Part shown: piece by piece, positions 1 through 124,000 of the stretch
Numbering within the stretch: the first letter of the stretch is position 1
Layout of the letters: the number at the start of each line of letters is the position of its first letter
NCBI GenBank assembly: GCA_951406725.2
Contig: OX597821.1
Location: 102,320,001-102,444,000 of the forward strand
Direction of reading: 5' to 3'
DNA: 124,000 nt
DNA from: Octopus vulgaris
Lineage: Eukaryota
Program-made: the position numbers and the translations under genes
The notes under the pieces: generated by a model
Seen by the model: only the letters and a program-made list of their open reading frames with translations
What the model was told of the DNA's origin: nothing
Databases searched by the model: none

Positions 1-170
1 ACATAGCACTGAAGAAAAGTATACAGTATCAGGTTAGGAAGAAGCTCAGTGTTGATTCATCCAACGAGTCGCTGATACTCAACAAGACTAATCATCTAGC
101 AGAGCACAAGAAAATTGTAAATCATCCGAAACCATTTCGATAATGAATGAATTCCTAACACATTTGCTAC

Positions 171-480
171 TTGAATAACTGTCCATTACACACACATGCA
201 CACATGCACGTACACACACACACACCCACACACCTCTATATATATATATACATGTGTGTGTACACATATCTACCTACCTACCTACCTATCTATCTATCTA
301 TCTATATATATATATATATATATATACATGTGTGTGTACACATATCTACCTACCTACCTACCTACCTACCTACCTACCTATCTATCTATCTATATATATA
401 TATATATACATATATATACACACACACATATATATAAATATATATGTATGTATGTATGTATACATATGTATATATACTGA
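171..480. repeat. Compound microsatellite (CA)n/(TA)n/(CTAC)n/(CTAT)n with internal duplication
   Basis: Direct reading; source of several spurious ORFs. Confidence 0.95.
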
Positions 481-2889
481 ATGTCAATAAATCAAGAAAA
501 ACAAATGTACATTGGTAGTCATCCAGAGCTATCCTTTATGGAGTAAGTGTATTTCAAAAGAATGTATATAGGAAAGGGATAGAAATCATCCTAGCAGTGA
601 CTGGTGAGATGCTAAATGGGCATTTCTGCTTGTACTTCAAGCCAACTGCATGCTTAGATGAAATCTATTGCCACAAATACAGGAAAACTGTGAATAAACA
701 GTCACTGATGTTGCAAATATTCTCCTGCCTGAATAAAAACCTGTTATATGCAACAGAATCACTATTGGATAAAAATAGATATGTATGTATCATACTTAAT
801 GTAAATACACAGTGAAAAGCAAATCTACTGGGGTATTCATCTGGAGATAATATCTATAATGGACGTGCAGTGTTTAAAAACACAATATATATCAGAGGTG
901 GACATAGATTGTCCTAGTAGTAGCTGAGAATGTTAGATGTGTATGTCTTCCTCATATGGCATTGTCAGTGGTATGTATTCTCAGCCAACTGATAACATGT
1001 ATGTACATTATTAAATAAAGTAATTTGACCACTCTTTTCCAATCCTCAGTGTCTCTTAGTGTGGGAGAGATTGTCCCCTGCTACATTACAAACACTGCAT
1101 TAGCACATTTTAAAGTGGTTTGTTACTCTTTTCAAGCCTAGTCAGGTTCATGGGCCCAGTTTCTGTGGTGTATGTGTTCCCCCCAGCTGGACAGGATGCC
1201 AGTCCATCGCAGCATTACTCAAGAAACAGGAAGAGAGAGTGAGAGAAAGATGTGGCGAAAGAGTACAACAGGGGTCACCCCTCCCCTGCCGGAGCCTCGT
1301 GGAGCTTTAGGTGTTTTCACTCAATAAACACACAACACCCGGTCTGAAAATCGAAACTGCAATCCTCCGACCGCGAGTCTGTTGCCCTAACCACTGGCCA
1401 ATTGCGCCTCCACATTGTAAAGTGGTAAACTGGTAGAATTGTTAGCATGCAGGGAAAAATGCTTAGGAGCATTTCATCCATCTTTACCTTCTGAGTTCAA
1501 ATTTTGCTGAGGTTGACTTTGCCTTTCATTCTTTTGGGGTCAATAAAATAAGTACCAGTTGAGTACAGGGATCGATGTAATTGACTTAACCCCTCCCCCG
1601 AAATTTCTGGCCTTGTGCCAAAATTTGAAACCAGTATTTCCTTATTGTTAGGCAGTGACCTGCAGAATCATTAGTGTTGGAGGAATCGTTAGAAAGGCAG
1701 TGAGCTGGCAGAAACGTTAGCACGCCGGGTGAAATGCTTAGCAGTATTTTGTCTGCTGATATGTTCTTGAGTTCAAATTCCACCGAGGTTGACTTTGCCT
1801 TTCATCCTTTCAGGGTTGATAAATTAAGTACCAGTGTTTCACTGGGGATCAATGTAATTGACTTAATCCCTTTATCTGTCCTTGTTTGTCCCCTCTGTGT
1901 GTAGCCCCTTGTGGGCAGTAAAGAAATAAGAATCATTAGTGTTGGGTGGAAAAAAAAAAACGTCCTTGTGGTATTTCTTCCAGCACTTTATGTTCTGAGT
2001 TCAAATCCTGACAAGGTCAATTTTATCTTTCATCTCTTCAAAATTGATAAATTCAGGAACAAGGAATAATGTAATTGTCTAAACCCCTCTCTCAAATTTG
2101 CTAACCTTGCACCTAAACCAGAAACAATATTTCACTACTATACCCCATCCAAAATATTTCATAATGGTTTAAAACTCACCTGTTTCATTTATAAGCATTT
2201 TTTGCTTCTATTGTACTTTGGACTGTGTTTTGACCTAACAAGAATTCAGCTGATGTCATGTTCACAGACTATATTTATGATATTAATATTTTAGATGTGG
2301 CTGGGGCTAACTTTGCCTTTCAACTTTGTAGGGTCGATAAAATAAGTACCAGTTGAGCACTGGGGGTCAATGTAATTGATTTATCCACTCCCCTGAAATT
2401 GCTGGCCTTGTACCAAAATTTGAAATCAATATTTTAGATGAAACATTTTTACTCTATATAATCCATTATCTTTCAGCTTCCAAATTTTAAGAAAATTTCA
2501 CAAATAATATTTTTTTTCACCTTTTTTTTTTAAAGAAATAAGAACACATTAGATGACATAATCTGGAAGTACACGAAATAAAATCAAATAAATTTAATTT
2601 TACATACTGTTTAAATTGTTCTCTTTCTTCATGTGCCATGCAAACCTACAGATGTTTGGCAATCATGGAACTCCATACCATCTATTTCTGGAGGACACTG
2701 GTAAAGTCCTCCAAGTATCCTCCCTCACTCCCTGTTTTCATCCTTTTTGTTTCTCTGTTGTCACCATATGCTCAAGGTGTTTCTTGTCATATGGAATCCA
2801 ATAAATTGAGCCTCCTTGAGTTGTTGAGAAGTATAAAGACAAATCATGACTCTTCAGACTTTAAATATAAATAAATAAATAAATTGTGG

Positions 2890-3075
2890 TGTTAGCAGTG
2901 TTATGGGCTGTGATGAGCTATGTGGTGTTGGTGGAGAGGATGGTAGGTGAGGCAAAAGGGAAGTGAAGACTGCAGGGGCTGGTGGAAGAGTGAAAGGGGC
3001 ATGCATGGGTAGGAAGCATGTGTAGGGAGTTCGAGCAGAGATGGCAGAGAGGCAAGATGTGTTTAATTCGTGAGA
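2890..3075 (-). mobile_element. Short Penelope-like fragment related to the 62-63 kb element
   Basis: Purine-rich sequence similar to 62880-63040 (ggtaggtgagg...gagcagaga..gcagag). Confidence 0.45.
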
Positions 3076-4580
3076 GTGACCACTGATTCTGCCGAGGTCA
3101 ACAGGTAAGGCCTTTTGTATTTCTTTCTCCCGTTTACTTCTTTTTCTGTTGTCCTTTTCTTCCATCGCACCACATAAATATTGCATGGAACACTAAACGT
3201 TTTCATTAAAATTTCAACATGATACCCTGTAAAACCTTTGGTATTTTGTATTTAAAATCTGAATACTTAATGCATTATAGAATAAAGTATTATAATTATC
3301 TAAGAGGGTGAGCTGACAAAATTATTAGTACATTGAGCAAAACACTTAGCAGCATTTCTTCTGTATCATTATGTTCTGAATTCATATTCTACTGTGACCA
3401 ATTTTGTCTTTCATTCTTTCAAGTCAATAAAATGAGTATGAATTGAACACTGGGACTCATATAATCAACTAACCTCTCTAACTAAAATTGCTGATCTTGA
3501 TCCAAAATTGAAACCTTTATAGTTATCTACTTAATTAATGCATTATAACATTTTAATTAATGCTGCCTTATATAATCAGGTGATACTGTGGATTTCTAAA
3601 TTTGAAGATTCATTATTTCTTTCCAACATGAAAGTGGTCTGCAGATTCTTATCCTTTTTTTTCTTTTTAGCCCCTGCATGTGAAAAGGTTCCCCATCATA
3701 GATATAATGTAGTGGTTCTTAAAGGGACAATTACCAGGCCCACCACTAAGAAATTTTTAGTTCATCCTCCTGGTTAACAAGAAGGCATTTGCATCATTAT
3801 AATACTTCTTTTTTTTTTATAAAAATGAAGCTTATGTTCATATAATTCTTCTTTTTATGTCAAAGTGTTGAACAAGTTATAAAAAATTAAAACCCATCTT
3901 AATTTTATTGAGCATGGTAATGTGTCCATCATCCTTTTCAAACTTTTCTGATCTCTTCCCTAGGGATAGGAGTAACCCTCTTATAATGTATCCAGGATGA
4001 GAATGGAATTATAATATAAGACTAAAAAACAAGCGAATAAGTGAATCTCTCTCAGTGGTAGGTTACCGTTTTCCGAAGGATTAACAGGCAGTTTACAGTC
4101 GTAAAATAGTGAAAGTAAATTGTCCTTAGAAAATGAAAAATGTCTTTCAGGTAGAAACCGGAAGTGACAACAGAGACATCCCGTAATTTCAAATAAACAC
4201 TATGTAACTAATATTTCGTTTTTGGATTTGGTTTGCAAGATTCTTTATATGAGTTCGTGTGTTGAAGCATATTCTGTTGTGTCTGGGGAGAGTCATTCTC
4301 TTTTAGTGCCTTATTATTTAATACACTCACCGGTAAAATTTCCACTTATTTCGTCTTTTTATTTTCCTAAAATTTTCGTTGCGTCTTGCAACCTTTTCAA
4401 TAGTCAAGTGGAAATTTTATCGGTGAGTGTTAAATAATAAGGCACTAAAAGAGAATGACTCTCCCCAGACTATGTAACTAAAACGTAAATTTACATATAT
4501 TTAATGTAACTTGAAAACTGTACATATGTTTTATATAATATGCAAGCAATCACATTTACGGGAAAACATTTTATAATCTA

Positions 4581-5172
4581 CGTAAGGTGTACTAGCCATC
4601 TGAATGTGGCTAGCCACTGGGGGTGGGATGTTACTGATGCTTTTAGCCCCAGGCGATCAACGTCACCAGATGGACTTTAGACACAAAATTTCAGTGCCCT
4701 TGTGTTATTTGCAAAGAGAGGTCATCCCCCCTCGACGCCTGGGGCTAAAAGCATCAGTAACACCCCACCCCCAGTGGCTAGCCACATTCAGATGGCTAGT
4801 ACACCTTACGTTGTCGAGCGGTTACTGTTTATATCTCGTTCAGAGATTTTTTAATGCTTTCAGACAGTTTTTCTAAATCAGTGACAGTGGTTGCTGTGAA
4901 AAACGTTAAATATTATTTGCAAGGGGTCTCCTTCATCGAAAACCGGTGTTTACCATGCGTTGACGAGAGGCAATTACCTTGAAACTATAGTCCGTATGTA
5001 GCACTTAGGTTTTCGAGGGAGGATGACCTCCCTTTGCAAATAACACAAGGGCACTGAAATTTTGTGTCTAAAGTCCATCTGGTGACGTTGATCGCCTGGG
5101 GCTAAAAGCATCAGTAACACCCCCACCCCCAGTGGCTAGCCACATTCAGATGGCTAGTACACCTTACGTTAT
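4581..5172. mobile_element. Foldback element with long TIRs, an extra internal copy of the terminus, and 13-bp flanking direct repeats
   Basis: 4580-4735 is the reverse complement of 5013-5169, and 4736-4811 repeats the right terminus. attttataatcta occurs at 4568-4580 and 5173-5185. Confidence 0.75.
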
Positions 5173-5792
5173 ATTTTATAATCTATACTTAATAAACTTG
5201 GGAGTGAAATGAAAAAGAATCAGCTGGATAGCAAGTTATAATATTATTCATTCGCATTATTAAATGAATAAATACGCTCCCAAATAATAGCTACCATCCT
5301 AAGAGAATATTTCAGAAAATAAACCAAGAGATAAATAGCATAACTGCGACTAAATCTAATACTTCTCCATAAACACTGTGTACGTGTTGTTGGTGAGTAA
5401 TAAACAGCTAAAGGTTATTTTCCCCTCCTACTTTTCAATATTTAACTAGAAGTTTCATAAAGACACGGAGAATATTGTCTCATGTTTCAAACTCGTTACT
5501 GTAACTATAAGTAAACAGAATAAATCCTCTAAGTTTCACAGTCCTAGATGTTGATGTTTCACTTGTGAGCTGAGAAAAGACATATACGTTTACACGCAAT
5601 ATTAACGTTTTATCCTCGCCGCATATTTTCTTTTCCTTTTTTCTTTTTAATCTTTTGTCTTCACAAAGCATTTTCATAATTTTGTCCTAAACGTCCATAC
5701 TTGTTTTCAGACTTTTAGCTAGCCTTTGTGTAATGTGTTCTGAATAATATAAGGCTTTCGTTTCATAAATCCCAACTCACTCTGGTTAGGTA

Positions 5793-5824
<32 letters not shown>

Positions 5825-5918
5825 GTGGGGTGGTACAATGTGTCTCATAGATGATGCACCAGGGAAATATGTCCTGCGTATCGCATGTGATAGACAGGAC
5901 ACTTTTATTTTCTTGCAG

Positions 5919-6022
5919 ATAGAACTTCGAAGGATTTAATGCCTAAAGAATTTTCTATTTCTCCTCACCAACGAATGTACAATTTTATAAATATACTTAT
6001 TGATTCTTTCATCACTATTTTG
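5919..6022 (+). CDS. Candidate internal exon of an unidentified gene (DRTSKDLMPKEFSISPHQRMYNFINILIDSFITIL)
   Basis: Strong acceptor (cacttttattttcttgcag) and donor (TTG|gtaagt). Only the phase-1 frame is open across 104 nt. No homology recognised. Confidence 0.35.
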
Positions 6023-7519
6023 GTAAGTATGAAGGAAATTATGCTTCACTGATGAAGTCAGAATAAGACCCGTTCACATCTAGAGTTGTCTCCCCTGTAC
6101 TTGATTGAAAGTAAAAAAAAAACTATTAAAATTTGACCAATATGATTTTCTCGTGCATATATTATTTCTAGTTATCATTTTAATGCATGAAACATTAAAA
6201 AAAAAAAACGACACTAACTAGGATTATTTTAATTGTTTTATTTTCCATGTTAATTAACAATCCGATCGTTTATCTCAACAATTATTTTAGCTTTATTAGT
6301 TGCTATTTTGAAGCAGATTAATAGTTATCATTTATCACGTAGTAGATTCGCTCATAAAAATGTCTAAGATCTGGTATTTCAAGTGTCATGAGCCTCGGGG
6401 TTAATTTTTCATTTTCTATCATGATTTTTGCCGCCTACTTGTCTACACCAATATTCTCCTACCACTAATTTTGTTGAAAAAGCTCACTATAAGTTTGATC
6501 ACATATTTCGTAATCCATGGGGCAATTTTGTATGCAATCCATTGGGGCCAGAATCATTCCACGAATGAAGTTAATAGTCATCGTAGAAGAGGTCGGCTAA
6601 AAATGTCTCTATAACCACTGTAGGCGCATTACCCACTTGACAGCAGGTAAACAAGCTGGCTATACAGAGATAGAGGACGTTACACAACATTAAGGTTGAG
6701 ACACGTGACCTTATCTCTTCCTCTTTAGCACTGGGACCTCGAACTGTAAAGATGTAATCTAGTCTCTCTCAACAACCACCAGCTAGCAGATAGGAGCACA
6801 ACTCTGAAGGCCATGGCTTTACACACCAACCATTCTATTTATCATTCCATTGTATATACGTGTGGCCACAATAAACATGTTTAAGTTGCAACCTCGCTTG
6901 TATGTTTTTCATCCGGGTTACTACCAGCGAAATTACAGCCTTCTGAGAGTCATATTAGGTGGCTCATAACGACCTGCACCATCTAAACCGCCTTCACGCC
7001 ATCCGATGGCCTCCTGAGAAATTATACAGGATTAACAACCAATGAGTATAATGGAAAGCTTACACAACACATGCAGGGATAGAGAAAACTCCACCTTCTT
7101 GTTCTATTTCATCTAGAGGCTCTAGGACCAAGAAAACGATTTTCTCAGCAATAAATAAAACCTCATAAGTGAGATCCCTCCTTATTCACCTGGAGCTCGT
7201 GAATACTAACCCTACTTTCACAAGAAACTACTTATATCACACAGTCTACAGTGTCCATCCATAGGAATAGTGAGCTATCGTGTGGTTGCTATAAAAGAAA
7301 CGTCCTGTTAATGAACCGTGAGCCACTGGCCGTTAATACCGAGGAAAAAGCACTTTAATTCTAATTAGCTCTTATGCAATTTCAGGATAAATAATCCTTT
7401 CTTAATTGATACTACGTTGTGAGATCGACCCTGGGACCTTATGCTGGTGAAGGGAACTTCTTAACCATTTGGCCATGCCTGGACGCACGAACGTAATGAA
7501 TATATATATATAAGTAATT

Positions 7520-8997
7520 ATTTTAATTTGCCCTTTTCGTCTATGCAGACGGTCAATTTAGCTTAGAGGTCACTTAATCGAACATATCAGGGGCTCCCTC
7601 TCTTGCAGCTTCTTGCTATGATTGAAGCACAGCTCCTGCCACAGTACTTGCATACCAAGAGGGTGGCTCGGCGCTCTGCATTTCTGTTGTTTTCCTTTCG
7701 CCGCTTCTCAACTTGTTTGTTTTTCTGTAGCTGCTCTCTAGCAGTTCCTTCCTTGACCACAGTCTTCCATGTTGTTCTGTCCTCAGCCCGCTCTTCCCAG
7801 GTGCTGACATCCAACTCACACTTGGACAAACTAGTTTTGCAAGTGTCCTTATACCTCAGTTTTGATCTTCCTCTTGGTCTCTTGCTCTGGGCCAGTTCTC
7901 CATAAAACAGTTGCTTCAGGATTCGATGGTCATCCATTCTGACATGCCCCAGCCACCCCAGTCTTCTCATACACAAGATAACTGTCATGCATTGAAGATT
8001 CGCCTGCGCCAGCACTTCAACATTGGTGACCTTGTCGCGCCATGTTAGGCCTCAGATCTTGCGGAGGCATCTGACATAGAAAATGCCGAGGCACCTTTCA
8101 TGTCTGCTGTACAAGGTTCATGTTTCAGATCCACAGAGAAGTGTGCTGAGAGCAGATGCTTCACAAATCCTCATCTTTGTCCTGATGTCTAATCTCTTGT
8201 TCTTCCATACTCGTTTTGTCAGCCTTCCCTACCCTGAGATTAATCTCATCATCAAGTGAAGTAATAGAGGAACTGGTAGACCCTAGACAGCAGAACCTGT
8301 CCACTTTCTCAAGCTCTTTGTCATCAAGCTTGATATGGCTTTTCACTGCGCCCTCCTGAGTGAGGATGACTGTCTTCTTTATACTGATGACCAAACCGAA
8401 GGCCTTGCATGCTGATGATAGGTGGTCCATCATTATTTGTAGAGTTAATTCACTGTGAGCAACAAGTGCCGCATCGTCGGCGAAGAGAAAGTCTCTTATT
8501 GTTGCTCTATTGATCTTAGTATTGGCCCAAAGTCTAGAAAGATCAAAGTGTGACCCATCAGTTCTCCAATAAAGGCAGACATCTCCTGGAAACTCTTGAA
8601 ATGCATACTGCAGCAATACAGCAAAGTAAATGCTGAAAAATATTGGTGCTAGGACATTACCTTGTTTTATTCCGCTGTTGATGTTGAAACTATCTGATAT
8701 TAAACTGTCAAACTGAATGGTGGCCTTCATGTCATCATGGAACGAAACAATGAGCTGCAGTAGTATTGGGGGACAGCCACATTTTCCAAGCACCATGTGC
8801 AGTCCTGATCTACTGACTGTATCAAATGCCTTTGTCAGATCGACAAATGTTCTTTATAGTGGTAATTGCTGCTCCCGGCATTTTTCTTGTAGTTGACGAA
8901 TGGAGACGATCATATCCATTGTTGAGCGGTTAGATCTAAAACAGCACTGGCTCTCTGGTAGCACTCTTTCTGCTAGCTTCTGAAGTCGTTTCAGAAT
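7520..8997 (-). mobile_element. 5'-truncated RTE-clade LINE (RT plus C-terminal region), degenerate
   Basis: RT motifs GIKQGNVLAPIFFSIYF and LFADDAALV, plus RRLGWLGHVRM, KRPRGRSKLRYKD and a C-terminal CKYCGRSC; frameshifts present. Confidence 0.92.
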
Positions 8998-9899
8998 TAT
9001 ATATACATATATATATGCATTTCTAGTCCTCATAAAGTCCTTGTACCGTTTTAAATATTAATAGCATTATATTCTACAATTAATATTTAGAAGCCGGATG
9101 GTTGATTAAATGAAAATGTAAATATCTGCATTATTCTGTTTGTCAAGATATGTGAGTGTTACGTTTTTAAGAAACTTAAAAACTATAGCACGAAATCGAA
9201 GACAACCGAACTCTAACATAAGGTTATGAATATCTATAATATACGCATCAAACTTAAATCAAGAATGTGGAATTTTCACGCGTTTCATTATTTGTTAGTA
9301 ATCAGCTTTGGCTGAGACACAACGATGTCAAAACATCAAGTGTCCCAAAGTCCTCTTACACTAATTAATCAAGCGTGTTATGAAAACACACTCGTCTGAA
9401 AGTTGTTCTCCACTGACGAAATACAACATCAATGTGCATATGTTCAAATCTGCTGGGATATATTAGGAATAAATATGGACGTCACCATTTTGATTCTCGT
9501 TGCTCAACTTGCACATGATGATTTGTATATGTATCTTCCGTCGTTAGACTGTAGCCATACTGGGGCACCACATTGAACAATCGATCATCAGGGCTTATCA
9601 TGTAAATGATGATACTTATTTTATCGCTCTCTATTTAAGACGGAACGTAAACACCAACACCGCTTTCCAAGCGGAGGTGAGGAACAAACACAAAGACACA
9701 TATTTAGCTCACCTATAAAGCTCTCTGCTTCATAGGCGACTCGCCAGACTCAAATGACCGGAGGTACATAACCTCTTTACAACTGGGGAGGGGGGAAGGA
9801 GGAAAGTATCATGGTCAGTGAATTTTGGAAACAAAGATTTCTAGAACTACTGGGTAAGGCGGATCGGTTCCATCTGTGTCATAATGACTTTCGAAGATG

Positions 9900-11035
9900 A
9901 TAGCGTCATCCTAGTCGATTTATGGAGAATTTTCTCTGATGAGGACATTGATTAAATACCTCTTTTTTGGATTAAAAAGGTTTCCAGGTCGAGTTTTTCA
10001 GGATCCTTGCTCTTTCGCCCAAGCAAAGCTTACGTTTGCTCCCGTTGAGGTACAAGTCCGGTAGTTCTCGGAGCCTCTATTTAATTATATATGGTATACC
10101 CTACTCTTTTAAATGCCATACATAGCTAGTCAGAGAGGTTATGGTATCCAAAAGGAGGACCTGTGGTTATTCAGATGCTGCTTGAACGAGTCGCCTCTGG
10201 AACCAACATATTTGAGTGTCTGTGCTGGTGGTGCTACAGCCGCTGCTGTTATTACTGGACGCGATCTTGGTGTCAGAGTTGCCACCACAGCCGGGCGCAT
10301 TGCTGGTACAGTTGGTATTGATGCTGCTTTTATTGGTGGATGTGTTGTTGCTAACGCTGCCGCTGTGGTCGCCAGCACCAGTTACCACCTTAGCCGCATA
10401 CACTATACCCTTGGAGCTCCATCGACCCCACCCCACTAGGAATTCATTGGAAATCCTACACGAACATCCTGCTTCTGTTCGTGGCTTAGGGATACTCACT
10501 AATATTCTTTTAACGCTGGGCGCACAACAAACGCCCGCATCTGTGTGAAGTGTTTGTCCACTAATCTAAGGAATATCCTTCCCACGCAAATCTTGACGTT
10601 AAGTGACAAAGGTGAGGCAACCTAAGCGATTTTACGGTAGCGCTTCCTTTTGTGGGTGCTAGGGCTCAGCATAAAGAAGATGCAGTCCTTTGAACCCACG
10701 GGATGCCAAAGCCTCGTTGTAATAGGAGGCTACGGTGTCGAAAATTTCTTGTCTGGAGGACAAGTTCGAAATTCTCTTGTTGATACTCTTCACTAGGTTC
10801 TTGAACACGACAGGTGGATGATAGGAGGCTGTGTTAATGCACGAGTTTTTCGTTTGGTTTGCGGTAGGGCCTATAAGAACAGGTATTCGGGTCCAACGTA
10901 ACGTCTAAGAAGTTGAGAATGGGTCCAATTGAGCTAAGGGTGCGAATTAGGTCCTTCCCAAGCCTATCAAGGGTATGTCCGTTAGCTTCTTCAGAGATGG
11001 CTAAAGCATCATCTCAGTATAGAACAAAAGGTGTC
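9900..11035 (-). mobile_element. Penelope-like element fragment (RT C-terminus plus GIY-YIG endonuclease), degenerate
   Basis: Across frames it reads FLDVTLD...SYRPYRKPNEK...HPP, RIFLRLVDKHF, CSCR...KGIVYAAKV and KYVGSRGDSFKQHLNNHRSSF. Confidence 0.85.
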
Positions 11036-11158
11036 CAGTATATACAAATCCTATAAGGTCGTAGACATCAAAGAGACGACCGGGTCAGTTTGTCTGACAC
11101 AAGCCAGATCTTTATTGAACAGCGTTTTCGTAGCATGCCTAATTACATGTATGTATAC

Positions 11159-11209
<51 letters not shown>

Positions 11210-11518
11210 GTGGAGGCGCAATGGCCTAGTGGTTAGGGCAGCAAACTTGCGGTTTCGATTCCCAGACTGGGCGTTTTGAGTGTTTATGAAGCGAAAACAC
11301 CTAAAAGCCCCACGAGGCGCCGACAGGGGGTGGTGGGGAACCCTGCTGTACTCTTCCACCCCAACTTTCTTCCTGTTTCTGTTGTACCTGTATTTCAAAG
11401 GGTCAGCCATGTCACAGTGTCATGCTGAATCTTCCACTTGCACGTTAATTTCACGAGCAGGCTGTTCCGTTGATCGGATCAACTGAAACTCTCGTTGTCG
11501 TAACTGACGGAGTGCCAC
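11210..11518 (+). mobile_element. tRNA-headed SINE family D
   Basis: ggcgcaatggcctagtggttagggcagc...ggtttcgattccc head. Reverse copies at about 1215-1412 and 18990-19180; related heads at 36772-37095 and 114430-114722. Confidence 0.8.
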
Positions 11519-12667
11519 GGTGTGTATGTATGTATATATATATATATATATATACAAGCTCTTATTACAACTATTTTATGGGGACATGTTCAACCACATT
11601 TACATAAATTCAAGAGCAATATTCAAAAGACAAAATCCTCGTCGTTGAATGGCGGAGATCCATAACCAACATACAGACGTATGTGTGTGTGTGTTGGTTA
11701 TGAAAGGGAGTGTGCGAGGTGACGTTTTAAATATGAAGATATACAAGGACTTCTACAGATCCTGTCTACCTAATTCCACTCAAGAGGTTTTCGTCGTCCT
11801 AATGTTGGGACATTAAGCAATTCCCAGCTGTCACACAATGAATTTGAACCCAAAACCACAAAACTGTGGGTTGGACTTCTTAACTACGTATCTACGATAG
11901 CAATCTCATAATATCCCCGTCACTCAAAGACAATGTGGCCTCAGAGGGAAGTTTGTGGAGTTCATACGTTCTACATTGATCTTAGCAAAACCAAAGTAAC
12001 AAGGTCGATCGGTCGGCTACAAATAGCAGCCAATCGTCCTCTTAAATCAAACATTACTGTCTCACCATTATTTAACATTCACTTTCTCGACGCTTGCATA
12101 CTCTTTTACTTGTTTCAGTCACTTGACTGCGGCCATGCTGGAGCACCGCCTTTAGTCGAGCAAATCGACCCCAAGACTTATTCTTTGTAAGCCTAGTACT
12201 TATTCTATCGGTCTCTTTTGCTGAACCGCTAAGTTACAGAACGTAAACACGCCAGCATCGGTTGTCAAGCGATGTTGGGGGGACAAACACATACACACAC
12301 ATATATATATATATATATTACATATATGCGACGGGCTTCTTTCAGCTTCCGTCTACCAAATCCACTCACAAGACTTTGGTCGGCCCGAGGCGAAAGTAGA
12401 AGTCACTTGCCCAAGGTGCCATGCAGTGGGACTGAACCCGGAACCATATGGCTGGTAAGCAAGCTACATACCACACAGCTACTCCTGCACATGGGTCAGA
12501 TGGAATTTAATGAGGCACATTTTCTACAATCAGATGCTCTTTCTGTTTCCAAATAGGGCAATATTTCCCCATAGCCAGACACGTTTTCCACAGAAGACTG
12601 GAAATGACTATTGCGTGTATGACCGCGATGGTCACTCACAGCCATCACATGGGTGTTAAGACATGGG

Positions 12668-12699
<32 letters not shown>

Positions 12700-15600
12700 C
12701 ATACATACGTACGTGGTAAGTAGTTTGCTTCCCACCCCGATGATTCCGAGTTCAGTCCCCACTGCAAGGCACTTTGGGCAAGTGTCTTCCCCTATAGCAT
12801 TGAGTGAATTTGGAAGATGGAAGCTGAAAGAAGCCTGTGTGTGGACCTGTCTTTGTCTTCCACCACCACTTGACAACCAGTGTTGGTGTTTAAATTCTTC
12901 TAACTTAGCGGTTCGGCAGAAGAGACTGATGGAATAAGTACCAGGTTAAAAAGATTTGTTCAGCTAAAATTCTTCAGGGCAGTGCCCTAGCATGGCCACA
13001 GTCTTATGACTGAAACAAGTAAAAAGGTACACATACATACACACACGACAGGCACTTGCTTAAAGTGCCACACGGTGGAACTGAACCTAAGACCATATAA
13101 TTGGGAAGCAAATTTCTCAAGCACAGGGCCATGCCTGAGCCTTTATGGCATTGGATAATAATGCCCTGTGGGCAGAGGATGGGGTGGGTGAAGAACAATG
13201 GGACTGTCATGACCAGATGTCTTTCATAAAACGTTTGTTTAAATTGAGCTGACAAGAAATTAAACAGCTCCATCAACATTAAAGAAGTGGTTTGCTTATG
13301 AATAGAAAGCTAAAACCTGTTTATGCATCTATCTTGCTGAATGTTAATTTATAGTCATACAAAACTATAAAACAAAAACAAAAACAGAGCCTCTATGTGG
13401 TCACATGGCTTACTCTTTCACTTGTTTCAGTCATTTGACTGCGGCCATGCTGCAGCACCGCCTTTAGTGGAAGCAAATCGAACCCAGAACTTATTCTTTG
13501 GAAGTCTAGTACTTAGTCTATCAGTCTCTTTTGCCGAACCGCTAAGTTACGGGGACGTAGACACACCACCATCGGTTGTCAAGCGATATTGGGGGACAAA
13601 CAAAAACACACAAACATACATATATATATATAAATATACGACGGGTTTACTCTCTTTTACTTGTTTCAGTCATCTGACTGCGGCCATGCTGGAGCACCAC
13701 CTTTTAGTACTTATTCTATCGGTCTCTTTTTGCCGAACCGCTAAGTGACGGGGACGTAAACACACCAGCATCGGTTGTCAAGCAATGCTAGGGGGACAAA
13801 CACACACACATATACATACATATATACGACAGGCTTCTTTCAGTTTCCGTCTACCAAATCCACTCACAAGGCATTGGTCGGCCCGGGGCTATAGCAGAAG
13901 ACACTTACCCAAGATGCCACGCAGTGGGACTGAACCCGCAACCGTGTGGTTGGTTAGCAAGCTACTTACCACACAGCCACTCCTGGGGTTTCTTTTCAGT
14001 TTCCATCTACCAAATCTACTCACAAGGCATTGGTCGGTCCGAGGCTTTAGTAGATGACACTTGCCCAAGGAGCCACACAGTGGGAGCACCAAATCTCATT
14101 TCACATTATAACACATTGAGAAAGATTAGATCTATAAAAATAAATGCCAAAACGATTGTGTGTGTCAGTGTGTCACACTTTGACCCCCTTTCACTATTCA
14201 ATGACACTTCAACTATTTGTGCCTCCTGCTGGGGTGAGAGTAATAGTAGACATAGAAACGGGGAGGGCGGCAGTAGATTGACAGTTGTGATGGTAATGGG
14301 GTGATAGTAATAGTATGAGCTGTAGTTGTGATAGAGGCAGAGGCGATGGTGGTGGAGGCATTAATGGTGGCGGCATCAGAAGTCTGAATGGTGTGCATAT
14401 GACAGTTGTGGTGGTACTGGTGATGGTTGAAAACAATCAACAGAAAGAGAGAGAGACGGAGAGAAAGAAAGCAGTCAGACAGAAAGAAAAAAAAAATTGT
14501 ACTGACCCACAGAATAGGAAGATAAAAAATGTTATGCAGCTTTGCAATAAGTTGACAAATTATATCCTTGTTTTGATGAAAATTGTTCATTGCTTGAAAA
14601 ATACTGGTCAAGTTTAATAAAATTTAATATGTACTCAAAGCACGAAGTGTCATCGTTGGGCCCAAGGCCCAATGAAGAGCCCTCCACAGGAGCTAGCTTA
14701 AAAGCCGCTTGACAGGGGAGTTTTTAAGCTAGTATATTGCTATATACCAGTAAAGAGATAGTATGGTCTGGATTATATAAAGGCTGACTTGGGATTAACC
14801 ACCTGTGGCTCCCAGGGCCTCCTGCAGCCCTTGATGGTCTTTCCTCTATAAATATTATTTTTTGAGTCGATAAGGTGTGATTTAGTTGCTGTTTCTAGCA
14901 TATTGGACACCCAAATAAATCAGAGGTGAGGAAGCCCTTGCACACGTTCAAATTAGAAGTTGCTCAAACCAGTTCATTTCTTTCACATACTAACAAATTT
15001 CTGAAATTTAAGATGCATCATTTTTTTTTCAGGACAGATGTCAATCATCATCATCATCGTTTAACGTCTGCTTTCCATGTTAGCATGGGTTGGACGGTTT
15101 GACTGAGGGCTGGCGAACCAGATGGCTACATCAGGCTCCAGTCTTGATCTGGCAGAATTTCTACAGCTGGCTGCCCTTCCTAACGCCAACCACTCCGAGA
15201 GTGATGTAACCTCACAAATGTTTATATACTTGTACTTCTCAATCTTGATACAAAAGAGGTTTTCTATTTGTTGTAGTAGTTCCCTTGTTGTTGAAGATGT
15301 AACTGCATGACTATCCATGCAATCATTCTTTACAGATCCTCATTACATGCATAGACTTACCTGTTAGTTCTTCATGCAGATGGTGACACTGAATTAAAAA
15401 ATTTATTCTGAGTGAACTTATCCCATATCAATAAGTGTATAATCTTGTGCATATACATTGATGAAAGACACTACTTCAGGAAGTATGGCAAAAGCTATGC
15501 TTAACTGATGAGGTTAGAATTAAACCAAAACCTATTTGGTGTTGTCTCTCATATTCAATAGAAAATGACAAAGAAGACCATTTTACTTCACACTCCTTAA

Positions 15601-17445
15601 CACAATAAGCTGAAAATTAGGTTGACTAGTTCTTGTTTGGCTTTCACTGAAGTCATTGGCATTGTATAGTGTTTGTTTTTAGCCACTTTTCTATGCTTGA
15701 ATGAGTAAGATGAAATGTGCTGAGACAGATTTTCTACAGCTGGATGCCCTTCCTGTCGCCAACTCTCACCCATTTCCAAGAAAGCACCCCCCCCCCACCA
15801 TGGCTGGACATGTTTTTCATGGAAGTTTGGAAATGAAGGACACAGCTTGTATGACAGTGGTTATTGCTTACAATAATCACATGATGTCAAAACAAGAATC
15901 CACCAACTCAGCATGCACATATACACTTCTTTTAGTTTCTCTTACTAAATCCACTCACAAGGTTTTGGTCAGCCTGGGGCTATAGTAGATGACAATGGGG
16001 CAAGGTGTATGAGCCTGTGCTGATTTTCACTGCCACCAGAGAGAAATTTGAAATTGCTAACTGATCTGCAGTCTAACGATTTTAACCTGCAGTCCACGAG
16101 AAAAATAAAACAAACATGGATGGTAACAGAATCAGCACAACACTACCATCAATTCATTTTTGTGAATATAGAAATGTATTTTTTTTTTTTTTTTATTATC
16201 AAAGATTAGTGGTCTGAATGGTTATATTAGTTAAACCTAATCCACTAACATTTCAGCAAGTAGACCTGATCTGGATTTATTATGACTATATAAGCGAAGC
16301 ATAGCCTTCACCAATTAAACAAGATATAAGAGCTGTTAACCCTTTAACATTTAAGCTGGTCAGAGCTGGCCTCTCACGCCTACCCCACAATGTCATTTTA
16401 AAAATAAACAATCACATCATGGTGGACCCCCATAGCCACTCCATGTTTAAAACCTAATTTTATAGAAACTTCTTCGCTAGTGTAGGTTTGCAATAGCATT
16501 CTCTGAGAGAACACGTTTCAGTGGCTGGAACCATGCTGAACTATGTTAGACATTAGAGGAAGAAACCTAGCTGTTTCATGCTATAAATACATCTAAGGCA
16601 AAATTTATTCACGGACCCTTAAAATACTACCAAAGTGCCCATAACTTACTACTTTGCTTGCATGGACCCCAGAAAATCTTATATGGATCCTGGTTGAGAA
16701 GCACTGATTTAAAACTGAATTAAAAAGCATTATGTTTGACAGAGTAATCTAAATGCTAAAAGGTTAAGGGACTATTGCTTTAAGAAAATCTATACTGCTG
16801 TAAAAAAGTATTTAAGAATATGTATTTGCAAAATTAATTAAAACAACTTTGCATTAAAAAGTGGGGGAGGGAAAAAAAGCAAAATTATTAAAAAACAATA
16901 GGAAAAAATTTTTAAACGATGTTTGTCTTTAAGGCATCAAAGAATATATTATATAATATACCTGGAAAATATAAGTGGATCAAAAAGATACAAATTTTAG
17001 TGATTGTAATTCGCTTTGTGTTGTTTTTTTAAACATCTTGACTCAAAGTTGATGGTAGGATTATATGAGTCTTGTGATAGAAGTCTGAAGGACTAAGTGA
17101 GAATGTGTCTGTGGGTGTATATATATATATATATATATATCAATATATATATATACACATATTTATATCCAAAGTAAATAAAAATTATATATGGAACTGT
17201 CTTGCTACCAAAAAAATAATTTCTTTTTATCATACTTTTTTTTTTTATTATTCTACATTAAAATATATTTTTAAAATATCTAAATTTAACTTTTATTTGA
17301 AAAAAAAAAATATCAATATTGAAAATATATTTTCTTCTTGGTTCTCAATTTAAGAAATATATTTTGTATTCAGCATTTGAAGAGAAATATACCAACCATA
17401 ACCCTAAGCAGATATTTAAAAAAATAAATACATTATGAATATATC

Positions 17446-18215
17446 TTATATCATATTAAATTCTAGAACACGGAAATGGCTCTCTGTATTACCATATCGG
17501 TTACGTAACAACTGGTCCGTGGGTTGGTTGGGATCAATTTGTAAAACATTGTGATTGTGGTTGCTGTTGTTGTAGATAAGGTTGCACGGGTAATCAGCAG
17601 TAGTTGGTTCGTACTGACGAGAATGAAAATGAAGCGGATAACGATGATAGAGGTTTGATTGATAGTCCTGGAACGATTCTGATGTTCTGTCGTGATAATC
17701 ATTACCAACTTGGCAATCCGGTGTGGTGCTGTTGAAGGAATAAGGGGGTGGCAGAGGTAAATATGGCGGCTGAGCCAGATGCGATCGACTAGTGGGAGTC
17801 AGTGAAGACGGTGGGGTTGGTGTCTGGCGGCAAGATGAAGTCGAAGCATTGGAAGGAGGTGCAGGGCTGTCGGCACGAGTCGCTGGAAGGCCACTGGAAG
17901 CTGATGCCGGAGATGATGGTGCTGGTGAAGATGGGCTTTGATCAGAGGAGTAAGATGCCAGACGTCTTCGTGTGATTCGGTAATCTCGTGGTTCTTTGCC
18001 TTCACTTGATATAAGAGCTGGTAGAATACGACGCCTAGCATTGATATACCAGTTATTGACCTGCTGGATTGTCAGACCAGTGTCTTTGGCCATCTTTCGC
18101 TTTGTTTCTTCACAAGGGTAGGCACGAAATCTGTTCTGATACAGCCATTTCATAAGATAATCAACAGCCTCCTTCGGTAGATTTCCACGAGTTCGCTTTC
18201 GTTTTGAGCAGTTAT
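17446..18215 (-). CDS. TGIF: TGIF-family TALE homeobox protein, main (terminal) coding exon
   Basis: Reads (D)NCSKRKRTRGNLPKEAVDYLMKWLYQNRFRAYPCEETKRKMAKDTGLTIQQVNNWYINARRRILP, with the TALE AYP loop and I50/N51. It is followed by ALISSEGKEPRDYRITRRR, matching the TGIF post-homeodomain extension, then a Ser/Pro-rich tail. Acceptor ccctctctttgtag at 18216-18217, phase 1. Confidence 0.92.
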
Positions 18216-20132
18216 CTACAAAGAGAGGGGAGAAAGGATTAATAATACATCTGTATTAAAAAAAAGAAGAAACAATCAGTGAATTTACATTTAGGTTTGG
18301 TAAAATAACCAAGAAGGGTCTTTTCTGTTTGGCGGCTCCTGTGGAAATCACTTGTTTTAAAAATTGAAGAAATTGAAAAGTTGAAGCCAAACAGACATGA
18401 TCCAACATGATAGATAGAACTCACAACAGGAATATATTAAGCTTAATTATTTTTAAGCAACAGAAGTTGCAAACTGACTCCAGCATTGATATATATATCT
18501 TTTACTCTTTTACTTGTTTCAGTCATTTGACTGCGGCCATGCTGGAGCACCACTTTTAGTGGAATCAAATCAGCCCCAGGACTTATTCTTTGTAAGTCTA
18601 GTACTTATTCTATTGGTCTGTTTCGCTGAACCGCTAAGTTACAGAGACCTAAACACACCAGCAACGGTTGTCAAGTGATGTTGGGGGACAAACACAGGCA
18701 CACAAACATATACAGGACGGGCTTCCTTCAGTTTTCTGTCTATCAAATCCACTCACAAGGTTTTGGTCAGCCCGAGGCTATAGTAGAAGACACTTGCCCC
18801 ATGTGCCACGCAGTGGGACTGAACCCGGAACCATTTGGTTGGTATGCAAGCAACTTACTACACAGCCACTCCGGAATAAGTATTCCAGGTAATCAGGACA
18901 TTTACTAGTGCAATGTAAACAGTACCATTTATAATATTATGCTCGAGAAGATTCAGCGTGACGCAGAGTGCAACAAGGCTGGCCTTTTGAAATACAAGTG
19001 CTACAGAAACAGGGAGAAAGAGTTAGAGAAAGTTGTGGTGGAAGAATACAGCAGGGTTTCCCACCACACCCTGCTGGAGCCATGTGGAGCTTTAGGTGTT
19101 TTCACTCAATAAACACTCACAACATCCGGTCTGGGAATCGAAACCGTAATCCTATGACTGCAAATCCACTGGGCCATTGTGCCTATATATATATATTATG
19201 CACACACACACATTCAGTGAGAGGAGAGAGGGGCAGTTGGAGGAGAAAAAGTAAGCATGTGAGAGAGATGGTCACAAAGTTTTATATAGTTACTTAACAA
19301 TGCAGATGAAAAACAAGATACTTAAAATAAGCAAATAAATTAAGAAAAGGGTCTAAACTGGGTAGAGTAGTCCCCACAAGAAAAAAATTAATAGTTAGAA
19401 GTAGCAGCTAAAACTCATCAAAATCACATTCTCCCTTCAAAAGGATACTTTGTGGAACACATAAACACCAAACTTTGGAGTTGCATTTGTCTACTAAATG
19501 ACTGAAGTGGAAGAGCTATTCAATGACTTAAAAGGCTGTTAAATTCCCTTTAGAGATAAACTTAAATTGAATTTAACAGCATTATTTTAACCTTGCAGTA
19601 CAAGTAATTTGCTGTACGAATTTTTGTCTTGAAGTATGTGTGGAAATCTACAGTACAAGCACACATTGTCCCATCATCATCATCATCGTTTAGCATCCGT
19701 TTTCCATGCTAGCATGGGTTGGACTCATCTTTAAGGTAATTCAGTTAATAAAACCAGTTTACATATTTCTTTTGCATTCTCTTTTTCATAATTGTCTCTT
19801 TACTTGTAACTACACCTTTTCTGTTTTAAAACCCATAAAAAATTATTTTTGAGTGGTTTTTGTGGGGCTGGAACAGATTAATTATATTTTAGTTAATTTT
19901 AATAAGGAAAATTGATTTGTAAAACGTAAGTCGAACTCGGTCATGGCACAAATTAAACTTATACTGTGAGGTATCACTGTTTGTGTGTGTATGTATATAT
20001 ATATATATATATATATTTATCAAAATAAAAACATGATGCAAAGGATTTAGCGGTACATATACTCTATCACCTACACCACTAAATGTCATATACAGGTGCT
20101 TACAATTATCAAGTATTCACCCTGAAGTTTTC

Positions 20133-20171
<39 letters not shown>

Positions 20172-20667
20172 CCAAGTCAGCCCACAGCATTCCTTGACTG
20201 TGAGATGCATGAATTTGGTAGAGAGAGAGAGAGAGAGAGTTTGGGGGATAGTCTAAATAAGAATGATAAATTATCAATAAGAAAATTCAACTAAATAGGT
20301 CAACAAACAAATCTAGAGTAGCAATTAGTTCGACCAAATGGAAGTGAAGTGTTTCAAGACATGAAGACAATCGCTTCCAAATGATCCAATTGTTTTGAAT
20401 CAGATCAAAGAATCTAAAGAACGACACAACTCAGTACAATAAACACGAAGACTTGTAACTATGTAAGAAAGTGTAGCGTTACTACACTAGTATGTCCCTA
20501 TCCTCAAAATCATTTTGTTTTTTCATGAAGTTTTCTGCAAATACATTTCAGATGGTGTAAATCAGGTTCTCAAATGTGGTCTGTTTTATTGTGAAAATTT
20601 ATCTGCAATAAGCTGGTTACACTTCTACAATACACAAAATATTTTAGTGTTTTTTAAAAGACAATTC

Positions 20668-21008
20668 AGTACTTTTTGGTTATCTCACCCCCATTAAAAA
20701 ATTGGGCTATCTCCAAGTTTTATGAGAAATAGCAGTACTTTTGGTTATCTCACTCATCTTAAAAAATGGTGTAACCCCCAATAAAACAAAAAAAAAGAAC
20801 AAAAGTGAAAAGATGAAACATCTTACTAAATCTGATATTTTTATAACAAATCATTCCATGTCTTTTGAGGAGACCAAACGTCAACAATGTGTTGAAGTAC
20901 TGAATCAAAAGGATTCAACTCTTAATCCAATCTGTCGCCACATAAGCTCAATATTTTAATGGGGAGATAAGCCATTTTTGAATGGGGGTGAGATAAACAA
21001 AAAGTATC
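20668..21008. mobile_element. MITE with GGTACTTTTTGGTTATCTCACCCC TIR and 8-bp TSD (Merlin- or hAT-like)
   Basis: TSD gacaattc on both sides; same family at 31609-32226, 37173-38015 and 65745-65804. Confidence 0.8.
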
Positions 21009-22402
21009 GACAATTCTTAATAATATTTAATTATAAAATTTTTTCAAACATCGAATTGCTATGAGGGTCAAACCGAGTAAAATAGGAATCGAAGGGGTCC
21101 ATAGGTAAAAAACTGTTGAGAAACACTGATGTAAATTAACGATTATATCAGAGTTTTGGACAATTCACATGTGTCATTTTGATGATACATTGAACAATTG
21201 TAGAAAAAAAAAACCCATTTTTTTTTAACATTATAATCTACACAAACTGAAATGTATCAGTAGAAAAATTCCATCAAAAAATTATAAATTTTTCCGAAAA
21301 CAAAGACGCAGGTGGCGAAGTAGGTATCTGTAGTTTATACCGAAAGTATAATTTATTAGAGTATTGTTTAGCCCCAGGTAAGCACTGATCAAGCAAACAC
21401 GTATGATAAAAAATGTCCAAACCCTACTCATCGTCTTTTCTATAAGACATAATCCATACATAATCTGAATAATTTTTTTGTATTTTATTAAGCTGGTAAG
21501 GTGTAATCTGAAGAATTTTTAGCTGTTATTTTCAGCAGGTTGAGTGACCACGTAGAGAAGTGTTTGTCATTCGGCTGTCAAAGACCAGTTCAAACCGAGC
21601 ACCTAAGTGACTAAAAGCATTCCAGCTGCGACCATCCCATCTTTATAAAGCGTTACATTTAAGCCGTTAACAGGAATTTAAAATTAAATTTCACTCTGCT
21701 CCCAGTACAGAGTGCCCGGCCACAGCAATAAATACTCCGTCAATATTCTTAAATTTTGTTTTTAACACAAGGCCTGTAATTTGCAGGATGATGGGGCAAG
21801 TCGATTACATATTGGTATTTTGTTTGAGAGAAAGTTGGCCAAGACAGGATTTGACCTCAGAACGTGAAGTAATAATGATGATAAAAACAAAAAGGGCCAG
21901 AACAAATACCACAATGTATTTTTCCGACGCTCTAACGGTTCAGCCAATTCGCCGTCCTAAATTTGTTTTAAAATAATTTCAATTTAGCATTTATGTAATG
22001 TCTACCCTCTTTATTATACAGTAACGTGATTTGAGAAAGATTTGACTATTATTTCTAGCAGACCAAAACGACAACGAAAGGATTCCCCTCCGTGGCTAAG
22101 GTTTATTTGACATGTAAATGTTTTACTTAAACAGACGTGGTTTATATCATAAAAAACAAAAACAACACTGAAGAGATCAACGGCAAAAGAAACCGTATTA
22201 AATGTTATTACATATAAATGTACACAAATTTACTAAATACACTAACAGGCACTAACTAACCATATACATCTTTCTAAAAAGGATGGGCCAGGAAATGACC
22301 GGCATTCGTTCAAATCTGTTGCTATGAATTGTGGTTGCGTGGTCGTAGAGAAAGATGAGAGTTAATTTCCGCTTGTGTCATATGCTTTGATAGAAATAGT
22401 AC

Positions 22403-22409
22403 CTGCCAT
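22403..22409 (-). CDS. TGIF: Probable first coding exon of the TGIF-like gene (ATG GCA G), possibly extending to in-frame ATGs up to 22478
   Basis: ATGGCAG|GTACTA is a phase-1 donor that joins the phase-1 acceptor at 18215 to give MADNCSKRKR. The frame is open upstream to at least 22544. Confidence 0.6.
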
Positions 22410-22957
22410 GACATGACAACGCAAACACCTCGACCACAACAGCAGCATCACAAACACCATAACCCCAAGGAACGTCATACATAATAACAATATGTTATAC
22501 TGTCGTATGTCCAAATGCGTATCTCCAGCTGCTTCAGATGACAAGATATAAAAATTGTCGAAGTGAAGTACAACGGTTTTGCTATGGAATGGTCAAACTA
22601 TTTTTTCGTTTTCTGAAAAAGCAACGTTTTGGACTTACGACACTTTTGCATTATAGCAACGATATAAACACACACACACACAAAAACATTGTGTTGTTGC
22701 TTTCATGTGAAGTTATATACAAAAACTATTTAACATTAAACTCAATAGTTTTTTTTTTTTTAGCATAATACATATTTACTAATTTTTACAAGTTTCGACT
22801 GACCAGCTACCATCATGTGTGTGTGCCATGATGGCTGGTAAACCTAAAACTTCGTAGTCACAAACTTTCCCTTGGAAATAAATAAATAAATGCTATATAT
22901 TTTCCGATTATCCGATTGCACTCAACAAGGTATGGGTCGACCCGAGGTTATTGAAAC

Positions 22958-22993
<36 letters not shown>

Positions 22994-25047
22994 CAAGATT
23001 AAAGTTCTCATTGGAACTATTTTCATCCCCATCCTAGTCTCCACTTATTTATGAGAAGACAAGGTGGAGTTTGCATCCCTAAAATTTTAAAACCAAGCTT
23101 CATATTATAAGCTAGCAATTTGCCTGCCCTCGCATCTTTTCAATCCTCATGAAAAAACTGGATAACTCCCCTCCAATGAATTATGATGAATGAATTATGA
23201 AATGAATTATGCCTCTGTTAATGCCAACAAGAACAAATTAAAGAGCGAAACATCATCATTGTTTTAGTACCCCTTTTCCATGTTCGCAAGGGCCGGACGG
23301 TATTCACTAAGATTTTATACGACTTGATGCCTTTCCCGTTACCAACCCAAGGCAATATTTTCCTATGAAGACACGTTTCCAAGAAAGACAACTGTCTGCA
23401 TATGACGCATTGTGAAGTGAAGAAAACAGTAACACAGACACAGGCGACAGGTTTCTTTCAGTTTGTCTACCAAATCCACTCACGAAAATTAGGTCAGCTC
23501 GAGACAGTGTCTTAAAAAGAGTTCCACTAACATCATGAAAGCAAGTGTAGAAAGAAGATATAATAATGCTAAGGATAAACTGTTCGGAAAAAACATATAC
23601 TAAAGAAAGAAAGAAAAAAAAAAAAAACCCACGAGATTGTCATAGGTAGATTGTGTATGATCATCTTTAACCATAAGGTCATCTCGACCTGGAGAACAAG
23701 TGATTCAGAACGGTAAGGGAAAACCTTTTTGTTTTCAAGTGTCAACGCTCTGCCGATCGCATTACAGAAGCTAGAGATTAACCTATATAATCTAAATTAA
23801 AGCACATTTTTCGTCACACTATTATATTATTAAGTAAACGTTAGTAAAAACAAATAAGCTGCTTTTAATTTAATGACACTGAAAAAGAGAAAGGAATGAC
23901 AAATTTTTATATAGGATGAACCATACCTCAAGTAGTGGAGGTTGTGGTAGTAAGTATAGTAAATAAAGTGGGAACTGCGATGCACTGGTGCACCGCAAGG
24001 GGTATTTAAGTGCGCTGCGGGCTTTAAAATCTTACACTCTCATGCTTGAGTGTCGTGACAAAAAAGTTTTATTTAGAAGTATGAATAATAAAAACAACGT
24101 AAGAAGCAATTGTGGGCGAACTTTCAGAATAGCCATCCCACTTAAGTTGGAATTTCTGTTTTAGGGATTTTCTCAATTTTTTTGTACCTACATTTCAAAA
24201 GAATGGGGAAACGGGTGGGGGAAACCCCATCGTGTCTTCGCAACAGCAACCACCACTAAAATGATCATTTTTTTTTTTTTCGGACAGAAAAATGTTTTTA
24301 CAAACTGGCAAAAGTATGAAGGAATGAAAAGAAAAACGATAGGTGACCTTTGGTTTTAAGACAGCTGCCTTAAATAACAACATCAACCCTTTTGTTACTG
24401 TGTTTATTTTGAGATATTCAATATTTCTTTCAATTATTTAAAATATAACAAAGAATTTAATTAAATAACTTAATTATCATTAAGCTAATGTTAGGGACAA
24501 AAATTGCAACTAAGGTTTGGTGGAAGATTTTAACTCAAAACTTATGAAAACAAGACATTTATTTGTACTACAGAACCAGAAGCGGTTTTAGCCAGGTTGG
24601 TAAGAAAAGGGTTAAAACAGTTTTAATTTTAAACAACTCCATTATACCGCATCCACAGACACCTAAATGCATAGTAGCTTTTTGTGACTGCTAATATCAC
24701 GAGAAGGTACTATACATGTAGTACTTCAGAAATAACAGCTGAGGTACACCGTTCCAACGTACTTATACCCAGCAACGAATAACATCACCGAGAGGTAATT
24801 CAGTGACTTGTATGTCGAGGAATGATAGCCAACACTGTTACATGGGAGCGATGCAATAATCCTTGCACGAAAACTTTTACAGAAAGAACCGACGGGAAAT
24901 GGTGGCATTGTTCCTGTCGATTCACGTTTTATACTGTTTATCAGAATTCACCGCCGTGACTTTCGGTTAGGTTTTTAAAGAAATCCCTAACGGCATCCAC
25001 GGTTTATGTTCACAGGTTGTTTTAATTTAGACCAGTGGGCTCGAAGG

Positions 25048-25342
25048 TAAAGAATACGTACACCCCACCCGTTTTCGGCGTAACAAAAACCGGCATTCTT
25101 TCGATATAGCTCGACAAAATCAAAACACTTCATTTCGGGTATTTCCGTGGAAGCAAATGAGTTCGATTCCGTTTTCTGCTTGGAAATTCGCGAATTTTAC
25201 ATACATGAAACATTGCTGGCATAATTTCGTTATAGCTATACTCCACAACCCACGGAAATACCCGAAGTGAAATGTCTCGACCATGTCGACCTATATCGAA
25301 GGAATGCCCCAAAACCCTAACCCCTAGTGTGCGTATTCTTTA
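25048..25342. mobile_element. CpG-rich MITE with a TAAAGAATACGYACAC TIR
   Basis: taaagaatacgtacac at 25048 and gtgtgcgtattcttta at 25327-25342; a mini version lies at 65039-65100. Confidence 0.6.
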
Positions 25343-28300
25343 TTTTCGCCATTATATATATGTCAGGCAAAAACGAAATTCGTTGTTTACTTATGTCAGT
25401 TCACGTTTATGACAAGGCCGGCTAATAACAAACCTATTCAATCAATTTACTTTCAGTTTTATTTTGAAAACCACTAAACTGTTTTCTAACCTCTAACAGT
25501 AATTAACCCACGTGGTGACAATGTCGAAGCCGGTCGAATATCGCTCGAAATGTTTATGTGAAGACGCTAGCACATTCGTTATTAAAATATCCGTTTAACT
25601 GAGTTTCTGTTAGATGAGATTAATATATAACCATGCCTTTCCTACGCCACGAAAGGTCTATGAAATACAGTAAATATTAATTTCTAATCGAAACACAATG
25701 TCATATTTTGAGAGAGTATAATTAAGACAGACCGTAATTTCGATCTTTGTACATATAAAATAGCGAACGAAATAGTAAGCAAAATAATCTGTAATGGTAA
25801 ATACAGGAATTCCCTTTTTTTATTCTGTTCGAAGTATTTAATATAGTTTCTTTAACTTTTAAATATATGCAGAGCAATGCTCAGATAATTATTTGAAACC
25901 TCTTGTAAATTTATCTGCGAACAATTATCGATTCTAGAAGGGTGAAAAGCCAGGATGGCCACTCCGAAAGTAAAGATATTTAGTGGTACATTCTAAAGCA
26001 GATGAACTTTTCTGGCGGAATTTTAGAACAGCTAAAAGAGCGGTTTTCTTCTGTAATATCCTCATGTTTCATACGACAGAAATTGAAATTATGAGTCTGA
26101 CCCCCACTCCCAATCTATTTATTTTTTTTTATATACATTTCTTTCCAGCCTTTCCGCTGAGGTAAGGGACTACGAAGGCACAGCTGTTCCAAAACTCTGC
26201 CGATTCCCTTAAGACGAGAGTGAATTGTAAAAACCGTATTTTAACGTGTATGAGGAACCCTTTTTCTATCAAAATTAGGTTTCTAAATTTTAAGCCCTCC
26301 AAATTTGAGGGTTCCTTATACACGTTAAAATATGGTAATTAAGAATCTGCGAAAGTATACACGCCAATCAAAAATAACGAATCGTTTAAGTTCATAAGCA
26401 ATTTAAATGTCAGTATGAATGAGTTCAACCTCAAGTACTTCTCGTACTTAAAAAAAGAAGTAAATATGATATAATAAATTGTCGCACTGGTCTCAAGGTT
26501 TGAACCATTAAAAATTTTTTTTAGATTTTTCAGATATTCATCAATGAATTGTTTCAAATTTGAATGTTTAAAAGCAGGTAAAAATGTGATTTCCCCACCG
26601 ATGCTGTCAAGAAAATATTTAAAATAATAACTAAAATATTTTAAAAAGGGGGGGAAAAAAATACATACATAGCGATGCAAACTTAGAGACTTTTCTTCGG
26701 TTAAATTCCATTGGTGTCGGTTGCGTGTAAACAAACAGGCAGAGAGAGAGATGTGAACCGTTGAAAAAGGAGTGAAACAATCTATATGGGATCTCGCCCC
26801 AGTCAAGTTATTGTCACGGACAAGAGATTAATTTGCAACTTTAAATTTACTACTACTACTGTTACAAAAAAAAAAAAAAAAAAATCAAGTATTATGATTA
26901 TCGAGACGGGGTGCGGTGGCGGTGATAGTCCTAGAGGGACGAGTAATGATATAAATAAAAACGAGATGGATAGTTGACATTGTTTCTGTTCTTTATTTGT
27001 TACGGGGTCACGAACTGGGAAAGCAGCAATATTTATCATAGCTATTGTGGGTTTTTTTTTTTTTTTTTTTTTTAAATAGGAAAAGCAGCGAGGATAGTCA
27101 TGGACACAATAGAAAAAGAAAGGAAAGAAGAGAGAAACGAGGAGTGGCAGCAAAGAGAAGGTTTATATTATTATTATTTTTTAAGACGTAAGCCGGCGGA
27201 ATAGTAAACACGCCGGGCAAAAACGTCTTTAAGTTCTGAATTAAAATTCCGCCGAAGTCGACTTTGCCTTTCTTCGTTTCGGAGTCGATAAATTAAGTAC
27301 CATCGTCGATGTAAAAAACTAGTCCCCTCCCAACAAATTTCAAGCGATGTGCCTATTATAGAAAGGATTAGTATTGTTGTTACAGGCAGAATCGTTAGCA
27401 TGTTAGACGAAAATGCTTAGCGGTATTTCGTCTGCCGTCACGTTCTGAGTTCAAATTCCGCCGAGGTCGACTTTGCTTTTCATCCTTCCGGGGTCGATTC
27501 CAGTACCAGTTACGCACTGGGGTCGATATAATCGACTCAATCCGTTTGTTTAGCCCCTTGTGGGTAGTAAAGAAATAGGTATTTCGCCAGTCGCTACGTT
27601 CTGAGTTCAAATTCCGCTGAGGTCGACTTCGCTTTTCATCCTTTCGGAGTTGATAAATTAAGTACCAGTGAAATACTGGGGTCAATGTAATCGACTTAAT
27701 CCCTTCCCCCAAATATGAGGTCTTGTGCTTCCAGCAGAAAGGATTATTATTATTGTTTGAGAGAAAAGAAAATTTAGCTTAGACCACGAGAATAATTTGC
27801 TCTGGACTAGATCGAATAACAAGAATGTTAAGTTGGTTTGTTGTTTGTAGTAGTTTTTCATAGGGTGAAGAGTGGGTTTACAAAGGGAAAAAAATTGGGT
27901 GGGTGTGGATATTTAACCCTACGTAATTTACCGATTTTAAAAATTTTATTTTCAAAATTAATTGAAACAAATGGCAACGAAAAAGGAGCAATAAAAATTT
28001 GGCACAAAGCCAGCAATGTTAGGGGAGTTCGTTGATAACCTTATTTTATTGACCGTGGAAGAATGAAAGGCAAAGTCGAACTAGACGGGATTCAAACTCA
28101 GAACGTAAAGAGCCAGAAGAAATGTTGCTAAGCATTTTGTCCGACACGCCAACGATTCTGCTGGCCGCCTTCAGTTGCAAATTATGACATAAGGCCAGTA
28201 ATTTTAGGGAAGGGATTATGTTGGTCTGATCGATTTCGGTATTTGACCGGTACTTTATTATATAGACGTCGACAGGGTGAAAGGCAAGGTCGACCGTGGC

Positions 28301-28549
28301 GGAATTTGAACTCAGAATGTAAAGAGCCGGAAGAAATGATACTAAATATTTTTGTACGAAGTGCTAACGATCCTGCCACCCTGTTACCTTGAATTTGAGA
28401 TGGTATTAAACGTTGGCGGTTTTTCGAACTTTGTACATATATGTTGGAGGAAACTGAAATATAAACAGGATAGTCAAGATCGGTCATTCTTGTGATTCTT
28501 AAACGGTTCATCATTTGTTTGTAATATTTGAACGGTGACAAGTCTAAAC

Positions 28550-28781
28550 AAATGCCATTCACATTTGACGGATATTTGTCCTCCTCTTTGTTGTTAACAC
28601 AACGTTTCGGCTGATATACCCTCCAGCCTTTATCAGGTGTCTTGGGGAAATTTCGAGCCTGGGTTCTCATTCCTATGTTGTTGTTGTTATTATTATTATT
28701 ATTATTCAGGTCACTGTCTGGAATCGAACTCGGAATCTTGGGGTTAGTAGCCCGTGCTCTTAATCACTACGCCATATGCCC
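28550..28781 (-). mobile_element. tRNA-headed SINE carrying a hammerhead-like motif
   Basis: Head GGGCATATGGCGTAGTGATT..CGGG CTACTAA CCC..GAGTTCGATTCC has A and B boxes and tRNA-like arms. It is followed by an (AAT)n(AAC)n linker and then the hammerhead at 28641-28596. Confidence 0.7.
28596..28641 (-). ncRNA. Type I hammerhead-ribozyme-like motif (core G8 mutated in this copy)
   Basis: GACAC-CTGATAA-A-GGCTG(gagggtatat)CAGCC-GAAA-CG-TT-GTGTT: stem I, stem II and a minimal palindromic stem III. Confidence 0.7.
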
Positions 28782-31608
28782 GGGAATATGGGCGTAGTGC
28801 TTAAGAGCGCGGGCTATTAACCCCAAGATTCCAGGTAGTGATCTGAATAATAATAATAACAACAACATACCTTAGGAATGAGAACCTCGTCCCCTCAAAA
28901 TTGCAGGCCTTGATAATAATTAGCATTATCTACTGTTATTATAAAAGAGGCAAACTGGTAGAATCATTAGATTGGTAGAAAATGCCTTGCGGTATTTGTT
29001 CCGACTCATTACATTCGGAGTTCAAATCTAATCGAGGGTGTCTTTGTAACGCTCGTGCATGTCTAAAAGTGTCAAGGGGAAGGTTCAAAAACAAAAAAAA
29101 ACAAAAAACGTGACAGTGTGAATGAAGAAATATGTCAAATATGTGACTATTATTTGTCTTTACTCTAGCCAGCACCAATCGTTTCATCTTGCCTTATTTG
29201 CGCTGCAAGTAAAAACTACAACTGAAATCCTGTTTAAAAAAAGGTGGACGTCTTACGCCAGTCTGGCTTTCTAAGTTGATGATGTCCGTCGTCTCTATAC
29301 ATTCAACATATTCCAACGTCATTCATGCTACAAGATCTACCTTCTCACATGTCAATTTGCCGCAGTCGTCACGTAACGGTTATAAAGCCAGGTTGAAAAG
29401 CGAGGAAAGTAAAGCTCGCTGAACAAAACTAAACCACACTCCCCACACATCACACGCAAATATGAACTTAGGCAACAAAAATAGATAAGTTGTCAATCTT
29501 TTTTGCCAAACCAGAAGAGTCCTTATAGTTAGTGTTTACTAACTGTTTTTATATTTTAGTCATTAACCCATAAAGTGCTAGGATTTGCACTTACATAGCA
29601 TGAACTGCTGAGCACATTTTATGAAAATGAGACTACCATGCACACATAAAAAATATTTAAAAAATAGTCAAAATATCTTCTTAGTATAAAATGGTGGCAA
29701 GTTTTACATCATCTGAAAAGTCATTAGTTGAACTATTTAGTCCTCTTGCATTCTGGGGGGTATCGGAGTGTTTGAATGACATTAGACCCCAACAAACGCC
29801 CATAACTTAAATGCACCTATCTGGGCCACAATTGTGCCCTGTTGACCCGTGCCTAACGGCCACCATCGTGGCCCGTCGCGCTTTATGTGTTAAGCTACTG
29901 CGAAATAAAATCTTAACCGGGATAAAAAGCTGGTAACAGTGACCATCTGTACGGTTCGGTTTGCTAGAAGCAACAGCCAAATCTACTCCAAATCAGATAT
30001 CTTCTTTCTATTCAAAAAAAAAAAGAAGACAACAATGAAGTTGCAATAATCAGGACGAGGAGTGGGAGATAGATACTATGAAGACGAGATTTTGTCTCCA
30101 AATGCTGGTCTTAGTCATTGGACAGCGGCCATGCTGGGACATCGCATTGAAGGGTTCAGTTGAATAAATCGATCACAGTACTTATTTTCCGAAGTCTGGT
30201 ACTTATTCTATCGCTGTTTTGTCTAAACGCTAAATTGGGACATAAATAAACCAACACTGGTTGTCAAGCAGCGGAGAGGGACAAACACAAAGACACACAC
30301 GCGTTACATACGATGAGTTTCCATACAGTTTCCGTCGACCGGGGACTCTAATAGATGACTCTTGTCCAAGGTGCTAATCATGTCTGCTAGATCAAGGCTG
30401 CGCTGGAGCTGAACAACAACAGTATCTTAGACAGCTGTCTTAGTATTATTATAAGCCCCAGGGAAAATCAGTGCACTGGGTCCTATAGTATTTATTGACA
30501 GCATTATGTATACATTACATACACAGACATATGTAAATGTATACATATCTATCTATCCATCCACACACAAACGCGATGAGCTTTCACAGTTTCCGTTAAA
30601 TTCGCTCACAAGACATTGGTCGGCCCGGGACTGTAGAAGACATTTGCCTAAAATGCCAAGGAGTGGGAACGAACGCGAAACCACGTGGTTGCAAAGCGAA
30701 TTTCTTAATCACACAGCCATGCCCACGCCTATATCTGAACTACACATGTAAATAAACATGAGCCGGTCACAGCTGGAGTACTTTTGATCGTAGGTATGCG
30801 CGATCAAGATGACACGGAGATTAAAAAAATATAAAAAAACGACCACCTCCACCTGCTGCTATTGTATCGTACACACACACAGACACTCAGCAGCAAAAAA
30901 CAAACAAAACTGAATTCATAGACGGAGAGAGAGAGCACTTGGCTGGTGATAAATTTATGTATCAAATACCGCAACTGGTGGACTTCGACACCTCAGCGTT
31001 TATAGTTCCGTTGAAATTTATGAAGTTTTAGGCCTTTCTTAGATAGACTGTAAGTACTTGAATGTTATCACAAGTAGGTATGATAATAGCCCGTTACTGT
31101 TCTGTTCTGTATAGATTCAAGTCGACCTCTGACACTTCAGATGACCCCCAAACTCAGAAAGGGAAGGAAGAGGGGGAGAGAGAGAGAGGTAGGTATGAAA
31201 GAGGGAGATGGAAGGAGGGACAGAGAGGGGTATAGAGGAAATATTCTAACTCTTCACTTTCAGAATTTTTCTCACTCTGAGATGAAATAGGAAACAGTTA
31301 TTGGGCATAGAGAATCAATGACTCACAGACGCCAGCCATTTCCCCCTGATTTCTTTTTTTCAACCACCAGAACAACTTAGGACTTATGAAAGGAATGCTT
31401 CATTTACTCAGAACGTATGAAAATAGTTGGGAATAAAAAAACAACAACAACAAAAGAGAATGAGGGGTAAGTCAGTGTTAGCTTATTTAATGCAGGGATC
31501 ATTAAAAATAGCTAACTATAAATAAACATGCGGCGAAGAAAAAAAAACCCTCAAAAAAGAAAAACAAACCGATATTCTATATCGGTTAATGAGTAATAAT
31601 CTCTTTTT

Positions 31609-32226
31609 GGTACTTTTTGGTTATCTCACTCCCATTAAAAACTGGGTTATCCCCACCCCCGTTTTACGAGAAATATCGGTTCTTTTGGTTATACCTAACT
31701 AAAAAAATTGTTTAACCGTCAACGACAACAAAAAAGAAAAAGAAAAAATTAATAAACATAAAAAGCGAAAAGATGAAACATCGCTTTGAATCTCTCTTTT
31801 ACTTGTTTCAGTCATTTGACCGCGGCCATGCTGGAGCACCGACCTTAGTCGAGCAAATCGACCCCGGGACTTATTCACACGGTTCCGAGTTCAGTCCCAC
31901 TGCGTGGCATCTTGGGCAAGTGTCTTCTACTATAACCTCGGGTCGACCAAAACCTTGTGAGTGGATTTGGTAGACGGAAACTGTGTGTGACTGTGTTTGT
32001 CCCCCTAGCATTACTTGACAACTGATGCTGGTGTATTTATGTTCCCAATAACATTTTTATAACAAATCATACCATGCCTATCGAGGAGGCCTAACGCCAA
32101 CAATGAGTTCAAGTATTGAATCAAAAAGACCTCTTTTAATCCAATCTCTTGTCGTCACATTAACTGGATTTTTTAGTAGGGAGATATGGCAATTTTTTAA
32201 AGGGGGTGAGATAAACAAAAAGTACC
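31609..32226. mobile_element. Same MITE family with an internal SINE insertion
   Basis: TIRs present, TSD ctcttttt/ctcttttc, SINE pieces at about 31793-32052. Confidence 0.8.
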
Positions 32227-33071
32227 CTCTTTTCTTTTTTTCTGGGTTAGTTTGGGAAAGAAATTCAGACAAGTCCCACTCTTTTCTGGTCTCATCAGTA
32301 AAGCATAGAGTTCACTGTAATTATCTAAGAAGAACCGAAAGAGTTGCTAAGTAAACGAGCGGCTATAGGATTAACATATAATCTCCTCGATCAAAATTGA
32401 GAAAATATCGGACAGCTGCTGTAGAACTGAAGAAAAATAAACAAGAGATTTAAGTGAATGCGAAATACACGCTAACATTAGCCATTTTGTTTTATATTTG
32501 GTTTGTAAGATTCTTGATGTGAACTCGTGTGTTGAAACATATCTTGCTGTATTTTGGGAAGGTCATTATATCAGTAATAAACACACGCACTGGTTCTATT
32601 TCACTTCTTTATTTGATAATTGGTTAACTATTTAACCAATAGATTTTTTTGGTTAATCGTTCGGCCAATCAATCAACAAAGTTTGTTACCACTCGCGACA
32701 CCATCAAGAACAGCTTCATCATCCAGCAGTCCTGGACTATAGAAATAGCATGTAATCGGTGAAGTCGAAAATGGTGTTGAAAGGACTTTGACAAAACTAG
32801 CTGACTGATTGATTGACTGAACGATTAATCAAACAATCAATTACTGAAATGGCCGACTAATTGATAAAAAAATAAAGTGAGATAGAACCAGCGCGCGTTT
32901 CTCATTGGCATAATGACCCACCTGAGATTTAAAAAAAATACGATTTACATCTGCTTTACATTGTTACATTTGTTTCTTAGCCCTAACTTTAAACTATAAT
33001 ATCGCATTAAAATTTAGCTGAGTAAACCCTAAACCCTTTCCAACCACTACGTCTTTTGAAAGGCAATATTA

Positions 33072-33528
33072 CAGTAATCACTCGCCATATTGCGCCCTCG
33101 GTACATCGCTAATTTTTCTGGCTAATAGATGTAAATTTATATCGCGGACTCCTCAGTTTATCGCGGGTTTCTGCGGCCGACAGGTATTTATATTTTTTTA
33201 GATTTTAATTATTTCTGTGGTAAAATAAGCATTTTCACACCAAAAAGTTGATAAAAATACAGTACAGCACTGCACTGTATAACAAATAAAATTTATAAAT
33301 AAAAGAAAATACGTAGTGTACCGTAAATGAGAGTAAACAAAGAATCGCACATACTATAGGGAAAACGAAACTCGGGAGACGAGTGTATGGTGTTGTTTTG
33401 CATTTATAATAATATAGACTTATACAAATTATAAAAAAGAAAAAAATACACTACTGTTTCTACGCGGATTTTCACCTATCGCGGGGTTTTTTTGGAACGT
33501 AACACCCGCGTTAGTCGAGGTATTACTG
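33072..33528. mobile_element. Tigger/pogo-like MITE
   Basis: TA-flanked ends cagtaat...cg / cgaggtattactg with repeated CGCG-rich internal motifs. Confidence 0.7.
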
Positions 33529-34591
33529 TAAACCTTTCCCCATCAAGATAGGAACACGAGAATAATTTGTAACGTATTCAGTCAGTGCCAATACAGAACC
33601 TCTGGTAAATAATATACCAAGTCGACACAAATGGTTATCGTTACATAAACGAAAGAGTGACGTTTATTAAATTTACACCAACAACAGAACTGGTAATACG
33701 TAGCATTATTTTGTTATTCTATCGTTGTGCATTGGCTTACTGTAAGAAAGAAGAAAAGGTCATGTTACTTTTAGTAGGATGGACTTTTTATTTTCCTTCC
33801 TGTTTATGTAATTTTGTAGTAGTATTTTTAGATAAGACAAAAGAAAAAAAAAAGATACTTGATTTCGGCATCTTTTGTAAATGCAGCAACAAAGATACTC
33901 TTTCATTTCAAAGCAGTCGAAGGACAAAAGACACTTGACGAGAAATGTTAATAGCATTTCATTTATCTTTTCTCTCTCTCTCTCATTTTATTCTTTTACT
34001 TGTTTCAGTGACTAAGACTGCGGCCATGCTGGGACAACTCACTTGAAAGGTTTAGTCGAAAAAAGACCGATCTCTGTACTTATTCTTTTAAACAATCCCA
34101 TACTCATACAATCGGACCTTTTTGCCGAACCGCTAATTAATGGGTGCGTAAACAAACCAACATCGGTGGCCAAGGAATGTGGCAACAAAGGGTACGTACA
34201 CACACACACATAAATATGTATAAGACAGGCTTCTACACAGTTTCCGTCCACTTGATTAACTATTAAAGTATTGGTCAGTCCAGGCCTATAGCAGGAGACA
34301 CTTGCCCAAGGTGTCCTGCGATGGGACTGAACTCAAAACCAGCGATAGGAAAGCTAACTTCTTAACCACACAACCATACCACACTCCTCCCCCCTCTTTT
34401 CACACACAATATTCATTCTCTCCTTTTTCTTTATCTCTTCCTATCATAATCCTGGCTTTTTTATGTCTGTTTTTGCATATATAGTTTTCTCAATAATCTT
34501 TATTTTTTTCCGAAGAGGGATTTTTTCTGAAACGTCAACGCCTTCTTAATAACTCCACACCAATTTTATTAAACTATTCTTTTTTTTAACG

Positions 34592-35001
34592 AGGATCTTT
34601 TCGGTTTGAACAGCAGTTTTTTCTAGCGGTGTCATATGAAATTGTCACCCATATTATGACCCTAGTATCGATCTATTGCATTTCAATCTGTTTTAGGGTT
34701 CGGGGTGGGGGGAAGGGTATCTTTTTTTCTTCACAAATGTAAATAAACTCAATCTGTTTCTTAAACGAGGGACATATTCATACGGCACAGAATATTTTTT
34801 AAACCTCAATAGACGTATTTGATTTGCTGAAATTGCAGAAATTGAAGAAAAAAACAAATATCTTACAAACTATAGAATTTTCTCAATAAAGCCAAGAGAA
34901 AAATATGTTTTATAAACACATTCTACCAGTATACGAAGTTTAACATTTTTTAGTTACCTAGAAATTATGTTAAAAACTGCCGTTCAAACCGAAAAGATCT
35001 T
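34592..35001. mobile_element. MITE with an approximately 28-bp TIR (superfamily unassigned)
   Basis: aggatcttttcggtttgaacagcagttttt vs aaaaactgccgttcaaaccgaaaagatctt. Confidence 0.8.
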
Positions 35002-35281
35002 TTGACGAAACACCATTTAGTTTCCTAAAGCCCTGATTTTTATTTAACCACTCTTTGCTCGATATTTTTACTATCATCTCAATCAAACTACATAGTTTTT
35101 ATTTTAAGACTTCCCCGTAAATTCTTACTTTCAATTTTACATTTAGTCCTGTCAATAAACTCCACTTTCACCTATCGCTCTCACATATTCTAATTCCTTT
35201 TCATTTCTATTCTCTTCATCTACAAGTCATCACTGTTTAACTTCTACACACACAACAAACAATATAACAATCATCAACTAA

Positions 35282-35900
35282 GGCGGAGAGATGGCAGAAA
35301 CGTTAGCACGCCGGGCGAGATGCTTAGCGGTATTTCGTCTGTCGTTACGTTCTGAGTTCAAATTCCGCCGAGGTCGACTTTGCCTTTCATCCTTTCGGGG
35401 TCGATAAATTAAGTACCAGTTAAGCACTGGGGTCGATATAATCGACTTAATACCTATGTCTGTCCATGTTTGTCCCCTCTGTGTTTAGCCCCTTGTGGGT
35501 AGTAAAAAAATAGGTATTTCGTCTGCCAATACGTTCTGAGTTCAAATTCCGCCGAGGTCGACTTTGCCTTTCATCCTTTCTAGGTCGATTAAATAAGTAC
35601 CAGTTGCGCACTAGGGTCGATATAAGAGACTTAATCCGTTTGTCTGTCCTTGTTTGTTCTCTCTGTGTTTAGCACCTTGTGGGTAGTAAAGAAATAGGTA
35701 TTTCATCGGTCTTTACGTTGTGAGTTCAAATTCCGTCGAGGTCGACTTTGCCTTTCATCTTTTCGGGAGTCGATAAATTAAGTAATGAATTAATTTAAGT
35801 AATTTTTAATACTTCAATTAAGTATTAGTGAAACACTGGGGCCGATATAATTGGCTTACCGCAACCCCAAAATTGTTGGCCTTGTGCCACAATTTCAAAG
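35282..35900 (+). mobile_element. SINE family B, tandem cluster
   Basis: ggcagaaacgttagcacgccgggcg...gagttcaaattccgccgaggtcgactttgcctttcatcctttcggggtcgataaattaagtaccag repeated three times. Other clusters at about 1480-2130, 27200-27720, 42940-43350, 44570-44890, 58400-58925 and 65330-66365. Confidence 0.9.
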
Positions 35901-36512
35901 TAATCAACAATAATATTTACCTATGGGCTCGGAGAAATCCATATTGGCAGCAGTGTACTGTTGGTGGTTTTCAAACCATCCTATTTCTTCAGATGTAAAC
36001 ATTCCTGGAAGAAAGAAAGAAAAAAAGATATCAAAAGAAGTCAAAACTGAGATGGAAATTCCAAACATTAGGTCATTTAACAAAGAAAGAAAAGTGGGAA
36101 AGGAGTAACGTAGAGGAAACACGAAACGAAAGAGGATTTTAAATAACGGTGTGAGAGAGAGGAGGACATCAGTACAATGTGTATGTGTGTCTTTTCTCTT
36201 GACAGCTTGATTAATTATAAATGACCAGAGAGAGAGAAAATATTGGACGGTCAAAATGCATTGCGGTATTTCGGCTGCCGTTACGTTGTGAGTTCAAATT
36301 CCGCTGAGGTCGACAAATTAAGTACCAGTTACGCACTGGGGTCGATGTAATCGACTTAATACCTATGTCTGTCCTTGTTTGTCCCCTCTATGTTTAGCCC
36401 CTTGTGGGTAATAAAGAAATAGGTATTTAGAATCAACATTAAAAAAAAAAAAAAAATTTTAATCATTCTGAGATGCTTAATAAATATGTACCAATCATGT
36501 TCCGGCGTACTA

Positions 36513-36677
36513 CCGTATTTATTCGTGTATAAGTTGCAGCCCTAATTTAGTGTTGAATCTTTGTACAAAATATTTTCCATTCAGTTTTAGATTGCCCTGT
36601 GCATCGGACACCTCTCAGTTTTTCATAAAAATAAAATCAAGCATAAAAAAGTGCAACTCATGCACAAGTAAATACGG
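36513..36677. mobile_element. Tc2/pogo-like MITE
   Basis: Ends ccgtattta / taaatacgg. Confidence 0.55.
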
Positions 36678-37172
36678 TTTATTAGATTGGTTGTGTCCTT
36701 TCTAGAGAATTTCTGGCCTTATACCAATTCTATACAAATCAATATATCACTGGTGTGTGATTTCTGCCTTATCGCGTGGGTTAGTGGTCAGGGTAGTCGT
36801 TCATGATCGTAAGGTCGTGAGTTCGATTCCCGACGGTGCGTTGTGTTCTTGAGCAAGAGACTTTACTTCACGTTGCTCCGGTCTACGCAGTTAGCAAAAA
36901 TAAGTTATACCTGTAATTCCAAAGGCCAGCCATCTCACATCCTGTATCACGCTGAATCTCCACCAGGACTACGTTAAGAACACGCATGTCAGTAAAGTGC
37001 TCGGCTCCTTAAACGTTAATTTCACGAGCAAGCTGTTCAGTTAATCGGAGCAACTGGGACACTTGTCTTCGTAACCGACGGAGTACCAGTTCCTAGGTGT
37101 ATTTTAACGAAAGTCTGCGACCTACTGCGCATTCTAGCAAAGAATTTCTTCTTAGAACCTACACCTCAAATT

Positions 37173-38015
37173 GGTACTTTTTGGTTATCTCAACCCCATT
37201 AAAAATTGGGTTATCTCCCCTCGGTTTTCAGAAAAATATCGAAACTTTTGGTTATCGCCTTCAACTAAAATATTGTTTAACAGTCAATAAAAAAAAAGAT
37301 GAAAAAATTAATAAACATATAAAAGGAAAAGATGAAACCGTTTTGAATCTGATAATATTTTTTAAAACAAATACAAAACTGAAAAAATTAAACATCTAGG
37401 CGCAGGAGTGGCTGTGTGGTAAGTAGCTTGCTAACCAACCACATGGTTCCGGGTTCAGTCCCACTGCGTGGCATCTTGGGCAAGTGTCTTCTGCTATAGC
37501 CCCGGGCCGACCAATGCCTTGTGAGTGGATTTGGTAGACGGAAACTGAAAGAAGCCTGTCGTATATATGTATATGTATGTGTGTGTGTGTTTGTGTGTGT
37601 GTGTTTGTCCCCCTAGCATTGCTTGACAACCGATGCTAGTGTGTTTACGTCCCCGTCACTTAGCGGTTCGGCAAAAGAGACCGATAGAATAAGTACTGGG
37701 CTTACAAAGAATAAGTCCCGGGGTCGATTTGCTCGACTAAAAGGCGGTGCTCCAGCATGGCCGCAGTCAAATGACTGAAACAAATAAAAGAGTAAAGAGT
37801 AAAAGAGTATCTTACTATCTAATAATATTTTTTATAACAAATCATACAATGTCTATCGAGGAGGCCAAACGCCAACAATGTGTCGAAGTATTGAATCAAA
37901 AGGATCTAAATCTTTTAATCCAATCTCTTGTCGCCTAACTCGATGTTTTAATGGGGAGGTAACCCAATTTTTTAATGGCAATTTTTCAAAGGGGGTGAGA
38001 TAACCAAAAAGTACC
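37173..38015. mobile_element. Same MITE family with an internal full-length SINE
   Basis: TIRs present, TSD ctcaaatt, SINE at 37399-37808. Confidence 0.85.
37399..37808 (+). mobile_element. tRNA-derived SINE family A, intact representative
   Basis: A/B-box head ggcgcaggagtggctgtgtggtaag...gggttcagtccc, internal (TA)/(TG) microsatellite and AAAGAGT tail. Dozens of copies, e.g. 12105-12487, 18500-18870, 38925-39312, 47760-48150, 54905-55230, 59695-60100, 67315-67700, 91432-91810 and 118732-119108. Confidence 0.9.
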
Positions 38016-38079
38016 CTCAAATTATGTAATATATATTTCATACTTATCTGTCTCCTCAACCGTTTATTATCATAATTAT

Positions 38080-38290
38080 CATATACCTATTACTATAATC
38101 ATTATATCTAATCTTCCACTTAGTCTGCCTCAGAAGGCCATTTACACAGCAGGCATCAATCATCTTCGCGACACACTTAAAAGCAATATACTTTCTCCTT
38201 TTAACGCACCAATATTTCTGACTAAGCAACCTAGTTTAGACTAATAAAAATAATAAAATAGCGATACATTCCACAAGTCATAACATCAGT
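38080..38290 (-). mobile_element. Possible CR1-like LINE 3' remnant
   Basis: Degenerate reading similar to RL..RKY.F..R...W...VIDA..VNG at CR1 3' ends. Confidence 0.3.
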
Positions 38291-38490
38291 ACCTAGACTG
38301 ACCTGCCAAACAACATCCGTGCTACTTTACACTACCTGTCAGTCATCTACTCCAACCACCCGAACCCCCTTCACCTACACACCTCCAACTATCCAAAGCA
38401 CCCTTCCTCACAAAACGGTGTTAAACGGAATGGACCCCCAATGCTGGTTGCCGCTGCTGCTGCTTTTAATAAACATCCCAGAACCAACTC

Positions 38491-38765
38491 CATCGGCACC
38501 TGTATTGACATGTAACACGTGTCAGGCTTTTAACGGTCTTAAAGCATTCATCACCACTGTCGTCGTTGATTAGCCTCTCCGCCCTGATTTAGCAAGATGT
38601 ATGATCAGAGACGTTCCAACCGTGACCATCAGCACCTGTATTGACATGTAACACGTGTCAGGCTTTTAACGGTCTTAAAGCATTCATTCACCACTGCCGT
38701 CGTTGATTAGCCTCTCCGCCCTGATTTAGCAAGATGTATGATCAGAGACGTTCCAACCGTGACCA
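38491..38765. repeat. Tandem duplication, period about 136 bp
   Basis: catc(g/a)gcacctgtattgac...gttccaaccgtgacca occurs twice, nearly identical. Confidence 0.9.
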
Positions 38766-41700
38766 CACCGTTTTTTTTTCTTTTCTAGCAAGCGTAGTGT
38801 ATCTAGGACTACATTATTCAGTGTATGCTCACATTAAGATGTTAGAGTTGGATCTTTTAAAATTCTTTCTAACCACCAGAATTTGCCAAATTTTACTAGA
38901 TTTTTAAAAACGTTTTCTACATTGATACTCTTTCACTCGCTTCAGCCATTTGGCTGCGGCCATGCTGGAGTACCGCCTTTAGTCGAGCAAATCGATCCCA
39001 GGACTTATTCTTTTTAAGTCTAGTACTTATTCTATCGTTCTCTTTTGCCGAACCGCTAAGTTACGGGGGACATAAACACACCAGCATCGGTTGTCAAGTG
39101 ATGTTGGGGAGACAAACACAGACACACACACACATATATATATATACATATATACGACGGGCTTCTTTCAGTTTCCGTCTACCAAATCCACTCACAAGGC
39201 TTTGGTCGGCCCGAGGTTATAGTAGAAGACTCTTGCCCAAGGTGCCACGCAGTGGGACTGAATCCGGAACCATGTGGTTGGTAAGCAAGCTTCTTACTAC
39301 ACAGCCACTCCTGCAAAAACTTTTATTATTAATAATTTCAAGAGTGGGGAGGGGGATGAATGTGATTTTCATCATTTGCAAACAAAACTACAACAGTGTG
39401 TCTGTGTGTGTGTGGGGGAAATGGTGGTTGGAAAGAATTTAAAAGGACACGCATAAAAGATTTGGCTGCTATTTCTAACAGATCAAGTGACTGCATGGAG
39501 GTCAACTACATATCGGTTCCAACTTACATCCTTTGTTCTAACGTTATACCGTACTGAAAGTCACTTGACCACGCCACCCCCCGTTCCACGTTTATAGTTC
39601 ATCATGTATCGACACATTTCAGCCTGAAACAGCTGGTGACTTCAACTACGACATCATCACACAGCTGAACTTTGTCTCAACCCTATAAAAATGTTTCATA
39701 TAATCCCTCAATCAAATAATAGACCACGTGGGAGCAACTTATTCGAGAAGCGCCCACCACCCAAGGTAGTTTTTTTGTTAGGCGTGCCATTCAGATAATC
39801 CCGCGGGCCGCAATTTGCCCATTACTAATCTAGATGTAGTAGGCTCTATAATAACAGTCTGAAGCCATTCCATCAAGATTTAACGAGGGAGTATCTACAC
39901 AATCGCTTGACCAGCTAGAAATAGTAGCCACCCCCTACTATTTGCTTAAAAGAAAGGACACGTTGTATAATGTATTCCTATTTCTTTGCTACCCACAAGG
40001 TGCCAAACACAGAGAGGACAAATAAGAACAGACAAACGGATTAAGTCGATTATATCGACACCAGTGCGCAACTGGTACTTATTTAATCGACCCCGAAAGG
40101 ATGAAAGATAAAGTCGACCCCGGCGGAATTTGAACGTTGTATAATGTATTCCACGATGCTCCAACAGACACAGTCGGAAGCTGGCGTGGTGCTTAGACAA
40201 CAAAAACGATCTTTCAGTGCATGAACCAACGAAACCATCTACATAGTCGCTAAATTGCTAGAAATAGAAGCTTAAATTTCCCGAACCCACAGTCTACAGC
40301 AGTGGTTCTCAACCATTGTTTGCCTATGAAACCCTTCTGATTCCTATTTTACTCGGCTGGACTCACCCCGCCCACCCAGATATTCGATGTTAATTTTAAC
40401 AGCAAAATCTTATGCGGGGTCCGCCCTTCGCTGCCCCCCTCGTCTCCCGTCCGCCGCCGCCGGTCGAAATCGTTTCGACCCGCAGCGGCCCGGTGTGCGG
40501 CAGTCGGATCGCAAACCGTTTTTGCTCCGCGAACGTTTCTTCGCGCGTTTCCCTGTCGGTTGAGAACCACTTCATAATACAATAAAATTATTTCGATTTG
40601 CTCCAAATGACGGTGGTCAGACATTAAAACCAAAAATGCCCTTCGTTTGTTCAAAATTAGTCTTCATTCGTTTAAACTTCTTTATCGTTAAGAGCATCGT
40701 TATTATTGATATGAAGGCTGCAAATTGGTAGAATCGTTAGAGAGTCGGTAAAAGTGCCTTGCGGTATTTGCCCCCAGCTCTTTATGTACTAAGATCAAAT
40801 CCTGCAGAGGTGTATTAGCCTTTCGCGGCCGATAAGACAAAGAACTAATTAAGTACTAGTGTCAATGGCATCCATTAATCTCGTCCCTTCAAAATTGTTG
40901 GCCCTGTGCCTAAATTAGAAACCTTTATTAATGATATCACCAAGACGGAGAGCTAGCAGAAATCAGCAGAGCACTGGATAAAAATACATTGCGGTATTTT
41001 ATGGAACTCATTATGTTCTAAGTTCAAATCCCGCCCGGGGTGGATGAATTAAAATACTATTTAAATTATGGGGACGTAAACAAACCAACACCGGTTGTTA
41101 AGCGGTGGGAAGTGAAACAAACACAGACGCGTACACACATATGCGACGGACTTCCACAGACTTTCCGTCAACCAAATTCACTCACAAGACATTGGTCGGC
41201 CCGGAACTATAGAAGCTACTTGCCCACGGTGTCGCGCGGTGGGATTGAACTTGAAATCACGTGGTTGCAAAGCGAACTTTTTACCCACACAGCCATATCT
41301 GCGTCTATGAAGATACCTTTTTACAAATATATTTTTCTAAAATCTATTTTCTTTCTTTTTTTTTTTTGTTATACTTTAGTTTCCATTTACGATGTAGTTG
41401 TTAAATTTTCTCTTGATATTCTGGCTTGCAATTTAAAATGTGTTATCGTTGTTAAACTACGTATTTTTGAATTAATTCAATATTTCATTCAGTCCAGCAT
41501 TTATTGCTATTCACAAATAATTGTTATATGAATAAATTATCTCTCTAAAACAATTGTTTCATTTAATGACTAATTAAAATTATGCGATGAAGGCGAATGG
41601 GATTAAATATTCTTTTTAAAAAAAATTAAATGCAAATTACAAATGTTTCAGAACGTGGAATACAATAAAATTACGGGGGGAGGGGAGAGAAAAAAGTGGT

Positions 41701-44700
41701 GGTTACTGCTCGCAAAGGCACGGTGAGGGTTTGCAGGCAATTAATAAGGCCCCGTTGTTTTGAAACGTAGGATCTAAAAAGACGGAGGGGGGTGGTGGAA
41801 AAAATCTTGACCATGATGGAGAAATTCCGACATATATGGAACACAGGGTCATCTTAAAAAATAAGCACACAGAGCAGTTGCCAGGGGCCTCGTGGGTCTA
41901 GGGGCCCAATTATGATCTATGTATACTGTGGTTAGCTGTCAAAAAAAGAAGAAAAAAACTACTACAGATCTCAGTACATTGATTGTCTCAGAGAACTGTA
42001 ATGCTTCTAAGACAGCTCTGGTGGGTCAGCTATTTAGAAAGTTCGTCAATTATGCAAGCGGGGGTTGTTTGTAAACTACAGCGGCTACTGTTTGTCACAT
42101 TTCAGTATGGAACAACTGCCTTTAAAAGCAATTCTAAACAATGAACAGAATACATACTTAATGCGTATGTACCATTAAAAGCCTTCTAAATTACGGTATT
42201 TATCTTGAGCGAGTTTCTCATGTAGACTTGTAGTGTTAAAAGCACAGAAAAATATCAGGAGCAGGGAAGGTTGCTTAGCAGCGGCGCTGGAATTGATAGA
42301 TCTAGAATTCTGCTTGTTAACTTCACCAGTAGCAAATATCCACGGCACCATCTTCCAAGCAACCTCAGTTGCCAGCTGATAAAGTTAAATAGTGATTGTA
42401 AAGTCACCGATGTTGCATTTATCTGGCAGGTTACAATAAATAAATAAATAATAGTCATTATTGGCAGCAGAAGCAATATTAGTTCAAAATTACGTTGATA
42501 AGACAGACTTGACTCAAAACGAAAACTGCAGTTTAGAAGGTTTTCAATAGTATATACACTTTAAGTAGGTATACAGATTGCCAATTCCGAACTACAGCAC
42601 TTCCGTCGCTAATAATGAACTCTAAATAATATACGCTGATCCATCAAATGTTAGCCCAGTTGTAACCAACCCGTCAACGTTTTCAAAGCGCATTGTGTAT
42701 CTAAGACATTATCCAACATATCCTTTTGTGAAATGAACTCTAAGGAAAAGGTGATTACATTAAATCGTTATTGTTGCTTTCACTTTCACTTTTGTGTTGT
42801 TTTGCAAATGAAGACTTTTTTTTAAAATCCCAAAAGAAAACAAATTTACTCAAAGATCGCCATTAACAAGTTTTTATTGCATGCCAAAATACTCAATCCC
42901 AACCAAATAATAATAATAATAATAATGGTTTCAAATTTTGGCACAAGGCCAGCATATTCGAGGGAGGGGATGAATCGAATACATCAACTCTAGTACTCAA
43001 CTGGTACTTATTTTATCGATTCAAAAAGAATGATAGGTAAAGTCGACCTAAGCGGAATATGAACTCAGAACGTAAAGGCAGACGAAATGCTGCTATATAT
43101 TTTGTTTGGGGGTGCTTCGCCACTTTAATTATAACAATTATTTCTAATTTTGGCACAAAGCCAGAAACTTTGAGGGGTGGGGGCAAGTCGATTACATTAA
43201 CACCATTACTTGACTAGTACTTTATTTTATCGATCCTGAAAGGATGAAAGACAAAGACGACCTCGGCGGGATTTGAACTCAGAACATAAAGAGCCGAAAG
43301 AATTACTGTAAAGCATTTTGTCCGAAGCGTTAACGATTCTGTCAATTAGCCTCAACAGTAATAATAATCTTCACCGGTTGCCAAACAAAATCGTACCAGC
43401 TGCTGATTGATGGAAGTGGAAACAAACTTAATGATCCCCTACAAGTTTAAGTAATTTGCACTTGGTACGGTTTTATGTATATTAGTCAACAAGATCTGAA
43501 CAATTTAGACCAGGGCTGGCAAACCTGCGGACCGCTTGATACCTTCTTGAAGTATTGTTTAATTTCAAAATAAAATTGTGTAAAACATTTGTCTCAAAAT
43601 AAATAAAAAATTCATAAGTGGCAATAAAGCAATAGCCTACAATTTTATAATTTTAAACAAACGAAAAGTCTGAAAAATTCTTGATTCTGTAATTTGATTA
43701 TTTGACTATTAGTGCATAAAGTATACAAGCGCGCCCCACCCCACTTTCTGTGATTAAAGTGGCCCGCAATCTAACTCGAGTTGACTAGGCCTGATTTAAA
43801 CACACTGAGCTCAAGACCTTCAATCATCTCTCATGGTGAGACTAAATATCTGACACTTTCATTATGACATACGCCAGTAGCATACTTATAATGTTATAAG
43901 GTGTGCAAAATGAAAAATTAGGAGTTCCAAAAAATGGTCAGCTATTTAAAACAATACTATTTATAGGAAATTGACATTTTTTTTTTACATATTAAACGTA
44001 CATGACTAAACCTCTAAGTATACGAATGTAGATGCGTTTCAGAATGTGCAAACAAGACTGTTTTCGCTAATGTCGACCTACTCTTTTACTTGTTTCAGTC
44101 ATGTGACTGTGGCCATGCTGGAGCAACGCCTTTAGTCGAGCAAATCGACCACAGGACTTATTCTTTGTAAGCCTAGTACTTATTCTATCGGCTCGGCAAA
44201 ACAGAGCAATAGAATAGGTACCAAGTTAAAAATAAGCACCGGGATCGATTTGACTAAAAACCTGAAGGTGGTGCCCCAGCGTGGCCACAGTACAAAGACT
44301 GAAACAAGTAAAAGATAAAATGTATATATATGTATGCACACACTTTCACATTATATACCTGTGTACATATATAAATACATGTGTGATGAGTTTACAAAAA
44401 TGAGATAAGGGAAATGGGCTAATGGCAAGAAATTCAAGCCAGCAATGATGTACTGAATACATCATGAGAAAAGGAGGGGGAGGGGAAATGAAAGTTAACT
44501 AAAATATACAACTTAATTTAGAGTGGGGGAGAGGAACCTTTTCCTTTCTCCTAAAGGTACAAGGATTGAAATTTGGTGAGAGGAGACTAGTCGATTACAT
44601 TGACCCCTCCCAGTGCGTAACTGGTACTTAATTTATCGACCCCAGCGGAATTTGAACTCAGAACGTTCAGACAGACGAAATACTTATTTCTTTACTACCC

Positions 44701-47700
44701 ACAAGGGGCTAAACACAGAGAGGACAAACAAGGACAGACAAACAGATTAAGTCGATTATATCGACCCCAGTGCGTAACTGGTACTTATTTAATCAACCCC
44801 GAAAGGATGAAAGGCAAAGTCGACCTCGGCGGAATTTGAACTCAGAACGTAGCAGAAGACGAAATATCACTAAGCATTTCATCGTTGGAGCGGGGAACCT
44901 AATGCTACTTGTTAATGATTCCCAACGAAAAGGGGAGAGAATATCAAAGGATTAAGAATTAATGTCAACGAAATTTAAATTTCTTTTACAGGAATTAGCT
45001 TAAATTTATGTTATTGATTCACTTCAATAATTTACCTTGGTTCACATCACTTTGTGTAACTAGGTAAATTATACTGGACAACAACATTCTTCATCAATCC
45101 TCATTTCCTACTCAGAAAATCTCTGTCATCTGGTTAGAGCAAATTTGAAATGATTATGATTTACAGATGAGGTCTAATAAATCTGGAACACGTCTATAGT
45201 TGTCACTTTGCAAGCTAACGAAGATCAGGTCTACTCTCACCTTAAATGTGGAAATTCAATTAACTGAGAAATTATTTCTTTCTTTATTGGAATTATCTCC
45301 TCTTTTCTTTGAGAGTTGCAAACAATTGCCATTAGGTTTTGTTTACTTTCTCCAACTGAGAGGTAAATAATGTTTCATTGAGAATTGTTTTTGCGTCTGT
45401 CATTTAGTACACACCATGACCTATGAGTGAGTGTGTGGAGTGGAGTATCATATTAAATATTTCCATATTTTGAGCATAGTTATTTATTAAGCTATGTAAG
45501 TGTGAGAAGAAATATTAGACACAGGTGTGTCTAAAATAACAGAACAAGACTGCACATCAAGGGTCAAAGAGAAGAGAGATCCTAAACAGATACATCAAAG
45601 TTGACAGTGAAATCATCCCAGCCTTGAGGCAATAGAACAGCAAGAATATTTTGGAAGCAAAGTCATAATTATAAAACTATTTTTCACACCAGGCACAATA
45701 AAATGCACTTGGTTCCCAAACTTTTCGGGCTGCCGCCCCCTTGACACTCAGGGCGCATTCCTAGCGCCCCCACCCCAACTAACCATCACAAACATTGACC
45801 TCTTTCTGAAGCAAATTCAAAGCGAATGTATTTCACAAATAAAACGTAACCTAATGAACCCATTATTTTGTTCTTTTTACATGAATTGCCCCAATTGTTA
45901 TATGAATCGCTACTCCATTATCACCCAACTTTTCTTCAATGTTCACTTGGACCTTTTCACTGGCCCCAGAGTGGCAATACTGCCCACCTTAGAAACCACT
46001 GCTCTAAGACATACATAACAAGAAAAAGGCCTGTTTTTCTTGTGGTGTAGGTATCAGATGATGCAGACTGCAAAGAGTGACAAGATCTAGCCAACCCATG
46101 ACAGCATTGGAAAGAAAAAAATGATGATGATGATGGTGATAATGACATATTTATATAATGGGTTTTTTTCATACCAAATCCACTCACAAGGCTTTGGTTG
46201 GCCTGAGGCTATAGCAGAAGACACTTGTCCAAGCTGCCACGCAAAGAACCAGTCAAAGCTGCCACACGAAGAACCAGGTTCAGTTAATAATATTCCTATA
46301 AAACATCCAACATGTAAATGAAATTATAATAGAAGACTTGAGTGTATGAGATAAAACTAAATACCATAATCAATTAAATTCAGCACTTTTATTGTGTTGC
46401 CTGCAGAACAAATACAGATGACTGGTAACAACACATAAAGAAATTATGCTGTCATTTCATGAATTCTTTCTAGATTGCAGCTGCAGATAACACAAGTAAT
46501 GATTGCTACATCTGTGGATTCTATTAATATTGTTAAAGACAAGAATGGTTGGTGAGCTAGCAAAGTGTGAGACGAAACACTTTATAATGTTCAGTGTTTA
46601 TTAGTTTTGACTTCAAAATCCTGACGTGGCTCATTATATTTTTTTACCCCACAGCAGAAGATGAAACCAGTTCCATTGTCATATTGGTATTTCATTTTTT
46701 TTTTCTTTTAGTTGACTATACTCTTCCCTGCCACGAGAAAATGTTACTTTTGTGATTAATAAAGAAATTAATTTGCTAGCCTAGCAATATTAACAATAAA
46801 CAGACAAGAGCTATATCTAACAAGCCACTATGTAGATGTTTGACTGACCAGAAATAGTAACCAAATTTCCCTCAACTGAAATTCTACTTCTTAAAAAACA
46901 GGAAAGCCGCAATAGATAATGTAGTCCTAGATACATTATACATGGAAAAAAATCTAGGATATTCATTCCTGGAACTTCTTTGATCATAGAACTGCTCAAT
47001 CAGAACTAAACTATGATCAACAGCATTGCTTGGTGATGGCAGCAGTGGCAACAACCATGACCACCACAATCAGCCACCTTTACAACGTCCACTTTTCCCT
47101 GCTTACATGAGACAGATTAGAATACACTGGGGCAGAGTTTGTACAACCAGATGCCCTTCTTATTGCCAATACCCACTTGTTTCTAAGTAGGATAATAATC
47201 TCCAAGTCAATAGAACAATAAACACAGCCTGGAGATAATTTTATGTGGAAAACTGGAAACGAAATGGCAGTTTGAACGAGTCTTTAGTTTTACAAAAGTT
47301 GTGTAACATGTCAAGAAGCCTAGACACGCTTTCACAGTGGACTGCAAGCAAAAGACACCTTCAGCAGGTCATTGTTTACAAACCAGTGAGCACAAGGGAA
47401 ATAGGAACTTATTAACACAATCACTATACACACACACACAATGGTGTTACTCTTCATGCTGGTTCCACATGAAAATCACCCACTACACTCATGGTTGGCA
47501 TTAGGAAGGGCATGCAGCTGTAGAAACCATGCCAGAACAGACAATGGAAACTGGTGTGGCTCCTGTCAAACTGTCCAATCCATGTCAGCATGGAAAATGG
47601 ATGTTTGATAATATATGTACAAATATTCATACACACACAACAGGCTTCTTTCAGTTTCCACATACCAAATCCACTCACATGGCTTTGATTGGCCTGGGAC

Positions 47701-47961
47701 TACAGTAGAAAGCACTTGCCCAAAGTAGCATGCAATGGGATTGGACACAGAATCATATACTCTTTTACTTGCTTCAGTCATATGACTGTGGCCATGCTGG
47801 AGCACTGCATTTAGTCGAGTAAATCGACCCCAGAACTTATTCTTTGTAAGCCTGGTACTTATATCAGTCTCTTTTGCCGAACCGCTAAGTTATGGGGACC
47901 TAAACACACCAGCATCGGTTGTCAAACGATGTAAGGGGGACAATCACAGACACAAACATAT

Positions 47962-48010
<49 letters not shown>

Positions 48011-51000
48011 GCTTCTTTCAGTTTCCGTCTACCAAATCCACTCACAAGGCTTTGGTCGGCCTGAGGATATAGAAGAAGACACTTGCCCAAGGTGCCATGC
48101 AGTGGGACTAAACCCGGAACCATGTGGTTGGTGAGCAAGCTACTTACCACAGGAATCTAGCAGTATATACATCTTTGTCAATATCTCAATATTTATAATT
48201 TTAATAGGTTTCATCCCCAACTGTCCTCAAGTGTTTTACTCATAGATATGTACATCATATCAGATTGTAGCTGAACTAGGAACCTTTAGTTTTAAACTAA
48301 ATGTAACAATGCTCTTATTGTTTGTACACAGGTTGTTGATCACAAAACTAGATGTGATTCATAGAGCTATGACAAAGATGATAGAACAAGAATCAAAAAC
48401 AGGATCTTGCGATCATGAGTGCAACCACAAACCACTAGGCCATGTGCCTTCACAATTAAGCAGTAAAAGGGAAAAATACTGTCAGACTAAGATTACATGT
48501 TTTGGCCTTATTCTGACCTTTTCAGCAAAGGAGAATCAGAATTTGTGAATAAATAATCACATCTTGGTGATGGGATCAAATAAGATGGTTTAAGTAGTCA
48601 AATAAGATGGTTTAATTTGTTATATCATTTAGCTTGGATGAAAATGACAAAGTTATAAATTATGATGTCTCACAATTGACTGTGGTTGGATAAGTTCTGC
48701 TTCTTTAGTGAAATGAATGAGCAAGAAAAGATGTACTTCTTTCCTTCTGCATTCATTTAGTTCCACTAAAAGAGCAGGACTGGTCTTACAATACCCAATA
48801 TCTTCATTGTGCAGGCATGGCTGTGTGGTTAAGAAGCTTGCTTTGCAACCATGTGGTTGTAAGTTCAGTTCTACTGAACAGCATCTTGAGTAAGTGATTC
48901 TTCTATAACTTTCAGTTAACCAATACCTTCTGAGTGAATTTGGTACATAGAAACTGTGTGGAAGCTTGCTGCTGTATGTGTGTATATATCTATGCATGTA
49001 TGTCCTCTCTGACCCACCTAACAACAGGTATTGGTTTGTTTATGTTACCTTAACTTAGCAGTTCAGCAAGAGACTAATGAAATAAGTACCATACAAAGAG
49101 GAAGGGGAAGTACTGGGGTTGATTTGTTCAACTAAAACTATTCAATGTGCGCTTCAGCATGGCCACAGTCCAGTGATTGAAACAAATTTAAAGACCAGTT
49201 TCTTTTCATATCTAGATGTGATTAACTTTTGCCTTCATCTCTAAGGAACGAATAAAATTAACTGACAATTCTTCAAAAAAACAAACAAAAAAAAAACATT
49301 ATGCAACAAAAAGAATAACTTTAGTCAGCCATAACCCTTCGAACATATCTGGCCCGAACATTCTTCTTGTTTTATGCTCAAACTGGCCAGATCTGACCTC
49401 TTACACATACCTTACAATGTTATTCTAAAAATAATCACATCATCAAAATCTTGAGACTCCAAGATAATGCACGGCTAATTCAAAATAATGTGATTAAATC
49501 TCCTAATATAATAATGAGTGTATTTTATGTATGTGTGTGTGTATTTACACTTGATAAGATCGATATTTAAATTAACGATCTTATCCTTATATATATATAT
49601 ATATATTTGTCCAGAATGACGCTGGACGCAGAGAAAATAGTAATTCAGTGAAGGAGAGGGAGTGAGAGAAAGTAGTAGCAATGACAAAAAGGAAGGGGTG
49701 AAAAAAAAAATCAGTGTTTCAACTCTGTGCGAGTATATATGTGTATGTGTGTGTGTGTAGAAGGGAAGTATGTGAATGTTTGTATGCGAGATTATTACGT
49801 ACCTTACTTATATATAAAATACTACAATTCGCTGTCATTATTGACGGAACATGGTCAGCTAGTCATCATCATCATCATCATCATCATTTGACAGAGTAAT
49901 CTGAATGCTAAAGGGTTAATAAAACTAAAGCAAAACAAGTTTTCTTCAGTTAATACTTATCAGTGTGGATCCTAATTCTAAAGATAAGTGATATTGCTTC
50001 CAAATGAGGAGGGGAAACTGTTCTTGGTAGACATTGTGTTGCAACAAGAAGTTCTTTGTGAAACTGACACCTTCTAATGACTTCCATTTATTACTAGAAT
50101 TGGTTATACCACGTAGGCTTCAAATGTACACAAAACGAAAAGACAGAGACATCAAAATGGACAATGAGAATCCTACCCCACCACAAAAGCGAAAGCTTTG
50201 ACACATTATACTCCTTTGCAAAACTGAAAGCTTCTGCATAAAGGGACAGTATTAAATTATTTCTGTTTAATTGTATATTACACTGGGTAAAATAGAAAAA
50301 TTGGTATTAAAAATTGAGAGCGGCTGTGTGGTAAGTAGCTTGCTTACCGACCACACAGTTGCGGGTTCAGTCCCACTGTGTGACACCTTGGGCAAGTGAC
50401 CTGCTATAGCTTTGGGCCGACCAAAGCCTTGTGAGTAGATTTGGTAGACGGAAACTGAAAGAAGGCCGTTGTATATTTGTATGTATATATGTGTGTGTTT
50501 GTTGCCCCACCATCGTGTGACAACTGATGTTAGTGTGTTTACATCCCTGTAAATACGCAGTTCGGTACAAGAGACTGATAGAATAAGTACTAGGCTTACA
50601 AAGAATAAGTCCTGTGGTTGATTTGTTCGACTAAAGGTGGTGCTCCAGTATGACCACAGTCAAATAACTGAAACGATAAAAGACTAATAGAATATATATA
50701 TATATATATATATATATTTTTCTGTTTTTTACTTGTTTCAGTCATTGCACTGGCCATGCTGGGGCACCACCTTGAAAGAGTTAGTCAAGCAAACCAACCC
50801 GAGTACATATTCTTAAATCTGGTAATTATTTTATTGCTTACTTTTGCCAAACTGCTAAGCTATCAGAACAAAAACAAACCAACACCAGTTGTCAAGAGGT
50901 AGCAGTGGAGACAAACACAAACCCAAAGACACACACGACAGGCTTCCACAGTTTCTGTCTACTAAATCCAAATACAAGTCGATTGGCCCCAGGGCTATAG

Positions 51001-51494
51001 AAAAAGACACACAGTAAGACTAAATGTAAAGCAACCTTAATTAACCACGCGTTATTTCTACTAACACAGGATGGATGAGACTTACTTAGCAGTGTTCTAT
51101 GACTAGATGCCATACCTGTCACCAACCCTTGTCCCTCCGCTTCCAATAAGGTACTTGAGTTTCACTGGTCTTCACACAACACTGACAAAATGATCAAACT
51201 ACTTAAGGGATAAACAAATGCACAATTGCTGCAGCAGTGTCAATGTGAAGACACACAGAGACAAACATACATGTGCACGCACACACACAAGTGAAGTCAC
51301 ATGACCAAGTGGTGCATGGTGTTTCTGAGCCTTAAGATACTTTGTTTCACACAGCTCCACCCTATGCAACTGAAAATGAGTACCAGCCAAGTGCTGGAGT
51401 AGTCCGCTATTCCTTCAACTGTCACATCCTCAATGCTTCACAGCAACGAGAGTGAGACAGTGGGATAATGTCCATGTCATTCTGTGATTATGTG

Positions 51495-51705
51495 CAAGGG
51501 GTTGCTGAAAAGTTCCCAGCTTTAAAGATATCACAAAAGGTCTGGTTGGAAACCCAGCCTTCCGAGTTCTTTCACAGGGCTTAGAAAAACTGAAGGACCA
51601 CTGCACTAAGTGTGAATCTAAGAGGGGAATATATTAAATAAAATCCTAACTGATTCTCCTGTATTTTCTTTTACCCAAATCCAAGAACTTTTCAGCACCC
51701 TCTTG
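51495..51705. mobile_element. Mariner-type MITE
   Basis: TIR caaggggttgctgaaaagttc / gaacttttcagcaccctcttg with TA-like flanks. Confidence 0.8.
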
Positions 51706-54700
51706 TAAGTGCCTAAACCAATTAGCAAAAGCATGGCAAAACTCTCAGATTATACTGATAGCTGTGGTGAGAAAAATTGAGTTCTGGAAATGCTATGCTG
51801 TGGGTTCTCCGCCCATTACAGAGACTCTCTCCTCCAGCCTCTTTCCCCCTTCCTCTGGCTCCTACAGACTACCCAAGCATGTCATATCCTCACCACCACC
51901 CTATGACTGTATCATCTTTACCCCTCTTGTGGCTTGCTACCCTAAAACTTCTGCACCTCTCTATCTTCCCCATTCCATCATTCTTGTTTCAACCTGTCAA
52001 CCCTATCCATTTTGGCAGTCTGCCTCTCCACCACTCATTCTCCTTCCCATACAATTTTGCAAACCAACCGCTCACCTACCCACTTCTACTTAGCTTGTAA
52101 CTTGTGGGGTCTCCTAGGGACCTCATTACCATTATCTATATTTTGCAACTCTTCTTTTTCTCTCTCCCATTTTCCCCTACTAGTTCTCAGTAGTTATAAA
52201 AATCCATCTACAGGAACCTACCCTGTCCCATCACACAGTATTCCCCTCATCCTCTAGCACAAAGATGACTTCACCTCCAGGGTTTGTAGTCCTGCAAAAT
52301 GCATGGCAATCTCAATAGTACAGGTGGTATGGAAAAAACCCTTCAAAGTGGTGCCTCAGCCTGGCCAGTCTAATGAATGAAACAAAGTCAATGTTTCATG
52401 CTTATGCAAAATCCCATTTCAATCCCATTTTAACATCTCACGGAAGAAGGTAATTATGATAGAACTGATGGTTCTGTGAGAAGATGGGCATGAGGAAACT
52501 TCAAAGAGAGAAGCTATTATGTGCCAGAATCTGGTCCAACAACGAAGAGAAAAAGGTTGGATATTCTGGTTATTTCCAGTTGAAGCTGGATGCAGGAGGT
52601 TCCCAGCACAGTCTGTTGGAAAATGTTGACAGTTGTGGGAATGGTAAGAAGGGAAAGGATGATAGCTGCTCACAGGTTGGGGGACGAAGCACAAAGAGGA
52701 CCATGCTGGTGCTGGAGCAAGCAGGAAGAGTTGAGCTGAAAGGCAGGTGAACAGTGACTGCCCAATTATTGCTGACCCACAATAAGAGGGTGTTGTGGCT
52801 TCGAGTTGAAATGTCTAAGGAAAGCTGGACACAACTTGATGACACTCTGGGTCCAAAGCGACAGTTGTGGGTGTATGACTTATTCTGTTGGTATTTCTAG
52901 TGGATGTATCTAACAGTAAATCTGTGTGTGTGACATGATTGATCAGACTATCGGATGTCGTTATACATTGCTGGTCACAATGTACTTTGCATCATATTAG
53001 CTTTTGAATGACGCTACCCTGCTGATATCAATATTACACCTGATCTAAGATGGTGAGCTGGCAGAAACGCTAGTACGGTGGGGGAAATGCTTAGTAGTAG
53101 TTCATCTGTCTTTATATTCTGAGTTCAAATTCCTCTGAGGTCGACTTTGCCTTTCATCCTTTCGGGGTCGATAAATTAAGTACAAGTTACGTACAAGAGT
53201 TGATCTAATCAACTGGCCACCTCCCCCAAAATTTCAGGCCTTGAACCTAAAGTAGCAAAAGAATATTACTCCTGATTGTAAGGCTTATCCATCACTGGGT
53301 TACCTATTTACAGCTGATGGGATTGGAGCAGAGTGAAATGAAGTGTTTTGCTCAAGAATCCAATGTGCAGCTGGTTTGGGAATTAAAATCATGATCTCTC
53401 TTAACCACTAGGCTATGTAGGCATGGCTGTAAGGTAAAAAGTTAGCTCCCCAACCATATGGTTCTGGGCTCAATCCCACTATGGCCAAGTGTCTTCTACC
53501 ATAGTCTCGAGCCAACCAAACCCTTGTGAGTGGATTTGGTATTTGGAAACTGAAAGAAGCTCATTATACATTTGTGTGTGTGTGTGTCCTGCAATACTGC
53601 TTGATAACTGGTATTGGTGTGTTTACATACCCGTACAAAAGAGACTGACAAAGTAAGTATCAGGCTCAGATAAAAAAAACAAAAAAACTATGGGGTTAAT
53701 TTGGTTGATTAAGATTCTGGCCAGTAAAAACATAAAACATAAAAGACTATATATATATATATATATTTATATGACACACATGCAGACACAGAGGAATTGT
53801 TGCTTATTACTTCTCCTCATCGATTATTTCACAGTGAAACTAAATGTAGATGCATATGACACTATTTAATTATTCATCCTCCACACAATATAGATTATCT
53901 TGTAACAATTGTTGGATTTGTTAACCTTTCATCAACTAAAAGGGAAATTTCAATTAATTATGTTTGTATACTGTTGCAGTGTGGTACGAAGCTTGCTTCC
54001 CAACCACACGGTCTCGGGTTCAGTTCCACTGTGTGATACCTTGGGCAAGTGTATTCTACTATAGCCTTAAGCTGACCAAAGAATTGTCAGTGGATTTAGA
54101 CAGAAACTGATAGATGACCATGTGTGTGTGTGTGTGAGTGTGTGTTACTGTCTCCTTGCCTTGATTATATGTGACAACTGTAAATGAATGTCAATGTGAT
54201 GCAAGCAGCATGCTTCATTTCCAATCTATGAAAGTAATGTTTAGGGATATATTACCTAGCTTGAAAACATGTGAGAGTTAGCGATAGGAAAGGTATCTGG
54301 TGGTAGAAAATCCGCCCCATGCAAGTGCAAAAAAAAAAAAGGACGTTAAATCGATGATGGGCGCAGGTAAAGGACATGGACTGCACCCCCTTTCGGTTAT
54401 TTATTTATTTTTTTTCTACAGAAACCCACTTTTTCAACTGTGGAGATTCCGAATCTGAAAAAAAAAAAAAAAAAAGGCATCACGTTTTCTAAATTTTAAT
54501 TTCTCCCACCCTTTTTTTTCCTTTACCAGAGGGAAAACTAACATTTTGAAAACGTGTTTTTGGGGTTTTAAAAATCTTCAGTTTTTAAGTATGCTCCAAC
54601 AGGAAAGTCCGACAAGCTAGAAACAACAGCCAAACTTAAGATCCACTTTCTAAATATGAATTACCAAAAGACCCTCAACCACAACGTTTACTTTCTGTCA

Positions 54701-56098
54701 CAGGTGCGCTGACGGAGTGGAGGGGTGTTTATTTATTTATTTTAGAAAACTTTAAATTTTACAAAATTTTCTGTAGCAAAAAAAAAAAAAAATTAAATAA
54801 ATAAAAAACGAAAAGGGGTGCAGTCCTTTACTTCCGTCCGATGACGATTACTCCATAGCTTATTTGTCAAAATACATGCAATTAGCTCATTTGAATTTCC
54901 GCCCCGCCTTTAGTCGAGTAAATCGATCCCAGGACTTATTCTTTGTAAGCCTGGTACTTATTCTATCGGTCTCTTTTGCCGAACCGCTATGTTACGGGGA
55001 CGTAAACACACCAGTATCGGCTGTTAAGCGATGATGGGGGGGGGGCAAACACAGACACACACGCATATATATATATACATATATACGACGGGCTTCTTTC
55101 GGTTTCCGTCTACCAAATCCACTCACAAGATTTTGGTCGGCCCGAGGCTATAGTAGAAAACACTTGCCCAAGGTGCCACGCAGTGGGACTGAACCTGGAA
55201 CCGTGTGGTTCGTAACTTATCACACACCCACTCCAACTCGATAAAATTTTTAAATTTTGCTACTTTATCCCAACATATTAAGAAGGAAGTGTGAAGAGGG
55301 ATCTTGATGAGCTGAAAAGACAAGTGAAGCCAGTCAGTGCAATCAACATCCAAAGATGCCGAAAAGATTCACATGGACGAGTCCGTATATCTGTTTTTGA
55401 CAAGTGTAATTAAGAGGAACCAGTTCACCGTTTACACCGGTAAGACTTAATTCTAGTTACACTTGTCATCTAGTAATCAATGAGTTCGTTTTCATGGCAA
55501 TTGGAACGTTTTCTCTGCAAGGATGGCCACGAAGATAAGAAAACTGCAACCAACTCTTTCTCTTGCACTACTACGGCTTAAAAACGCAATCGAGCTGAAT
55601 TGCTAGAAACAGCAGACAAATTTTCCCTATCATCCACCCTTATTGACTAGCAAGAATACATTCGCGAATGCAATCCTATATTGTGTCTCAAAAAGCTGGT
55701 TGGATGGTCACAACAGGAATTGTTTTGATCAGGGACGACATGGGGTTAAACATCAACAGCAAACAAAAGTGAATTTCAACGGTTAATAAAAAGAAAAAGA
55801 AACCCGATGTTTCCTTTCCTCTGATAATAAGCTTACTATTTTTTTTTTTTAATTAACAAGTGTATGTTAATAAATAAAAATGCCAAATTAAATTTGACTT
55901 ATGTTAAGTAATTCTACAAAGAGGGAAAATGGTAAAATATAAGGTAAATCTGGATGTATGACAAAAAAATAACGTGAAACTAAAATAACATGGACCTACT
56001 ATAACTTTAAAAAAAACAATACACATACACAAGTCAAATAGGTAGCCCTTACGAGGATTCTCGAAGTACTAAAAACCCCAGCAAATATCCCTCTAAAC

Positions 56099-56412
56099 CA
56101 GGGGTTCTCAACCATTTCTTTTTATCTTTGATTAGTATTTTATTCTGGTGGACCCCCATAGACATTTGATGTTTGACTAGTTTCATAGGAACTTCTTTAA
56201 ACATTTTCATTTTGTTTTTCACACATTAACTTGTGTAAATTGAACAATGTAAAATGTTAGAGAAAAAAACCTAGCTATTTCTTGCAATACATATCAATAC
56301 ACACATCTAATGCAAAGTTTTTTTCAGGGGCCCTTAAAATACTATTGTGGAGCCCCAGTTTACAATTTTGGACTCCCAACAATTTTGTATGGATCCCGGT
56401 TGAGAACCACTG
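56099..56412. mobile_element. hAT-type MITE
   Basis: TIR caggggttctcaacc / ggttgagaaccactg with 8-bp TSD ctctaaac/ctctaagc. Relatives at about 40300-40572, 80086-80427, 45700-46002 and 89870-90210. Confidence 0.85.
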
Positions 56413-59400
56413 CTCTAAGCACACTCTTAGTTAAGAAAACGTGTAGCCCCAACATACACAAACATACAAATGGGATGGTCAAGGCTGGGACGGCTTTGAT
56501 TAAAATTAGGCCTGCTCGATCAGGGGTGATGGTGGTGGGAGCTAAATAACAATAACAATTTTGTCTTACCTGAATTCATTTTCCCAAAACGGAAATATAT
56601 ATAACTTTCGGTAGTGGTTGGTGGGGGCGGGGAACTTACGTTTTTAGCTTTATCTTCTTTCGTTAGAAAATTAAATTTAAGAAGAAAATATCTTCAAATC
56701 CTGCCTTTTAAGTGAGGCTTTAAAAATGCTGTGAACATATACTTTCCCCATAATCACTTCATTTGCAGAAGCAAACAAATAAAACATTATCTCGAACTTA
56801 ATACCCGCAGACAATATATATAAATATGAATATAAAATATATAAACAATTAAACAACGTGAAGGGAAAATATGTAAACAAACAAAACAGCAAGAAAAAAA
56901 AAAAAGAAACCAACAAAAAACAAAACAAACAAACAAACAATAAATAAATAAATAAATAAAAAAAATTAAACAAAACCTCAACTTGCGATGTGACTGGAGC
57001 AGAAAGCGAACATATTCTAGGAAGAGAGAAACGAGTGAAAGGTTGGGGGTGTGGAGGAGGAGGAGGAGGAGGACATGTGTGTGTGTGTGTGTGTGTCTTT
57101 TCTCTTGACAGCTTGATTAATTATAAATGACCAGAGAGAGAGAAAGAGAGCGTGTGTGTGTGTGTGTGTGGCTAAAAGAAGCCGTCGGCTAACGATACAA
57201 CAGTCACTTTAATGATGGAAAAAGCGTTGTGTGTATGTATATATACACACACACACACATACATACATACACACTTCTGTGTGTAAGCAGACGGGACGAT
57301 TCTGCTGGTGTGAGCGAGATATTTGTGTGTGTGTACATGCGAAGGAGGTAAGCTAATATACACAGCATGGTGTGTTTACATGTTTCGTGGTATGTGCGTG
57401 CCCATCACTACTTTCATTGGACTTGTTAAAAGTTTTACTTTTTCTCTGTGTATATATATATATATATATATGCGTATATTTGATCGTGTATACTGCGAGA
57501 GGTATTTATGTATGTATGTATGGTCATGTGCATATATATACATTCTAGTTGTATATTTGCGATGTCTCTTCTTTTTTTCTACCCACCTTGCTTTCTCATT
57601 CATCCATTATACGACCATATGTGTGAACCCGTTAATAATGGCGTGTGTACATGTGATACATATCTTTAAGGTGTGCCACTTAACCTCTCACCCCGACTCT
57701 GTCTTTCTGGTATGTGCGTTTATGTTACCGAGCGATGTGTATATATATATATATATATGTGTGCGCGTGTGTGTGTACATATACATCTATGGTATGCATG
57801 CCCTTGAGGAAGCCCATCCTCCCAACCCTCGTCTTTGCCCCCCTCTAAACCATCTTCCATCTCTCGGCGATATATGCGCACGTGTGTATTTTAAAGCTTG
57901 TGCGACCACTTCGCACGGTAATTCATGTCGGTATGTGATCATGACTGTTTTCTCCATCAACCAGTCTGACAAGTTAAACACACTCTCACGCACGTACGTA
58001 CATGCGTATACATACACATACACACAGCTATCCGGCAGTGAAATAGAGAAAGTTTAAGAGGAATATGCAAATATGTTAAATTAGTAAATAATAAAATTAA
58101 ACTGACTAAAAACTACACCACCCTTTCCCTCTAACACATGCACGCACACACACACATACATGAGTAAGTGAACAAGCGAAAGAAAGTAGCACTCAAAACA
58201 TTTGAAAGAGTCACATATACTTTAAATCTGTTTGCCGGCATCTGTTGAGATGGATCTCACCTACGCGTCCACGAAACTTAAGTCATGTGGAGCCGAGCAA
58301 AACCCGTGTCTGCCACGCGGGCGTGTTTTCTGTATATCTGTACATAAAGACGACCAAATAGTCTTCAGGGCACGAAATGTTTGGGAGCAAGGGGGGGGGG
58401 GGGGTGCAGTCGATTAGATCGACTCTAGTACACAACTGGTACTTAATTTATCGACCCCGAAACGATGATAGGCAAAGTCGACCTCGGCGGAATTCGAACT
58501 CAGAACGAAAGTGGATCCCGTAAAGTCAGACGAAATACCTATTTCGACAAGGGCTAAACACAGAGAGGACAAACAAGGACAGACAAACGGATTAGGTCGA
58601 TTAAATCGACCCCAGTGCGTAACTGGTACTTATTTAATCGACGAAAGGATAAGTCAATCGAATTTGAACTCAGAACATAGCGGCAAACGAAATACCTATT
58701 TCTTTATTACCCACAAGGGGCTAAACGTACAGGGGACAAACAAGGACAGACATAGGTATTAAGTCGATTACGTCGACCCCAGTGCTTAACTGGTACTTAA
58801 TTTATCGACCCCGAAAGGATGAAAGGCAAAGTCGACCTCGGCGGAATTTGAACTCACAACGTAACGCAGACGAAATACCGCTAAGCATTTCGCCTGGCGT
58901 GCTAACGTTTCTGCCAGCTCGCTGCCTTAAGACGATCAAATATCAACTGAAGAGAGAAATGTGGTGTATAGGATTTATTTTTGGGCAAAAAATGGTTAAC
59001 AGTCAATAGGTCAGTCTTTGGAGGAACTTTGAAGTCATTTCTATGTAGAAAAGTAATGCCATGACTCGTTACGGGACCTCTGAGATTGGTGGTAAGCTTC
59101 ATCAAACTAGAGACCTGGCCTGGATATTAGTTGAGTGAACTCTACTAAAGGCATCCTGGGTACTCGGTGGTTTTTAACTGTTTGATGGATTAAGTCTTCC
59201 ATGCAAATGAACAATACTTTGATTTGAACTCAGAATGCAAGGATCCAGAACAAATACTGTAATGCATCTGGTCTGACAGTCTTAGTTCTGCCAATACACC
59301 ATCCTAGATTTGCACATTTTTTTGTGATGAGTATGGACAAGGGTAGCTAGGTAAAGAAGTGCCGATCTCTAACTGTGGAGGAAACCTGTGGAAGAGGTCA

Positions 59401-61594
59401 ACCCAGGAAGACAGTGAAGTATGATCTTTGAATGTTGAATCTCATGGAGTGATGACAAATGACTGAGACATTTGTTAATTTGCTGTGCTTGAGAAGGCAT
59501 ATCAAGAAAAATCATAGTTGTGGACGGTGTTGGTGACACGTAAAAGGCACCCAGCCATAGAAACCAAGCCAAAACAGACTGCAGCTTGGTGCAGTTCTTT
59601 GGCTTACTAGTTCCAGTCAAACCCTCTAAACCATGCCAGCATGGAAAATGGATGCTAAATGATGATGTGATTACACACAAACACATGACAAACTTACTCT
59701 CTTTTACTTGTTTCAGTCATTTGACTGTGGCCATCCTGGAGCACCGCCTTTAGTTGAGCAAATCGACCCCAGGACTTATTCTTTGTAAGCTTAGTACTTA
59801 GTTTATCGGTCTCTTTTGCCGAACTGCTAAATTACGGAGACGTAAACACACCCACATCAGTTGTCAAGTGATGTTGGGGTAGGGGGGGGGGGGCAGACAC
59901 ACAAACACACACACATATATATGTATATATATATACATATATATGATGGGCTTCTTTCAGTTTCCGTCTGCCAAATCCACTCATAAGGCTTTGGTCGGCC
60001 TGAGGCTAGTAGAAGACACTTGGCCAAGGTGCCACGCAGTGGGACTGAACCCGGAACCATGTGGTTTGCAAGCAAGCTACTTACCACACAGCCACTCTTA
60101 CGCCTAGGACTCGTTTTAGTTTCTATTTACTAAATCCATTCATAAGGCTTTAGTTAGCAGGACTATAGTAAAAGACTGGGGTGCCTTGCAGAGGCACTAA
60201 ATCCCAAACCATGAGGTTGTGAAGCAAACCTCTTAATCACACAGCCATACCTGCACCTATTCTCACAATATATGGATTAAGTAAAACTTAAAGAAAACTA
60301 GAGGAGTGGGGTGTGTGTGTGTGTGAAGGGAGAGGTGATTAACAAACATTACTACCACAAATATAGCTAAAACGAAAATGAAAAAAATGTCTTCAGTAAT
60401 GTGACAGTGGCAATAATAAAATTGGGTGGGTAGGGATCTCGCAGCCTGCCCTGTCCCTCCCTGTGTACAGCACATAAGTACAGGAATTCACATACGATGA
60501 CCCATGAATGTCACCACACTCACAGAGGTACAGAATGTAGTATAGTCAACAAAAGGAAGACCGTCAAATAACAGCAGAGCACTCAATGACAGAATGTTTT
60601 TGTTTTAAAATTAAGAATATGTCAGTTGTTTATAAAAAATATATTTTGGAATTGCAATGAAGACTATGTCTTATGTTATAAAACTCTGACATTTAAATCA
60701 CAACAAGCTACAAGAAGGACCAACAGACAAGCTTCTGCAAGGCTACACAGCCCAACAGAGATGCTGGGGCAACACCTTGAAGGGTTTTAGTTGAACAAAT
60801 TGCCTCTAGTATTTGTTTTATTTAAATTTTGGTACCTATTCTAGCAGTCTCTCTTGCTGATCTACTAAGACACAGGGAAGTAAACAAACCAATATTGATT
60901 GACAAGAGAGGGGAGAAGTTGGCAAACAGACAGAAAGACAGACACACACACAAACTGCAGGCTTCTGTCTGCAAAATTCACTCACAAGGCATTGGTTGGC
61001 TGAAGGCTATAGGAGAACACACATATCCAAGGTGCTGCACAGTGGGAGTAAACTCAAAGCCATGTGGTTGCAGAGTGAGGCTATTATTTCTAGCAGAACG
61101 AACAACCACATAATAGTGCCCTTGGCTTGTATGTGTCAGACTTGTCACTATGGCTGTCACATAGCAGAGTCCAAGCAACAATAAACACATGTTGTCATTT
61201 ATTGGTTCCCTGGCAGCTGCTGAACAGCATAAATTCATTGATTTATGCTAAATAAATAAATATTAGCTTTTGTAATAACCTCATTCTCATCCAGTGAAGA
61301 AGCACCACTTATTATGCTAGTAAAAAAAAAAAAAAAAAATCCCTTTGATTATCCACAAAGCCCAAATTATTCTATAGCGTAAAGGTAAGGCTAACTGGAT
61401 CATTTATCCCGAATAGGTGCTGGTGTGGCTTTATGGTAAGAAGCTTGCTTCCCAACCACATGGTTTCAGGTTCAGTCTCACTGTGTGGCACCTTGGGTAA
61501 GTGTCTTCTACTATGACCTTGGGCTACCCAAAGCCTTGTGAGTGGATTTGGTAGAAGGTAACTTAAAGAAGCCTGTTGTGAGTGTGTGTGTGTG

Positions 61595-61653
<59 letters not shown>

Positions 61654-61879
61654 TGTTGCTATAATGCAAAAGTGTTGTAAGTCCCAAATGTTACTTTTTC
61701 AGAAAACAAAAAAAGTTTCACTATTCTATAGCAAAACCATTGTATAAAACTTTGATAGTGTTCAATATCTTGGCATCTGAAGCAGTTGAGCAAACGAACC
61801 CGCTATTGCAAGCAAAATTAAATATTGAAAAAAAAAAAAAAGCGCATTTCACCTATTTGGACACAACAGTTTAACATAA

Positions 61880-63180
61880 TAGCAACTATATATATACATA
61901 GTTAAAATTTACAGAAAAACGAAGACAGGTGTATAAACAACAAGCAGGTGTATTAGTTTGACAATCGAGAAGGTGAAAAAGTCTTTTATGTTTCGAGCTT
62001 ATGCTCTTCAACAGAAAGGAACACGAGGAAATAAACAGAGAGAGAATTAAAAAAAACTTGTAGAGTTAGTCAATCATGGTGACTGGTTGGACAAAGGTGG
62101 TTAGACAGGAGAGCTAGGAAGAAGGGGAGATAATAAAGTACTGGTGATCCCCAAACGACAGTGCATGTGGATAGGAGCTGGTGACTTTGATGTGTGGATG
62201 TGTAAGTATGTGCATCTGTAATGTGTGGGTGTATGGATGATGGTGTGGGTGCTGGGAAGTGGTCAGTGCTAGTTTGTGCAGAGTGGTGTGTGGGGGTGAA
62301 TGGAGAGGGTATCAACGAAGGGAGAAGGTGAGTAGGGGTGAAGAGAGGAAAGGGAGTCAGATGAAAAGGGGAGGGGAGTTGAGCCCATGTGGTGCAAAGG
62401 AGCAAAGAGAGATGATTAATTCCTGTTCATGGCAAAGGCAGGAGTCTAGATGGCCCCAATACAAAGACAATACGAACACAGACAGATGTAATGAATGACC
62501 GGTAGAGCGGAAATGGCATGAGACCAGGGTGTCAATGGCGAGTCCAATGTCTTGGATGTGTTCTGTAAACTGGTCAGCCAAGTGTTGTTCCATTTGATTG
62601 GTATACAGTGAAGGACAGAAAGAGGAGATGCAGTAAATGACGTTGCTAGAAGTGCAGGTAAAGGAGTCTGATATGATAGGGGCAATGATGGGTGCCTGTG
62701 AGGATGGTGGTGTTGGAGAGGTAGGGGCAAGTGCAGCAGTGTGGGTGGGAGGAGGGGGTGAGGCAGGTTGGGAGGTGGGAATAGGGAGGAAACTGGACCA
62801 GGAGGCCACGTAGGTTGTGGGCTTGTTTGAAGGAGGGAAGGGGTAGGTCGGAGAAGATGTGCAAAGTGGAGGGGTTGGACTAGAGTCACCAGAAGGCTTG
62901 GAGATGGTGCGTTGGAGGGGAAGGGCAGAGGGGTGGTAGGTGAGGGGAAATGGGAGACAGGCAACAGCGGCGCAGATGTGAGCAGAGAGAGCAGAGGCAT
63001 GGTCCGTGGAATTCTGCCAAGCATCTTGCCAGGCATGATAACAATTCTGCCAGCTCTCCATCTTCAACTTAATCTTTTGATAAATTCGAGTGATGTTTCT
63101 CTGTCCATTATGTTTTTTTGTTCATTAACTCCTCCTAGAATGTTGGCGTAAAGACAACGAAACTCAGATCAGCAGTTTCC
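61880..63180 (-). mobile_element. Penelope-like element 3' part: GIY-YIG endonuclease, 3' region and terminal repeat with a hammerhead-like motif
   Basis: FTCTSSNVIYCISSFCPSLY...LADQFTEHIQDI...HFRSTGHS...EQELIISLCSFAPHGLN. Hammerhead-like motif at 61983-62019; abuts (TA)n. Confidence 0.9.
61983..62019 (-). ncRNA. Hammerhead-like motif with a variant core (CUGUUGA)
   Basis: CCTTT-CTGTTGA-A-GAGC(ataa)GCTC-GAAA-CA-TA-AAAG. Confidence 0.55.
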
Positions 63181-66100
63181 CTAATCCCAGAGAGTGTCCA
63201 AAGGGGGTCTATTATTTTAAGGGCCCTACTGACCCCACTATTTTTACTTCATTTTAAACTAAATATATGGTACTGGCGACTGAATCAGAGCAATGACAAT
63301 GAATTTCATACCATGAAATCCCAGGGAGGGCCATTTAACTAGGGCCCCACTGACCCCCACTTTTTTAATGCATTTCCCTTGCTACTACACTTATTGATTA
63401 AACTATGATCAGTATCAGTGCTTAGCACAATTGCAGAAATAAGTTTGGGCATTCTAAATACCTTCACACACATTCAAATTGAGATAAAGAGTTATAACAG
63501 GTATATTTCATGTGTAGCAGTGTGGATATGTATATTTTGTGGTTTATGATACTTATGTCTAGGTGGAAGACTAAATTTCCTGTTCCGGTTACAGTATCTC
63601 CCTAAAAAGTTGTAATAGAAGATAGAAGGAGATTGAGATGAAATGGATCCTATTCATTTTATCTCAATCTCATTTTAATATTTTTTTTGGAAATGATGAA
63701 GCGATGGAAAAATTATGATAGCAACATTTCACTTGCTTAGAACGAATGGAGGTTCAAGTTTAAAACTATGAAGCGAATTAATTACTATAGTGGATTTAGA
63801 AGCACATGTAACTCCGTGAAAGTGTTGCAAACTTTCAATGTGAGAATAAAAAAAAAAAAAACATAAACAAAAAAAAAACAAACATAGAAAATGGATACCA
63901 GAGGCCTTAAAGATGCCCTCCGCAGGATCTAGCCTGAATGCTGCTCGAAGGACGGCTTCAAATTTTGGGGGAGGGGACTAGTTGATTACATCAATCTCAG
64001 CGGAATCTGAACTCAGAACGTAGTGGTAGATGAAATACTGCTAAGCATTTTGCCAGGCGTGCTAATGATTCTGTCAGTTTGCTGCCTTTAATAATAGTAA
64101 TAATAATAATAATAATTGTTACAAATTTTGGCACAAAGTCAGCATTTTTAGCGGGAGGGGTTAGTTGATTAATTTTAATAAATAGGTGCAAACGTGGGTT
64201 TTTCGGTAAGGTTTGCTTCTCAGCTGCATGGTTCCCAGTTCAGTCCCACTGCGTGGCACCTTTGGAAAGTATCTTCTACTATAGCCACAGACCAACCAAA
64301 CCCTTGTGAGTGGATTTGGTAGACGGAAACTATAAGAAACTTGTCATATATACACATATGTGTGTGTGCGTCCCGTCCCCCACCTGACAAGTGGTGACGG
64401 CTTGTTAATGTCCCCTATTTCAGAGGTCTGGAAAAAGAAACAGGATATTAGGCTTAAAAATATATAATGGGTCAATCTGTTCGACTAAAACCCTTCAAGG
64501 CGGAGGCCTCAGTCATAACTGAAACAAGTAAAAGGGTGAAAAGGCGAAGTCACTCCCAGTCGAGTTTTGAACTGAGAAACCTAAGTGTCCCCTCACTCAC
64601 TTCCCACAACAACTACAAACGTTTTCTTACATAATTCCACACGATGCTGCTCAATTAATCGAGGAAATCTCATAACGTTTACTCTCCACTTAAGTTACAA
64701 GTTTCAATAAAAGAAAAAGAGAACAGAATAAAGGGAAGACACAGATTTGTGATTAATTACGAGTTGCTTCCCTTGTCCTCCATTTACTTTACAACATGGA
64801 AAAAAATGTGAAGTCGACGAGAGCGCGTCGACGTTGTTGAACTTGCTAGAAATAGCAACTAAAACTACCTTAAATCATTTTTTTTAACGTCTTAAAAATA
64901 TTATGTAGGATAATGTAATTCTGGTTTTCTAATGTACTTGAAGGTCTTATGTAGTCGTTCGACCAAGCTGAAATGAAAGTCAAATCACATCCTGCGCCTG
65001 TTTTTTTTTTTTTTATTTTAAAGAAAAACGGTGAAGGCAAAGAATACACATACCTGGTGTTTAGGGTTATGCCCAAAAACCGGTGGTGTGCGTATTCTTT
65101 ATTCCTCCGTGAAAAAAAAAAAAAAAAAAAAAAAAAACCCGAAGTAAGATTACATTAGTAGTCCTAGATATTCTGCCCGAGTAAAAGACGAAATAATCAT
65201 TACGACTAATATTACTGATGCGTTGCTTACAATGAGAATGATAGAGTCAAAATGCTATCAAACAAGAAGGGGCTTGACATAAGAATAAGAAAAGAAGAGA
65301 GAAAAAAATGTTATCTACAATAATAATTTAATATTTTGGTACAAGGGCACCCAATTCCGGAGGAGGGTTTAAGTTGATTACATCGACCCCCCCAGTGTTC
65401 AACTGGTACTTAATTTATCGATCATGAAAGGATGAAAGGCAAAGTCAATCTCAGCGGAATTTTGAACTCAGAACGTTAAGACAGATGAAATGTCGCTAAG
65501 CATTTTCCCCAGCATATTAAGCCCACTACCTTAATAATAATAATAATGATAATAATTTCCAATTCTGGCTCAAGATTAGCAATTTCAAGGGAGGGGGTAA
65601 GTCGATTACACCGACCCCAGTGTTCAACTGGTACTTATTTTATCGGCTCCAAAAGGATGAAAGGCAAAGCTGACCTCAGCAGAAATTTGCCTTTCATTTC
65701 TTCAGGGTCAACGAAATAAGTACCAGTGAAACAGTAATTGAGCTGTACTTTTTGGTTATCTCACCCCCATTAAAAATTTTGGGGTGAGATAACCAAAAAG
65801 TACCGAGCTGTAGTTGTCAGGTACATGGTTTGATCTGAGATCGTGCATTGAAACTGAAGTAACTGTACAAAGGAAGAGATATTTTAGTCATTTAACCCTT
65901 TTATTATCTGTATATCTTTTTATGTAATATATAATTGATTATAGGGTGGCAAGCTGGCAGAATTGTTAGCATGCTGGGCGAAATGCTTAACGGTATTTCG
66001 TCTGCCGCTATGTTCTGAGTGAAAATTCCGCCGAGGTCGACTTTGCCTTTCATCCTTTCGGGGTTGATTAAATAAGTACCAGTTACGTACTGGATCGATG

Positions 66101-69073
66101 TAATCGTCTTAATCCCTTTGTCTGTCCTTCTTTGTCCCCTCTATGTTTAGCCCATTGTGGGCAATAAAGAACTAAGAAACGTTAGCATGCCAGGCGAAAT
66201 ACTTAGTGGTATTTCAGCTGTCTTTACGTCATGAGTTCAAATTCCAAAGTCGACTTTGCCTTTCATCCTTTTGGGGTCGATAAATTAAGTCCCAGTTGTG
66301 TACAGGGATCGATCAAATCAACTGGCTCCTTTCCCCCAAATTTCGGGCCTTGTGCCTAGAGTAGAAAACCATATATCTGTTACTGACTTTGTTTCAATTA
66401 ATTCCAAAAATAATGAAGGATTTAGTAAATGACAATGACAAATTATCCTTTCACAAAAGGATAATCTGTCATTTATTAGGCTGGTATTTGGGGCATAAGT
66501 TAAATTTTTAAACAGAATGTTTGTATCATAGAAACAGAAAGCTTAGGTTTTTACAGACAGGTAAGTTTACTTTTGGTTTATTTTTAAAAAATTTATTAAT
66601 ACTTGGGTGACTAATCATTGACACAATTCCACTACAATAAGAAATAGAGCATTTGCTCTATTAATGAAAAGAAAAAAAAAAAGCATGTACAAAAACGTAA
66701 TAGGTCTCCTATGAGGCATAATGCATAATCTAGAATAAAAGAAAGTTATGTATTGCTCAACCGAGCAATACACAACTTTCACAGTATATATTCTATGTAA
66801 TTACCTCCCAATATGATAAAAGCTTAAGGTGGTGAGCTGGCAGAATCGTTAGCATGCCGAGCGAAATGCTTAGCGGTATTTTGTCTGCCATTACATTTTG
66901 AGTTCAAATTCTGCAGAGGTTGACTTTGCCTTTCATCCTTTTGGGGGGTCGATTAAATAAGTACCAGTTACACACTGGGGTTGTTTGTCCCCTTTATGTT
67001 TAGCCCCCTGTGGGCAATAAAGAAATAAATATGATAAAAGCTTTCACAATAAACAGGAGCAACACTAAAATGATGCAAGAAACAAACAGACTTCAGAAAG
67101 AAGCAGACCAGGTTTGTACTATGACATTATTGAAGACAAAATGATAATGAAGATTTATGATGATGAGGATAATTTGGAGCACAAAGTATGATAAAAAATA
67201 TGAACAAAATCATAAAAGCCATACCAGGTTAACTCATAAAATTGTAACCCAATAATGTAACAACCTATACAACAAAAACGTTACACTGGTGGTTCCTAAA
67301 CCTATTTTGTTACTCTTACTCTCTTTTAACTCTTTTATTTGTTTCAGTCATTTGACTGCGGCCATGCTGGAGCACCGCCTTAAGTCGAGTAAATCGACCC
67401 CAGGACTTATTCTTTGGAAGCCTAGTACTTATTCTCTCGGTCTCTTTTGCCGAACGGCTAAGTTAATGGGAAGTAAATACACTACCATCAGTTGTAGAGT
67501 GATGTTGAGGGTCAAACAGACACACAAACATATACACACACATACATATATACGACAGGCTTCTTTCAGTTTCTGTCTACTAAATCCACTCACAAGGCCT
67601 TGATTGACCCGAGGCTATAGTAGAAGACACTAGCCCAAGGTGCCAAGCAGTGAGAATGAACCCAGAACCATGTGGTTGGTAAGCAAGCTACTTACCACAT
67701 GGAACTTTTATACAATTTTCCCAAAAATTGTGGAACTCATACTGCATTTTACAGACACTCCCCACCACTCTCATTTTGAAATGACATTAAATGAAACCAT
67801 ACTGTTTTACAGTTGACACATTTATTTATATATGTTTATATATATATATGAAAGGATCTTTGGATGCGGGGCCTGACTGAGGAAATAACAAGGGATTGGC
67901 AGATGATTTGAGAAGACATGTCAAACTAAGTAAAACTGTTGTTTTCCACTCATACAAGCTTGTCTTTTCAGGGGACAGTGCCACATAAAAAGCACCTATG
68001 TTGGTGCAGCAAAAGCACGCCCATGCTGGTGCCACGTAAAAGGCATCCAAGCACACTGTCAACTGGTTGGTGTTAGGAAGGGCATCCAGCCATAGAAACC
68101 ATGCCACAACAGACAATTGGAGTTTGGACAGCTCCCAGCTGGCCAGCTTCAGGTCAAACCGGCCATTCCAGCATGGGAAATGGACGATTATGATGATGTT
68201 GATGGAATCTCCTGTTCATGACAAATAATGAGTGTTCAGTTTTTGCTGAATGACCTAAATGTAGGTACTGTACAGCAGCTCAATACCTACATCAAATTGA
68301 CATTACCTTTACAGGTGCACAAGTGTTCCACATGTGATATGTCGGAATGATCGCAGAGCAAAGTGAGACGGAGTGCTTTGTTCAAGAATGCAACATGCTG
68401 CCCAATCTGGGAATCAAAATCCATGATTTAGGGATTGTGGGTGCAACACCCTAACCACTAGGTATCACACTTCATGCATACATATGTATTCTCTTTTCCT
68501 TGTTTCAGTCACTTGACTGTGGCCATGCTGAAGCACCGCCTTTTTAGTCAAAGAAATCGACCCCAGGACTTATTATTTGTAAGTGTGGTACTTATTCTAT
68601 CGGCCTCTTTTGCTGAACCGCTAAGTTACGGGGATGTAAACACATCAACATTGGTTGTCAAGTGACAACACACACACAAATATATATATATATGATAGGC
68701 TTCTTTCAGTTTCCATCTACCAAATCCACTCATAAGGTGCTACACAGTGGGACTGAACCCAGAATCATATGGTTGGGAAGCACCCTTCTTACCACACAGC
68801 CATTCCTGTGCCTACATGTGTGTGTGTGTGTATAAGGTTGATTTTTTATATCTTTTTTAGGATTGCTTGAAGCTCACTAACTTCCTGCACCTTGATCCTT
68901 GGATCTCACCTTCACACACACAAACATACACAGTTTAAATGTACAGAAAACAAAAGAGGGAACAACAAGCAGGTGTATTAGTTTTATGCTCAGGAAGAAT
69001 GGAAAAGTTTTTGATGTTTTGAAAGGGATGAGAGGAAACAAATGAAGAGAGAGAAAAAATGTGTTGGGATATG

Positions 69074-69130
<57 letters not shown>

Positions 69131-72100
69131 GTGTATATATATATATGAAACTTCACTAAAGTAATTTATACTTATGTGTGTGCATATGTATATATAAAAC
69201 AATAATGTATTGTTTTGAAGGTGACTTTTTTTTATATATAAATAATTAAATTTAATTAACTCTCGGAGTTGTTGGCGTTAGGAAGGGCATCCAGTTGGAG
69301 AAACTCTGCCAGATCAAGATTGAAGCCTGGAGCAGCCATCTGGCTTGCCAGCCCTCAGTCAAATTGTCCAACCCATGCTAGCATGGAAAGTAGACATTAA
69401 ACGACGATGATGATGCTGATGATGATGATATCTTATCTCAGAGAAACAAGTATTCTTTCACAAAATCCACTCAGGGACACATTGCTCAACACAGCTATCA
69501 CCCAACATAACAGCAAAATGCACATTCTATATACAGATACAAAGACAAACACTAAAACACTGGCAACAAAACAAATATCACAACAAATGCAAAACAAATG
69601 CAGTCAACTAATACAATTCCACAACCCTTAAAAGATGAAACTGCATGCCTCAGGAATAAGAAGCTGTACCAGGAGGTGCAGTAGAAGCTTGCATAAAACT
69701 GTTGATGACATAATAATAACAGTTTGTAAGGTGGCAAGCTGGCAGAAACTTTAGCACGCAGGGCGAAATGCTTAGTGATATTTCGTCTGTTTTAACGTTC
69801 TGAGTTAAAATCCTGCTGAGGTTGACTTTGCCGTTCATCTTTTCAGAGTCAACAAATTAAGTACCAGTTGCATACTGGAGTCGATCTAATTGACTGGCCC
69901 CACCTCCTCCAAAATTTTGGGCCTTGTGCCTAGATTAGAAAAGAATAATAATAGCTTGTAATATAAGCATTAGGCCTGAAATTTGGAGGAAGGAGTTAGT
70001 TGATTAAATGGACCCCATTATTTGAGAGGTATTTGTTTATTTTACCAATTCAAAATCGATGAAAGGCAAAGCTGATCTTGGAAAGATTTGAACTTGGATT
70101 ATAAAGATCCAGAACAAATATCACAAATGTGATGCTTTGATGTGCTTGAGAAGACTTGTCAAACCAAGTGAAATCAAAGTTACAGCTAGTGCCAGTGACA
70201 CGTAACCAATTCCATTCCGGTGACACGTAATGCACCTGTGCAGGTGATATGCGAAAGCATGCATACCAATGATTATGTAAAAACGCCCGAGCCAGTGACA
70301 CATAGAAGGCACCCACTAAACTCTCGGAGTGGTTGGCATTAGGAAGGTCATCCAGCCATAGAAATCAGGCCAAATCTTCAGCTTACCAGCTCCAGTCAAA
70401 CTGCCTAACCCATGCCAACTTGGAAAACAAATGCTAAATGATGATGATAATTGACACTATCACCACCAGATGAGAGGACTACAGTATTTCCCTGGTACAT
70501 TATTTTATTGGCACTTGAAGAGTGAAAAGTAAATTTGACCTTAAATGACAATGGTATTAATCATAATAATATTCATGATAATGATAATAATGATATTAAA
70601 TAAAAATCGAATATCTTTTTTTCAACCTCACCACAACAATATTTCCATTTGTCTGAATATTTATTTGCATATTTGTAAAAGCACTCTGGACGGAAAAAGT
70701 CAAAGGCTGACCCCCACAAACGTTCAAACATATACACCCACGTAAATATATAAATTATATATGATGTATATATATATATATTATATACACACAAATCCAC
70801 ATACAAATACCCTCTAATATCTATGTGTATGTGTACACGCAAAAACACACACACACATATATATATATATATAATAGTTGTCATTTAATGAAAAAATAAA
70901 AAAACAAAAATATAACAACAGTCCATTAATTGGCTGAAATAATTGAATAATATCATGTGTGTGTGTATATATATGTATGTATATAACTTTTCAAAGTGGA
71001 TGGAAAAAGGATGAATAATGAATACAGTGCAGAGACCTCCTTGCCATCTCCCATACTTTGCTAACAGCAAACGGAACAAGAATTGATAATATCATACCAC
71101 CACCACTACCATCACAACACATTTTATTATGTCATGACAACCTCCGCACCCCAAAGTCTGTTTCCCATTTTTGTTGTGCTGTTATTTCTGATGACATCAA
71201 TGCCTGAACACAAGCTGGCAACAATAAGTTGTCGACATTTGGAAAGCTCCTGACTGACTTAGTAAATAATGGAAATATAATATACTTAGGTGAAACAACA
71301 ACAGACAAACTGCAGCAGCACCAATAGTGAAAACAAAAACAGCAACAGCTGAGAAGAGAGAGAGGAGGGAGGAGAGAAAGGAGAGCGAGGAAGGGTGGTG
71401 GTGGTGGTTGATAGCTTTTGAAGTAAAACAAGGATAAATGTCAGAAAATATGATTGGGCTTGAATTATTACGCTTGCAAAACAATTGCTTGTACATTATT
71501 TATTTACCTAGCCATTATGGAAAAAAAAAAAAAAAAAAAAAAAAAGAAAAGAAAAAGAGAAAAAGATCCTTGTCATTGACAACTTGGTTAATCAGTAACA
71601 AGTAATTAATAGCTATGTTACGTCTCTGAATATTTACTAGCATAAATGCATGTAGCTGTGAGAGTGTGTATGTTTCTCTACGATTGTTGCATATATGCCT
71701 GTGTCATAAAATGTGTGTGTATATACATGCATGTGTCTAGAGTGAACAGAGGTTAAGCAGAGAAGTGAGGACTCTTTGGCTTTGCAGCAGACAAGGCAAC
71801 ACCTCTCATGGTGGTGCTGTAATAAAATGCACCCACAGCAGACTCAATGAAATCGTTGGTGTTACAAAGTCATCCAGACATAGAAACCACACAAAATAAA
71901 ACAGACAAGCGAGATGCAGTTCTCTGACCTGGATAAGATCTGCATTGGTCTGTGATGCCCATCCACTCCACACCAGCATCGAAAGCAGGTTGTATGAGTA
72001 TGATGGTGATGATGACAATGATGGTCATACAGCTGGTCATAAATATATAATCAAGTATACACACATACATATGCAACTACACAGGCAAATAAACACACGC

Positions 72101-73317
72101 AAACATAATCATGTACACATGCAAGGACATATTCATCTAGTTACCCACTGTTAGGAAAACCAGAGACTTTCTGCTCTGGGCACAATAAATAAATACATAA
72201 ATGAATATATAAAATTTCCATACTTGTGTATTTTTATGAATTCGTAATTATTCTCTGCATATCCAAGTATTTTATGATTTGCTTAGGTATAGCAATACTA
72301 ATAACTGGTTGCTACAATGCAATATGTTTATGCTTTAAAATATGAGTAGGTGTTTTACATGCATACCTGCCTGCCTGCCTATATATATATTTATATGTTT
72401 CAGCCCAAGGTGCCACACAGTGGGACTGAACCTCCAACTACATGGTTCTGGGTTCAGTCCCATTGCATGGCATTTTGAGCAAGTGTCTTCCTTGAGAGTG
72501 GATTTGTCAGATGGAAACTGAAAGAAGCCTGTTATGTGTACATATATATATATATATATCATCATCATCGTTTAACGTCCGCTTTCCATGCTAGCATGGG
72601 TTGGACGATTTGACTGAGGTCTGGCGAACCAGATGGCTGCACCAGGCTCCAATCTGATCTGGCAGAGTTTCTAAAAGAGCGTTGTCAGAGTTCGCTATGG
72701 GGAGTTGAACCCCGCATCCCTGAGACTGGTTGAGTGTCCTGACCATTAAGCTAAACAGCTGTCTCCTCTCATCATTGCTTGACAACTGGTGTTGATGTGT
72801 TTACATCCCTGTAACTTAGCGGTTTGTCGAGACCAATAGAATAAGTAGTAGGTTTAAAAATAAGACCTGGGGTTGAATTGTTTGACAAAAACATTTTAAG
72901 TTGGTGCTCCAGTATGGCTACAGTCTAATGACTGAAACAAGTAAAAGAATATGTGTGTGCGTGTATAGACACACAGAAACACACACATGGTAATTCAGAC
73001 GTTGCTTTAGCATTTAAATGACATATAAATTTCTAATTTTCATACTGTTACAATTTTTACATTTCTTTATTCATTGTTAATACTGTCGCTGCTATTTTGT
73101 TCTGGATATCTTTCGATATGCATATTGTTTCACATATTTTAAACAAATGCCAAGAGGATGTTAATTCTCTTAAAAGCAGTCAGTCGTACATGTTCAAAGG
73201 ATGTTGAAACAAGAAATAGATTGGAATTCTGCTAACCATGTTTCAAATGATTTAATGCTATAAAGCTCAGGCAAAGACTTGCTCAAGTCGGAGAGGCCAA
73301 ACAGCTTCAGTGAAACA

Positions 73318-73334
73318 CAGCCACCTGGTGGAGC
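73318..73334 (-). promoter_or_regulatory. CTCF-like motif
   Basis: GCTCCACCAGGTGGCTG resembles the CTCF core CCACCAGG(T/G)GGC; motif match only. Confidence 0.2.
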
Positions 73335-73466
73335 CCTCCATTTACTTGACTTCCAAATGAAAGGATCTATTTGTCAACTTTAACCAAGGAGGGATCTATT
73401 TGTTCACTTTAGCTAAGTCCTTGCTATCAGTGCTAAAACCTGGTGTATATAAAAAAAGCTTTTGAA

Positions 73467-73504
<38 letters not shown>

Positions 73505-73751
73505 AAATGATCATCATCATCCTCTTTTCCATGCTCACATGGTTTGGGCAGAATTTGCTGAAGCAAATTTTCTAGGGTCAGATGCCCTTCCTAACTTATT
73601 TCTAAGTAAGGTAACATTTCCACAAGACCAGACATGCCACAGAAGAATGGAGCTTATCACAAAGCCACACCTTTATATATATATATATATACACACACAC
73701 ATATATATACATGCACACACACTTTATTGTTAATTGCCATGTATATATGTG

Positions 73752-74185
73752 TACAAGATTTGTTCAAAAAGTATCCAACCTTTAAGCATAAAAGAAAAAA
73801 AACATCCCAATTTTGCTCATTTCACAAATTTTATTTAATCACCTTCAAAATAGGCTCCTCAAGAATTCACACACTTCTTCCAGCAGTTCTGCCACTGCTG
73901 GTAACACCTCTGGAATTATATGGAGATCTGCTGTTGCTTTTCTCATAATTTCCCCTCGTGACTCAAATTGCTTCCCTTCCAGTATGGTTTTCAGATAGGG
74001 GACGAGCCAGAAATCATACAGTGCCAAGTCAAAAGAGTTGAACAAATGGTATGTTGTTTTTGACCAGAAAGCTTGGATGATGTGGGCGGAATGAGCAGGT
74101 GTATCGTTGTGGTGAAGTCGCCAATTCTTTGCTGCCCACAAATTTGGCCACTTTCGACTCACAGCATCATGAAGGCGACATATTA
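73752..74185 (-). mobile_element. Mariner transposase 3' fragment with TIR
   Basis: RKWPNLWAAKNWRLHHNDTPAHSAH...DLALYDFWLVPYLK..LEGKQFES, and a mariner-like end tacaagatttgttcaaaaagt. Confidence 0.9.
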
Positions 74186-74965
74186 ATCTCCACTTGAGTT
74201 CTGGCTATCAACACTGTCAGATTCCAGACAAGTATAGAAAATCCTGGCTTCACTTGACAACCATTGTTGGTGTGTTTACATCCCCCATAACTTAGTGGTT
74301 TGGTAAAAGAGACCAATAGAATAAGTACTATGCTTAAAAAGTAAGTTCTGGGGTTGATTTGCTCAACTAAAGCCCTTCAAGGCAGTGCTCCATCATGGTC
74401 ACAATGAAATGACTGAAACAAGTAAAGGAGTAAAAGAGTGGCAACAATTCCTTATTTTCTTTTGCCAATTGTTTTGTTAACCTAGAAGGTCCCATAGTTA
74501 CGCTCATTTAGGTGGAATTATAATTCAAAATCACAAGTCCTGTCCTTGTTGCAGTGTAATAGCTTGGATACCTCAATGACTGAGGGCTATGCCAGCAGAG
74601 ATCAAGCTCTTGATAGAGCCTTTCATACTAGACAGGTCGAAAAATAGAGGCCAGACTAATGTGGGTCACCTCTTTCCTGAAGTAAAAATTGGATTTTGTA
74701 GGGACAACACCCCTACCTAGAAAAATGCAAAGTTACAGAAGCATTGCCGACAATTCAAAGCCAACAAGACTTGGGAGAGGAAGACCTTCCCTTAAAGAAA
74801 CCGATGACAAAGCAGCAAAATTCTAAAGGAAGCTACAAGGAAAAGCAGAAAAGATAGTCCAGCATTGAGAAGAGTGAAGGTACATTGTCCATGGTCTATG
74901 TCCCTGGGGGAATGAAGGATTTAAGTGAAGTGGTATCTCAAAAACTTTGATGCTTCTTTCTGGTG

Positions 74966-75124
74966 ATGTTACTCTTAGTATTACATTTCCTCACATTCTG
75001 TCCTTTTGGTGAGGCCAACTCAGCCAAAGGAATTCCCCCAACTGCAGCATTTTATTTGAATGTAACAAGGATTTTACATGACATAAATTGGCTCCACTCT
75101 CACTTCACAGTCAAGTGGTTAACA
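74966..75124 (+). CDS. Candidate exon encoding a signal-peptide-like N-terminus (MLLLVLHFLTFCPFGEANSAKG...KWLT)
   Basis: 53 open codons from ATG to a consensus phase-0 donor ACA|gtaagt, with a hydrophobic start. No homology recognised. Confidence 0.25.
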
Positions 75125-78100
75125 GTAAGTGGGACATCCTGCAGTATTTAAGTACCACCACCTCCCGTCATAATGGCTCAAATGTCCAAATTTGTATAAA
75201 ACAATCCCAGCTATATGAGGTTATACGTCATAAATACCAATTTTAGACAAACGCAAAATTATGCTATAGTGCTGAACAATGAAGCTTCTTAATATACTTG
75301 CCCAAAGTGCTATGCAGTGAGATTGAACCCAAGCCATGTGGATGGGAGGCAAACTTCTTAACCACATGGCTATGCTATATACGTACCAAATTGCATCTAC
75401 ACACACATATACACTGTGCAGAATTACACATACTGCTTCAATTCTCGTGTGCTGTTTGATGTATTTGACAATAGTCTCCATTGCAAGTCATTGATAATAG
75501 TGTCTTAGACGAATTATCATGAAAACAGCAACACATTAAATAGTGAATGTCTTCTTCACATCAATTTCCTGTACAGAAAAATCTGCTTGCTGAATGGTGG
75601 TCTTGGATTATTGGTGATTTGGGATCTGCACTACCATGCCTCCAACGAACAAAAGGAAGAAGGAATACAGGAGACGTGTAAGCTGTAACAAAGTGCAGAA
75701 CATATAGGACAGCAGCAATTTTGAGGAGGTGGGGACATGTTGATTACAATGAGTGCAGTACTTGACTGTTACTTTATTTTATTGATCCTGGAAGGATGGA
75801 AGGCATACTTGACCTTGGAGGGATATGAACTCAGGAGGAAATATTAAGCATTTTCTCTGATGCACTAATGATTCTGCCAGTTCTCCACAACAACAACAAC
75901 AATAATAATGGGCTTAAATTTTGCTACAAGGGCAGTAGTTTTGAGGAGGTGGGAATCAGTCAATTACATCAACCCCAGTGTTTAACTGGTACTTATTTTA
76001 TTGACTGCAAAAGGATGAAAGGCAAAGTTGACCTCAGAACATATGAACTCAGGAGGAAATATTAAGCATTTTCTCTGATGCACTAATGATTCTGCCAGTT
76101 CTCCACAACAACAACAACAATAATAATGGGCTTAAATTTTGCTACAAGGGCAGGCCTGAAAGTTTGAGGGAAGGGGTAAGCTGATTACAGTGAACCCAGT
76201 GCTCAACTGGAACTTACTGATGTAAAAGGATGAAAAGCAAAGTTGACCTCAGCAGAATTTGAACTTGGAACCAGATGAAATGCTGGTAACAATAATAATA
76301 ATCCTTTCTACAATAGGCACAAAGCCTGGAATTTATAAGGAGAGAACTAGTTGATTATATTGATCCTAGCACATGACTGGTACTTATTTCATCGACCCTG
76401 AAAAGATGAAGGGCAAAGTTGATAAAAATGGTTTCCAATTTTAGCAGAAGGCCAATAGTTTTGATGGAAGAGGTAGGTAACCCCTTAGGAACCCTGAAAG
76501 GATAAACAGGTATAGTTAGCCTCAGTGGGATTTGAACTCAGAACATAACATGTTGGAGGAAATGCTACTTAGCAGTTTGTTGGATGCACTAATGATTCTG
76601 CCAGCTCAGCACGACAGTAACTCAACATGATAAGACTAGAGGGAACTCCTTAGTCCTGTCCAGACAATCTCTCTAGTGGCAGTAATATGATAAACTGCAC
76701 TCAGTCTATACTTCATACTGTAAAAAAACAAACCTACTTGCCATACAAAAGGAATTAGCAGTTTTCTCTTTTGGTGTGTGTATGTGTGTGTACTAGATGA
76801 CATGCAGTGAGGTACCAAGCAGGAGCTGACCCATGCAACATATGCTGCCATAGACGAGTTGACAGTTTTCACTGGCATATGTTGGAGGAAGTAAAATAGC
76901 TTTTTTATAGAGTTTATAGATAGTACTTACCACCAAGTCAGTCCTGACTGAACAGACTTACGATGAAAGATATTCCAGCCTCAACTGTCCAGTCTGTTTT
77001 TCAGAAACAGAAGGGTATGAACTGGAGTTTTTATTTTGCTTTTGATCTGCTGTTCTTAGGTCATGAGTAATAAATATCTTTGATCTGATAAAAATCACTT
77101 TGCAACCAACAATCCTTTCATATATCGCTGTTGTTGTGATTGTCCTTATCATAATTTAACATCCACTTTTCCATGCTTGCACAAGCCAAATGGGATTTGT
77201 TCAGGCAGATTTTCTTCCTGCTGCCAACTCCCACCTGTTTCCAAGGTAATATTTCCCCATGGCCAGACGTGTTTTACACAGAAGACTGGAAACAAGCAGT
77301 CTCATTTGTATGATGATGATGATGATGATGTTCATTTACAACCATCACATGATGTCTAAACAAGAACATGCACACACACACACACACACACAATGGGCAT
77401 TTTTTAGTTTCCATCTACTAACTCAACAGATAAGGCCTTGGTTAATCCAAGGCTTTAGCAAGAGACACTTGCTTAGGGTACCATGCAGTCAGCTGACCCC
77501 AAGACTACAAGGTTGGGAAGTAAACTTCTTAACCACACAGCCATGCCTGCATATATACCACTGTCTTGACAACTATCACCTGTTTCATGTGTTTGTATTT
77601 CTCTCACTTATAGTTCCTGGGTTGACCAATGCTTTGTGAATGAATTTTGGTGGACAGAAACTGTACAAAAACCCATCATATATATATATCATCATCATCG
77701 TCGTTTAACGTCCGTTCTCCATGCTAGCATGGGTTGGACGGTTCGACCGGGGATCTGGGAAGCCAGAAGGCTGCACCAGGCTCCAGTCTTATCTGGCAGT
77801 GTTTCTACAGCTGGATGCCCTTCCTAACGCCAACCACTCCGTGAGTGTAGTGGGTGCTTTTTACGTGCCACCTGCACAGGTGCCAGGCGAGGCTGGCAAC
77901 GGCCACGGTCGGATTGGTGTATTTTATGTGCCACCAGCACGGAAGCCAGACGAGGCGGTGCTGGCATCGGCTACGAGTCGGATGGTGCTTTTTACGTACC
78001 ACCAGACCAGGGATCCTGGCTGGTTCAATTCGATTTCGATTTCGCTTGCCCCAACATGTCTTCGCAAGCAAGGGGGTTGGCATGGGTGCCTGTTGTACGG

Positions 78101-79216
78101 TCAGATTGGTGTATTTTACGTGCCACCGGCACGGAAGCCAGTGGAGGCGGCACTGGCATATATATATATCTATATGTGTTTGTCTCTACATAGACACCAC
78201 TTGCGTTGTGGTAACATTTGTTCTACAGCGCAGTGTTTCAATGCACACCTTACTCGAAAACGTGTAAGGATTAGTACCAAGAAGGCATCCAACTATAGAA
78301 CACTGTTTCAAGAAGTGTTGCCAAAACGATGGCCATGGACAAAGTGATTGTAAAAACAAAATAATGATGGTGATGGTGTCCATGACTTTTCATTATCAAA
78401 GGTGATTGACCTCATTAACCTTTTTTTTTGAGAAAATCTGGCATCTACCCACAACAGCTAAGAGCCTAGTTAATAGGGATTTGAATTCATAAATCATGAA
78501 CAGGTAGCCCAATACTTCATCAGCTCAGCATTTAGCTTCTCTTTTTAGCAGGATACACATAAAAAAAAAATGTATGCTTGACCACTGTGCTAATATGATC
78601 ACTTGCAGGAATCCTAATAGATTTAATTTAATTACCTAATCATCCTGTAGTTAGATCTCATAAGACAAATTCAGTGAAGTAGTTATCCTATCATGAATAC
78701 TAATAAACATTAACTCATTAATATACAAACAGCATACAGATATGCTAATGATCAATTATCGATACATTGATTATCAAGGAGTTCTCAGGATATTCATTTT
78801 CTTTCATCTTTGTTTTGCTTTTTTGTTTCTTTTTCTTATAATTTTTTCATTAATTCCTTTATTCATTTATTTATTTATTTTAGGAATACAGAATTATCTA
78901 GACTTCCTCTATGTGATACTATTCATTATCTAGATTTGGTAATATATCACCAACCATGTTAAAATATCCACTTTTCCATGCATGCATGGGTCGGATGGAA
79001 TTTGTTGAGTTGGATTTTTCTATGACTGAATGGCCTTCCTGTTGCCAATCCTCACCTGTTTCCCCATAACCTGACATGTTTTCATGGAAGATTGAAAATG
79101 GAAGACATTGCTTGCATCATGATGGTGACACTCATGTACAACTATCTTGCGAAGTCAAGGCAAGGAGGTAGTTACACACATACTCATACACATAAGTGTA
79201 TGTGTGTGTGTGTGTG

Positions 79217-79252
<36 letters not shown>

Positions 79253-79698
79253 TATAGGCGCAGGAGTGGCTGTGTGGTAAGTAGCTTGCTTACCAACCAC
79301 ATGGTTCTGGGTTCAGTCCCACTCTGTGGCACCTTGGGCAAGTGTCTTCTACTATAGCCTTGGGCTGACCAAAGCCTTGTGAGTGGATTTGGTAGACGGA
79401 AACTGAAAGAAGGCTGTTGTATATATCATCATCATCATTTAACATCCGCTTTCCATGCTAGCATGGGTTGGATGGTTCGACCGCGGATCTGGGAAGCCAG
79501 AAGGCTGCACCAGGCTCCAGTCTGATCTGGCAGTGTTTCTACAGCTGGATGCCCTTCCTAATGCCAACCACTCCGAGAGTGTAGTGGGTGCTTTTTACGT
79601 GCCACCCGCACACATACACTGATTATATCTGCATGTATTATCTTTATTTTAACATCCATTATATACATATATATCATATATATATATATATATATGTG

Positions 79699-79762
<64 letters not shown>

Positions 79763-79773
79763 ATCCAGGCTCC

Positions 79774-79820
<47 letters not shown>

Positions 79821-80085
79821 GTGTGTGTGTATATGTTTGTGTGTCTGTTTGTCCCCCCAACATGTCAAGCTAAATGAATTGTGGTTGTTACCAGTGCTGG
79901 TGACATGTAAAAACACACAGCACACGTGGTTGGTGTTAGGAAGGGCATCCAGCTGTAGAAACCAAGCCAAAACAGATGGCTGGAGCCTGGTGCAGCTCTC
80001 CAGTTTACCAGTTCCAATCAAGCCATCTAACCCATGCTAGCATGGAAAATGGATGTTAAATGATGATGATGATGATGCGCTAGAG

Positions 80086-80427
80086 CATATGTTCTCAAAG
80101 TGGCTACTACTGCCCCCTCCACCCCCTGTGGGCGTTGAAGATGGTCCAGGTGGGCGCTGGTGCCTAAGGTGGAAGTGGGGGCAGTAGAGAAAAAGGAGGA
80201 GTTGCGAGGAAGGCAGTGGATTGGGGTACGCTATGAATTTATTATAATATTATTATAGTATTGTATTCAAATTATATAATATTATATTAAATATGAAATG
80301 ATTCATAATATATATAAATTAGTAAAATATAAAATATGCATTTATACATAAAAATAGGGGTGGGGACGCTGAGGGTATTATGTGGCCATGAGTGGGGGTG
80401 GTGGTCCAAAAAGTTTGAGAACCTCTG
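80086..80427. mobile_element. hAT-type MITE
   Basis: Ends cata.gttctcaaa / tttgagaacctctg with 8-bp TSD cgctagag/cactagag. Confidence 0.75.
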
Positions 80428-80645
80428 CACTAGAGTGTAACCTGTCATATGATGGGCAAATGAACCAACCTTTATCAGCTATTATACTGAGACACACACA
80501 TACCATATATAATTTTATTGTACCTGAACTTCTTTTATATCTGTCACTCAGGTTACTCAAGGATTTTCTCTGTTGGCTGAAGGAATTAACAAAAGTTCCC
80601 ATTTCTAAGAACGATAAAAACTAAATCAATAAAAATCACACTTAC

Positions 80646-80700
80646 CTTTAATATCTACTTTCTATTCCAGATGTGTCAAAGTTAAAAACATATTTAATTC
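80646..80700 (-). other. Candidate non-coding (UTR or lncRNA) exon
   Basis: Strong acceptor ttattttctttttcaacag and donor AAG|gtaagt bound 55 nt, but all three frames contain stops. Confidence 0.35.
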
Positions 80701-81706
80701 CTGTTGAAAAAGAAAATAAATTGTTATTTATTTAATTGGTATTAATTAACCCAACACTCCACAAAAAAAAAAAAGAAAAATAAATACACAAGCCAGAGAT
80801 AGAAAATGGCAAAGTGATGAGGTAAGCTGAGCTTCAATCAAAGTTTTAAGAGGAGTTAAGGTAAGAGACAAACTTATAGTTGTTAGAATTACCATATTTA
80901 CTTATGCTTAAGTTGCACTGTTTTATATATAATTTTAACTGAAAATTTGGAGTGGTGGCACGTAAAAGCACCCACTACACTCTTGGAGTGGTTGGTGTTA
81001 GGAAGGGAATCCAGCTGTAGAAACTCTGCCAGATCAAGATTGGAGCCTGGTGCAGCCATCCGGTTCACCAGTCCTCAGTCAAATCGTCCAGCCCATGCGA
81101 GCATGGAAAGCGGATGTTAACTGATGATGACTTATACCAGGGGTAAAGCTACAACTGTGAAAGGAAAAAATTCGGTACAAAGACTTAACACTAAAGTAGG
81201 AGTGCGAGTAATACATTATTCTATTTTCTATTGCAAGTCCCCTCCAAATACCCAATCAATTGAAAACACTTTAGCATGGCTGGATTCAGCCAGACATTTT
81301 TCTCCCTTTATTGTGTTTGCAACTTGAAGCATAATTTACACTCATTCTGTTGTTGTTTTAGGAAACTGCAGATAAAAACAAATAAACGATAAAATATACC
81401 ATGGCATGTTCTGCTGAAGCTTGTGTTTTTCTATCATCTCACTTGCACTACAGCATTACTACACCCTACTGTTACACATTCAGTGAGGAATGCTCTCTTC
81501 ATTTCTTCCCAGCATTTATGCATTGTCTGCATTCAATGCTCTCGTTCTATTAATGTATGCACAGGCATGGCTGTGTGATGCAGGTCACTTTGCAACCACA
81601 TGGGTTTCAGGCTCAGTTCCATTATAGTGGCACCTTGAGCAAGTGTCTTCCACTATTGCTAATAACATAATAGAACATTATAGCACAAAAGCATAACTTG
81701 TATTTA

Positions 81707-81760
<54 letters not shown>

Positions 81761-82594
81761 TTTCACTCCTAAGACAGAAGGAATGTTCTTGAGCCTTCCT
81801 GGCACATCCAGTTTTTCAAAGAATTTCTTATTCCAAATGACTTGGAGAGCATGAAGCAAGTGAGCTATATATTGACAGAAGAAATTCTAACAGAATAGAT
81901 GAACTTGTGACTTTGAAATAAATGAGTGGCAGATGTAAAGGAACACATACATTATTTAATAAACACGAGATATAAATGTAAGTTGCTATAAGTTTCCTGC
82001 TCTGCTGTACAGCAATCAGACATGTTTGACTGACTATTGTACTATTGGAGCTTTCATGAGTCAGAGAGAACTTGTTGAGACAGATTTTCTATGCCCAGAT
82101 GCCCTTCCTGTCAACAATCTTCACCTGTTTCCAAGTAAAAATAATACTTCCCCACAGTTAGACATGTTTTCAACAGAAGAGAAGAAAGAAACAACCTCAC
82201 TCGTATAACAATAATGCTCTTTTACGATTATCACATGATGTCTAAACAAAGGCATATACTAACACACACACACATGATGGGTTACTTTCAGTTTCCCTCA
82301 ATCAAACCCACTCACAAGGCTTTGGTTGACCTGGGGCTATAATAGAAGACACTTGACCAAAATGCCGTGCAGTGCGACTGACCGCAAGGCCGTATGGTTG
82401 GGAAGCAAGCTTCTCAAGCACACAGTCACACCTGCAAACACACACACACACACACACACTTTTAATAATATTTAGCAGAAGTAACTGAGTGACTCAAAGT
82501 CTGAGAGTTTCATGCACTGGCATTTAAGTGCCAATGCATGAAACTCTCAGACGTTTTGTCATTTTGTCACTTCTGCTAAATATTAATAAAAATA

Positions 82595-82885
82595 TTCAGA
82601 GTGTAAGCGCCCTGAGAGAACAGTTGGACATATGAAGCATCAGATGTGGTGTGCTAGAGAGACGACTACGTTGGTAGGGTCATGTGTTGTGTATGGATGA
82701 GGATAGCTGTGTGAAGAAGTGTCGCACCCTAACAGTGGAGGGAACTTGTGGAAGAGGTAGACCCAGGAGGACAGGAGGTGAAGTGATGGAGCACGATCTT
82801 CGAATATTGGGCTTCACAGAAGCAATGACAAGCGACCGAGACCTTTGGAGATATGCTATAGTTTAGAAGACCGGGCAAACCAAGT
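82595..82885 (+). mobile_element. RTE LINE 3' fragment
   Basis: RERRLRW.GHVLCMDEDSCVKKC..GRGRPRRT..DRDLWR; a shorter relative lies at about 113700-113840. Confidence 0.85.
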
Positions 82886-83376
82886 CAGCTTGTAGCCGTG
82901 ATTGATGCCAGTGTCACATAACTGGCCTGTTTAAAAGTATCCTTCAATTGTTGGGGCAATATGTTATACTTGAGAAGACCTGCTGAGTCAAGTGAAATCG
83001 TGGTCATGGCCAATGCCAATGCTAGTGGCACATAAAAAACACTATTTGAGCGTGGTCAATGCCAGTGCTGCTTGACTGGCCCCTGTGTCGGTGGCATGTA
83101 AAAAGCACCATTTGAGCATGGTTGATGCTAGTGCTGCCTAACTCGCCCCCATAAAAAGCACCCACTACACTCAGTGGTTGGCTTAGGAAGGGCATCCAGC
83201 TTTAGAAACCTTGCCAGATCAGACTGGAGCCTGGTTCAGCCTCCTGGCTCGCCAGCCCTCGGTCAAACTGCCCAACCCATGTCAGCATGGAAAGTGGACG
83301 TTAAACGATAATGATGATGATACATACTCATATTTTGAGTTCTATTTTCCCTGTTTGCACCAACATACATACATAC

Positions 83377-83430
<54 letters not shown>

Positions 83431-84050
83431 GTACAAATCCCATACCCAGTCCACGCTGTAAAAATACACAACACCAAAGTGAGAAGGTTTTCTTTGTGTA
83501 AGATGACATGGACCATGACAACTTGTCCAACTCATGAAAGCATGAAAGAAAAAAAAAACCTACTGATATAATATGACAATGATTAATGACAATATCTATG
83601 AGTAAAGATTTTTCATAATATAAACACATGCTTGCACACATCAACAAACTTGAGCATCGCTACACACAAAATACAGACAATGCATTTTAGATGTAAGTTA
83701 TCTCAAAATGAATTACAATAGTTTATTTAGCCATTTGTAATTTTCAGTTTTATTGTACTGGTTTACAACAAGTGTTAGGTGAATGACACAATTAATCAGC
83801 TTATGGAGAAATTGAAACAGACAGGACATTGATCTTTCATCAGAGGCAGTCATTTTTCTTGGTAACTTTACAGCTTATAAAAAGAGCCAACACAGATGCC
83901 TACTTACAGATCCAGATTGAAAATATAAATAAACAATTTCAGTATTTTTACCTGCTAAAGAATGAAAATATATATATATATATATATATAGTCTGCTGAA
84001 ATGATTCGAAAACACAACACCTAATAACCTAATGATATAGCTTTACTACT

Positions 84051-84131
84051 GCTCTGATGAGATTTTGCCTAATATAATGATTTAATTATTGCTATTTAAC
84101 CTTTTAGGCTTAATTGAAACAGCTGTAAGAG
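84051..84131 (+). ncRNA. Type I hammerhead-ribozyme-like motif with a canonical core
   Basis: gct-CTGATGA, extended stem II (GATT..GCCTAA/TTAGGC..AATT), GAAA, palindromic stem III ACAG/CTGT, cleavage triplet GTA, then AGAG. The 3' half recurs at 114791-114810. Confidence 0.65.
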
Positions 84132-85639
84132 AATATGTTGGATTTTTGCAGATAATGAATTATATTAATGCTACAACTCCATTTTCTCAAGATAATTCTC
84201 CTAAATAAAGAAGACAAGACTGAGAATAATGAAGAATGTGAGGGAGAGCCTGCATTAACACATGTTTATAGATTGCTGAACCAATGAGAGGGGCGGCTGG
84301 TGCCATTGAGTGAGCCACTATACAACAAACAGAAATAACAGCTCAATCAGTCTTAAAAGCTAACCTGCTATTTCAGTTGCTAATATATAAAATGAAAGAA
84401 TGGTCTCAGCTGGAACATCATTGTATGTCAGAGATGATCTGAAGCTAAACACTATATTTAATGGTTCTACATGTCCAAGGGCCAAATCCTGTGAGCAACC
84501 ACAACCTGTGATTAAAACTGATACAAAAGACTGCGCTGAGTTGCTGTGTGGTAAGAAGCTTACTTCCCAATCATATGGTTACAGGTTCAGTCCCACTGTG
84601 AGGAACTTTGGGCAAGTGTCTTCTACAATAACCTTGGGCCAATGAAAGTCTTGTGAGTGGATTTTGTAGACGGAAAGTGAAAAGAAGCCTGTTGTATATA
84701 TATTTGTGTATGGATGTGTGTGTGTGTTTATGTTTGTGCCCAACTGCTGTTTGACAATTAATATTGGTGAGTTTATGTACCCATAACTTAGCAGTTCAGT
84801 AAAGGGGTCTGATAGAATAAGTACCAGGTTTAAAAAAATAAAATTAAACACTGGAATTGATTCATTCAACTAAAATTCTTTAAGGTGGTGCCTCAGCATG
84901 GCCACAATCTAGTGACTAAAACAAGTAAAAGAGTAAAATGAAATAACAAAGCTAAATACTAGACACGTACATGGGGAGGACTTAAATAAAATATCACAAA
85001 TCAGGATGCTTAATAAAGACTCCTTAATATAAGAGAGATAAGGGACAGCCAGGAAACAATGTTAAGTGAAAATCTTGGAGGCAAACTGATAGATAAAGAC
85101 ACCTGAGGCATAAACTACAACTAGAATTAGAAAAGACAAGCTCATTAAGGAACCTCTAATGGTCACATGACCTCCTAGAAATAGCAGTCAAATCTCCTTT
85201 AAATTACAGCCTATTGTCTTAAAACAAAAAGAGGAGAAAGGACACTGAATAAGATAATCTTTACAAGGAAAGTGGAGATTGATGGTCATGGCTGGAACAC
85301 ATCATTATCATCGTTTAACGTCCGCTTTCCATGCTAGCATGTGTTGGACGATTTTGACTGAGGGCTGGCGAACCAGATGGCTGCACCAGGCTTCAATCTT
85401 GATTTGGCAGAGTTTCTACAGCTGGAACACATTTCATTATAATATGTCTACTTAATCTGGGCTGACCTAAGGCTAAGCAATTACAGCACAACCAATTATA
85501 ATCTCTCGAGTCTTGCATGCATTATCCTGGCCTCTTCAAATGCTAGATACGATAGAGCTGTTATCACTGATAACAGCTATATTGTATCTAGAGGGATTTG
85601 TTCATCACAGCAATTAATTAATGCATCACACTGCAAGTG

Positions 85640-86060
85640 AGGCAATGAATTTCGTATGAAGGCGAACAAAAGTGTGGAGTGGAGTGAAAGCATTTGAAGA
85701 GGCCAGGATAATGCATGCAAGACTCAAGAGAGATTTAAAGAAGAATGTTACGATCAAGAAGGTGAATCACCATGACCTTTTTGTGTGCACAGTTTGTGAC
85801 AGACCATGCCTTTCTTTTGCTGGGCTCAAATCTCGTTTGCGAACCCATGGAAAATGAACCTCCACCAGCTATTCTGCCTATATGCCTGTGCACACCTTTC
85901 AATGCAATGTATGCCAGAAGGTTTGCAAATCTAACAGGCCTCAAAAGACATTTTAAGATCCACAAATATCAGAACTTATCTGCAGCTCTTGGTGGTCCAA
86001 ATGGATATGCAATCTATGCAGATGTCTTTTCAAAACATTGCCTGGTTTAAAAAGCCACAT
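85640..86060 (+). mobile_element. RTE-type LINE 3' fragment with two C2H2 zinc-finger remnants
   Basis: WSGVKAFEEAR...FVCTVCDRPCLSFAGLKSRLRTH and FQCNVCQKVCKS..GLKRHFKIH, with frameshifts. Confidence 0.75.
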
Positions 86061-87738
86061 CAGATGCCATAATGGTTCTAAGGTGTAGGTACATGAGGTG
86101 GCCAAACTCTGCATGAAGAGTAGACAACCACCATATATATATACATACATGAGTATGTGTGTGTGTATATATATAAATAAATATACACACATATATCTAT
86201 ATATATACACACACACACACATGTATGTGTACACATATATAGGTATTTTGGTGGAAACACGAAACATAGAACTCAAAATATGAGTATATGTATATTTATA
86301 TTAATATTTAGCAGAAGCAACAGAGACACTCAAAGGGTGAGAGTTTTTCGCGGTCGCACCTCAGACCTTGAGTCTCACTGCATGGCACCTTGGGCAAGTG
86401 TCTTCTGCTATAGCCTCAGGCTGACCAAAGCCTTGTGAGTGGATTTGGTAGATTGAAACTGAAAGAAACCCGTCGTATATATGTGTGTGTGTGTTTGTCC
86501 CCCTTACCATTGCCTGACAACTGATGCTGGTGTCTTTATGTCCCCATAACTTAGAATAAGTACTAGGCTTACAAAGAATAAGTCCTGGGGTTGATTTGCT
86601 TGACTAAAGATGGTGCTCCAGTCAAATGACTAAAACAAGTAAAAAAATAAAAGAATAAATATATAATTTTGGTATCGAATAAATTTAAGCATCTAGGTCA
86701 CAATCACAATAGTTTGGTTGTCCCAACTATACATCTTTTATTGATATTTTATAATATTATAAATATGCAGTCATACATAATGTATGATATTATACCATAA
86801 TTATTGCTGGTATACTTATTGTATTGTATACAAGAGTTGCCAAATTACAAATAACAGCAATATTAGAAGACAGGTTAGGTAAATGTTACTTTTTGATGTC
86901 GTTTGTTCAGTTCTAGGTTGGTTTTGTTCTTAATGCAGCTGGTACCTCCCCCCGGAGGGGGGGGGGCATGTCAATGGGGGACATTGAGGTAACACAATTG
87001 CATTGTGCATGATAAAACCAGTAATGGTTATTAAAATAAAATGAGATCTCATCAGGCACAGGGAAGTCATTAATTAGCAATGCATAAAATAATTTACAAT
87101 TTTTGTCTCTATTAAATTTTTCTCCATTTCACTGTTAAAAGCTATACAATCCATTTTTAGAGTAAAATTTATAAATTATTATCCATGTTAGTTGTTGATA
87201 CCTCACTATCTACTTAGGTGGGCACGAGGCATAACAACTACTTAAAGGGAGAGGGGGCAATACAAAAAAGTAAAAGAAAAAAGGCATAGGAGCAGCTGTG
87301 TGGCAAGTAGCTTGCTTACCAACCATATGTTGTCAACTTGTATTAGCTATTTAAGTAGGAGATTTTTATTCCACTAGACTTTGAAAGTATAATACTACAA
87401 GGACTGTACACAAGACATAGTCAGATGCTCTTCCAAGTGCCAACCTTTAGTTGTTATATGCCTGAAGTGCAGAGTATTTGTTCGCTGAATTAAACAATGG
87501 TTTTTGCTTAGATGGTTCCAAATGATGACACACTAGGTTGATATTTATGCTATGTTTCTCTCTCCCTCACTCAGCTAGCTTCCTTACACCTATAAAATAA
87601 ACTCCAAGGCATTGGTTGGCCTGGAGATAAAGCAGATGACATTAGCCCAATGTGCCACACAGTGGGACTGAACCTGAAATCATGTGGTTGCAAAGTGAAT
87701 TTCAGAACCACCAAAGACACATTATGTGTGTGTGCATG

Positions 87739-87775
<37 letters not shown>

Positions 87776-87887
87776 ATTGAAAAATAGGATAAAATCTTTA
87801 TAAGAATTTATAAAGTAGTTAGCGTGAAAAATCTCATATGGGAAAAATCCATCAATTATTCCTCTTAAATATATTTTTTTATATTAA

Positions 87888-87998
87888 GGGCTTTACTATA
87901 CATAAATGCCTCACGCTAGGAGGGACTCTTACAGTCCTATAGTAGTTTTGACTGTAAGAGTCCCTCCTAGTGTGAGGTATTTATGTATAGTAATGCCC
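87888..87998. mobile_element. Fully palindromic MITE flanked by TTAA (Kolobok-like ends)
   Basis: TTAA|GGGC...GCCC|TTAA with arms of about 49 bp (3 differences) and a 13-nt loop. Confidence 0.75.
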
Positions 87999-88153
87999 TT
88001 AATATATATATAGTTCAAAGACAATGACAGGTGTAGGAGCAACAAGCAAGTGTATTAGTTCTACCAATTGAAAAGAATTTATGTGTGTGTATATATAAAT
88101 ACATATATACACATATATGTATTGCTCATTAATTTGTTTTATGTCTATATATA

Positions 88154-88388
88154 CAGGGTGGTCCAAAAGTAGGCTTACAGTTATTCAACTATCTCTTTTG
88201 CATTCGTATATAAACACTTTAGATCTTAATTATAACAAAATATGAAACCATTATTCTATGCTAATTTAGTTAATTTTGTCAAGCTCCCTTTTCAGTTTGT
88301 AAGATAGAAATTTAAATGTAATAAAATGTTTTAAAAGAAATTTAAAGTGCCTACATGATAACTGTAAACCTACTTTTGGGCCACCCTG
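88154..88388. mobile_element. Tc1/mariner-type MITE
   Basis: TIR cagggtggtccaaaagtagg.ttacagtt on both ends with TA/TG flanks. Confidence 0.8.
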
Positions 88389-91360
88389 TGTGTGTATGTG
88401 TGTGCATATATATATATATATGGTATTAAAAGGGAAAACTATCGTGGCAGATACGGTATTATCTCACAAAATGGTATAGCTGCCGGCTATTCACAATGGT
88501 CCAATTACATAGCGCTCAAGCTTAAAAGAGATGCTAGTACTGGTAGTTCCGTGTTGGTTAGTTCCAGGTTCCTATTCATAACTGCAAATATTTTTTGGAG
88601 TATGTAATTGATAACGAAGAGGAGAGTGGAGATTTATTCACATCCAAAATGTTTTCTGCAATATATATAACACCCAACTACATGTATTTTGACTGCAGTG
88701 ACTGCACATTGCTGTCATGAGTGATGGACCCTTAATGAAAATGCAGTGACTAAGATGCATAATGGCAGTCGAAACATATGTAGGTCAGTGTTATATATGC
88801 TGTAGAAACCTTTTTAATAAAAAATTTGGGGATGGAAATAAATCTCTCTCTTCTTCATTATCAATTATATATATACACATGTGTGTGTGTATATATATAT
88901 ATATATAAATAATATATAAATATATACACAAATACATACATATATGTACCTACCTACATCTATATGTATATATACATGCATATATGGGTACAAGACACCA
89001 AAAAAAACGTTGAACAAAATGAGAAACGAAAACATGGAAATGAACTATTTTTCAAACAACAAAAGAACAGAGTACAAGACGTACAACACAAAGAATATTC
89101 CCCTTCTTCAGTTGTCCGTGTTTTGTCTACTCTGCGTTTCGAAGGTAAGGACAAGACGCGACCTTGTTGAAACAGTCCTTCCCGCAAAGCAAATTAAATA
89201 AAATTTGGGATTTTTGTGGAGGGGTAAAAGTGGTAACAAGAACAGGGCAGTAAGAACAAAACAACATATATCATCATTATCATCCTTTAATGTCCATTTT
89301 CCATGCTGGCATGGGTTGCATATATGCATGAACATGAACACACACACACAAGGCCAAGCTAACATTGAAGCTTGATGCAGTCCTCCAGCTTGCTGGGCCC
89401 TGTCAAACCATCCAATCCATTGCACTGGAGTGTATTTGATTTTGCACACACACACATTGTGTGTGGTTGCGTATTTACATATACACAATCCACATAGACA
89501 GAAAATATGCTTCATTCAATAACAATATATCTAAGACTTCCGAGAGAATATATACAGTCCAGGTTTCATAAACCATTTAAGTAGCAAGACTAAGTATTAT
89601 TTTCTGGTTTATACAGTGAAATAGTATCTAATAACACTTACATTAACACCATCCATTCACATGTGTAAAATGTATGAAGTTTGAATGATTCTCTCCACCT
89701 CCCATCATGGGATCAAATTATTATATTTTTCTTATTAGCAAAGCAATCTCAAGGCCAGCAGTTTCTAACATTTCTGCGATTTAGTCATGTACAGCATAAG
89801 ATATGTGATACACTTATTGATAAACAGTACCAAATGGGATACTTGACTTTTAGCATTATTTGAACCAATGGGCCTCAACTGAGGTCCGTAAAAGATTTTG
89901 TGGTGGGGTTGACGCAATAAAATATTAAATTGGGGCCCTACAATGGTATTTTAAAGACCCCTAAAAAATTTTTTCTTTAGATGTATTCATTGGTATGTAT
90001 TGCAAGAAACAGCCAAATTTCTTTCTCTAACATTTTACATAGTTCAACCTGTACAAGTTAATGTGTGAAAATTAAAACAGGAATTTTGAAAGAAGTTTAT
90101 ATAAGACTAATTTTTAAATACTGAATGACTATGGGGGGGGGGGGGTCCACCAGAATAATATAGTAACCAAAAGGGGTCCATAGATAAAAAAAATGGTTGA
90201 GAACCCCTGATTTAAATCAATCATATCAGGCATCAATAGTCTCCCTGTTTTATCCCTGCAAACCAGCAAGATCTGACCTCCCACACCTACCCTTCAGTAT
90301 CATTTTGAAAATAAGCAGTCCCATTGTTGAAATCTGAAAATTACAAGATAATGCATGATAAATGGAAAACTGTGTGAATAAAAAAGTGTTATACTTGACA
90401 GAGTAATCTGAATACTAAAGAGTTAAAAGTTAAAAACTCATGCTATCTTAGTTGGAAATCACTTCCCTGTATGGTTGTACAATGAACTAGAATTAGCATC
90501 CAAAGTTACCTCATGTGATGCTCTGATTTAAAGAAGAGATGTTCATGGTTTGAAAGCCTTTGTTCATATGCCTGCTAAATTCAGGGAAATGACATATACA
90601 TACACAAGCATTCAAGCATGTCTACATATACACACACACTCATAGTTCCACAAGTAAGTTTACATGTATATGCGCACACACACACATTCTTTTATTATGT
90701 TACTTGTCTCAGTCATTTGACTGCAGCCATGCTGGAGCACTGCCTTGTAAGGTTTCGTTTAGACGAATAGACCAACCCCAGGATTTATTTTGTCGGCCTT
90801 ATTTTGCTGAATTACTAAGTTATGGGGATGTAAACACACCAATGTCAGTTGTTAAGCAGTGGTGGTAGACACACACGCACGATGGACTTCTTTCAGTTTC
90901 TGCCTACCAAATCCACTTACAAGACTTTTGTTGGCCTGAGGCCATAGTAGAAGACACTGACCCGGGGTGCCACAGTGGGACTGAACTTGTGCCTATATAT
91001 CTATATCTATATATATATATATATATATATATAGGCAGGCATATACATATTTATATGTGTTTGTGTATGTATGTCTCTAGTGGCTCAACCTGTTAGAAAC
91101 AGGAACTAAACCGCATTCAAATCACATCTAAGCGCCTAAAAAAAGGGAAGGGCACATTAAATGCGATAGTATTAGTATATGTGAAAAGAGCGGATAGTTA
91201 AAACTGGAGTGCCTTTAATCTTAAGAGCTTGCTCAGTGAGGGAGTGTTTTGTTTTTATTCCACTACGTCAAGGGTGCAGAACTATGGGAATGTAAACAGC
91301 TGACAACATTATTTTTCACTCAAACCATCTCATACACAAAGCACAAATGACAACTTTAAT

Positions 91361-91430
<70 letters not shown>

Positions 91431-92149
91431 GTAGGAGTGGCTGTGTGGTGAGTAGCTTGCTTATGAACCACATGGTTCTGGGTTCAGTCCCACTGTGTGG
91501 CACCTTGGGCAAGTGTCTTCTACTATAGCCTTGGGCCGACCAAAGCCTTCTGAGTGGATTTGGTAGACGGAAATTTAAAAAAAGCCTGTCGTATATGTAT
91601 ATATATATATGTGTGTGTATATGTTTGTCCCCCCAACATTGCTTGACAACCAATGCTGGTGTGTTTACGTCCCCGTAACTTAGTGGTTCGGCAAAAGAGA
91701 CTGATAGAATAAGTACTAGGCTTACAAAGAATAAGTCCTGGGGTCGATTTGCTCGACTAAAGGTGGTGCTCCAGCATGGCCACAGTCAAATGACTGAAGC
91801 AAGTAACAGAGAATATATATATATATCATCATCATTTAAATGTCCATGCTGGTATGGGTTGGATGGTTTGACAGGGTTTCTATGAGTGGATGCCCTCCCT
91901 AGCACCAACCACTTTACAGAGTGTGCTGAGAGCTTTTATGTGTGCCTTACTTGGTGCTGCATGTGCATTTTTATGTGGCACTGCACAGGTGCTTCTATGT
92001 GATGCCGCATGGGTCTTCTTGAGTATAGCAAGGCACCATGTATCTCAGTCCTTTGTCATCTCACTTAAAAGGTTCAGCTCCTTGAGGTCATTCTTCAGTA
92101 CTTGCATATATCATCATCGTTTAACGTCCGCTTTCCATGCTAGCATGGG

Positions 92150-92188
<39 letters not shown>

Positions 92189-92191
<3 letters not shown>

Positions 92192-92370
92192 AGAGTTTAC
92201 GAAAAACAAAAGACGAAGACAGGTGGTGTACAAAACAAACAGATGTATTAGTATAACGCTCAGGAATAGAAAAAGTCTTTTAGGTTTCGAGCCTATGCTC
92301 TTCTACAGAAAGGGACACAGAAAAAACAAGGAGAAAAAAATGTGTGTAGTGGCTAACAACCTATCATGAT
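92189..92370 (-). mobile_element. Solo Penelope-type terminal repeat with a hammerhead-like motif
   Basis: Homologous to 61900-62080 and embedded in (TA)n. More decayed copies lie at about 68930-69060 and 88010-88080. Confidence 0.75.
92277..92313 (-). ncRNA. Hammerhead-like motif with a variant core (CUGUAGA)
   Basis: CCTTT-CTGTAGA-A-GAGC(atag)GCTC-GAAA-CC-TA-AAAG. Confidence 0.55.
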
Positions 92371-92439
<69 letters not shown>

Positions 92440-95399
92440 TGCACACACACAACAGGCTTGTAAGCATTTTCTAATTACCAGTTTTATTCACAAGGTACCA
92501 GTCAGGCTAAGGCAATAGTAGAAGACATTTGCCCAATGTATTATGCAGTGTAACTGAACCTAGGACCATGGTGGTTGTGAAACAAATTTAACTACTAAGT
92601 CACATCTGCACCTGAAACTAAAGGATGTGCTCACAATGCCTTCATTTTCTAAGCAGATATCCACAGGCTCAATATTGTGTAACTCTGGGGATCAGAGGGG
92701 AACCACTGTTTTAAATGCAATAAAGCTATTTTGCGTGTGTGTGTGTGTGTGTGTATTGAGTTCAGTCCCATTGAATGGCATATTGAGCAAGTGTCTTCTA
92801 CTACAGCCTTGGGCTGACCAAAACTTTGTGAGTACATTTGATAGATGGAAACTGGTTGATATGAGTCTTCCATCACTGCATGATAACCTATGTTGGTGTA
92901 TTTATGTCCTGTAACTTAGCAGTTTGGTCAAAGGAACCAATAGAATGAGTACTGGAGTTGATTCATTTGACTAAAAATTCAAGGTGATACCCCAGCACAG
93001 CTGCTGTCTAATGATTAAAATAAATAAAAACATAAAAGATATGTACAAATCTGAACATATTGAGCATTGTTAATGTATAGAACATTATATAATGAAATCA
93101 AAAAAAAAATTTTTTAATAATAACATATATATTTATGTTATAAGAATTTAGATACTTCAAGAGATATGAAGTAAATTATTTTTAAAATAACGTATTTTCT
93201 TAGACACTCACAAGAAAATGAGTATTTAAAATACCATATAAAATAAATTAATGAGATTATCTCTGCTTCAAGAGATAGAATAATTACTTGTTTGCAACTA
93301 GGACCAAACCCAAATGAGAAGGAAAGAGAAACAAAAATTCTCCAAAACTGACATGCTATTAATAAAAAAACAAAAACAAAAGTCTGATATCCTGGAAACA
93401 AGAGGACAGTTGTGGCGATGCAATTTTGCCTAATTAGGTAAATCAGCATGGAACAGTTGCTCAATCTTATCTGCAGCAGATGGGGGATTCAGATATATAA
93501 AAAAAACAAAAGGCTCAGTAATTTGCATAAATGAAACAAAAGTGAGCTGAGAGAAATAATGCAAAGTGGTTAATGGGATGTGTTGGGGGTGACTAACTAA
93601 GACTGAAGAATATTCTATCAGGAAGTATCATAAAGCTGTTTTTTAAAATATTTAAATAACAAGAGTGTAATGAAGAGTGTAATGCAGTTTAAGTGGGTTT
93701 TATAAAAAAGAGGTATTTCAACAAATTCAAACAATAAACAAAAATTTTCAAAGCAAGTCCTAATTTAGTGATGCTACTGAAATCAGAAATAGGAGATTAT
93801 TTCAGAGTTAACCCTTTCAGTTCTAATCTCTAATTCTTTGAGATGGAACTGATCATTTTAAAGTATTCATCACCATCATAATTTAATGTCTGTTTTCCAT
93901 GCTGTAATGGGTTGGATGGTTTGATGGGAGTTGTGGCGAGCCAGAGGACTTGCACCAAACTCCAATGTGGGTTTGGCATGGTTTCTATGACTGGATATCT
94001 TTCCTAATGCCAACAACTTTACAGAATGTTGTATGAGGTACTTTTCATGTGGAAGTGGCTCAAGTGAGATCACCAAGTAGCTTGTGAGACCCCACTCAAC
94101 TGACAAACAGGGCAGTAGTATTGCGGGAGATGGCTTTGTGCCAGGGGATGAGAGGTTTATGAATGATAGAGCAGGGGCCGGTGAAATGGGGTAAAATACC
94201 GCAAGTGGGGTAAAAATGAAATTCTTGGGGATAATGACTCATTAAACATAAGTAAAATTATATAAAAAAACATGTTCCTTGTTATGACGGAAATTTTTCT
94301 TCTGGCATGAAGAGGCAGTCAAAGAGTTGCTGACTTTTGCAAACAAGGATTCTCTACTCTAATGAACATAAAAACAAAGCAGAGAAATCGATTGGACCCC
94401 AAAGACTGTATCCAAATTGCTCCAGCATCAAAATGCCCCAATTTTACATAATTGTAACAAAAATGAAACATCATTTCTCCAAAACCTGAAGTGAAAATGT
94501 TTCTAGAAAAATCCTTTTGTTTCGTAATGAGGATATCAATTTATTTTATTGCATTTGTTTTATACTTTTTATATTTATAATTGTATTCTCCATATAAATA
94601 GATTCAATAAACATTTTGAATTCAAAGAATCTATGACATTTTCCCTTTCAAATCAAGGGGGTAATGTTGGGGTATTTGGTTAAAAAAACGTTCCCTGACA
94701 GGTGTCTTGCTGGAGAGGAGATACATGGCTATCCCAGTTGGAAAAAAAAGAGAGAGAGAGAGATGGCAGTGAAGATGTGTCATTGTGTACCCTCAAGTAA
94801 CAGGGAAGTGAATATAAGTGGTACTGAACAGGGTGAGCGGGTAAGTTTACGAAAATATGAAAGGAGAGTGGCAGCTGGATAGAGATTAAACAAGTGAAGG
94901 AATGCAATGGGTGGGCATTAAGGAGTTGTAAGCAGGATGGATGTTAGAAAGATGAATTATTGGGAAGAGATTCATTAGGGACAGAATTTGTGCAGGGGCA
95001 CATACATAAAACAAATATGTTATATACAACACAATGTGTATTAGAAAATGTAATTAGTTTGGAATTTTGTGTAGTTAAGAAGTTCACTTTTCAACGATAT
95101 AATTTTGGGATATGTGCCAACCAAACCACACAACATTTTGCACAAGTGTCTTCTAATTACAGCACTGCACTGATCAAAGCCTTGAGAGTGGATATGATAG
95201 AAACTGACAGAAGCTGGTCATATATACATATGTGTGTGTGTGTGTATATATATATATAGATATGCATCCATATATATGCTTGTGTATATGTGTATTCCAC
95301 ATTTCATATCGTAAAAACCTTGATAGTCCAACCTATGCCATCAGGGAAAACAGACATTAAAGGATGCTGCTGCTGATGTATATATATTTATATAACAGA

Positions 95400-95775
95400 A
95401 CATGAGAACCAATGAGAACATCAGACGGTACCATTAATTTCCAACAAAAAAGTGCATGTGTGCACGTATTATGTTGCAGCCTCCCACCTCATACGATCTG
95501 CTGCATGTACTGGTACGGATATGTCCCCTACCTCCAGCCAGATCATCCTACCAGGGCCTCACTTTCATTCAACAGAATGGGTGTGGGCTGGAAGGGGCTC
95601 CTGTGGCAGGCCCCACACTAGATGGCTGGATGTGATTAAGGAAGATCTCCAGAGGCTTGATGTTGTCTTGGAGGATGCAGAGGGGCTGGTACAGGGCCAC
95701 CAGCAATGGGAAGCACTGGTGGACTTGGTTGGATCTTCATACAATGATGCCTCTGGGATCACTAATCTGGGATGA
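95400..95775 (+). mobile_element. RTE LINE 3' fragment
   Basis: WYGYV..LQPDHPTRA..GRPHTRWLDVIKEDLQRL..WEALV. Confidence 0.85.
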
Positions 95776-98159
95776 CTGACCCCCAGCTCCAAGATCAAGA
95801 GCATGAAGCAAGCAAGTATATATATATATAACTGGTTTACTCAATCAATCCACTGACTGGTTGAGAAAAACTGAATGACCCTAAAGAACTAACGCTATCC
95901 TCGTCAGAGTCAAAGTATACTGGATGGCTTAGCTTAGCCAATCTATTTTCCTGTCTATATGTAAGCTTTTATTCTTTTACTTCTTTCATTCATTTGACTG
96001 TGGCCATGCTGAAGCACCACCTTGAAGGATTTTAGTCAAACAAATCAACCCCAGGACTTATTTTTTTAAAGCCTAGCACTTATTCTATTATTCTCTTTTG
96101 TTGAACCACTAAGTTACAGGGACATAAACATACCAACAACAGGTGTCAAGAGGTGATGAGGGGACAAATACAGACACAAAGACACACACACATATATACA
96201 TGACGGGCTTCTTTCAGTTTCCATCTACTAAATCCACTCACAAGGCTTTGGTATATGTGTGTATGTGTATATATATTGACGTATATTAAGGTTCTGGAAG
96301 GGTAGAATGAAGGGGTATTTCCAATGCAACACTCAACCAAAGCTTGAGTCTATCTTCACTCTTGAACTGTAGACTCAAGTAAGATCGAATGGTGTTTAAA
96401 AAGTGAGTGGTACAGAAACAACTGTAACTGGTCATTAAAAATGGGTTAAACTCTTTGACTTATTTGGATTATGCACACATATATTGAATCAAATTTGATG
96501 ACTGGCATCCGTGCTAGTGGAGCGCTAAGAGCTCCATCCAAGCGTGATCGTTGCCAGAGCAGCTAACTGGCTTCTGTGACAGTGGCACGTAAAAAGCACC
96601 ATTTGAGCATGATGTTACCAGCGTCGCCTTACTGGCACTTGTGCTGGTGGCACGTGAAAAAAAAACATTAAAGTGAGGTCGTTGCCAGTGCTGCTGGACT
96701 GGCTCCTGTGGAGGTGGCATGTAAAAAATACCATTTGAGTGTGGCTGTTGCCAGTACCGCTTGACTGGCCCTCATGCCGGTGCAACATAAAAGCACCCGC
96801 TACACTCAGAGTGGTTGGCGTTAGGAAGGGCATCCAACTGTAGAAACTATGCCAGATCAGAGATCAGATTGGAGCCTGGTGCAGTCATCTGGTTCGCCAG
96901 TCCACAGTCAAATCATCCAACCCATGCTAGCATGGAAAGTGGACGTTAAATGATGATGATGATATCGGTGTGTGTGTGTGTTTTTCTGTCTCTATAACCA
97001 TCACGAAATAGTTGTAAGCTAATAAGGCAGTGAGCTGGCAGAAACGTTAGCATGCTGGGCAAAATGCTTAGCAGTATTTCGTCTATCTTTACATTCTGAG
97101 TTCAAATTCTACTGAGGGCGACTTGCCTTTCATCCTGTCGGGGTCAATAAACTAAGTACCAGTTATATACTGGGGTCGATCTAATCAACTGGCCCCACTC
97201 CCCAAAACTTTCGGGCCTTGTGCCTAGAGTAGAAAAGAATAGTTGCAAACTAGCATTAACATTGTAAAAACAATGTCTTTTGTTTCCAATCTTCTGTGAA
97301 AATATTTCTTTGCTTAGAAGTAGGTGAGAGTTGATGACAAAAAGCATCCAGCCATAGAAAATATCAACAAATTCCATCTGACTCAGGGAAACATGGAAAA
97401 GTGGACATAAAAATAATGATAATGAAATACAGCACGTTTGTTTTCTTCTTCACACATTTTCATCTACATAGATAATAACAGCATGCATTTGTATCAGTTG
97501 TAAGTTTTACAGAGAAGGCTTTAAAAAATCTGTATTTCAACTGGAATAAATTTATCTTAGATTATCTATTTTCCACTTACGTAAGTAAATATCTTGCTGA
97601 GAGATGTAACACTATCCCAACAAATTACAGAACTTGTACTTATGAATGATATTTAAGCAAATCTCTACATCTTTAATCATTATGCATCTTGAGTGGTAGA
97701 TTTAAGTCATGTGTTATCAGCTATATGCTTTATAGAAAAGAAAGCCAAAATAAACAAAATTCATCACCAGATAAAACAAAGAAGTCTTTTACTAGATATA
97801 TGCTCTATAATATATAAAGCAGAATATGAAAGATAGTGTGTTGTTGCATGAAGGCTCATGTACTACTTAAGTATTAATTGCTTGACAAGCTGGTTCACTA
97901 CAGAAAACTTTTTGGGATTTTAGTGAAAGACAGATGAACCTAGCGTAGGTTCAATGACTATCTAACAACAACATGAGCCCTCAGAAATTCTGGGTTGGTG
98001 TCTGGTGTGCTGGAAGGCCACTATGAGTGAGGCATCCCTTAGTTTTAATTGAAGGAGGTCTCTAGAACCCGCTTCAAATCTGGGTTACATCTGCTCTGAT
98101 AATTGTTGGTAACTTGGTCTCTGCAATGGCCAACACTCGACAGCAAGATCACACTATTC

Positions 98160-98660
98160 CAAAGTGTGTGTGCATGTGATTAGGGACCACATGTGAACTT
98201 GTTGCTTGCGAAGACCTGTTGGGGCAAGTGAAATCGGAATCGAAATTGAACCAATCCAATGACTGGCACCCGGCAGTTGCCAGGACTGCTGGATTGACTC
98301 CTGTGCAGGTGGCAAGTGAAGAAACACCATTTCGACCCTGTGCTTGAGGAGATCCATTGAGTCAAGTACACCAACATCAAAATCAATGGAAACTGCAGTT
98401 GAGATCCCTGTGCCGGTGGCACGTAAAATGCACTAATCCGATCGTGGCCGTTGCCAGCCTCGTCTAGCACCTGTGCCGGTGGCACGTAAAAGCAACCCAC
98501 TACACTCACGGAGTGGTTGGTGTTAGGAAGGGCATCCAGCTGTAGAAACACTGCCAGATCAGACTGGAGCCTGGTGCAGCCTTCTGGCTTCCCAGATCCC
98601 CGGTCGAACCGTCCAACCCATGCTAGCATGGAGAACGGACGTTAAACGATGATGATGATG
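98160..98660 (+). mobile_element. SINE family C (RTE-type tail, (GAT)n end) with internal tandem units
   Basis: ggtggcacgtaaaagc..ccactacactc.cggagtggttgg.gttaggaagggcatccagctgtagaaac...acccatgctagcatgga...ttaaacgatgatgat. Copies at about 15048-15205, 77690-78160, 79425-79610, 79925-80076, 96480-96963, 106830-107225 and 111000-111230. Confidence 0.85.
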
Positions 98661-100927
98661 ACTGAAACTATGAAGATGAACTACTTGATGGTTGGAGCCA
98701 GCTCAACCTATTCTAGGCAAATGCCACTGCAAGTACAAGTAAGTATATGAGAATCTGTTAGGAAACATTTCACTACTTACCATGTGAGGATTCTTTCAAG
98801 AAGTAACAAGTTAGAGATTCATTGTCGGTTGAAAGTTGTTCTCAAAAGAAAGTTTTCTGGGATTTTCTGCTTCTTATATACCAAAAATGTTAACAAAAGA
98901 ATAATTTTTTTTCTCTTTAATCAGAATTGTAGCAGAAAGAGGGAGAGAAATGAAATAAAATCCAATGTCCAAAATATGTATTGTTAGGCCACAAAGTAGT
99001 GTTAAATGTTATTTATTTATGCATTTTCTAAGTATTTTGTTCAAAGTCATGTTTTATTCATGAATCTGACAGTAACTTCAACAATGTTATGGTACATTGG
99101 CAGCCGTTTATGAATTCAGACGTGGAGAAAGGCGACTAATCCAGGAATGAATAGGTTAGTTTATTATTATTATTATTATTTCAATTATATAGTTTTTGTA
99201 TTTATTTTACATTAAATTCATCACTTGTTTTACAATGGAAGTGATTTATAATCAGGTTTTAAAGTAAAGGTTATCTCATTATTAAAAAAATAAAGTAAGA
99301 AAAATAAAATTCCAATACAGCTGTACTATTTACCAATCTGTTCAATTGTCTTCATATACACATAGGCACACGTGTGCGTGTATATATATATAGATATGTA
99401 TGTGTTGCTTACACTGTCTCTCTCCTTTGGTTATCTCTGCAATATATATACATACCTCACAAAAGTTAACTGCAGTTTAGAGTTAAAAAGAAACGTGAAA
99501 TGTCTATTGCTTCAATATGTTAACTATTATTGGGTCTGTTTATGATACCCTGCACAAATAATAATTTTTTAAAAAATGCCCTATTTTCTTTGGATTAAAA
99601 ATCAATAAAAGGCTAGTTTCATATTTTATTCAGGAGATAAATATTAATCCTGTTTAAAGGGTGCATATGTTTGAATTTAAAGCAAGAAAATGAGAATCAC
99701 TTCTTGATTAGGCAAGGAAAATCTTGCTCAAGCAAAGCAAGGCTCTATTTTTATAGGCTTGGCTTCAAATGATGATGATAGTAATTTATAAAGAAATACA
99801 ACTTTTTCTATAGAGAAGGGATTAATTACATATTAATCTCCCGTTTTATGGATTAAGATAAACTCTCAAACTCATAACTTGTTTTAATTTCTTATTATTT
99901 TAAAACCAGAATATGCCAGCGTACTCTTCTTAATTAATATAAGAAACTGATTATAAGCGTTTTTATTTTTTATTTTTGCCGTTAACTACTCCAAATGTGC
100001 TTGAGAAACCAAAGAACCGCAGCTTCTTATTCGTTCTCTAAATTAACATCTGGGCCACAAAAATTTAATGTTATCGTCTTTGACACATATACAAATAAGC
100101 ATTCGTGTTTCTCTAAAGAGGAGCGGAGTGGGAGAGAAGTAGAGGGGGAAAACTGGAATTAGCATTAAAATTTGCCGATTCCTTATGGCACGTTCATTAC
100201 TCCTTAAAACCACCTCCAAATTTAATAAGCTTAAATTATAATTTATTAAAAAAAGTTAACTCTATTATGGAAATATTGTCCACTGGTAGGATTTTAAAGC
100301 CGTTTTATTAATTTATTGATATCGTTTTAATAGTCTTCTTACTATAAGAAAAAACCGTAAGAAAATCTTTAAGGTTGTTTATTTTTATGTGGCTATCGAT
100401 ATATTTAGGTTCTTATATAAATATATTCGGAAATGTTAAGAATCAAAATATACAAAATGATATATAAAATAAATATCTATCGAAGAGTTTCGGCAAACAT
100501 TTGTATCTATCATTAAATTTAAAACCACTGCCTTTCTAGACAGATACTTCAACAATTGAATTTACGAGCATGATAAATGCATTAATAACACGCTTGGCTG
100601 GGTTACAAAAGACTTCTTATACTGTATTGGATGGGTAAAAAAAAGTCAATGTTTTGGGGCAAACTAAAACTAAACAAGTGCAAAACTGTTTTAAATTAAA
100701 TATTAAAAAAAAAAAATAACCAAAAAATCCCCCCAAAATTATTTAAAAACAAAAATAAAATAGAAATAAAATGAAATAGCTACATTTTCGCTTCTATTTA
100801 ATATGTTAAAGTAAAATAAATAATTAAATAATAAATAAATAAATATAGTTCATGAATAAGTTAGAGTGACAATAAAAAGACTTATATTCATTCTTGGTAA
100901 CATGCTGCATGCGAAAATAAAGTGTTA

Positions 100928-100938
100928 GCCGCCATTTT
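100928..100938. promoter_or_regulatory. YY1-type promoter motif
   Basis: GCCGCCATTTT matches the YY1 consensus within the 99-104.7 kb CpG-retaining promoter-like zone. Confidence 0.35.
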
Positions 100939-101516
100939 TTTCTCACGCTGTTACTACATTCACTGCGGATATGAAATCAGCAGAATAAGAAGGTAGAGTT
101001 GGCGCAGGGGTGGGGGGATGGGTGGGGAGACTAGAAATATTTTAAGATAGATCTGATGATTAAAAAAATTCCAGAAAAAATATAAACGATAATTGTTAAA
101101 AATATTATTTTAACGAATAAAGAAAATTCTCAAATAGGTTTATTAATTAAAATTATTAATTAAAAGAATTCCCAATAATAAAAACTCCAGAAAAATATAA
101201 TCGATGATTGTTAAAAAATATTATTTCAGCAAATAAAGAAAATTATTCTATTTATAATTCTAAGTTTGATGAGTGTTAATAAACGAAACTATTGACTCTT
101301 GAGTCACTCTGTAACTTCTGCCGATTAATAATAATAATAATAATAATAACAATAATAATCATAATAATGATAATAATATTTATTCATGTTTTGAGTTCTA
101401 TTTTTTTCTTTTTGTATCACCAAACTTAATTGTAAGATTATTATATTAACTATTAAATATTAACTATTACTTTTCGGCTCGTGACCTTTCCTTCAGCCCG
101501 TGCCTGTTATCACCTT

Positions 101517-101524
101517 TGACGTCA
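101517..101524. promoter_or_regulatory. Full palindromic CRE/ATF site
   Basis: TGACGTCA upstream of the candidate first exon in a CpG-retaining region. Confidence 0.4.
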
Positions 101525-101601
101525 GTTATGGTGTTAGACTCCAGATACATTTCTTTTTCTTCACCACGGATATGTTGTCAATCGCTCGTATAAGCTGATA
101601 A

Positions 101602-101685
101602 ATGGTTATGACTAGCAAAAAAAAGAAACGAGCTCCCAGCAATGCGAACTGGAGTCGGAAAAACGCTGTTAAAGATAACGATAAG
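101602..101685 (+). CDS. Candidate first coding exon of an unidentified gene (MVMTSKKKKRAPSNANWSRKNAVKDNDK)
   Basis: ATG in a CpG-retaining region, a basic NLS-like KKKKR, and a phase-0 donor AAG|gtaaat. A CRE site lies about 80 bp upstream, and CpG-depleted sequence typical of a gene body follows from about 104.8 kb. Confidence 0.45.
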
Positions 101686-102200
101686 GTAAATATTACTGTA
101701 TGTTACCATGCAATATGTGTTTCGTCCGTCTCACAGACAGATAAGAGATCGACATGTATATATAATGTATATAAACACATACACTACTCTACACACACAC
101801 ATACATATCTGTAGGTAACTATACACATATTTGATGTCTTAAATCTATCTGTCTATCATATAATTTATATAGTGTATATCTATTGCTGTTGATGTTTACG
101901 ATCTGAGGTTTTAATTAATTATATATGGTCATTTTGTATTGCATTTTCATTATTTCATAAATATTTTCTATGGATTTTTTTGCCTTCAATCGATTCTTCC
102001 TATTTCTGTTGATTCAGTTGTAATCGAACATCGGGTTACATCAGCTCTTTGATTTGAATTCTTTGCGACTTAAACTTATCAATTAATCAACCAGTTGACA
102101 TTTTTTTCATTTATTAAGTAAAGAATTTCTTTGTTTACGATTTCCTCATTCATGCCTCCTTTTTTTTTCGAATAGATTCGCATTTTCACAAAGAAATAAC

Positions 102201-102238
<38 letters not shown>

Positions 102239-105024
102239 TCACACACATACTATGACTTCCAAGTTTCATCTCTTGAAGCTTATTCAGTATTTAAGCATTG
102301 TTTTCATTAAATCTCGAGATAGGTTATTTTAAAGGATAATATCTTGGAATCTTGTTGAGATTTTCCCCAAAATAGCAGAACCCATTTGGGAAACATTCGT
102401 CACTTAAATTGCAATAAACCTTTATAAATGAAATAAAAATTATTTAACGCAGGGTGGGGGATTTATTCGTGTAAAAATAGGCCGTATAACTTGTCATTTT
102501 GAAAATTGTAAAAAACACTTTTTGTAAAATAAATTTTTTATTGAATGTTCTCAAAGGCCGGAACCCTAGAATTCTTTTACGGATGATTGGGTTTCTGCGG
102601 AACTTAATTCAAGGAATCATTGCTCTTGAGGCTCTTATAAATATGTAACTTAGAAAATAAAGCATCCTATTTCATTTCTCCGATTTTAATTTAATGGTAA
102701 TATATATTTTTTTGTCATTTGAAACAACATCCCCCCCAAAATATATAATAAAAACAATCATTAGAAAAAACCATCCTGTTGATAGATTTACTATGTAAGA
102801 ATATTGCTTTTTCCAAGAATAAAACGCTTTGGAGTTTGATATTATGTACAATAAAATAATTAGATATTTTAAAATATTACTTTTTTTCCTTTTTGGGGAC
102901 TGGGACGGGAGAGAAAGATCGGAATATTTCCTTTTCTTTCTGTTCGGGTAAAATGAATTTTGAATGACTATTGTGTCATTAACTATTAATAAAACCCGAG
103001 ACTGGGTTTATGGGGCAATACTGAGTTATCGTTCCTGGTGTTGGCTTTCTTACACATACATGCATACGTTCACCCACCTACATAAATAATCCGCACACAC
103101 ACACATATATAAATCGGCAGTAGATTGTAACTCAAGGGCCGAGAGTTTCGTGTTTGACACATATCTACCCCCCACCTCTCTCTCTTTCTCTTATATATAC
103201 ACACATTTAGTGTTAACTGTCGGGAAAAAAAGAGGACCCACTACCTATACCATAATAGAAATTAATAATGTATGTCTTCAGGCAAGTTATATCGTCGTCT
103301 AAGAATATGCACTCGTATATTTGTCGGCAGAGTGAGTATACTAATCAAAGTATACAGGTTATAGATCCATTTCAGCCTATCTTACCAATCAAGTTTCGCA
103401 TTGGGATTTAGAGAACCGGAGATACTTGTTGTGGAAGGTGGTAGCCGTCAATTATAATTATGAATAATGTTATTAAACTCCTAAACTGATCACAATTAGC
103501 GACTTCCATAGTATGTATAAAGGCACACACACACACACACACACACATAAGGGCATTTACCCAAACGTTTTTTTTTTTAAGTACCCGTTTGATAACACTG
103601 TTTCTCACGCGATTATATCACACACGCACATAGATATGTACTCATATGTAGATATGTACACACACACATACACAAAGGCATTCACTCGTACATTTTTTAA
103701 TTCTATTTTAAAGATACACGTTTTATATCGACATATTTTTCTCATGCGACTATAAAACGCACACACACACACACACACATGTATGGATCGCCTGTATTTA
103801 TTATTTTGTTTCTTTAATACAAGAGGAAAATAAAATTAAGTAAAAGCTGATTGTTGAAAGCTGTCCAAACTATTCTCAAATGAGTCTTAGGAGAGTTGGG
103901 GGTAAAAAAAAAAAATAAAACGTCAAGCAATAACACAACCACCGCTTTTAGATTTTTCTTTTGCATCACATAACTCTTTCCACAACCATCTTGACATCAT
104001 ATCATCTTTGTAGCTTCCTGTTTTTCTTTTGCCCCCTTTTCCCCTTCAACTCTTTCCCCCCGCCGCCATCACCCCATCGGACCCCCACCTCCCTAAAATT
104101 TCCCATCCTATTACACATGCTCGAGTGTGTGAGTGCTTGGTGATGTTTGTAAAATATGGGAGCCGTGTCGTAAACATTAAATTTCACTGAATATGTTTTT
104201 AATATTGCTAATTGCTATGGTGCCTCTCCTCTCCGTGTTTCCTTCAGGCCGTTCCTTCACTAGGATATCTAACACACACACACACTAGTTGATGTACTTG
104301 GCGGCGGAGCGATGACAACCATTAAGTGTTTGTCTTTTCAGTCACGTCTATTTTTGGATTATTATTCTTATTATTATTGCTCTGTTATAGTCATCCAAAT
104401 CAGCTCATGAAAATTTACTTCCTTCTTGACTCAAACGTTCCACTTTCGTGTTTATTCCTTCCTCCCCTTCCCCGTCCTCTATTTTTCTAAGGTTTTTAAT
104501 CTCAAATTTTCCTGTTCATTTGTATGTGTGCATACACACACACACACATATTTATATACATACATACATACACACATACATGTATATATATATACATACA
104601 TACACGTATACATACACATATATATACACGCATACATATATATATATATATAATTTCGTACTTATATACATCTGTATATACATACAGTGTGTCTGTGGTC
104701 CATATCACATAATTTGCTTAATCATTTCGTCATCTGGAGGATAGCACATAACAAGAAACTCTAAGTAATAACGCCATGATTACCTTCAAATGAATAAACT
104801 CTATTTCTTGTATTGAGTTCTTTTTCTCTTGCTTCTACTTCCAAACACGTACTTTATATATGTGTGTATGCATATATGTATGTATATATATATATATAAT
104901 ATACACTTTTTATTAAAGCTGTGAAATTTTCACAAAACTGTTACTCAGTTTCACATTCCTGTTCGTTGGACAGCTGTGATTGAGTACTATGTTTCCCACC
105001 TTGTTTTGCACTTATGTGCTTCTC

Positions 105025-105065
<41 letters not shown>

Positions 105066-105965
105066 TTTGTGTGTTCATGGGATGCTTTATCATTTTAAAG
105101 TGTTTATTATTTTGTCTTTTGTGGTTTCTTGCTGTGAATCATCTGGTATTTAATTATAGGTGTACCAGTAAGATACCCAAGGTCCATTCTGTTATAATTT
105201 CTTAATCTACTCTTCCACACCCTTAAAAATGAGGCATGTGTATCTAAGGCAGTATAGTTGTTTTTCTCGATCTGCTCCTATGGCTATATAATGGGTTGCA
105301 TGATTGCATATACATAAAGTCTACTGTTGCACACACAAAACTGTTTTTGTCTTTTCTTTCTTTTTGTCATTGCTAGTTGGCAAAGTCTGCTCAGCTGAAA
105401 GTGGTTAGCACTTTGCCATGGTATATCAAATGGTTCATGTTAAAAAGGAGAACCAGTTGCTGTGCATTTGTGTGTTCTCGTGATAAACACATACATGCAC
105501 ACACCTCATTAGAGAGAGAGAGAGAGATTATGGACTGGCTTATTTAGTGTGGTCTCCCATATCCAAACTTGTTAATGTTCTGAGAAACATTGTTTGAATG
105601 CAAAACGGGATGGTCATAGTTGTAACTCTTTGGATCATATATCTACTTGGCTAGAGTTGAGTTGTGGTTAAACAACAAATAGATACTAGAATTCTGATTG
105701 ACAATTGATATACTAAGCTGCAGAAAGAAGACTTGAAAAATCAATTATGAAAAGCAGGCAAACAAGTGCTGTGACTGGGGTAACTGGAAAATAAGCAGTG
105801 TATCAACCTGATAATTTTAATGTGTATTTAGTTTGTTGTTGTTTAGCTTCAGATCAGTCTGGGTCGAACCAAAATTTATCATGGACTACATTTATGGTGG
105901 ATTGGCAGAATCATTAGAATGTTATTGTGGTATTTAGTTTTAGGCCCTTTACATTCTGGGATTAA

Positions 105966-106445
105966 CCCTTTTGTGTTCAGACTACTCTGTTAAATGTAAT
106001 ATTTTTTCACTCAAATTGTTTTGAATTAATCAAGCATTATCTTATAGCTTTGGGGTTTCAATGATGTGATTGTTTATTTTCAGAATGACATTGTAGGTTA
106101 GGAGTGAGAGGTTAGATATCGCCAGTTTGAATATAAAACATGTAGAATATCTGGGCCAGATATGGCCGGTTTAAACACTAAAGGGTTAAAGAGATCTGTT
106201 GAGTCAAAGTACCAGTCAGGTAATGGGGCTGGTACTTTAAACTGGCCATATCAGGCCCAAATATTCTGCTTGTTTTATGTTCAAACCATCCAGATCCAGC
106301 CCCTCACACCTACCTTACAATGTCCTTCTAAAAACAAACAATCATATCATTGAGATCTGAAAGCTATGAGACAATGCATGATTAATTCATAACAATGTGA
106401 ATTAAAAAGCAGTACAATTGGCAGAATAATCTGAATGCTAAAGGG
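105966..106445. mobile_element. Two approximately 220-bp piggyBac-type MITEs in inverted orientation
   Basis: TTAA CCCTT...AAGGG TTAA ends. The reverse complement of 105966-106185 aligns with 106236-106445. Family also at about 16340-16765, 49335-49918 and 90270-90425. Confidence 0.75.
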
Positions 106446-107006
106446 TTAACCAACTGATGCTGGTGTCTCTTAGACTTCTTTAAGCATATGGCTATGAACA
106501 GCCTCAGGAAATATGGTTCTGAAAGACAGATCTGATATAAATGTAGTTTATGTACAAGAGAAATCTATTTTCTGAAAGTAGGGTGATTTGAAGGACATTT
106601 GACTATTTCTAGAAGGTCTACTGACTGCATAAACTTGCTCATTGTTGTAGTAGGGCAGGTGTGAGTGACCAGATCTGGCCAGTCTTATTATATAAAACAG
106701 GTAGAATATTTGAGCCAGATATGGTCAGTTTAAATGTTAAAGGGTTAAAAGCTTGAAAAGATGAACAGCAAAATTGATTATGGTGGGATTTGAATTCAGA
106801 ACATAAGTTCTTTGAGGTGTTTTATCACATCATCATCATCATTATCATTTAACATCCGTTTTTCCATGCTGGCATGGGTTGGACGGTTTGACTGAGAACT
106901 GGCAAGCCAGTACGCTGCACCAGGCTCCAAACTGATCTGGCAAAGATTTTGCAGCTTGATGCTCTTCCTAACGCCAACCACTTGGAGAGCGTAGTGGGTG
107001 CTTTTT

Positions 107007-107225
107007 ATGTGCCACTAGCATGGGAACCAGTTAAGCAGCACTGACATCGACCACGTTCAGATGGTGCTTTTTATGTGCCACTAGCATGGGAGCCAGTTAG
107101 GTAGCACTGACATCGACCACATTTGGATGGTGCTTTTTATGTGCCACTAGCATGGGAGCCAGTTAGGTGGCACTGACATTGATCACGTTCAGATGATTCT
107201 TTTTATGTGCCACTAGCATGGGAGC
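107007..107225. repeat. 66-bp minisatellite inside SINE family C
   Basis: atgtgccactagcatggg at 107007, 107073, 107139 and 107205. Confidence 0.9.
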
Positions 107226-109549
107226 TGTAATTTTCATTCTATGACCAAAAATGAAAAACAATTCCAAACAAATTGTTTATTACTGCAATATATAAGTTTG
107301 TGCTTTTATCTCTGAAAGACATTTAGGTCAACAAGTATTCTTTTACCGTTATGTCAGTTTTGAAGATATTAATTCATTGTTGTTATATGGCAGTATATTG
107401 AGTTCAGCTTTATTATTATTACATCCTGCTGTTTGTTTCATAGCAGCATGGAACATGGACATTAAATATTGATGATGATGGTGTATATTTCCACTGCATT
107501 ACTTCTCTAGTTCACTAAAATATGTTCCAATACATCTGTCAACTGGCTTGGCTTGTTAGTTATAACAACAACATTTTCACAAATCACATCCTATCATCTT
107601 GAAACAAGAAGGTCACATTGGATGCTGTAGTCTTAGATGTTCAAAGAAGAAAGGATGGAAGATCTTTGATCAATTTGTCCTGTCTATTCAATCAGGTTTG
107701 ATTTGGGTGCTAAACAATAATAATAACAACAGAAGCATCTAAGCATACAGAGGTTCAAAGGAAATTAAATGAACTAATAATATCAACCAGCAGACACTTT
107801 GCAGTTCAATCATTATCGTGTGGATAGAATGTATGTCTGCATAAATCTTCATGGGTCTAGAGACCTGACATTTCTGCTTTGATGTTAAAAGCGTAGATTA
107901 AAACTAAACAAACTAAATGGCGAGAAAGTTGAAATTGAACCAAGAGCACTTGTCTAATTGAAACTGTATTGGCATTAACAGTAAAAAAACAAAAACAACA
108001 AAAAACAAAACAATAGCTGTTGGTGTTACTGATGATACATATTAATGATAATGAGTTTGTCTTTTACGAAACAGCAATTGTGTAGCTTTATTCCTACAGT
108101 AGGCTTCTGTTAAATTTATGTTAGATATATTGTGTTTTATATAGATTACTTACATTCATATGATTCATTCATCATCATTGTTAATTGTCTGTTTTCTATG
108201 CTGGCATGAGTTGGATTGTTCAACTGAGCTAGAGGGCTGTGCTGAGCTCCAATATCTTTTGGCATGTCTCTATGCTTGGATGCTCTTCCTAATGCTAAAC
108301 TGCCTTACGGTGTGTCCTGGGCTCTCTTTTCTCAAGGCATCAGCACTGGCAAGGTCACCAAGTAACTTGCAAGACAAGACCCCTTAAGTGAAAGGGGTGT
108401 AGTCTTGAGGGAGGTGGTTTATGCCAAGTGTTGATTGAGGAATAGGAACAGGTGCCCTGCTGTAGAGGCAATATATGGCTGCCCCTGCTGGAGTTGGGTG
108501 TATAAGTTTCTGAGAGTGTGAAAGGAAAGTGACAGATGGTTAGAGATGGGGATAGAGGTGGATACATTGGCAGAGGCATGGTTTATGGTAAATATCAGTT
108601 GCTGGGGGAAATGAAGGAAATATTAGTGGGTCAGAGAGGAGAAGGAGATGATAAGTGACTGTAGTATGGGGGAAGACTTATCAGGACCCATCTTTATTGA
108701 AATTTATGGGTCTTCTCAAGTGCAGCATATTGCCAATCACCTTGGTAATTTGTCATTTCCTTGTTGAGGCTCAACATCTTGAGGTTGGTCTTTGTGACTT
108801 GGTGCCACATCTTCCTGGGTTTCCCTCTTCCACAAATTCATGCTGATTGTTTGCAGTAAATTGTGTGTGTGTTTGTATACATACATTTTGGAGTACAAAC
108901 ATAAGGAAACATACTCTGTTAGTTTTTTTTTTTTAAGCTGAATGATTCACTCTGTTGCTCCATAGAGTTACTTGCTGGTATTTGGTCATTAGGCAATAAA
109001 TAGCACAGAATGTATTTGTAAATAACAATTCAAGGGTGTAAATTAGTGAATCTTTTCAGATTAATTGAACCCTGTACCTTGTGCTAACTGACCAATACAC
109101 CACAAGACCATCTCTACCACAAGGCTCCACTACAGGTGTTTTATCTGTTGGAACTTCCTTATGTAGACTTAAATAGATTAAACACTGTCTAACATAGCAA
109201 AGTAGTCCATCTTGATCAATATATGAATGAGAAATGACTCCAAGGAAAATTAATAAATCAATAATTAATATTGTTACATTTTTGTCACACATACATGCAT
109301 GACACTGAAAGACAAAATGGAATAAGCAGAACAAGAGGAGACTTGTGGGATAGAAAGTCACTGAAGAGGTCACAGAATGTGTGATGAAAGAATTTTGACA
109401 AAGAAACTATAATAATAATAGTAAAGCTGAAGTGATGACCAAATATATTGTGTGTGTGTCTAATTGACAAAAGATGACCAATCAACACATGATTTCATGG
109501 CAAGAATCTTGCAAAATAAATACATATCTTGCAAAATAAATACATAAAC

Positions 109550-109920
109550 AACAAGAGCACTCAGAGAGTGCAAACCTCCGCCAAAGCAACACCAACATCC
109601 TCTCAACAATTAGCCGGAGATGATTTTTAAAATGAGAATATCTTAAATAAACTTGATGGCTCTCACAAATGGGAATACTAAAAATGAATGACCGCTCTCA
109701 AAAATTAAGTAAAAAAAAACAGGGAAAATAATCCAGAATCCTTGTCTGGTACCAGACCGATCCCAAAATCTAATCAGTTCATACCAGTCATGAGGCCAAC
109801 ATCCCTGAAAGTTTCATCCAAATCCATCCAGCAGTTCTTGAGATATCTTGTCCACAGACAAACAAACTAACAAACACGACTGAAAACAATACCTTTGCCT
109901 TAGTGAAGGTGGAGGTAATA
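109550..109920 (-). mobile_element. Helentron-associated non-autonomous element (HINE/DINE-1-like)
   Basis: Minus strand starts ATTACCTCC.CC, has subterminal inverted repeats acctccgcc/ggcggaggt, a (TTTG)-like microsatellite and a 3' stem-loop gcactctctgagtgc. Confidence 0.55.
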
Positions 109921-111937
109921 GTTAATTGTTCAAATTTTAATTTTTAGCCACAGGCAAAGCTGTGTTGTAAGAAGTTTGCTTCTCAACCATATGACTTTTG
110001 GGTTCAGCCCCACTGTGTGATACTTTAGGCAAGTGTCTTCTACGATAACCTCAGGTCAATTTAAGCCTTGTGAGTGGATTTGGTTGACAGAAACTTGTGT
110101 GTGTGTTTTACTGTCTCCTTGCATTGACATCTGATAGTTGTAAACATATGGTGTCCTTTGTTTGTAGTTTTCTGTGAAAATATATCTGGCCATGGGGAAA
110201 TATTACCTTATTAGTGACAAGAAGGGCATCTAGCCATTGAAAATCTACCTCAGCAATTTCCATTCAGTGCATGCAAGTGGATGTCAAAACGATGATAATG
110301 ATGATGACATTACATCATTGGTCAATATTCATCTGTTAAGACTTTATAAAACATAATTACAAACTCATTAATGGCAATTGAACCTTACATGTTTTACTGA
110401 TTTGGCATGTGATTAAGAGTTTGCGTTATAGTTAATGGTAAGCACTTAAAGATAAGATAAAATTAATTTAGGATTAATTTGAGATTGAAGATGATGTCAC
110501 TGCAGTGTAAACAGATAGCACGATCACCTGTTTAGGAAGAGGTTCTTTAATATTGTTTATACAAAAAGGAAAAACATCTCAGCTATTAATAATACAGATA
110601 TAACTTATAATGAAGCTGTCAGATATGACGTGTAATATGGCTGTCATGTTAAAAACCTTTACTGCAGCCATTGTGTTCTGTTTCTTGTCAAATCCTATTA
110701 CTCTTCGTTGCTTCAGTTTGTCTACTGACAGGTTCCATGAATGGCTGTGTGGTTAAGAAGCTTGGTTCTTGACTGTATGGTTTTGGGTCCATCATCTTAT
110801 CGTCATTGCTTATATGCTTGGTTTTTTCGATGAGACATCTTGAGGTGGTATTCCACAGCTAGATGTCTTCCCTGATGCCAACCTTTGTTTTCAAGTTAGG
110901 GTCTTTATTTCACTGGTCTTCACATGTTGCACTGTCAAGCTGTGAAACTTGCTGTTTATGCAGACCTAAACAAAACGTTACTGCTACCCAAGTGGTGTCA
111001 ACATCATCATTTAGCGTCCGTTTTCCATGCTAGCATGGGTTGGACAGTTCAACTGGGGTCTGTGAAGCCGGAAGGCTGCATCAGGCCCAGTCAGATCTGG
111101 CAGTGTTTCTACGGCTGGATGCCCTTCCTAACGCCAACCACTCCATGAGTGTAGTGGGTGCTTTTTACGTGCCACCCGCACAGGTGCCAGACGGAGCTGG
111201 CAAACGGCCACGAACGGATGGTGCTTTAGGCACAAGGCCAGCAAGTTCAGGGGAGGGGCTAGGTCAATTACATTGATCCCAGCACTCAACTGGTACGTAT
111301 TTTATCAACCCCGAAAGAATGAAAATCATAGCTGACCATGTGAAGATGATAATGCTCACACACATTTGTGTGTGTGTTTCCGTGTTTCTTTGGACTGGTG
111401 TTACTTGGACAATAGTGGTATTTGTTTATGTCCTGCATAAAGAATATATCCAGCAACTCAGCAGTTTGACCCGTGAAGGAAGACCTGTGAAATGTAGTAC
111501 TTTGAAGAATTGGTATCCAGTTGTGGAGTACTACATTCAGTATGGAAAAAGTGGAAGTAACAGCAATGGTTTTATATTTATATGTTTGTGTGTGTATGTG
111601 GCTATGTAGGTAAGAAGTTTGCTTTGCAATCTCATGGCCTTTGGGTTCAGTTCCACTGCGTGACCAATACTGTATGAATGAATTTGGCAGATGGAAAGTA
111701 TGTGGAAGCCCACGAATATATGTGTGTATTTTGGATCTGTGTTTGTTCCCCCCCCTGGCACCACTGTCTGATAATCAGGGTTGATTTGTTTATGTCCTTG
111801 TAACATAGCGGTTTGGCAAAACAGACCAATAGAATAAGTATCAGACTTTAAAACTAAGTATTGGGGGCAACTGGTTTGATTAAAACCCTTCAGTGTGGTG
111901 CTCCAGCATGCTCGCCATCCATTGGCTGACACAAGTA

Positions 111938-111992
<55 letters not shown>

Positions 111993-113642
111993 TACATATA
112001 TATATATGTATGTATATATTTGTGTGTCTGTGTTTGTTCCCTCACCATCACTTAACAACTGATGCTGGTGTGTTTACGTCCCCGTAACTTAGCAATTCGG
112101 CAAAAGAGACCAATAGAATAAGTCTTAGGTTTGGTTTGTTCAACTAAAGACAGTGCTCCAGTGTGGCCACAGTCAAATGACTGAAACAAATGAAAGAATA
112201 TATGTATATATACGCACACACACACCTTGGGATTCACAGAAAGGAAGACAGGGGACTGAGACTCCTGGTGGTTTACTGTGCTTGAAGGGATATGTCAAGC
112301 TGAGTAAAAGCAAGGTTACCCTTGCATACAGGCTGAGCATCCCTAATCTTGTGGGCCTGTAGGTGCTGTTGCCTTGTAAAAAGTACTCATGCTGGTGCTG
112401 CACAAAAGCACCCAGTACTCTTTGTAAAATGGTTGGCATTAGGAAAGGCATCTAGCTGGAGAAACCATGCCAAAACAGACAGACAGGGAGCCTGAACAGC
112501 CCTTCAGCTGGTTAGTTCCAGTGAAACTGTCCAACCCTTGCCAATATGGAAAGTGAACTTTAAATGATGATATTAAAAGCTTTACTCCAGCATGGTTTTG
112601 ATGACCTAACAAAAGATTATAATTTATACCTAGTTAGGTGTTAATCAACCTCATTATGTGTTACACATGAGCATGAAACTTTGACTATGTACGATAAATC
112701 GAATGATAAATTTACGCCTTTCTTTTCTTAGTTGCTAACTATTTTAGCAATAAATATGATTTAAAATTTACATGACTACCTGCTGTGTCAACTGCTGCTA
112801 AGTTGTTGAATGTTGGAACTGGCTATGAAGAAAATTAGTGCACTTGCAGCATTTAACAAAGACTTGAGTTTTCATTAAGAATTTTTCTTTTCTTGTCTCC
112901 TATCAATATGTTGATATGAAGCTAGGTTCTTTTTAAAGGCAGCTTTGCTTGGCAACATACTGCTTGTTCGTTGGTGGAGAGGAAATGGGTTTGTCCTGAC
113001 TTTACTTTGTTCGTTGTGACAACCACGATGTGAGATGAATTGCTGTAAAGAAAATTATATTAGAAGCCTGGTTAGATATGTTTTGAGAAATTATGATTTT
113101 GCCATTTTGGTATTAATTTATGAATAGAGAAAGGAAACTTTATTGTTATTTATTTTTAGATTTTAGCAATTTTTTTTTGTGACTTAAATTGCTTCAATTA
113201 ATTCCCATTTGTCATGCTACAAGAAACATATGTTATATTTACTGGGAATGAAACTCAGCTAAGCAGGTCTGTTTAAAAGCTATCATGGCATTTATTGACT
113301 ATACTACAGTGGCTTGACAGCTGTTAAGTTATTTCATATAGCAGCAGTTATAACACGCGCACACATACACACCAGTGTGTGCGTGTTATAACACCATACA
113401 CACCAGTGTGTGTGTGTTTGTAATAATATGTATATATATAAATATGTTTGTATGTATTGCATTTGTACCCTGCCACTGCTTAACAACTGGTGTTGATTTG
113501 TTTACAACCTCATAACTTAGCAGTTTGGCAAAAGAGACCAATAGAATAAGTAGCAGATTTAAAGTAAATACTGGGGTTGGCTTGTTTGACTAAACCCATT
113601 TTTTGTGGTGACCCAGCATGGCCACAATCCCTTAGAAAAACA

Positions 113643-113707
<65 letters not shown>

Positions 113708-114136
113708 GTGAAGGAGAGCTGTGTGAAGAAGTGCCACTCCCAAATAGTGGAAGGAATCTGGGGTAGAGGGTGACCCAGGAAGACATGGGATGAGGTGGTG
113801 AAGCACGACCTTTGAACGTTGGGTCTCACAAAGGCAATGATGTAAAAAGCACCATCCGAACGTGGCTGATGCCAGCGCCACCTTGACTGGCTTCCGTGCC
113901 AGTGGCATGTAAAAAGCACCAGCCGATCATGGTCAATGCCAGCTCCTCTGGCCCCTTGTGCTGGTGGCACATAAAAAGCACCCACTACACTCTTGGAGTG
114001 GTTGGCGTTAGGAAGGGCATCCAGGTGTAGAAACATTGCCAGATCAGATTGGGGCCTGGTGCATCCTCCTGGCTTCTCAGACCCCAGTTGAACCGTCCAA
114101 CCCATGCCAGCATGGAAAATGAACGTTAAGTGATGA

Positions 114137-114187
<51 letters not shown>

Positions 114188-114869
114188 TGCACACATACAT
114201 GGAGAGCCACCTGCAGCAACTGCAAGAAGGTCCAGACCATCAACAAATGTCTTCAGCAGATCCTTCATCTGAAGTGGTTTGATAAAGTGCCAAACACCGA
114301 CCTGTGGGAAAGGGCCAACCAAGGAAAGAACCCTCAAATGTGACACAAATGCACACACCCATCAATTTTGAATATGTCTGTATATGTGTTATCGAGGGAT
114401 CAGGTGTTAGTGTTTGAACTGATGATCTTACAATCATGATGCTGACACCCTAACCACTAAGCCACGCACCTTCACTAAATAATAAATGCGCCCTTTTAAA
114501 GCCTAGCCAGACTCATGGGCCTGGTTTCTATGGCGTATGTGTTCCTCGGCTGCACGGGACGCCAGTCCATCGCAGCGTTACTAATTTTTGCCAGCTGAGG
114601 GAACTGGAGCAACGTGAAATGAAGTGTTTTGCTCAAGAACACAACGTGTCGCTTGGTCCAGGAATCGAAACCACAATCTTATGATCATGGTGCTGACACC
114701 CTAACCACTAAGCCACGTGCCTCCACGATGGTATAGTTAGCTTACGTAGAAATCTTTGTTCAATAACATTTACTCTATATTCTCAGCTATTCTCGAAACA
114801 GCTGTAAGAGACTTTACATATTTGCTACAACTTCTCTGCACTGTTTAAATTATAAATTAAATACTTTAA

Positions 114870-115951
114870 CCCTTTCGTTACCAAACCGCCCAAAGCCGCC
114901 CGAAAAAAATTTTGGTTTATGAGACCAAACCGCCCAAAGCCGCCCGAATTTACCTATTCATATTTAAATGAGAATATCAGAGCAAATCTCTTCAGTACAT
115001 TCGTGAAAACACGTATTATACTTCGTAAACAGTTCAACTACAGTTTTGTACAATAATCGAAGTGTAATTTTAATTCCGTGAATTTTGGGAGATTTTTTTC
115101 CGAAATTTGTTCCTATTGTGTTTTCAAAATTTGTAATTCTGACAAAAAATGGATACGAATTTCATTATATCAAGCAGCGAGTCAGAATTCGAAGGATTTT
115201 CTACTGAAGACCTTCATAAATCTAACTCTATGACTGAAAAAAAAAAAGCATGGTATTTGATAATGAATCTGATGTTTCATTTTCCGAAAGTGAAAACTGT
115301 GAATCCGAGAGCTCCGACAGCGATAAAGAAAACGAATTGGCACCTGAATGGAGTGAAAATTTAAAAACTGTTTCTTTTGGTGATTTTTCTGAAGATGGAC
115401 CAAGCCACAGACTTTCCCAGAAGGGTAAAGCCTTAGACTATTTCTATTTACTTTTTCGAATGAGCCTATTTGAAATCATTACGGCAGAAACGAACCGTTA
115501 CGCTAAACGTAAACAAAGCGAAAGAAAGGATAGTTTGTGGTTTCCCACAACCTTAAATGAAATTAAGACTATTTTGCCATAAATATTATTATGGGTATCA
115601 GAAAGTTACCCAGAATAATAAATTCTATCGTAAAATTTTGTTGTATACCCAATTGAATATTAGCTAATAACCCATTTTCTATAGCAATGTTTGAACAAAA
115701 TTTTAATAATTTTATATTTTGTGGAATTTACCTGTATCTACCTGCAATTAGAGTCACTTTGTGACAAAAATTATAGTATAGAATTGGTTGAGAATATTTC
115801 ATTAAATTATCTTCCAAAAATCAGATTAATATATCGATAAATAAAAAAGTTATAGTTGTTTAATGAAACCAGACTAAATTTATGATTATGTTAGAAATTA
115901 ATTGAAACACATAAGGGGTGTAATTTGGTCAGAAATATAGTAACGAAAGGG
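114870..115951 (+). mobile_element. Non-autonomous internally deleted piggyBac element, copy 1
   Basis: TTAA on both flanks and 12-bp TIR CCCTTTCGTTAC. Remnant transposase N-terminus KALDYFYLLF..FEIITAETNRYA..WFPTTLNEIK..AINIIMGIRKLP. Confidence 0.95.
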
Positions 115952-116785
115952 TTAAAGTGATACCACATTTTGCTTACTCATTCTCTGTTTCTAACACACA
116001 CACTCACACATGCAGGTATGTTAAATATACTTTGCTGTTAAGGATCATTTTACCAATTATGTATTATATGCAACCTTTTTCCTTTTGTAATAATGTAGGG
116101 TTTAACGACATGTTATTGTATGTGTGTTTTTTGTTTATTTATACATAATTTCTCGTGTGTATGTAAATTTAAAATGTATTTTGAGATTACAGGTTTATTA
116201 GACTTGATATCCTGGTTTTCTGTGACATTTAAGACAACTCAGCCCCTGAGCATGTCACCAATCTGGTGCAGAGTCTCCACAATTGTTGCTGGTACTTATT
116301 GTCAGCTGAGTGGAATGAAGGAATGTGAAACTTCCCTATTATTACATATTATATAAATATATAAAAGATATGTAATATACCATATTTATTCATTGTATAT
116401 GTAATACTATTTCATACTGGATTGGGGTGTGACTTATAATCAGGGCAAAGCTATAACTATGAAGCGAAAGAATGTTGTATCAATGTTTAATTCTAAATAA
116501 GCAAGTATGACTTATACAAGAATGAATACAGTATATATAGTTAAAATTGATCATTATTTTGAAGCAAATTATTTTTCTCATTAACATTTTTGGCTTTGTC
116601 AATTAAAGCATCATATACATTTTAATTCATCTTGTAAACAGACTTTTTCTTTGAAGAAGTTCTTTTTATACCTGGTTTCTTTTGCTATATTATATATGTC
116701 TTTTGGAAGAAGTGCCATTGATTTTTAAGTTAAAGAAAATGCAGATTCTATTTTAACAAATATGTTCCATTCTATAGATGTTTAA

Positions 116786-117870
116786 CCCTTTCGTTACCAA
116801 ACCGCCCAAAGCCGCCCGAAAAAAATTTTGGTTTATGAAACCAAACCGCCCAAAGCCGCCCGAATTTACCTATTCATATTTAAATGAGAATATCAGAGCA
116901 AATCTCTTCAGTACATTCGTGAAAACACGTATTATACTTCGTAAACAGTTCAACTACAGTTTTGTACAATAATCGAAGTGTAATTTTAATTCCGTGAATT
117001 TTGGGAGATTTTTTTCCGAAATTTGTTCCTATTGTGTTTTCAAAATTTGTAATTCTGACAAAAAATGGATACGAATTTCATTATATCAAGCAGCGAGTCA
117101 GAATTCGAAGGATTTTCTACTGAAGACCTTCATAAATCTAACTCTATGACTGAAAAAAAAAGCACATGGTATTTGATAATGAATTTGATGTTTCATTTTC
117201 CGAAAGTGAAAACTGTGAATCTGAGATCTCCGATAGCGATAAAGAAAACGAATTGGCACCTGAATGGAGTGAAAATTTAAAAACTGTTTCTTTCGGTGAT
117301 TTCTCTGAAGAAACTGGACCAAGCCACAGACTTTCCCAGAAGAGTAAAGCCTTAGACTATTTCTTTTTACTTTTTCGAATGAGCCTATTTGAAATCATTA
117401 CGGCAGAAACGAACCGTTACGCTAAACGTAAACAAAGCAAAAGAAACGATAGTTTGTGGTTTCCCTCAACCTTAAATGAAATTAAGACTATTTTGCCATA
117501 AATATTATTATGGGTATCAGAAAGTTACCCAGAATAACAAATTCTATCGTAAAATTTTGTTATATACCCAATTGAATATTAGCTAATAACCCATTTTCTA
117601 TAGCGATGTTTGAACAAAATTTTAATAATTTTATATTTTGTGGAATTTACCTGTATCTACCTGCAATTAGAGTCACTTTGTAACAAAAATTATAGTATAG
117701 AATTGGTTGAGAATATTTCATTAAATTATCTTCCAAAAATCAGATTAATATATCGATAAATAAAAAAGTTATAGTTGTTTAATGAAACCAGACTAAATTT
117801 ATGATTACGTTAGAAATTAATTGAAACACATAAGGGGTGTAATTTGGTCAGAAATATAGTAACGAAAGGG
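116786..117870 (+). mobile_element. Non-autonomous internally deleted piggyBac element, copy 2
   Basis: Same TIRs, TTAA flanks and transposase remnant; near-identical to copy 1 but with different flanks. Confidence 0.95.
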
Positions 117871-119432
117871 TTAATGTGACACTAGATTTTTTTTTACACT
117901 ATTGTTTTTTATATCATATTTCCTTTACCATCATGGGTTTCACAGCATGGTTGCATGTACAAATTCAGGCTGTATGGGTAATCTGGCATAATTAGAGAGA
118001 AGGTTTAGAGGTTTTGAAAGCATGTTCAACCTTCTTATGGTATTTAACTTTAAAAAAAATTTTTTTACTTTTTTTATAAATCAAAGTTTATAAAAATTTG
118101 CAGGTGTGCCAATCACATGGTTCTTGGTTCAGTCCCACTGCAAGGTACCTTTGACAAGTGTCTTCCATAGCCTCATGTTAACCAAAGTCTTGTGTGTAGA
118201 TTTGGTAAATGGAAACTAAAAAGAAGCCCATTGTGTATGTGTGTTTGTCCCCCACCGCCGTTGGACAACTGGTGTTGATGAGTTTACATCTCTGTAACTT
118301 AGCAGTTCAGCAAAAGAAACCAATAGAATAAGTACTGGGCTTTAAAAAAAAAAGTGCTGGGATCAATTCATTCAACTAAAAATTCTTCAAGGTGGTGATC
118401 CAGCATGGCCACAGTCAAGTGACTGAAACAAGTAAAAGATAAATTTGGTGAGGTTTATATACAAGGGAGAGGTGATGGTACTGATGTGTTGAGCAAAACC
118501 TTTTTCCAAATTCAAAGACATTTTGAAGATTTTTTTTTTCTGAGAGAAGCTGCCATTAGCTTCACTTTTATTTGTTGCTTTCAAAATGTTCAATCAAAAT
118601 GGCCAATCACTACACAGTTTCTAACTGAAAGTTTTGGGACCTCTGAAAGAATTTAAACCTCCAGACCCGATCCCCCATGTCTAACTTTTCCCTCCACCTG
118701 GGCTCCTGAGCGAAAAAGTAAAAAAAATTGCATGGCTGTGTGGTAAGTAGCTTGCTTACCAACCACATGGTTCCGGATTCAGTCTCACTGTGTGGCACCT
118801 TGGGCAAGTGTCTTCTACTATAGCCTTGGGTTGACCAAAGCCTTGTGAATGGATTTGGTAGACGGAAACAGAAAGAAGCCTGTTGTATATATGTATGTGT
118901 GTGTGTTTGTGTGTCTGTCCTCACACCATCACTTGACAACCAATGCTGGTGTGTTTACATCTCCATAACTTAGTGGTTCAGCAAAAGAGGCTGATAGAAT
119001 AAGTACTAGGCCTACAAAGAATATGTCTTGGCATCGATTTGTTTGACTAAAGGCGGTACTCCAGCATGGCCGCAGTCAAATGACTGAAACAAATAAAAGA
119101 GTAAAAGAGCGACGATTGCAGGCCAAATAATGGACAGAATCGGCTGCTTCTGCCTTTTCTGCGTGTGTTGTTTATTGCCATTGTACAAAGAATTTGGTTG
119201 AGGTGACGTTTAACACATTCCTGCTACAGTGGAAATATGGTATGGCAGGGATAAAACCATAAGAAGTTAGGTGCAGGCATGGTTGTGTGTTAAAAGGCTT
119301 ACTTAGCAGCCATGTGGTTTTTGGTTCAGCCCCACTTCACGGCTCACTTGGTCAAGAGTCTTCAACTATAGTTCTGGGCCAACCTATACTTTGTGAGGGA
119401 ATTCAGTAGATAGAAACTGAGTGGAAGCCTGC

Positions 119433-119482
<50 letters not shown>

Positions 119483-122289
119483 TTTGTGCCTGTTTGTCCA
119501 TGCTCATATTTCACAACCAGTATTAGTTTGTTTACCTCTGTGTGACCCAGTGGTTCAGCAAAAGAGACTGATAGAATAAGTACTAGGATTGATCTGTTTG
119601 ACTAAAACTCTTCAAAGTGGTGCTCCAGCATGGCCACAGTCCAATGGCTGAAACAAGTGAAAGATAAAAGATAAGGAAGAGAGAAGGGAAATTATGGAAA
119701 TGAAGAAGAAAGCTTTAAGGGGAGGCAGTTCTGTTGAAGAAGAATTTGGCAGAGTGATTAATTAGTATGTCAGCAGTGTGGAATTAGAAAGAGAGAGAGA
119801 GAGAGAGAGGGATGTAAGTAATGTAGAATTGGCAAGTTTAAGCTTTGAGAGAGATAGGTTGAAGTGGGGGGAATACAATGTAGTTCTAATGATTTATATT
119901 CTGCAATCCAGTCAGATCAATGTAATGATAATGAAAGCTTAATTTTTAAAGGGGTAATGTTTTTTGATGGTTAAAAAAAGAGACACATGGACATATTAGG
120001 CACAGCCCTGTTTCACAGTGAATATTCAGAGAAAAATGTTTTTAATGAATTAAAGCTTACGAGAGGCCCAATTTCACATGTAGGATCCTGAAGTATCTTT
120101 TGAGTAATTTAAAAAAAAAAAAAAAATGTGTCTTTTGTATACCATCAAATATGGTATTCATTAAGGTGGTTCGTGGTATGTACTCCTATTTGAGCATGGT
120201 AAAATAGCTCAGTTACTTACATACAATACTGCAATGAATTTTGTTAAGCTCCAAATTGTCCAAGATTGAACAGATGTCTAATTAAAGGTATTCCTGCTAT
120301 GACTATCGTATATTTTCTCTAAGCATAGGTGTGTGCTGGATTATGTTATATAACATGGTCCTTCCTTTTTCAAGATTGTAGAGTGCATGTTGAGGGTGAT
120401 TTGGTTGCTATTTCTAGCAAATAAAGTGACCATGTTGATGCTCCTTTATTCATTTGTAGATCTAAAAGCAGGATATATATACAGGTCATTGCTGACTTAT
120501 GACCACAATTGGTTCCGACTGACTAGTCATAGGTCAGCCTATAGGCCTATACATAGCTTTGTTTATATTTTTACATTTGTAAGGTATATTCTCAGGTAAA
120601 AGTCACACACAGCATTCTGTATTATAGTATTATACTGGCGTTAGTAAAAAATTTTGGAGTCTTGAGCAGTCATCTTATAAACAAATGAGGTTGCCTCAAT
120701 GTCTCCCTGACAGGGTATTCATCCAACAGTTGGGATAACCACAGTGGTGATCAATAACCAAACCTAGGGGAAGTGTTTGTTAGCTGGTATCATCTGCAGA
120801 CGGGTTAATTCCTAAGAAATTAAACCCATTAGAGTTTGACTGGACTATTATTATTGCTACCAGGAGCTGGCATGCCAATCGTCAAGTCGGATAGGTTGTA
120901 AGTCGACGACGACCTGTAGTAGGAAATTGATTCATTGGCTCCTAGCTCAGCACATTGGCAACTGAACTGACTAAATGTTGTTTACTATAAATAATAGAAG
121001 CACATAAAAATACTAACTTTTTATAAACAATATTTCCAGGTATGACAGAGTGTTATGAGGTAAATAATTTAGAATTATAGCAATGGATAGTTGATAGAGG
121101 GCATTTATATAACAAATAAAATGCCAGACATAACCGAAGATTTAGTAGAAAATATACCAAAATTCTGTCTTTAACCTCTGTAGATTAAGGGGTACTTTCA
121201 CCCATCAAGTTGTAGTCCTACTTGACTTCTTAAACTCCTGCTGCACACTGACCAGCCACATATTTTAATATCCAGTCATTCATTTGTCATTTAACATCCA
121301 CTTTTCCATGCTTGCATGGGTCAGATGGAATTTGTTGAGGTAGATTTTCTATGGCTGGATGCCCTTCCTGTCACCAACCCTCACTTGTTTCTGAGCAAGG
121401 TAATATTTTCCTTTTAGATAGATGCTTTTTTCATGGAAGACTGGAAACAAACATCCTTGGATGTACAGTGATGATGATGATGCTCATTTACAGCCATCAT
121501 GTGATGTGTAGATAAGGGCAAATGTGCACACACACACATGCATATCTCATCCAGGGCTGTGGAGTTTGAGTCATGGAGTCAAAGTTGGAAACTATTAAGG
121601 GGTAACTGGAGTCAGAGTTGGTAAAACTATGTCGACTCTGACTCCAGACCACAATCACTTAATTATGTAAAGAGGAGTCAGTTGAAGTCGGAGTTGGAGG
121701 TGCCAACAGTAGAGAAGTCGGAGTCAAAGTTTTTTTGTTTTGACTCCACAGCCCTGATATCATTGTCATCATCAGCTTTTAATGTCCGTTGTCCATGTGG
121801 GCACAGGTTAGATGGTTTGACCAGGGCTGGCAAACTGAGGGGCTGCACCAGACTCCAGTTTGATTTGGCATAGTTTCTTATTTCTTTATTGCCCACAAGG
121901 GGCTAAGCATAGAGGGGACAAACAAGGATAGACAAACGGATTAAGTCGTTTACATCGACCTCAGTGTGTAATTGGTACTTAATTTATCAACTCCGAAAGG
122001 ATGAAAGGCAAAGTCGACCTCGGAATTCGAACTCAGAACATAGCGGCAGACGAAATACCACTAAGCATTTCGCCCGGCGTGCTAACGTTTCTGCCAGCTC
122101 GCCGCCTTTTCCAATTTGGCATAGTTTCTATGGCAGTGTGCTTTATGTATACATTCATTCATTAAAATGAGTTTCTTACAATTTCTGTCTACCAAATCCA
122201 TTCACAAGGTTTTGCGCAAGGGGCCACGTTGAGGGACTGAACCGAAGACCACATGGTTGAGGAAGCTAGCTTTTTAACTACAAAGCCAC

Positions 122290-122335
<46 letters not shown>

Positions 122336-122787
122336 ATCTGTATTGGAAGAGAGCTTTATTCATATTAACAGTTGGTTATTTATCTATACTATTTTCACAA
122401 AGAGAAAATAAATATGAAGGAGGAAGATAAAATATTAAAATTGATTTAGGAAATAAAAAAATAATAGAAAAATATGAAGAAGACAGTTATTTATTAATGT
122501 TACACTTTTATCTAGTTCTGGTTTCTTCTACTTGTATTGATTTATTTTGGTGTAGGCTAAAAGGTTTTCAGTAGTCAATCAATGTTAATGTATAGTTTTG
122601 TTGTTTGCTCCATGTCAAATGGTTGGTAAAGTCAGAGTAGTGATTCTTTGAACATTATGACATAATATTTCATTTATGCATTTGTTTTGTAAGATTCTTG
122701 ATGTGAAATCATGTGTTGAAACCGATGTTGTGTCTTTGGAGGGTCATTTTTGCCAATAAGAAAACACATGCACTGGTTCTAGTTCAC

Positions 122788-122841
<54 letters not shown>

Positions 122842-122842
122842 G
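122788..122842. repeat. (ATT)n microsatellite
   Basis: Direct reading; source of the poly-Ile ORF. Confidence 0.95.
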
Positions 122843-123369
122843 AACTAATAATAATAATTGGTATAAAAAGTGGGCTACAGCAAATATTCTGCTCAATACC
122901 ACGGATTTGCTTGTCAGTTGCTTGACCTTCACCAATTGAGTGCATCCCTTAGTGGCTGATGATATGTGCACCTCTGATCATGAGCAGGAGTAGTCGGGGG
123001 AATATCATAGCCATGTGTCGAGAGGAATTCTTTGGGGCTTGAATAATTCACATCTGGAAACAAGGGTGTTTCATTCCTCATTCTTAAACTTTATTCAGGG
123101 ACCTATTGAGCTGGATGGGTTGCACAGTCCGAAGAAAATTCTGGACCCCACTTGCAAGATCATGCACTCTTTATCTTCATATGAGATCACTATGTCATGT
123201 AGATATGGTTGTGATGAATGTGCCTGGTGTACCCTTATCAGACAGGTAGTCATGGTGGGTATATTGGGTTTCATACCCCAGTGTCACTTTGATGGCATGA
123301 ATTGCTCTCTCACTCAATAATAATAATAATAAAATTTCTTTTATTGGTTGCAAGGGCCCAATACATGGA

Positions 123370-123752
123370 GGACATAAAACAGGTGACTGCAACATTAAAG
123401 GATATGACAAAAGATATATAAATAGAAGTTAGAGAAATAAATAAGAAATATATAAAAATAATCCCCAGTAGCAGAGCAATCCACTTTGAGTAATTTGGAG
123501 TAAACCCCATGTAAAAGTCTTGGATTACTCTGCCATTCCCAAGGCATGGGAAGTGCCCTCTTCCAGGTTCTTTCTTCCTTCTTAGAAAATTATATCTTGA
123601 ATAGATCCATTCAGTCTCATCAATGTTGCCACTGTTGACCACCTTTTGATAAACATTCTAGAATGCAGCACCTCCCTCTCTACCCTCCGTTTCCTCTTCA
123701 AATGATATTTGAAGAAATTGATGTGTTTGGCCAGGTAAGAAAGTGCCTGTCT
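123370..123752 (-). mobile_element. 3' end of a Tx1/L1-like LINE, degenerate
   Basis: Reads INFFKYHLKRKRRVEREVLHSRMFIKRWSTVATLMRLNGSI followed by a UTR-like A/T tail. Confidence 0.5.
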
Positions 123753-123760
123753 TCAATAAT

Positions 123761-124000
123761 AACAAGAGCACTCAGAGGGCACAAACCTTCGCCAAGGCAA
123801 CATCAATGTCCTCTCAATGAAAGGATTTTTAAAATGAGAATATCTGAAACAAACTCGACTGCTCTCACAAACGAGAATACTAAAAGTGAACCTGACCGCT
123901 CTCAAAAATTAAGTAAAAAAAACAAGAAAAATTATCCAAAACCCTTGTCCAGTACCGGATCTATCCCAAAATCTAATCAGTTCATGCCAGTCATGAGGTC
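123761..124000 (-). mobile_element. Second HINE-like copy, truncated by the window end
   Basis: Homologous to 109550-109800. Confidence 0.6.

What the first reader, a model, noticed from the sequence alone, without database searches (positions are those of the whole stretch)
28550..28886. tRNA/Pol III head fused to a hammerhead ribozyme: candidate SINE-retrozyme hybrid
On the minus strand a tRNA-derived head with A and B boxes is joined through an (AAT)n(AAC)n linker to a type I minimal hammerhead fold (GACAC-CTGAT[A]A-A-GGCTG/CAGCC-GAAA-CG-TT-GTGTT). Minimal type I hammerheads with short palindromic stem III are a known hallmark of Penelope-like terminal repeats and metazoan retrozymes, and Schistosoma Sm-alpha is a precedent for Pol III plus hammerhead. 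The inference is a Pol III-transcribed, self-cleaving non-autonomous retroelement mobilised by Penelope RT in octopus. This copy has G8>A in the core, so it is probably inactive itself.
Basis: partly seen in the sequence, partly recalled or inferred. Interest (0 to 1): 0.75.

Follow-up and report, generated by a model that had tools for sequence, protein, structure and literature searches.

The report
Penelope retroelement tail acting as SINE
The stretch is a dead copy of an abundant octopus repeat in which a tRNA-like promoter head and a minimal hammerhead ribozyme motif are joined, and this repeat is the 3' end of a Penelope-like retrotransposon family, which names the enzyme that most likely spread it.

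Summary
On the minus strand, 28781 to 28557 carries a tRNA-derived head with A and B boxes, an (AAT)n(AAC)n linker and a minimal type I hammerhead motif. This copy has G8>A. 28782-28886 is a second, partial copy in inverted orientation.

Head and hammerhead are linked genome-wide, with at least 7,875 heads. Most copies carry CUGAUGA. The motif has the traits published for Penelope-like-element (PLE) hammerheads: an unpaired base after A9, a G10.1-C11.1 pair and a palindromic ACGU helix III.

New here: the whole unit is the 3' UTR of an old PLE family. An RT plus GIY-YIG-like ORF stops about 30 nt before the head. About 18% of heads are attached to that ORF. About 82% start exactly at the head's first base, often beside an inverted, 5'-truncated partner, which is the PLE insertion signature.

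Best reading: a Pol III-driven SINE born inside its partner's 3' UTR. Pol III transcription and self-cleavage remain untested, because the runs gave contigs only. Tandem arrays were not seen, so it is not a retrozyme. Stems show no covariation within the family. It is a new variant of a known kind, of moderate interest.

The parts
28557..28781 (-). Full-length copy of the repeat, which is the 3' module of a Penelope-like element family. It lacks the optional 35-nt 3' tail.
   Evidence: Forty scored genome matches are 87-91% identical over query 1-225. The 5' and 3' limits were set by aligning 30 copies with flanks.
28709..28781 (-). tRNA-derived head of 73 nt, the candidate internal Pol III promoter
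   Evidence: Sequence. At least 7,875 heads in the genome match with up to 3 mismatches. It is not foldable as a tRNA: ARAGORN 0/55 and no Rfam tRNA hit.
28764..28774 (-). A box TGGCGTAGTGA (family majority ends in G), starting at head position +8
28720..28731 (-). B box GAGTTCGATTCC at head positions 51-62
28677..28706 (-). (AAT)n(AAC)n linker, an internal microsatellite. Most copies have (AAT)n followed by ATCGAAAAATACCTT instead of (AAC)n.
28596..28641 (-). Minimal type I hammerhead motif of the PLE kind. Helix I spans 28641-28637 / 28600-28596. The core is at 28636-28630, with A at position 8 (28631). The bulged A is at 28629, helix II at 28628-28609 and GAAA at 28608-28605. The predicted cut lies between 28601 and 28600.
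   Evidence: Features were compared with PMC4209133.
28557..28595 (-). 3' region holding the 5' arm of the family's 3' hairpin (AAGAGGAGGA at 28588-28579; family AAGATGAGGA) and the start of the AATGTAAAT-type end. The 3' arm, which lies in the tail, is absent here.
28782..28886 (+). Inverted partner copy. It has a head with a 12-nt deletion of the B box, the linker and the first 14 nt of the body. It abuts the main copy head to head with no spacer.
   Evidence: Inverted repeats 28732-28773/28791-28832 (93%), 28685-28725/28827-28867 (88%) and 28662-28675/28873-28886 (100%).

Best explanation
The stretch is one old, dead insertion of a repeat that is the 3'-terminal module of a Penelope-like retroelement (PLE) family of this genome. 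The insertion is a head-to-head pair: a full copy on the minus strand and a partial inverted copy on the plus strand.

The module consists of four parts:
- a tRNA-derived head with A and B boxes;
- an (AAT)n linker;
- a PLE-type minimal type I hammerhead;
- a 3' end made of AATGTAAAT-like repeats, plus an optional 35-nt tail that pairs back to form a 10-bp hairpin.

In about one head in five the module follows the PLE reading frame, which holds a reverse transcriptase and then a GIY-YIG-like endonuclease. The stop codon lies about 30 nt before the head. In about four in five the copy starts exactly at the first base of the head.

Most likely mechanism:
1. The internal A/B boxes let RNA polymerase III start at the head. 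It reads through linker, hammerhead and 3' hairpin and stops in the flank.
2. This short RNA carries the same 3' end as the PLE, so the PLE enzyme copies and inserts it. That leaves the PLE-typical inverted, 5'-truncated partner upstream.
3. The hammerhead is inherited from the PLE 3' UTR. With its palindromic ACGU helix III it could cut GUU|G only as a dimer. In the window copy G8>A, opposite an unchanged C3, should kill it.

Shown here: the anatomy, the genome-wide linkage, the counts, the PLE attachment and the insertion architecture. Inferred: Pol III transcription, mobilisation in trans, and any cleavage.
For: Linkage and copy number:
- At least 4,416 candidates; all 40 scored matches cover query 1-225 at 87-91% identity.
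- 7,875 heads with up to 3 mismatches.
- 3,921 exact hammerhead 25-mers against 1,427 exact head 25-mers.

PLE identity:
- All 20 loci fetched with the 222 nt upstream of one head show the head after the same ORF end. One of the 20 is the query's own locus and two are near-identical duplicates.
- RVT_1 is found above Pfam's cut-off on an upstream ORF piece (E 1.2e-9).
- The upstream ORF is 31-41% identical to the RT of a Pfam-positive GIY-YIG PLE of the same genome.
- The C-terminal domain aligns to that element's GIY-YIG core (hhalign probability 56%, E 1e-4).
- It resembles GIY-YIG clusters in the Atlas at a score of 0.96.

Discrete 5' end:
- The junction 35-mer is found 1,439 times against 7,875 heads, which is 18%.
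- 4 of 29 sampled loci are PLE-attached.

PLE-type insertion:
- 19 of 29 loci have an inverted partner abutting the head.
- Among the first 100 listed hammerhead sites, pairs within 6 kb are 6 divergent, 1 convergent and 0 tandem.
- The 35-nt tail is present in about 40% of copies. It pairs with an upstream segment.

Hammerhead:
- The core is intact in 36 of 52 copies and all features in 17 of 52. Decay is concentrated at two CpGs.
- The traits match those listed for PLE minimal hammerheads (PMC4209133).
- Two further PLE-linked hammerhead types in the same genome keep the fold with different helices. One of them has the U3-A8 core covariation.
Against: - There is no direct evidence of Pol III transcription or of cleavage. 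The runs on offer were contigs of uncertain RNA status, with no read ends.
- The head does not fold as a tRNA.
- The absence of TTTT inside the element is not significant: P = 0.47 in shuffles.
- No stem covariation within the family: 0 double changes, no better than shuffles.
- Short and PLE-attached copies share the same A/G polymorphism ratio, 22% against 24% A. A separate SINE lineage is therefore not shown.
- Pfam and PDB searches do not name the endonuclease domain.
- PLE minimal hammerheads cleave poorly in vitro (PMC4209133).
- Cleavage would separate the head from the 3' end. It is therefore not obviously useful to a SINE.
Confidence: 0.72

Rival explanations
1. There is no separate SINE. 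The short copies are products of PLE transcripts. Either the long RNA is cut at the tRNA-like segment (for example by RNase P) and the 3' piece is retrotransposed, or reverse transcription regularly ends or switches template at that point.
For: Short and PLE-attached copies are indistinguishable at the one polymorphic site tested: 22% against 24% A. The whole short element is contained in the PLE 3' UTR. PLE copies are 5'-truncated at many positions.
Against: About 82% of heads end at one nucleotide, which random truncation does not give. The head has no acceptor-stem pairing and is called by no tRNA tool, so it is a poor RNase P substrate. A block to reverse transcription would be expected at the 3' side of a structure, not at its 5' edge (inference). 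A and B boxes sit at canonical positions.
Confidence: 0.2
2. The hammerhead motif is a passenger or a structural part of the 3' recognition region and does not self-cleave in vivo. Its conservation only reflects the recent common origin of the copies.
For: There is no covariation, and genomic copies decay neutrally, mainly at CpGs. The hammerhead region is no better conserved than the rest of the body across three coded organisms. Published PLE minimal hammerheads show low activity in vitro, and their role is called unclear.
Against: The founder sequence meets every defining hammerhead position, plus PLE-specific traits that were not searched for. Three unrelated-looking PLE-linked motifs in this genome keep the fold, including a U3-A8 core covariation. 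The only core position that varies at 10% or more in another organism is the free N7.
Confidence: 0.35
3. It is a metazoan retrozyme: tandem units are transcribed, cut at successive hammerheads and circularised.
For: It carries a type I hammerhead with a weak palindromic helix III, as in animal retrozymes. A 2026 preprint derives retrozymes from PLE terminal repeats.
Against: There are 0 same-strand neighbours within 6 kb among the first 100 listed hammerhead sites, against 6 divergent pairs. No well-supported 'goes back' joint spanning a unit appears in the contigs. Copies are dispersed singles or inverted pairs.
Confidence: 0.04
4. The hammerhead-like motif is a chance match.
For: This copy has a broken core, and no Rfam model hits it.
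Against: The descriptor gives 0.05 hits per shuffled 124 kb. The family majority has an intact core. It sits in a PLE 3' UTR, where such motifs are known to occur.
Confidence: 0.01

Closest known systems
Minimal type I hammerheads in the terminal repeats and 3' ends of Penelope-like elements (Cervera and de la Pena 2014, PMC4209133)
   Same: Shared traits are a type I topology, a short helix I (5 bp) and a 6-bp helix II closed by G10.1-C11.1. There is an unpaired base between A9 and G10.1 and a palindromic 15.2/16.2 (ACGU). The motif lies on the sense strand downstream of an RT-endonuclease ORF. Thousands of dispersed copies often occur as close pairs on opposite strands.
   Different: Here the motif lies behind a tRNA-derived head with A and B boxes inside the same 3' UTR. 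Most copies start exactly at that head. The paper treats dispersed motifs as probably truncated PLEs and mentions no tRNA-like part.
Sm-alpha / Sj-alpha SINE-like repeats of schistosomes (Ferbeyre et al. 1998, as cited in PMC7761336 and PMC4209133; the details are from my own knowledge)
   Same: A short non-coding repeat that combines a Pol III-type promoter region with a type I hammerhead.
   Different: Sm-alpha carries a canonical hammerhead with loop-loop contacts that cleaves well, and it is partly arranged in tandem. Here the hammerhead is minimal, copies are dispersed or in inverted pairs, and the autonomous partner is directly identified by a shared 3' UTR.
Metazoan non-LTR retrozymes (PMC7229834; bioRxiv 10.64898/2026.07.22.740005)
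   Same: Non-coding, carrying a type I hammerhead, and thought to derive from and depend on PLEs.
   Different: Retrozymes are head-to-tail tandem repeats that give circular RNAs. Tandem neighbours were not found here, and no tRNA head is described for retrozymes.
Classical tRNA-derived SINEs that share a 3' tail with a LINE partner, such as the eel UnaSINE1/UnaL2 pair (cited in PMC10886601; the details are from my own knowledge)
   Same: A tRNA-related head with A and B boxes, a discrete 5' end, and a 3' end shared with an autonomous element, including a terminal hairpin.
   Different: The partner is a PLE, not a LINE. The partner itself carries the whole SINE, head included, in its 3' UTR. 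Insertions also show PLE-type inverted partners instead of simple copies flanked by target-site duplications.

Membership tests
Hammerhead ribozyme, type I, PLE-type minimal variant | Conserved core C3 U4 G5 A6 N7 G8 A9 and G12 A13 A14 | tested here: met
   The family majority has it. All ten invariant bases are intact in 36 of 52 copies. The window copy itself fails, with A at position 8 opposite an unchanged C3.
Hammerhead ribozyme, type I, PLE-type minimal variant | Helix II closed by G10.1-C11.1, and helix I open-ended (type I) | tested here: met
   Helix II is GGCUGG/UCAGCC and helix I is GACAC/GUGUU. 95% of cells are paired, against 18-52% when the partners are slid. Both helices are present in the minimum-free-energy fold.
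Hammerhead ribozyme, type I, PLE-type minimal variant | A15.1-U16.1, a non-G at position 17, and a palindromic 15.2/16.2 that allows a dimeric helix III | tested here: met
   GAAA-CG-U-U then G. ACGU is palindromic. The trait is listed in PMC4209133.
Hammerhead ribozyme, type I, PLE-type minimal variant | Unpaired nucleotide between A9 and G10.1 | tested here: met
   The A at that place is invariant in 52 of 52 copies. The trait is listed in PMC4209133.
Hammerhead ribozyme, type I, PLE-type minimal variant | Compensatory changes in the helices | tested here: inconclusive
   There are 0 pairs with changes on both sides, no better than shuffles. The copies are young decay products, so the pairs hardly vary. 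Across three PLE-linked motif types of this genome the helices differ completely, and one type has U3-A8.
Hammerhead ribozyme, type I, PLE-type minimal variant | Match to curated Rfam hammerhead models | tested here: not met
   No hit at E<=10 on the window, on three intact-core copies, or on 286 nt alone. The motif's helix III is only one A-U pair around a two-base loop, which may be why. I did not test that.
Hammerhead ribozyme, type I, PLE-type minimal variant | Self-cleavage | not testable with these tools
   Only contigs were available, with no read ends.
tRNA-derived SINE | Internal Pol III promoter: A box near +8 and B box near +52 | tested here: met
   TGGCGTAGTGG at +8 and AGTTCGATTCC at +52 of the head.
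tRNA-derived SINE | Discrete 5' end at the head in most copies | tested here: met
   1,439 junctions with PLE sequence against 7,875 heads. 25 of 29 sampled loci start at the head.
tRNA-derived SINE | 3' end shared with an autonomous partner | tested here: met
   The whole element equals the partner's 3' UTR.
tRNA-derived SINE | Head recognisable as a tRNA (cloverleaf) | tested here: not met
   ARAGORN of 55 heads and Rfam gives no tRNA hit. Many SINE heads are equally degenerate (own knowledge).
tRNA-derived SINE | Transcription by RNA polymerase III | not testable with these tools
   No raw RNA reads were available. The lack of TTTT inside the element is uninformative, P = 0.47.
Penelope-like element (3' terminal module) | [quoted passage not shown] | tested here: inconclusive
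   The RT is met: RVT_1 at 38.6 bits against a cut-off of 29.6, and 31-41% identity to a PLE RT. The endonuclease is not named by Pfam or PDB searches. It is supported by motif, by hhalign at 56% probability and by the Atlas at 0.96.
Penelope-like element (3' terminal module) | Hammerhead motif in the terminal region, on the sense strand | tested here: met
   The motif lies about 190 nt after the stop codon.
Penelope-like element (3' terminal module) | An inverted 5'-truncated copy adjacent upstream, and a 30-40-nt tail at one end (Craig et al. 2021, PMC8557442) | tested here: met
   19 of 29 loci have an inverted partner. Neighbouring pairs are 6 divergent, 1 convergent and 0 tandem. The 35-nt tail is present in about 40% of copies. 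The description in the paper was read.
Penelope-like element (3' terminal module) | Direct partial tandem (pseudo-LTR) around full-length copies | not tested
Metazoan non-LTR retrozyme | Head-to-tail tandem repeats, each with a hammerhead | tested here: not met
   There are 0 same-strand neighbours within 6 kb among the first 100 listed sites.
Metazoan non-LTR retrozyme | Circular RNA | not testable with these tools
   Contigs only. No supported unit-spanning back-joint was seen.

The most novel reading that the evidence does not exclude
A Penelope-like element carries a tRNA-derived Pol III promoter inside its own 3' UTR, about 30 nt after the stop codon. Every copy of the element can therefore fire off a short RNA that holds the element's hammerhead and its 3' recognition end. 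On this reading the locus family is a SINE caught at birth, still attached to its parent. It would also be the first SINE-partner pair defined for Penelope-like elements, with a natural tRNA-promoter-plus-hammerhead cassette.
Probability: 0.45. Interest if true: 0.65.

Novelty: new variant of a known kind. Interest (0 to 1): 0.55.

Why it matters
Thousands of dispersed minimal hammerheads in animal genomes have been put down to truncated Penelope-like elements, and the role of the ribozyme in these elements is still open. This family offers a concrete, countable case. The same roughly 250-nt module exists both attached to the PLE reading frame and, four times more often, on its own, starting at a Pol III-type head.

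If Pol III transcripts are confirmed, three things follow:
- PLEs, like LINEs, support SINEs.
- The origin of a SINE can be seen inside its partner's 3' UTR.
- The short, abundant RNA becomes a handle for testing whether PLE hammerheads cut in vivo.

If they are not confirmed, the family is an ordinary set of truncated PLE ends with an unusual tRNA-like insert.

Tried and rejected
- Rfam and ARAGORN gave nothing for a hammerhead or a tRNA. I kept this as a limit of the claim, not as a refutation.
- I compared the SINE with the 3' flanks of 30 GIY-YIG loci. There was no similarity, so the abundant 781-aa PLE family is not the partner. The partner was found instead by walking upstream from copies with a shared 5' extension.
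- The absence of a Pol III terminator inside the element turned out to be uninformative.
- A supposed diagnostic A/G difference between short and PLE-attached copies was sampling bias. Whole-genome counts give 22% against 24% A.
- Covariation within the family: none.
- RNA evidence: the look-up of sequencing runs returned only Logan contigs marked 'RNA?'. Laying four of them showed the family in three coded organisms but no ends and no convincing circular joints.
- An apparent tandem in L069 is a 908-nt local duplication that includes the flanks.
- A weak hammerhead-like hit at window 109361 is at chance level.
- The search of earlier findings never opened.
No full-length PLE copy, upstream pseudo-LTR or larger unbiased sample of copies could therefore be read, and I did not try another route.
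- Complex prediction, structure prediction and the large protein searches were not needed.
Full report
**What is at the locus**

Read on the minus strand, 28781 to 28557 is a 225-nt unit made of four parts.
- A 73-nt head (28781-28709). Its A box TGGCGTAGTGA starts at +8 and its B box GAGTTCGATTCC lies at +51 to +62.
- An (AAT)n(AAC)n tract (28706-28677).
- A body that holds a hammerhead-shaped motif (28641-28596).
- A short A/T-rich end.

The motif reads as follows:
- helix I GACAC;
- core CUGAUAA;
- one extra A;
- helix II GGCUGG ... UCAGCC;
- GAAA, C-G, U, U;
- then GUGUU, which closes helix I.

The cut would fall between 28601 and 28600.

It has a head with a 12-nt deletion of the B box, the linker and 14 nt of body. 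It abuts the first copy head to head without a spacer.

ARAGORN and Rfam see neither a tRNA nor a hammerhead here.

**Is it more than chance, and are head and hammerhead linked?**

A genome search with 28550-28781 gave at least 4,416 candidates. All 40 scored matches cover query 1-225 at 87-91% identity. The linkage is therefore a family property.

In alignments of real copies the majority reads CUGAUGA. Of 52 ungapped copies outside the window:
- 36 have all ten invariant core bases;
- 17 have core, both helices, A15.1-U16.1 and a non-G at position 17.

Losses are concentrated at the two CpGs, C11.1-G12 and C15.2-G16.2. This looks like ordinary decay.

A descriptor for this architecture finds nothing else in the window and gives 0.05 hits per shuffled window.

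The motif has the four traits that Cervera and de la Pena give as arguments that PLE minimal hammerheads are real (PMC4209133):
- consensus families;
- a base between A9 and G10.1, here an A in 52 of 52 copies;
- a G10.1-C11.1 pair;
- a palindromic 15.2/16.2.

Within the family the stems do not covary. 95% of cells pair, there are 0 double changes, and this is no better than shuffles. That is what young dead copies would give either way.

No Rfam hammerhead model hits intact copies, even on 286 nt alone.

**The autonomous partner**

Thirty loci picked by Pfam GIY-YIG belong mostly to another PLE family with many uninterrupted 781-aa frames. They share nothing with the repeat.

Four of the 29 sampled copies, however, had a common sequence upstream of the head. 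Searching with those 222 nt gave at least 2,527 candidates. In all 20 loci fetched, the head follows at the same junction. One of the 20 is the query's own locus and two are near-identical duplicates.

The upstream sequence is a reading frame that ends ...LRKDRKILDL-stop about 30 nt before the head. It contains a VYSIxCSCGRLYKGET...EHRKAV block.

Evidence on that frame:
- Further upstream, an ORF piece scores RVT_1 above Pfam's cut-off (E 1.2e-9).
- The region is 31-41% identical to the RT of the 781-aa PLE.
- Pfam and PDB searches do not name the C-terminal domain.
- Its core block aligns to the Pfam-positive GIY-YIG core of the other PLE (BLASTP E 0.005; hhalign probability 56%, E 1e-4).
- The Atlas places it next to eukaryotic GIY-YIG clusters at a score of 0.96.

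The family is old. At least 4,923 candidates exist, and the scored copies are 73-100% identical at protein level, most with stops.

The repeat is therefore the 3' UTR of a PLE. It is not merely PLE-like.

**SINE or truncated PLE?**

Whole-genome pattern counts are complete counts and their controls gave 0.

| Pattern | Count |
|---|---|
| Head 35-mer, up to 3 mismatches | 7,875 |
| 35-mer spanning the ORF-side junction, up to 3 mismatches | 1,439 |
| Exact head 25-mer | 1,427 |
| Exact head with the junction hexamer upstream | 171 |
| Exact hammerhead 25-mer | 3,921 |

The first two rows give 18% of heads attached to the PLE frame. The exact patterns (171 of about 1,500) and the 29-locus sample (4 of 29) give the same picture.

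PLE copies themselves are 5'-truncated at many different points. Even so, about four heads in five end at one nucleotide, seven bases before the A box. That points to a discrete RNA 5' end.

Polymerase III initiation is the simplest source. RNase P is less likely, because the head has no acceptor pairing and no tool calls it a tRNA.

I could not show that the short copies form a lineage of their own. An A/G difference in my sample vanished in whole-genome counts: 315 of 1,427 heads have A overall, against 40 A and 127 G among attached heads. The lack of TTTT inside the element is not significant.

**Insertion architecture**

- Nineteen of 29 loci have an inverted partner abutting the head, truncated at varied points of its own 5' side.
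- Hammerhead 25-mers outnumber head 25-mers about 2.7 to 1.
- Among the first 100 listed hammerhead sites, neighbours within 6 kb are 6 divergent, 1 convergent and 0 tandem. Less than one pair would be expected by chance (the chance figure is my arithmetic).
- About 40% of copies carry a further 35 nt at the 3' end.
- This tail pairs with AAGATGAGGA upstream to form a 10-bp terminal hairpin, whose loop holds the AATGTAAAT repeats.

An inverted 5'-truncated copy upstream and a 30-40-nt tail at one end are the features Craig et al. describe for PLE insertions (PMC8557442).

**Other hammerheads in the same genome**

- A relaxed descriptor found a second type on the sense strand 400-900 nt after the endonuclease domain in five loci. 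These loci are related to the 781-aa family over the ORF but differ in their 3' region. The type has a UUGAUAA core, that is the U3-A8 covariation reported for schistosome PLEs. Helix II is GGUUC/GAACC and helix III is a palindromic ACAUGU (0.3 chance hits per 124 kb).
- A third type forms a 485-nt foldback pair inside a (TA)n tract next to a PLE end (L039:90-574).

The three types share the fold but not the helix sequences. This is the only covariation-like support I can offer.

**RNA evidence**

The run search returned only assembled contigs whose RNA status is a guess. Laid on an intact-tail copy at 85% likeness, four runs from three coded organisms hold thousands of contigs of the family. 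The body is covered several times more deeply than the head.

The only core position that varies at 10% or more is the free N7, in one organism. The rest of the body is just as uniform.

Contigs cannot show ends, and no supported unit-spanning back-joint was seen. Transcription, cleavage and circles remain open.

**Comparison and verdict**

The element works like a tRNA-derived SINE with a shared 3' end. Its hammerhead is a member of the PLE minimal type by every sequence feature I could test.

It is not a retrozyme, because it forms no tandem arrays. It also differs from Sm-alpha, which has a canonical, active hammerhead and is partly tandem.

Literature searches found no octopus hammerhead SINE and no PLE with a tRNA-like 3' UTR in the held library. 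Repbase and Dfam could not be checked.

I rate it a new variant of a known kind. The Penelope inference is right and now concrete. The retrozyme label is wrong. The two functional claims, Pol III transcription and self-cleavage, are untested.

**Limits**

- The earlier-findings tool never opened.
- I built no repaired or consensus element and point to no copy as the best preserved.

Noticed in passing
L038, L040, L041, L044, L049 (sense strand, 400-900 nt after the endonuclease domain): A second minimal hammerhead type with the U3-A8 core covariation (UUGAUAA). Helix II is GGUUC/GAACC and helix III is a palindromic ACAUGU. It lies in the 3' UTR of PLE copies that match the 781-aa family over the ORF but differ in their 3' region.
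   Followed up: partly
L039:90-574: A 485-nt foldback with arms 95.7% identical. It is made of two head-to-head copies of a third hammerhead-bearing short element, inserted in a (TA)n tract next to the 3' end of a 781-aa-family PLE.
   Followed up: partly
Genome-wide; examples L037, L042: A different PLE family has many copies with an uninterrupted 781-aa frame and identical Pfam GIY-YIG scores, so it is probably young. Its ends lie in (TA)n/(TATG)n microsatellites. The strict descriptor found no hammerhead in these 3' regions.
   Followed up: partly
window 28304-28337 and 28994-29027; also L012:1900-1971: Copies of another, far more abundant tRNA-derived SINE, which contains GAGTTCAAAT. They flank the locus in inverted orientation. 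In the contig runs its depth is about ten times that of the family studied.
   Followed up: no
window 109361 (+): A weak hammerhead-like match to the relaxed descriptor only. It is at the level expected by chance, 0.3 per window.
   Followed up: yes
window 28677-28706; L003, L016: A minority subfamily has (AAC)n in place of the ATCGAAAAATACCTT segment that follows (AAT)n in most copies.
   Followed up: no
L069:373-1000 and 1281-1946 (oriented coordinates): A local 908-nt tandem duplication that includes a PLE end and its flank. It is not a pseudo-LTR.
   Followed up: yes
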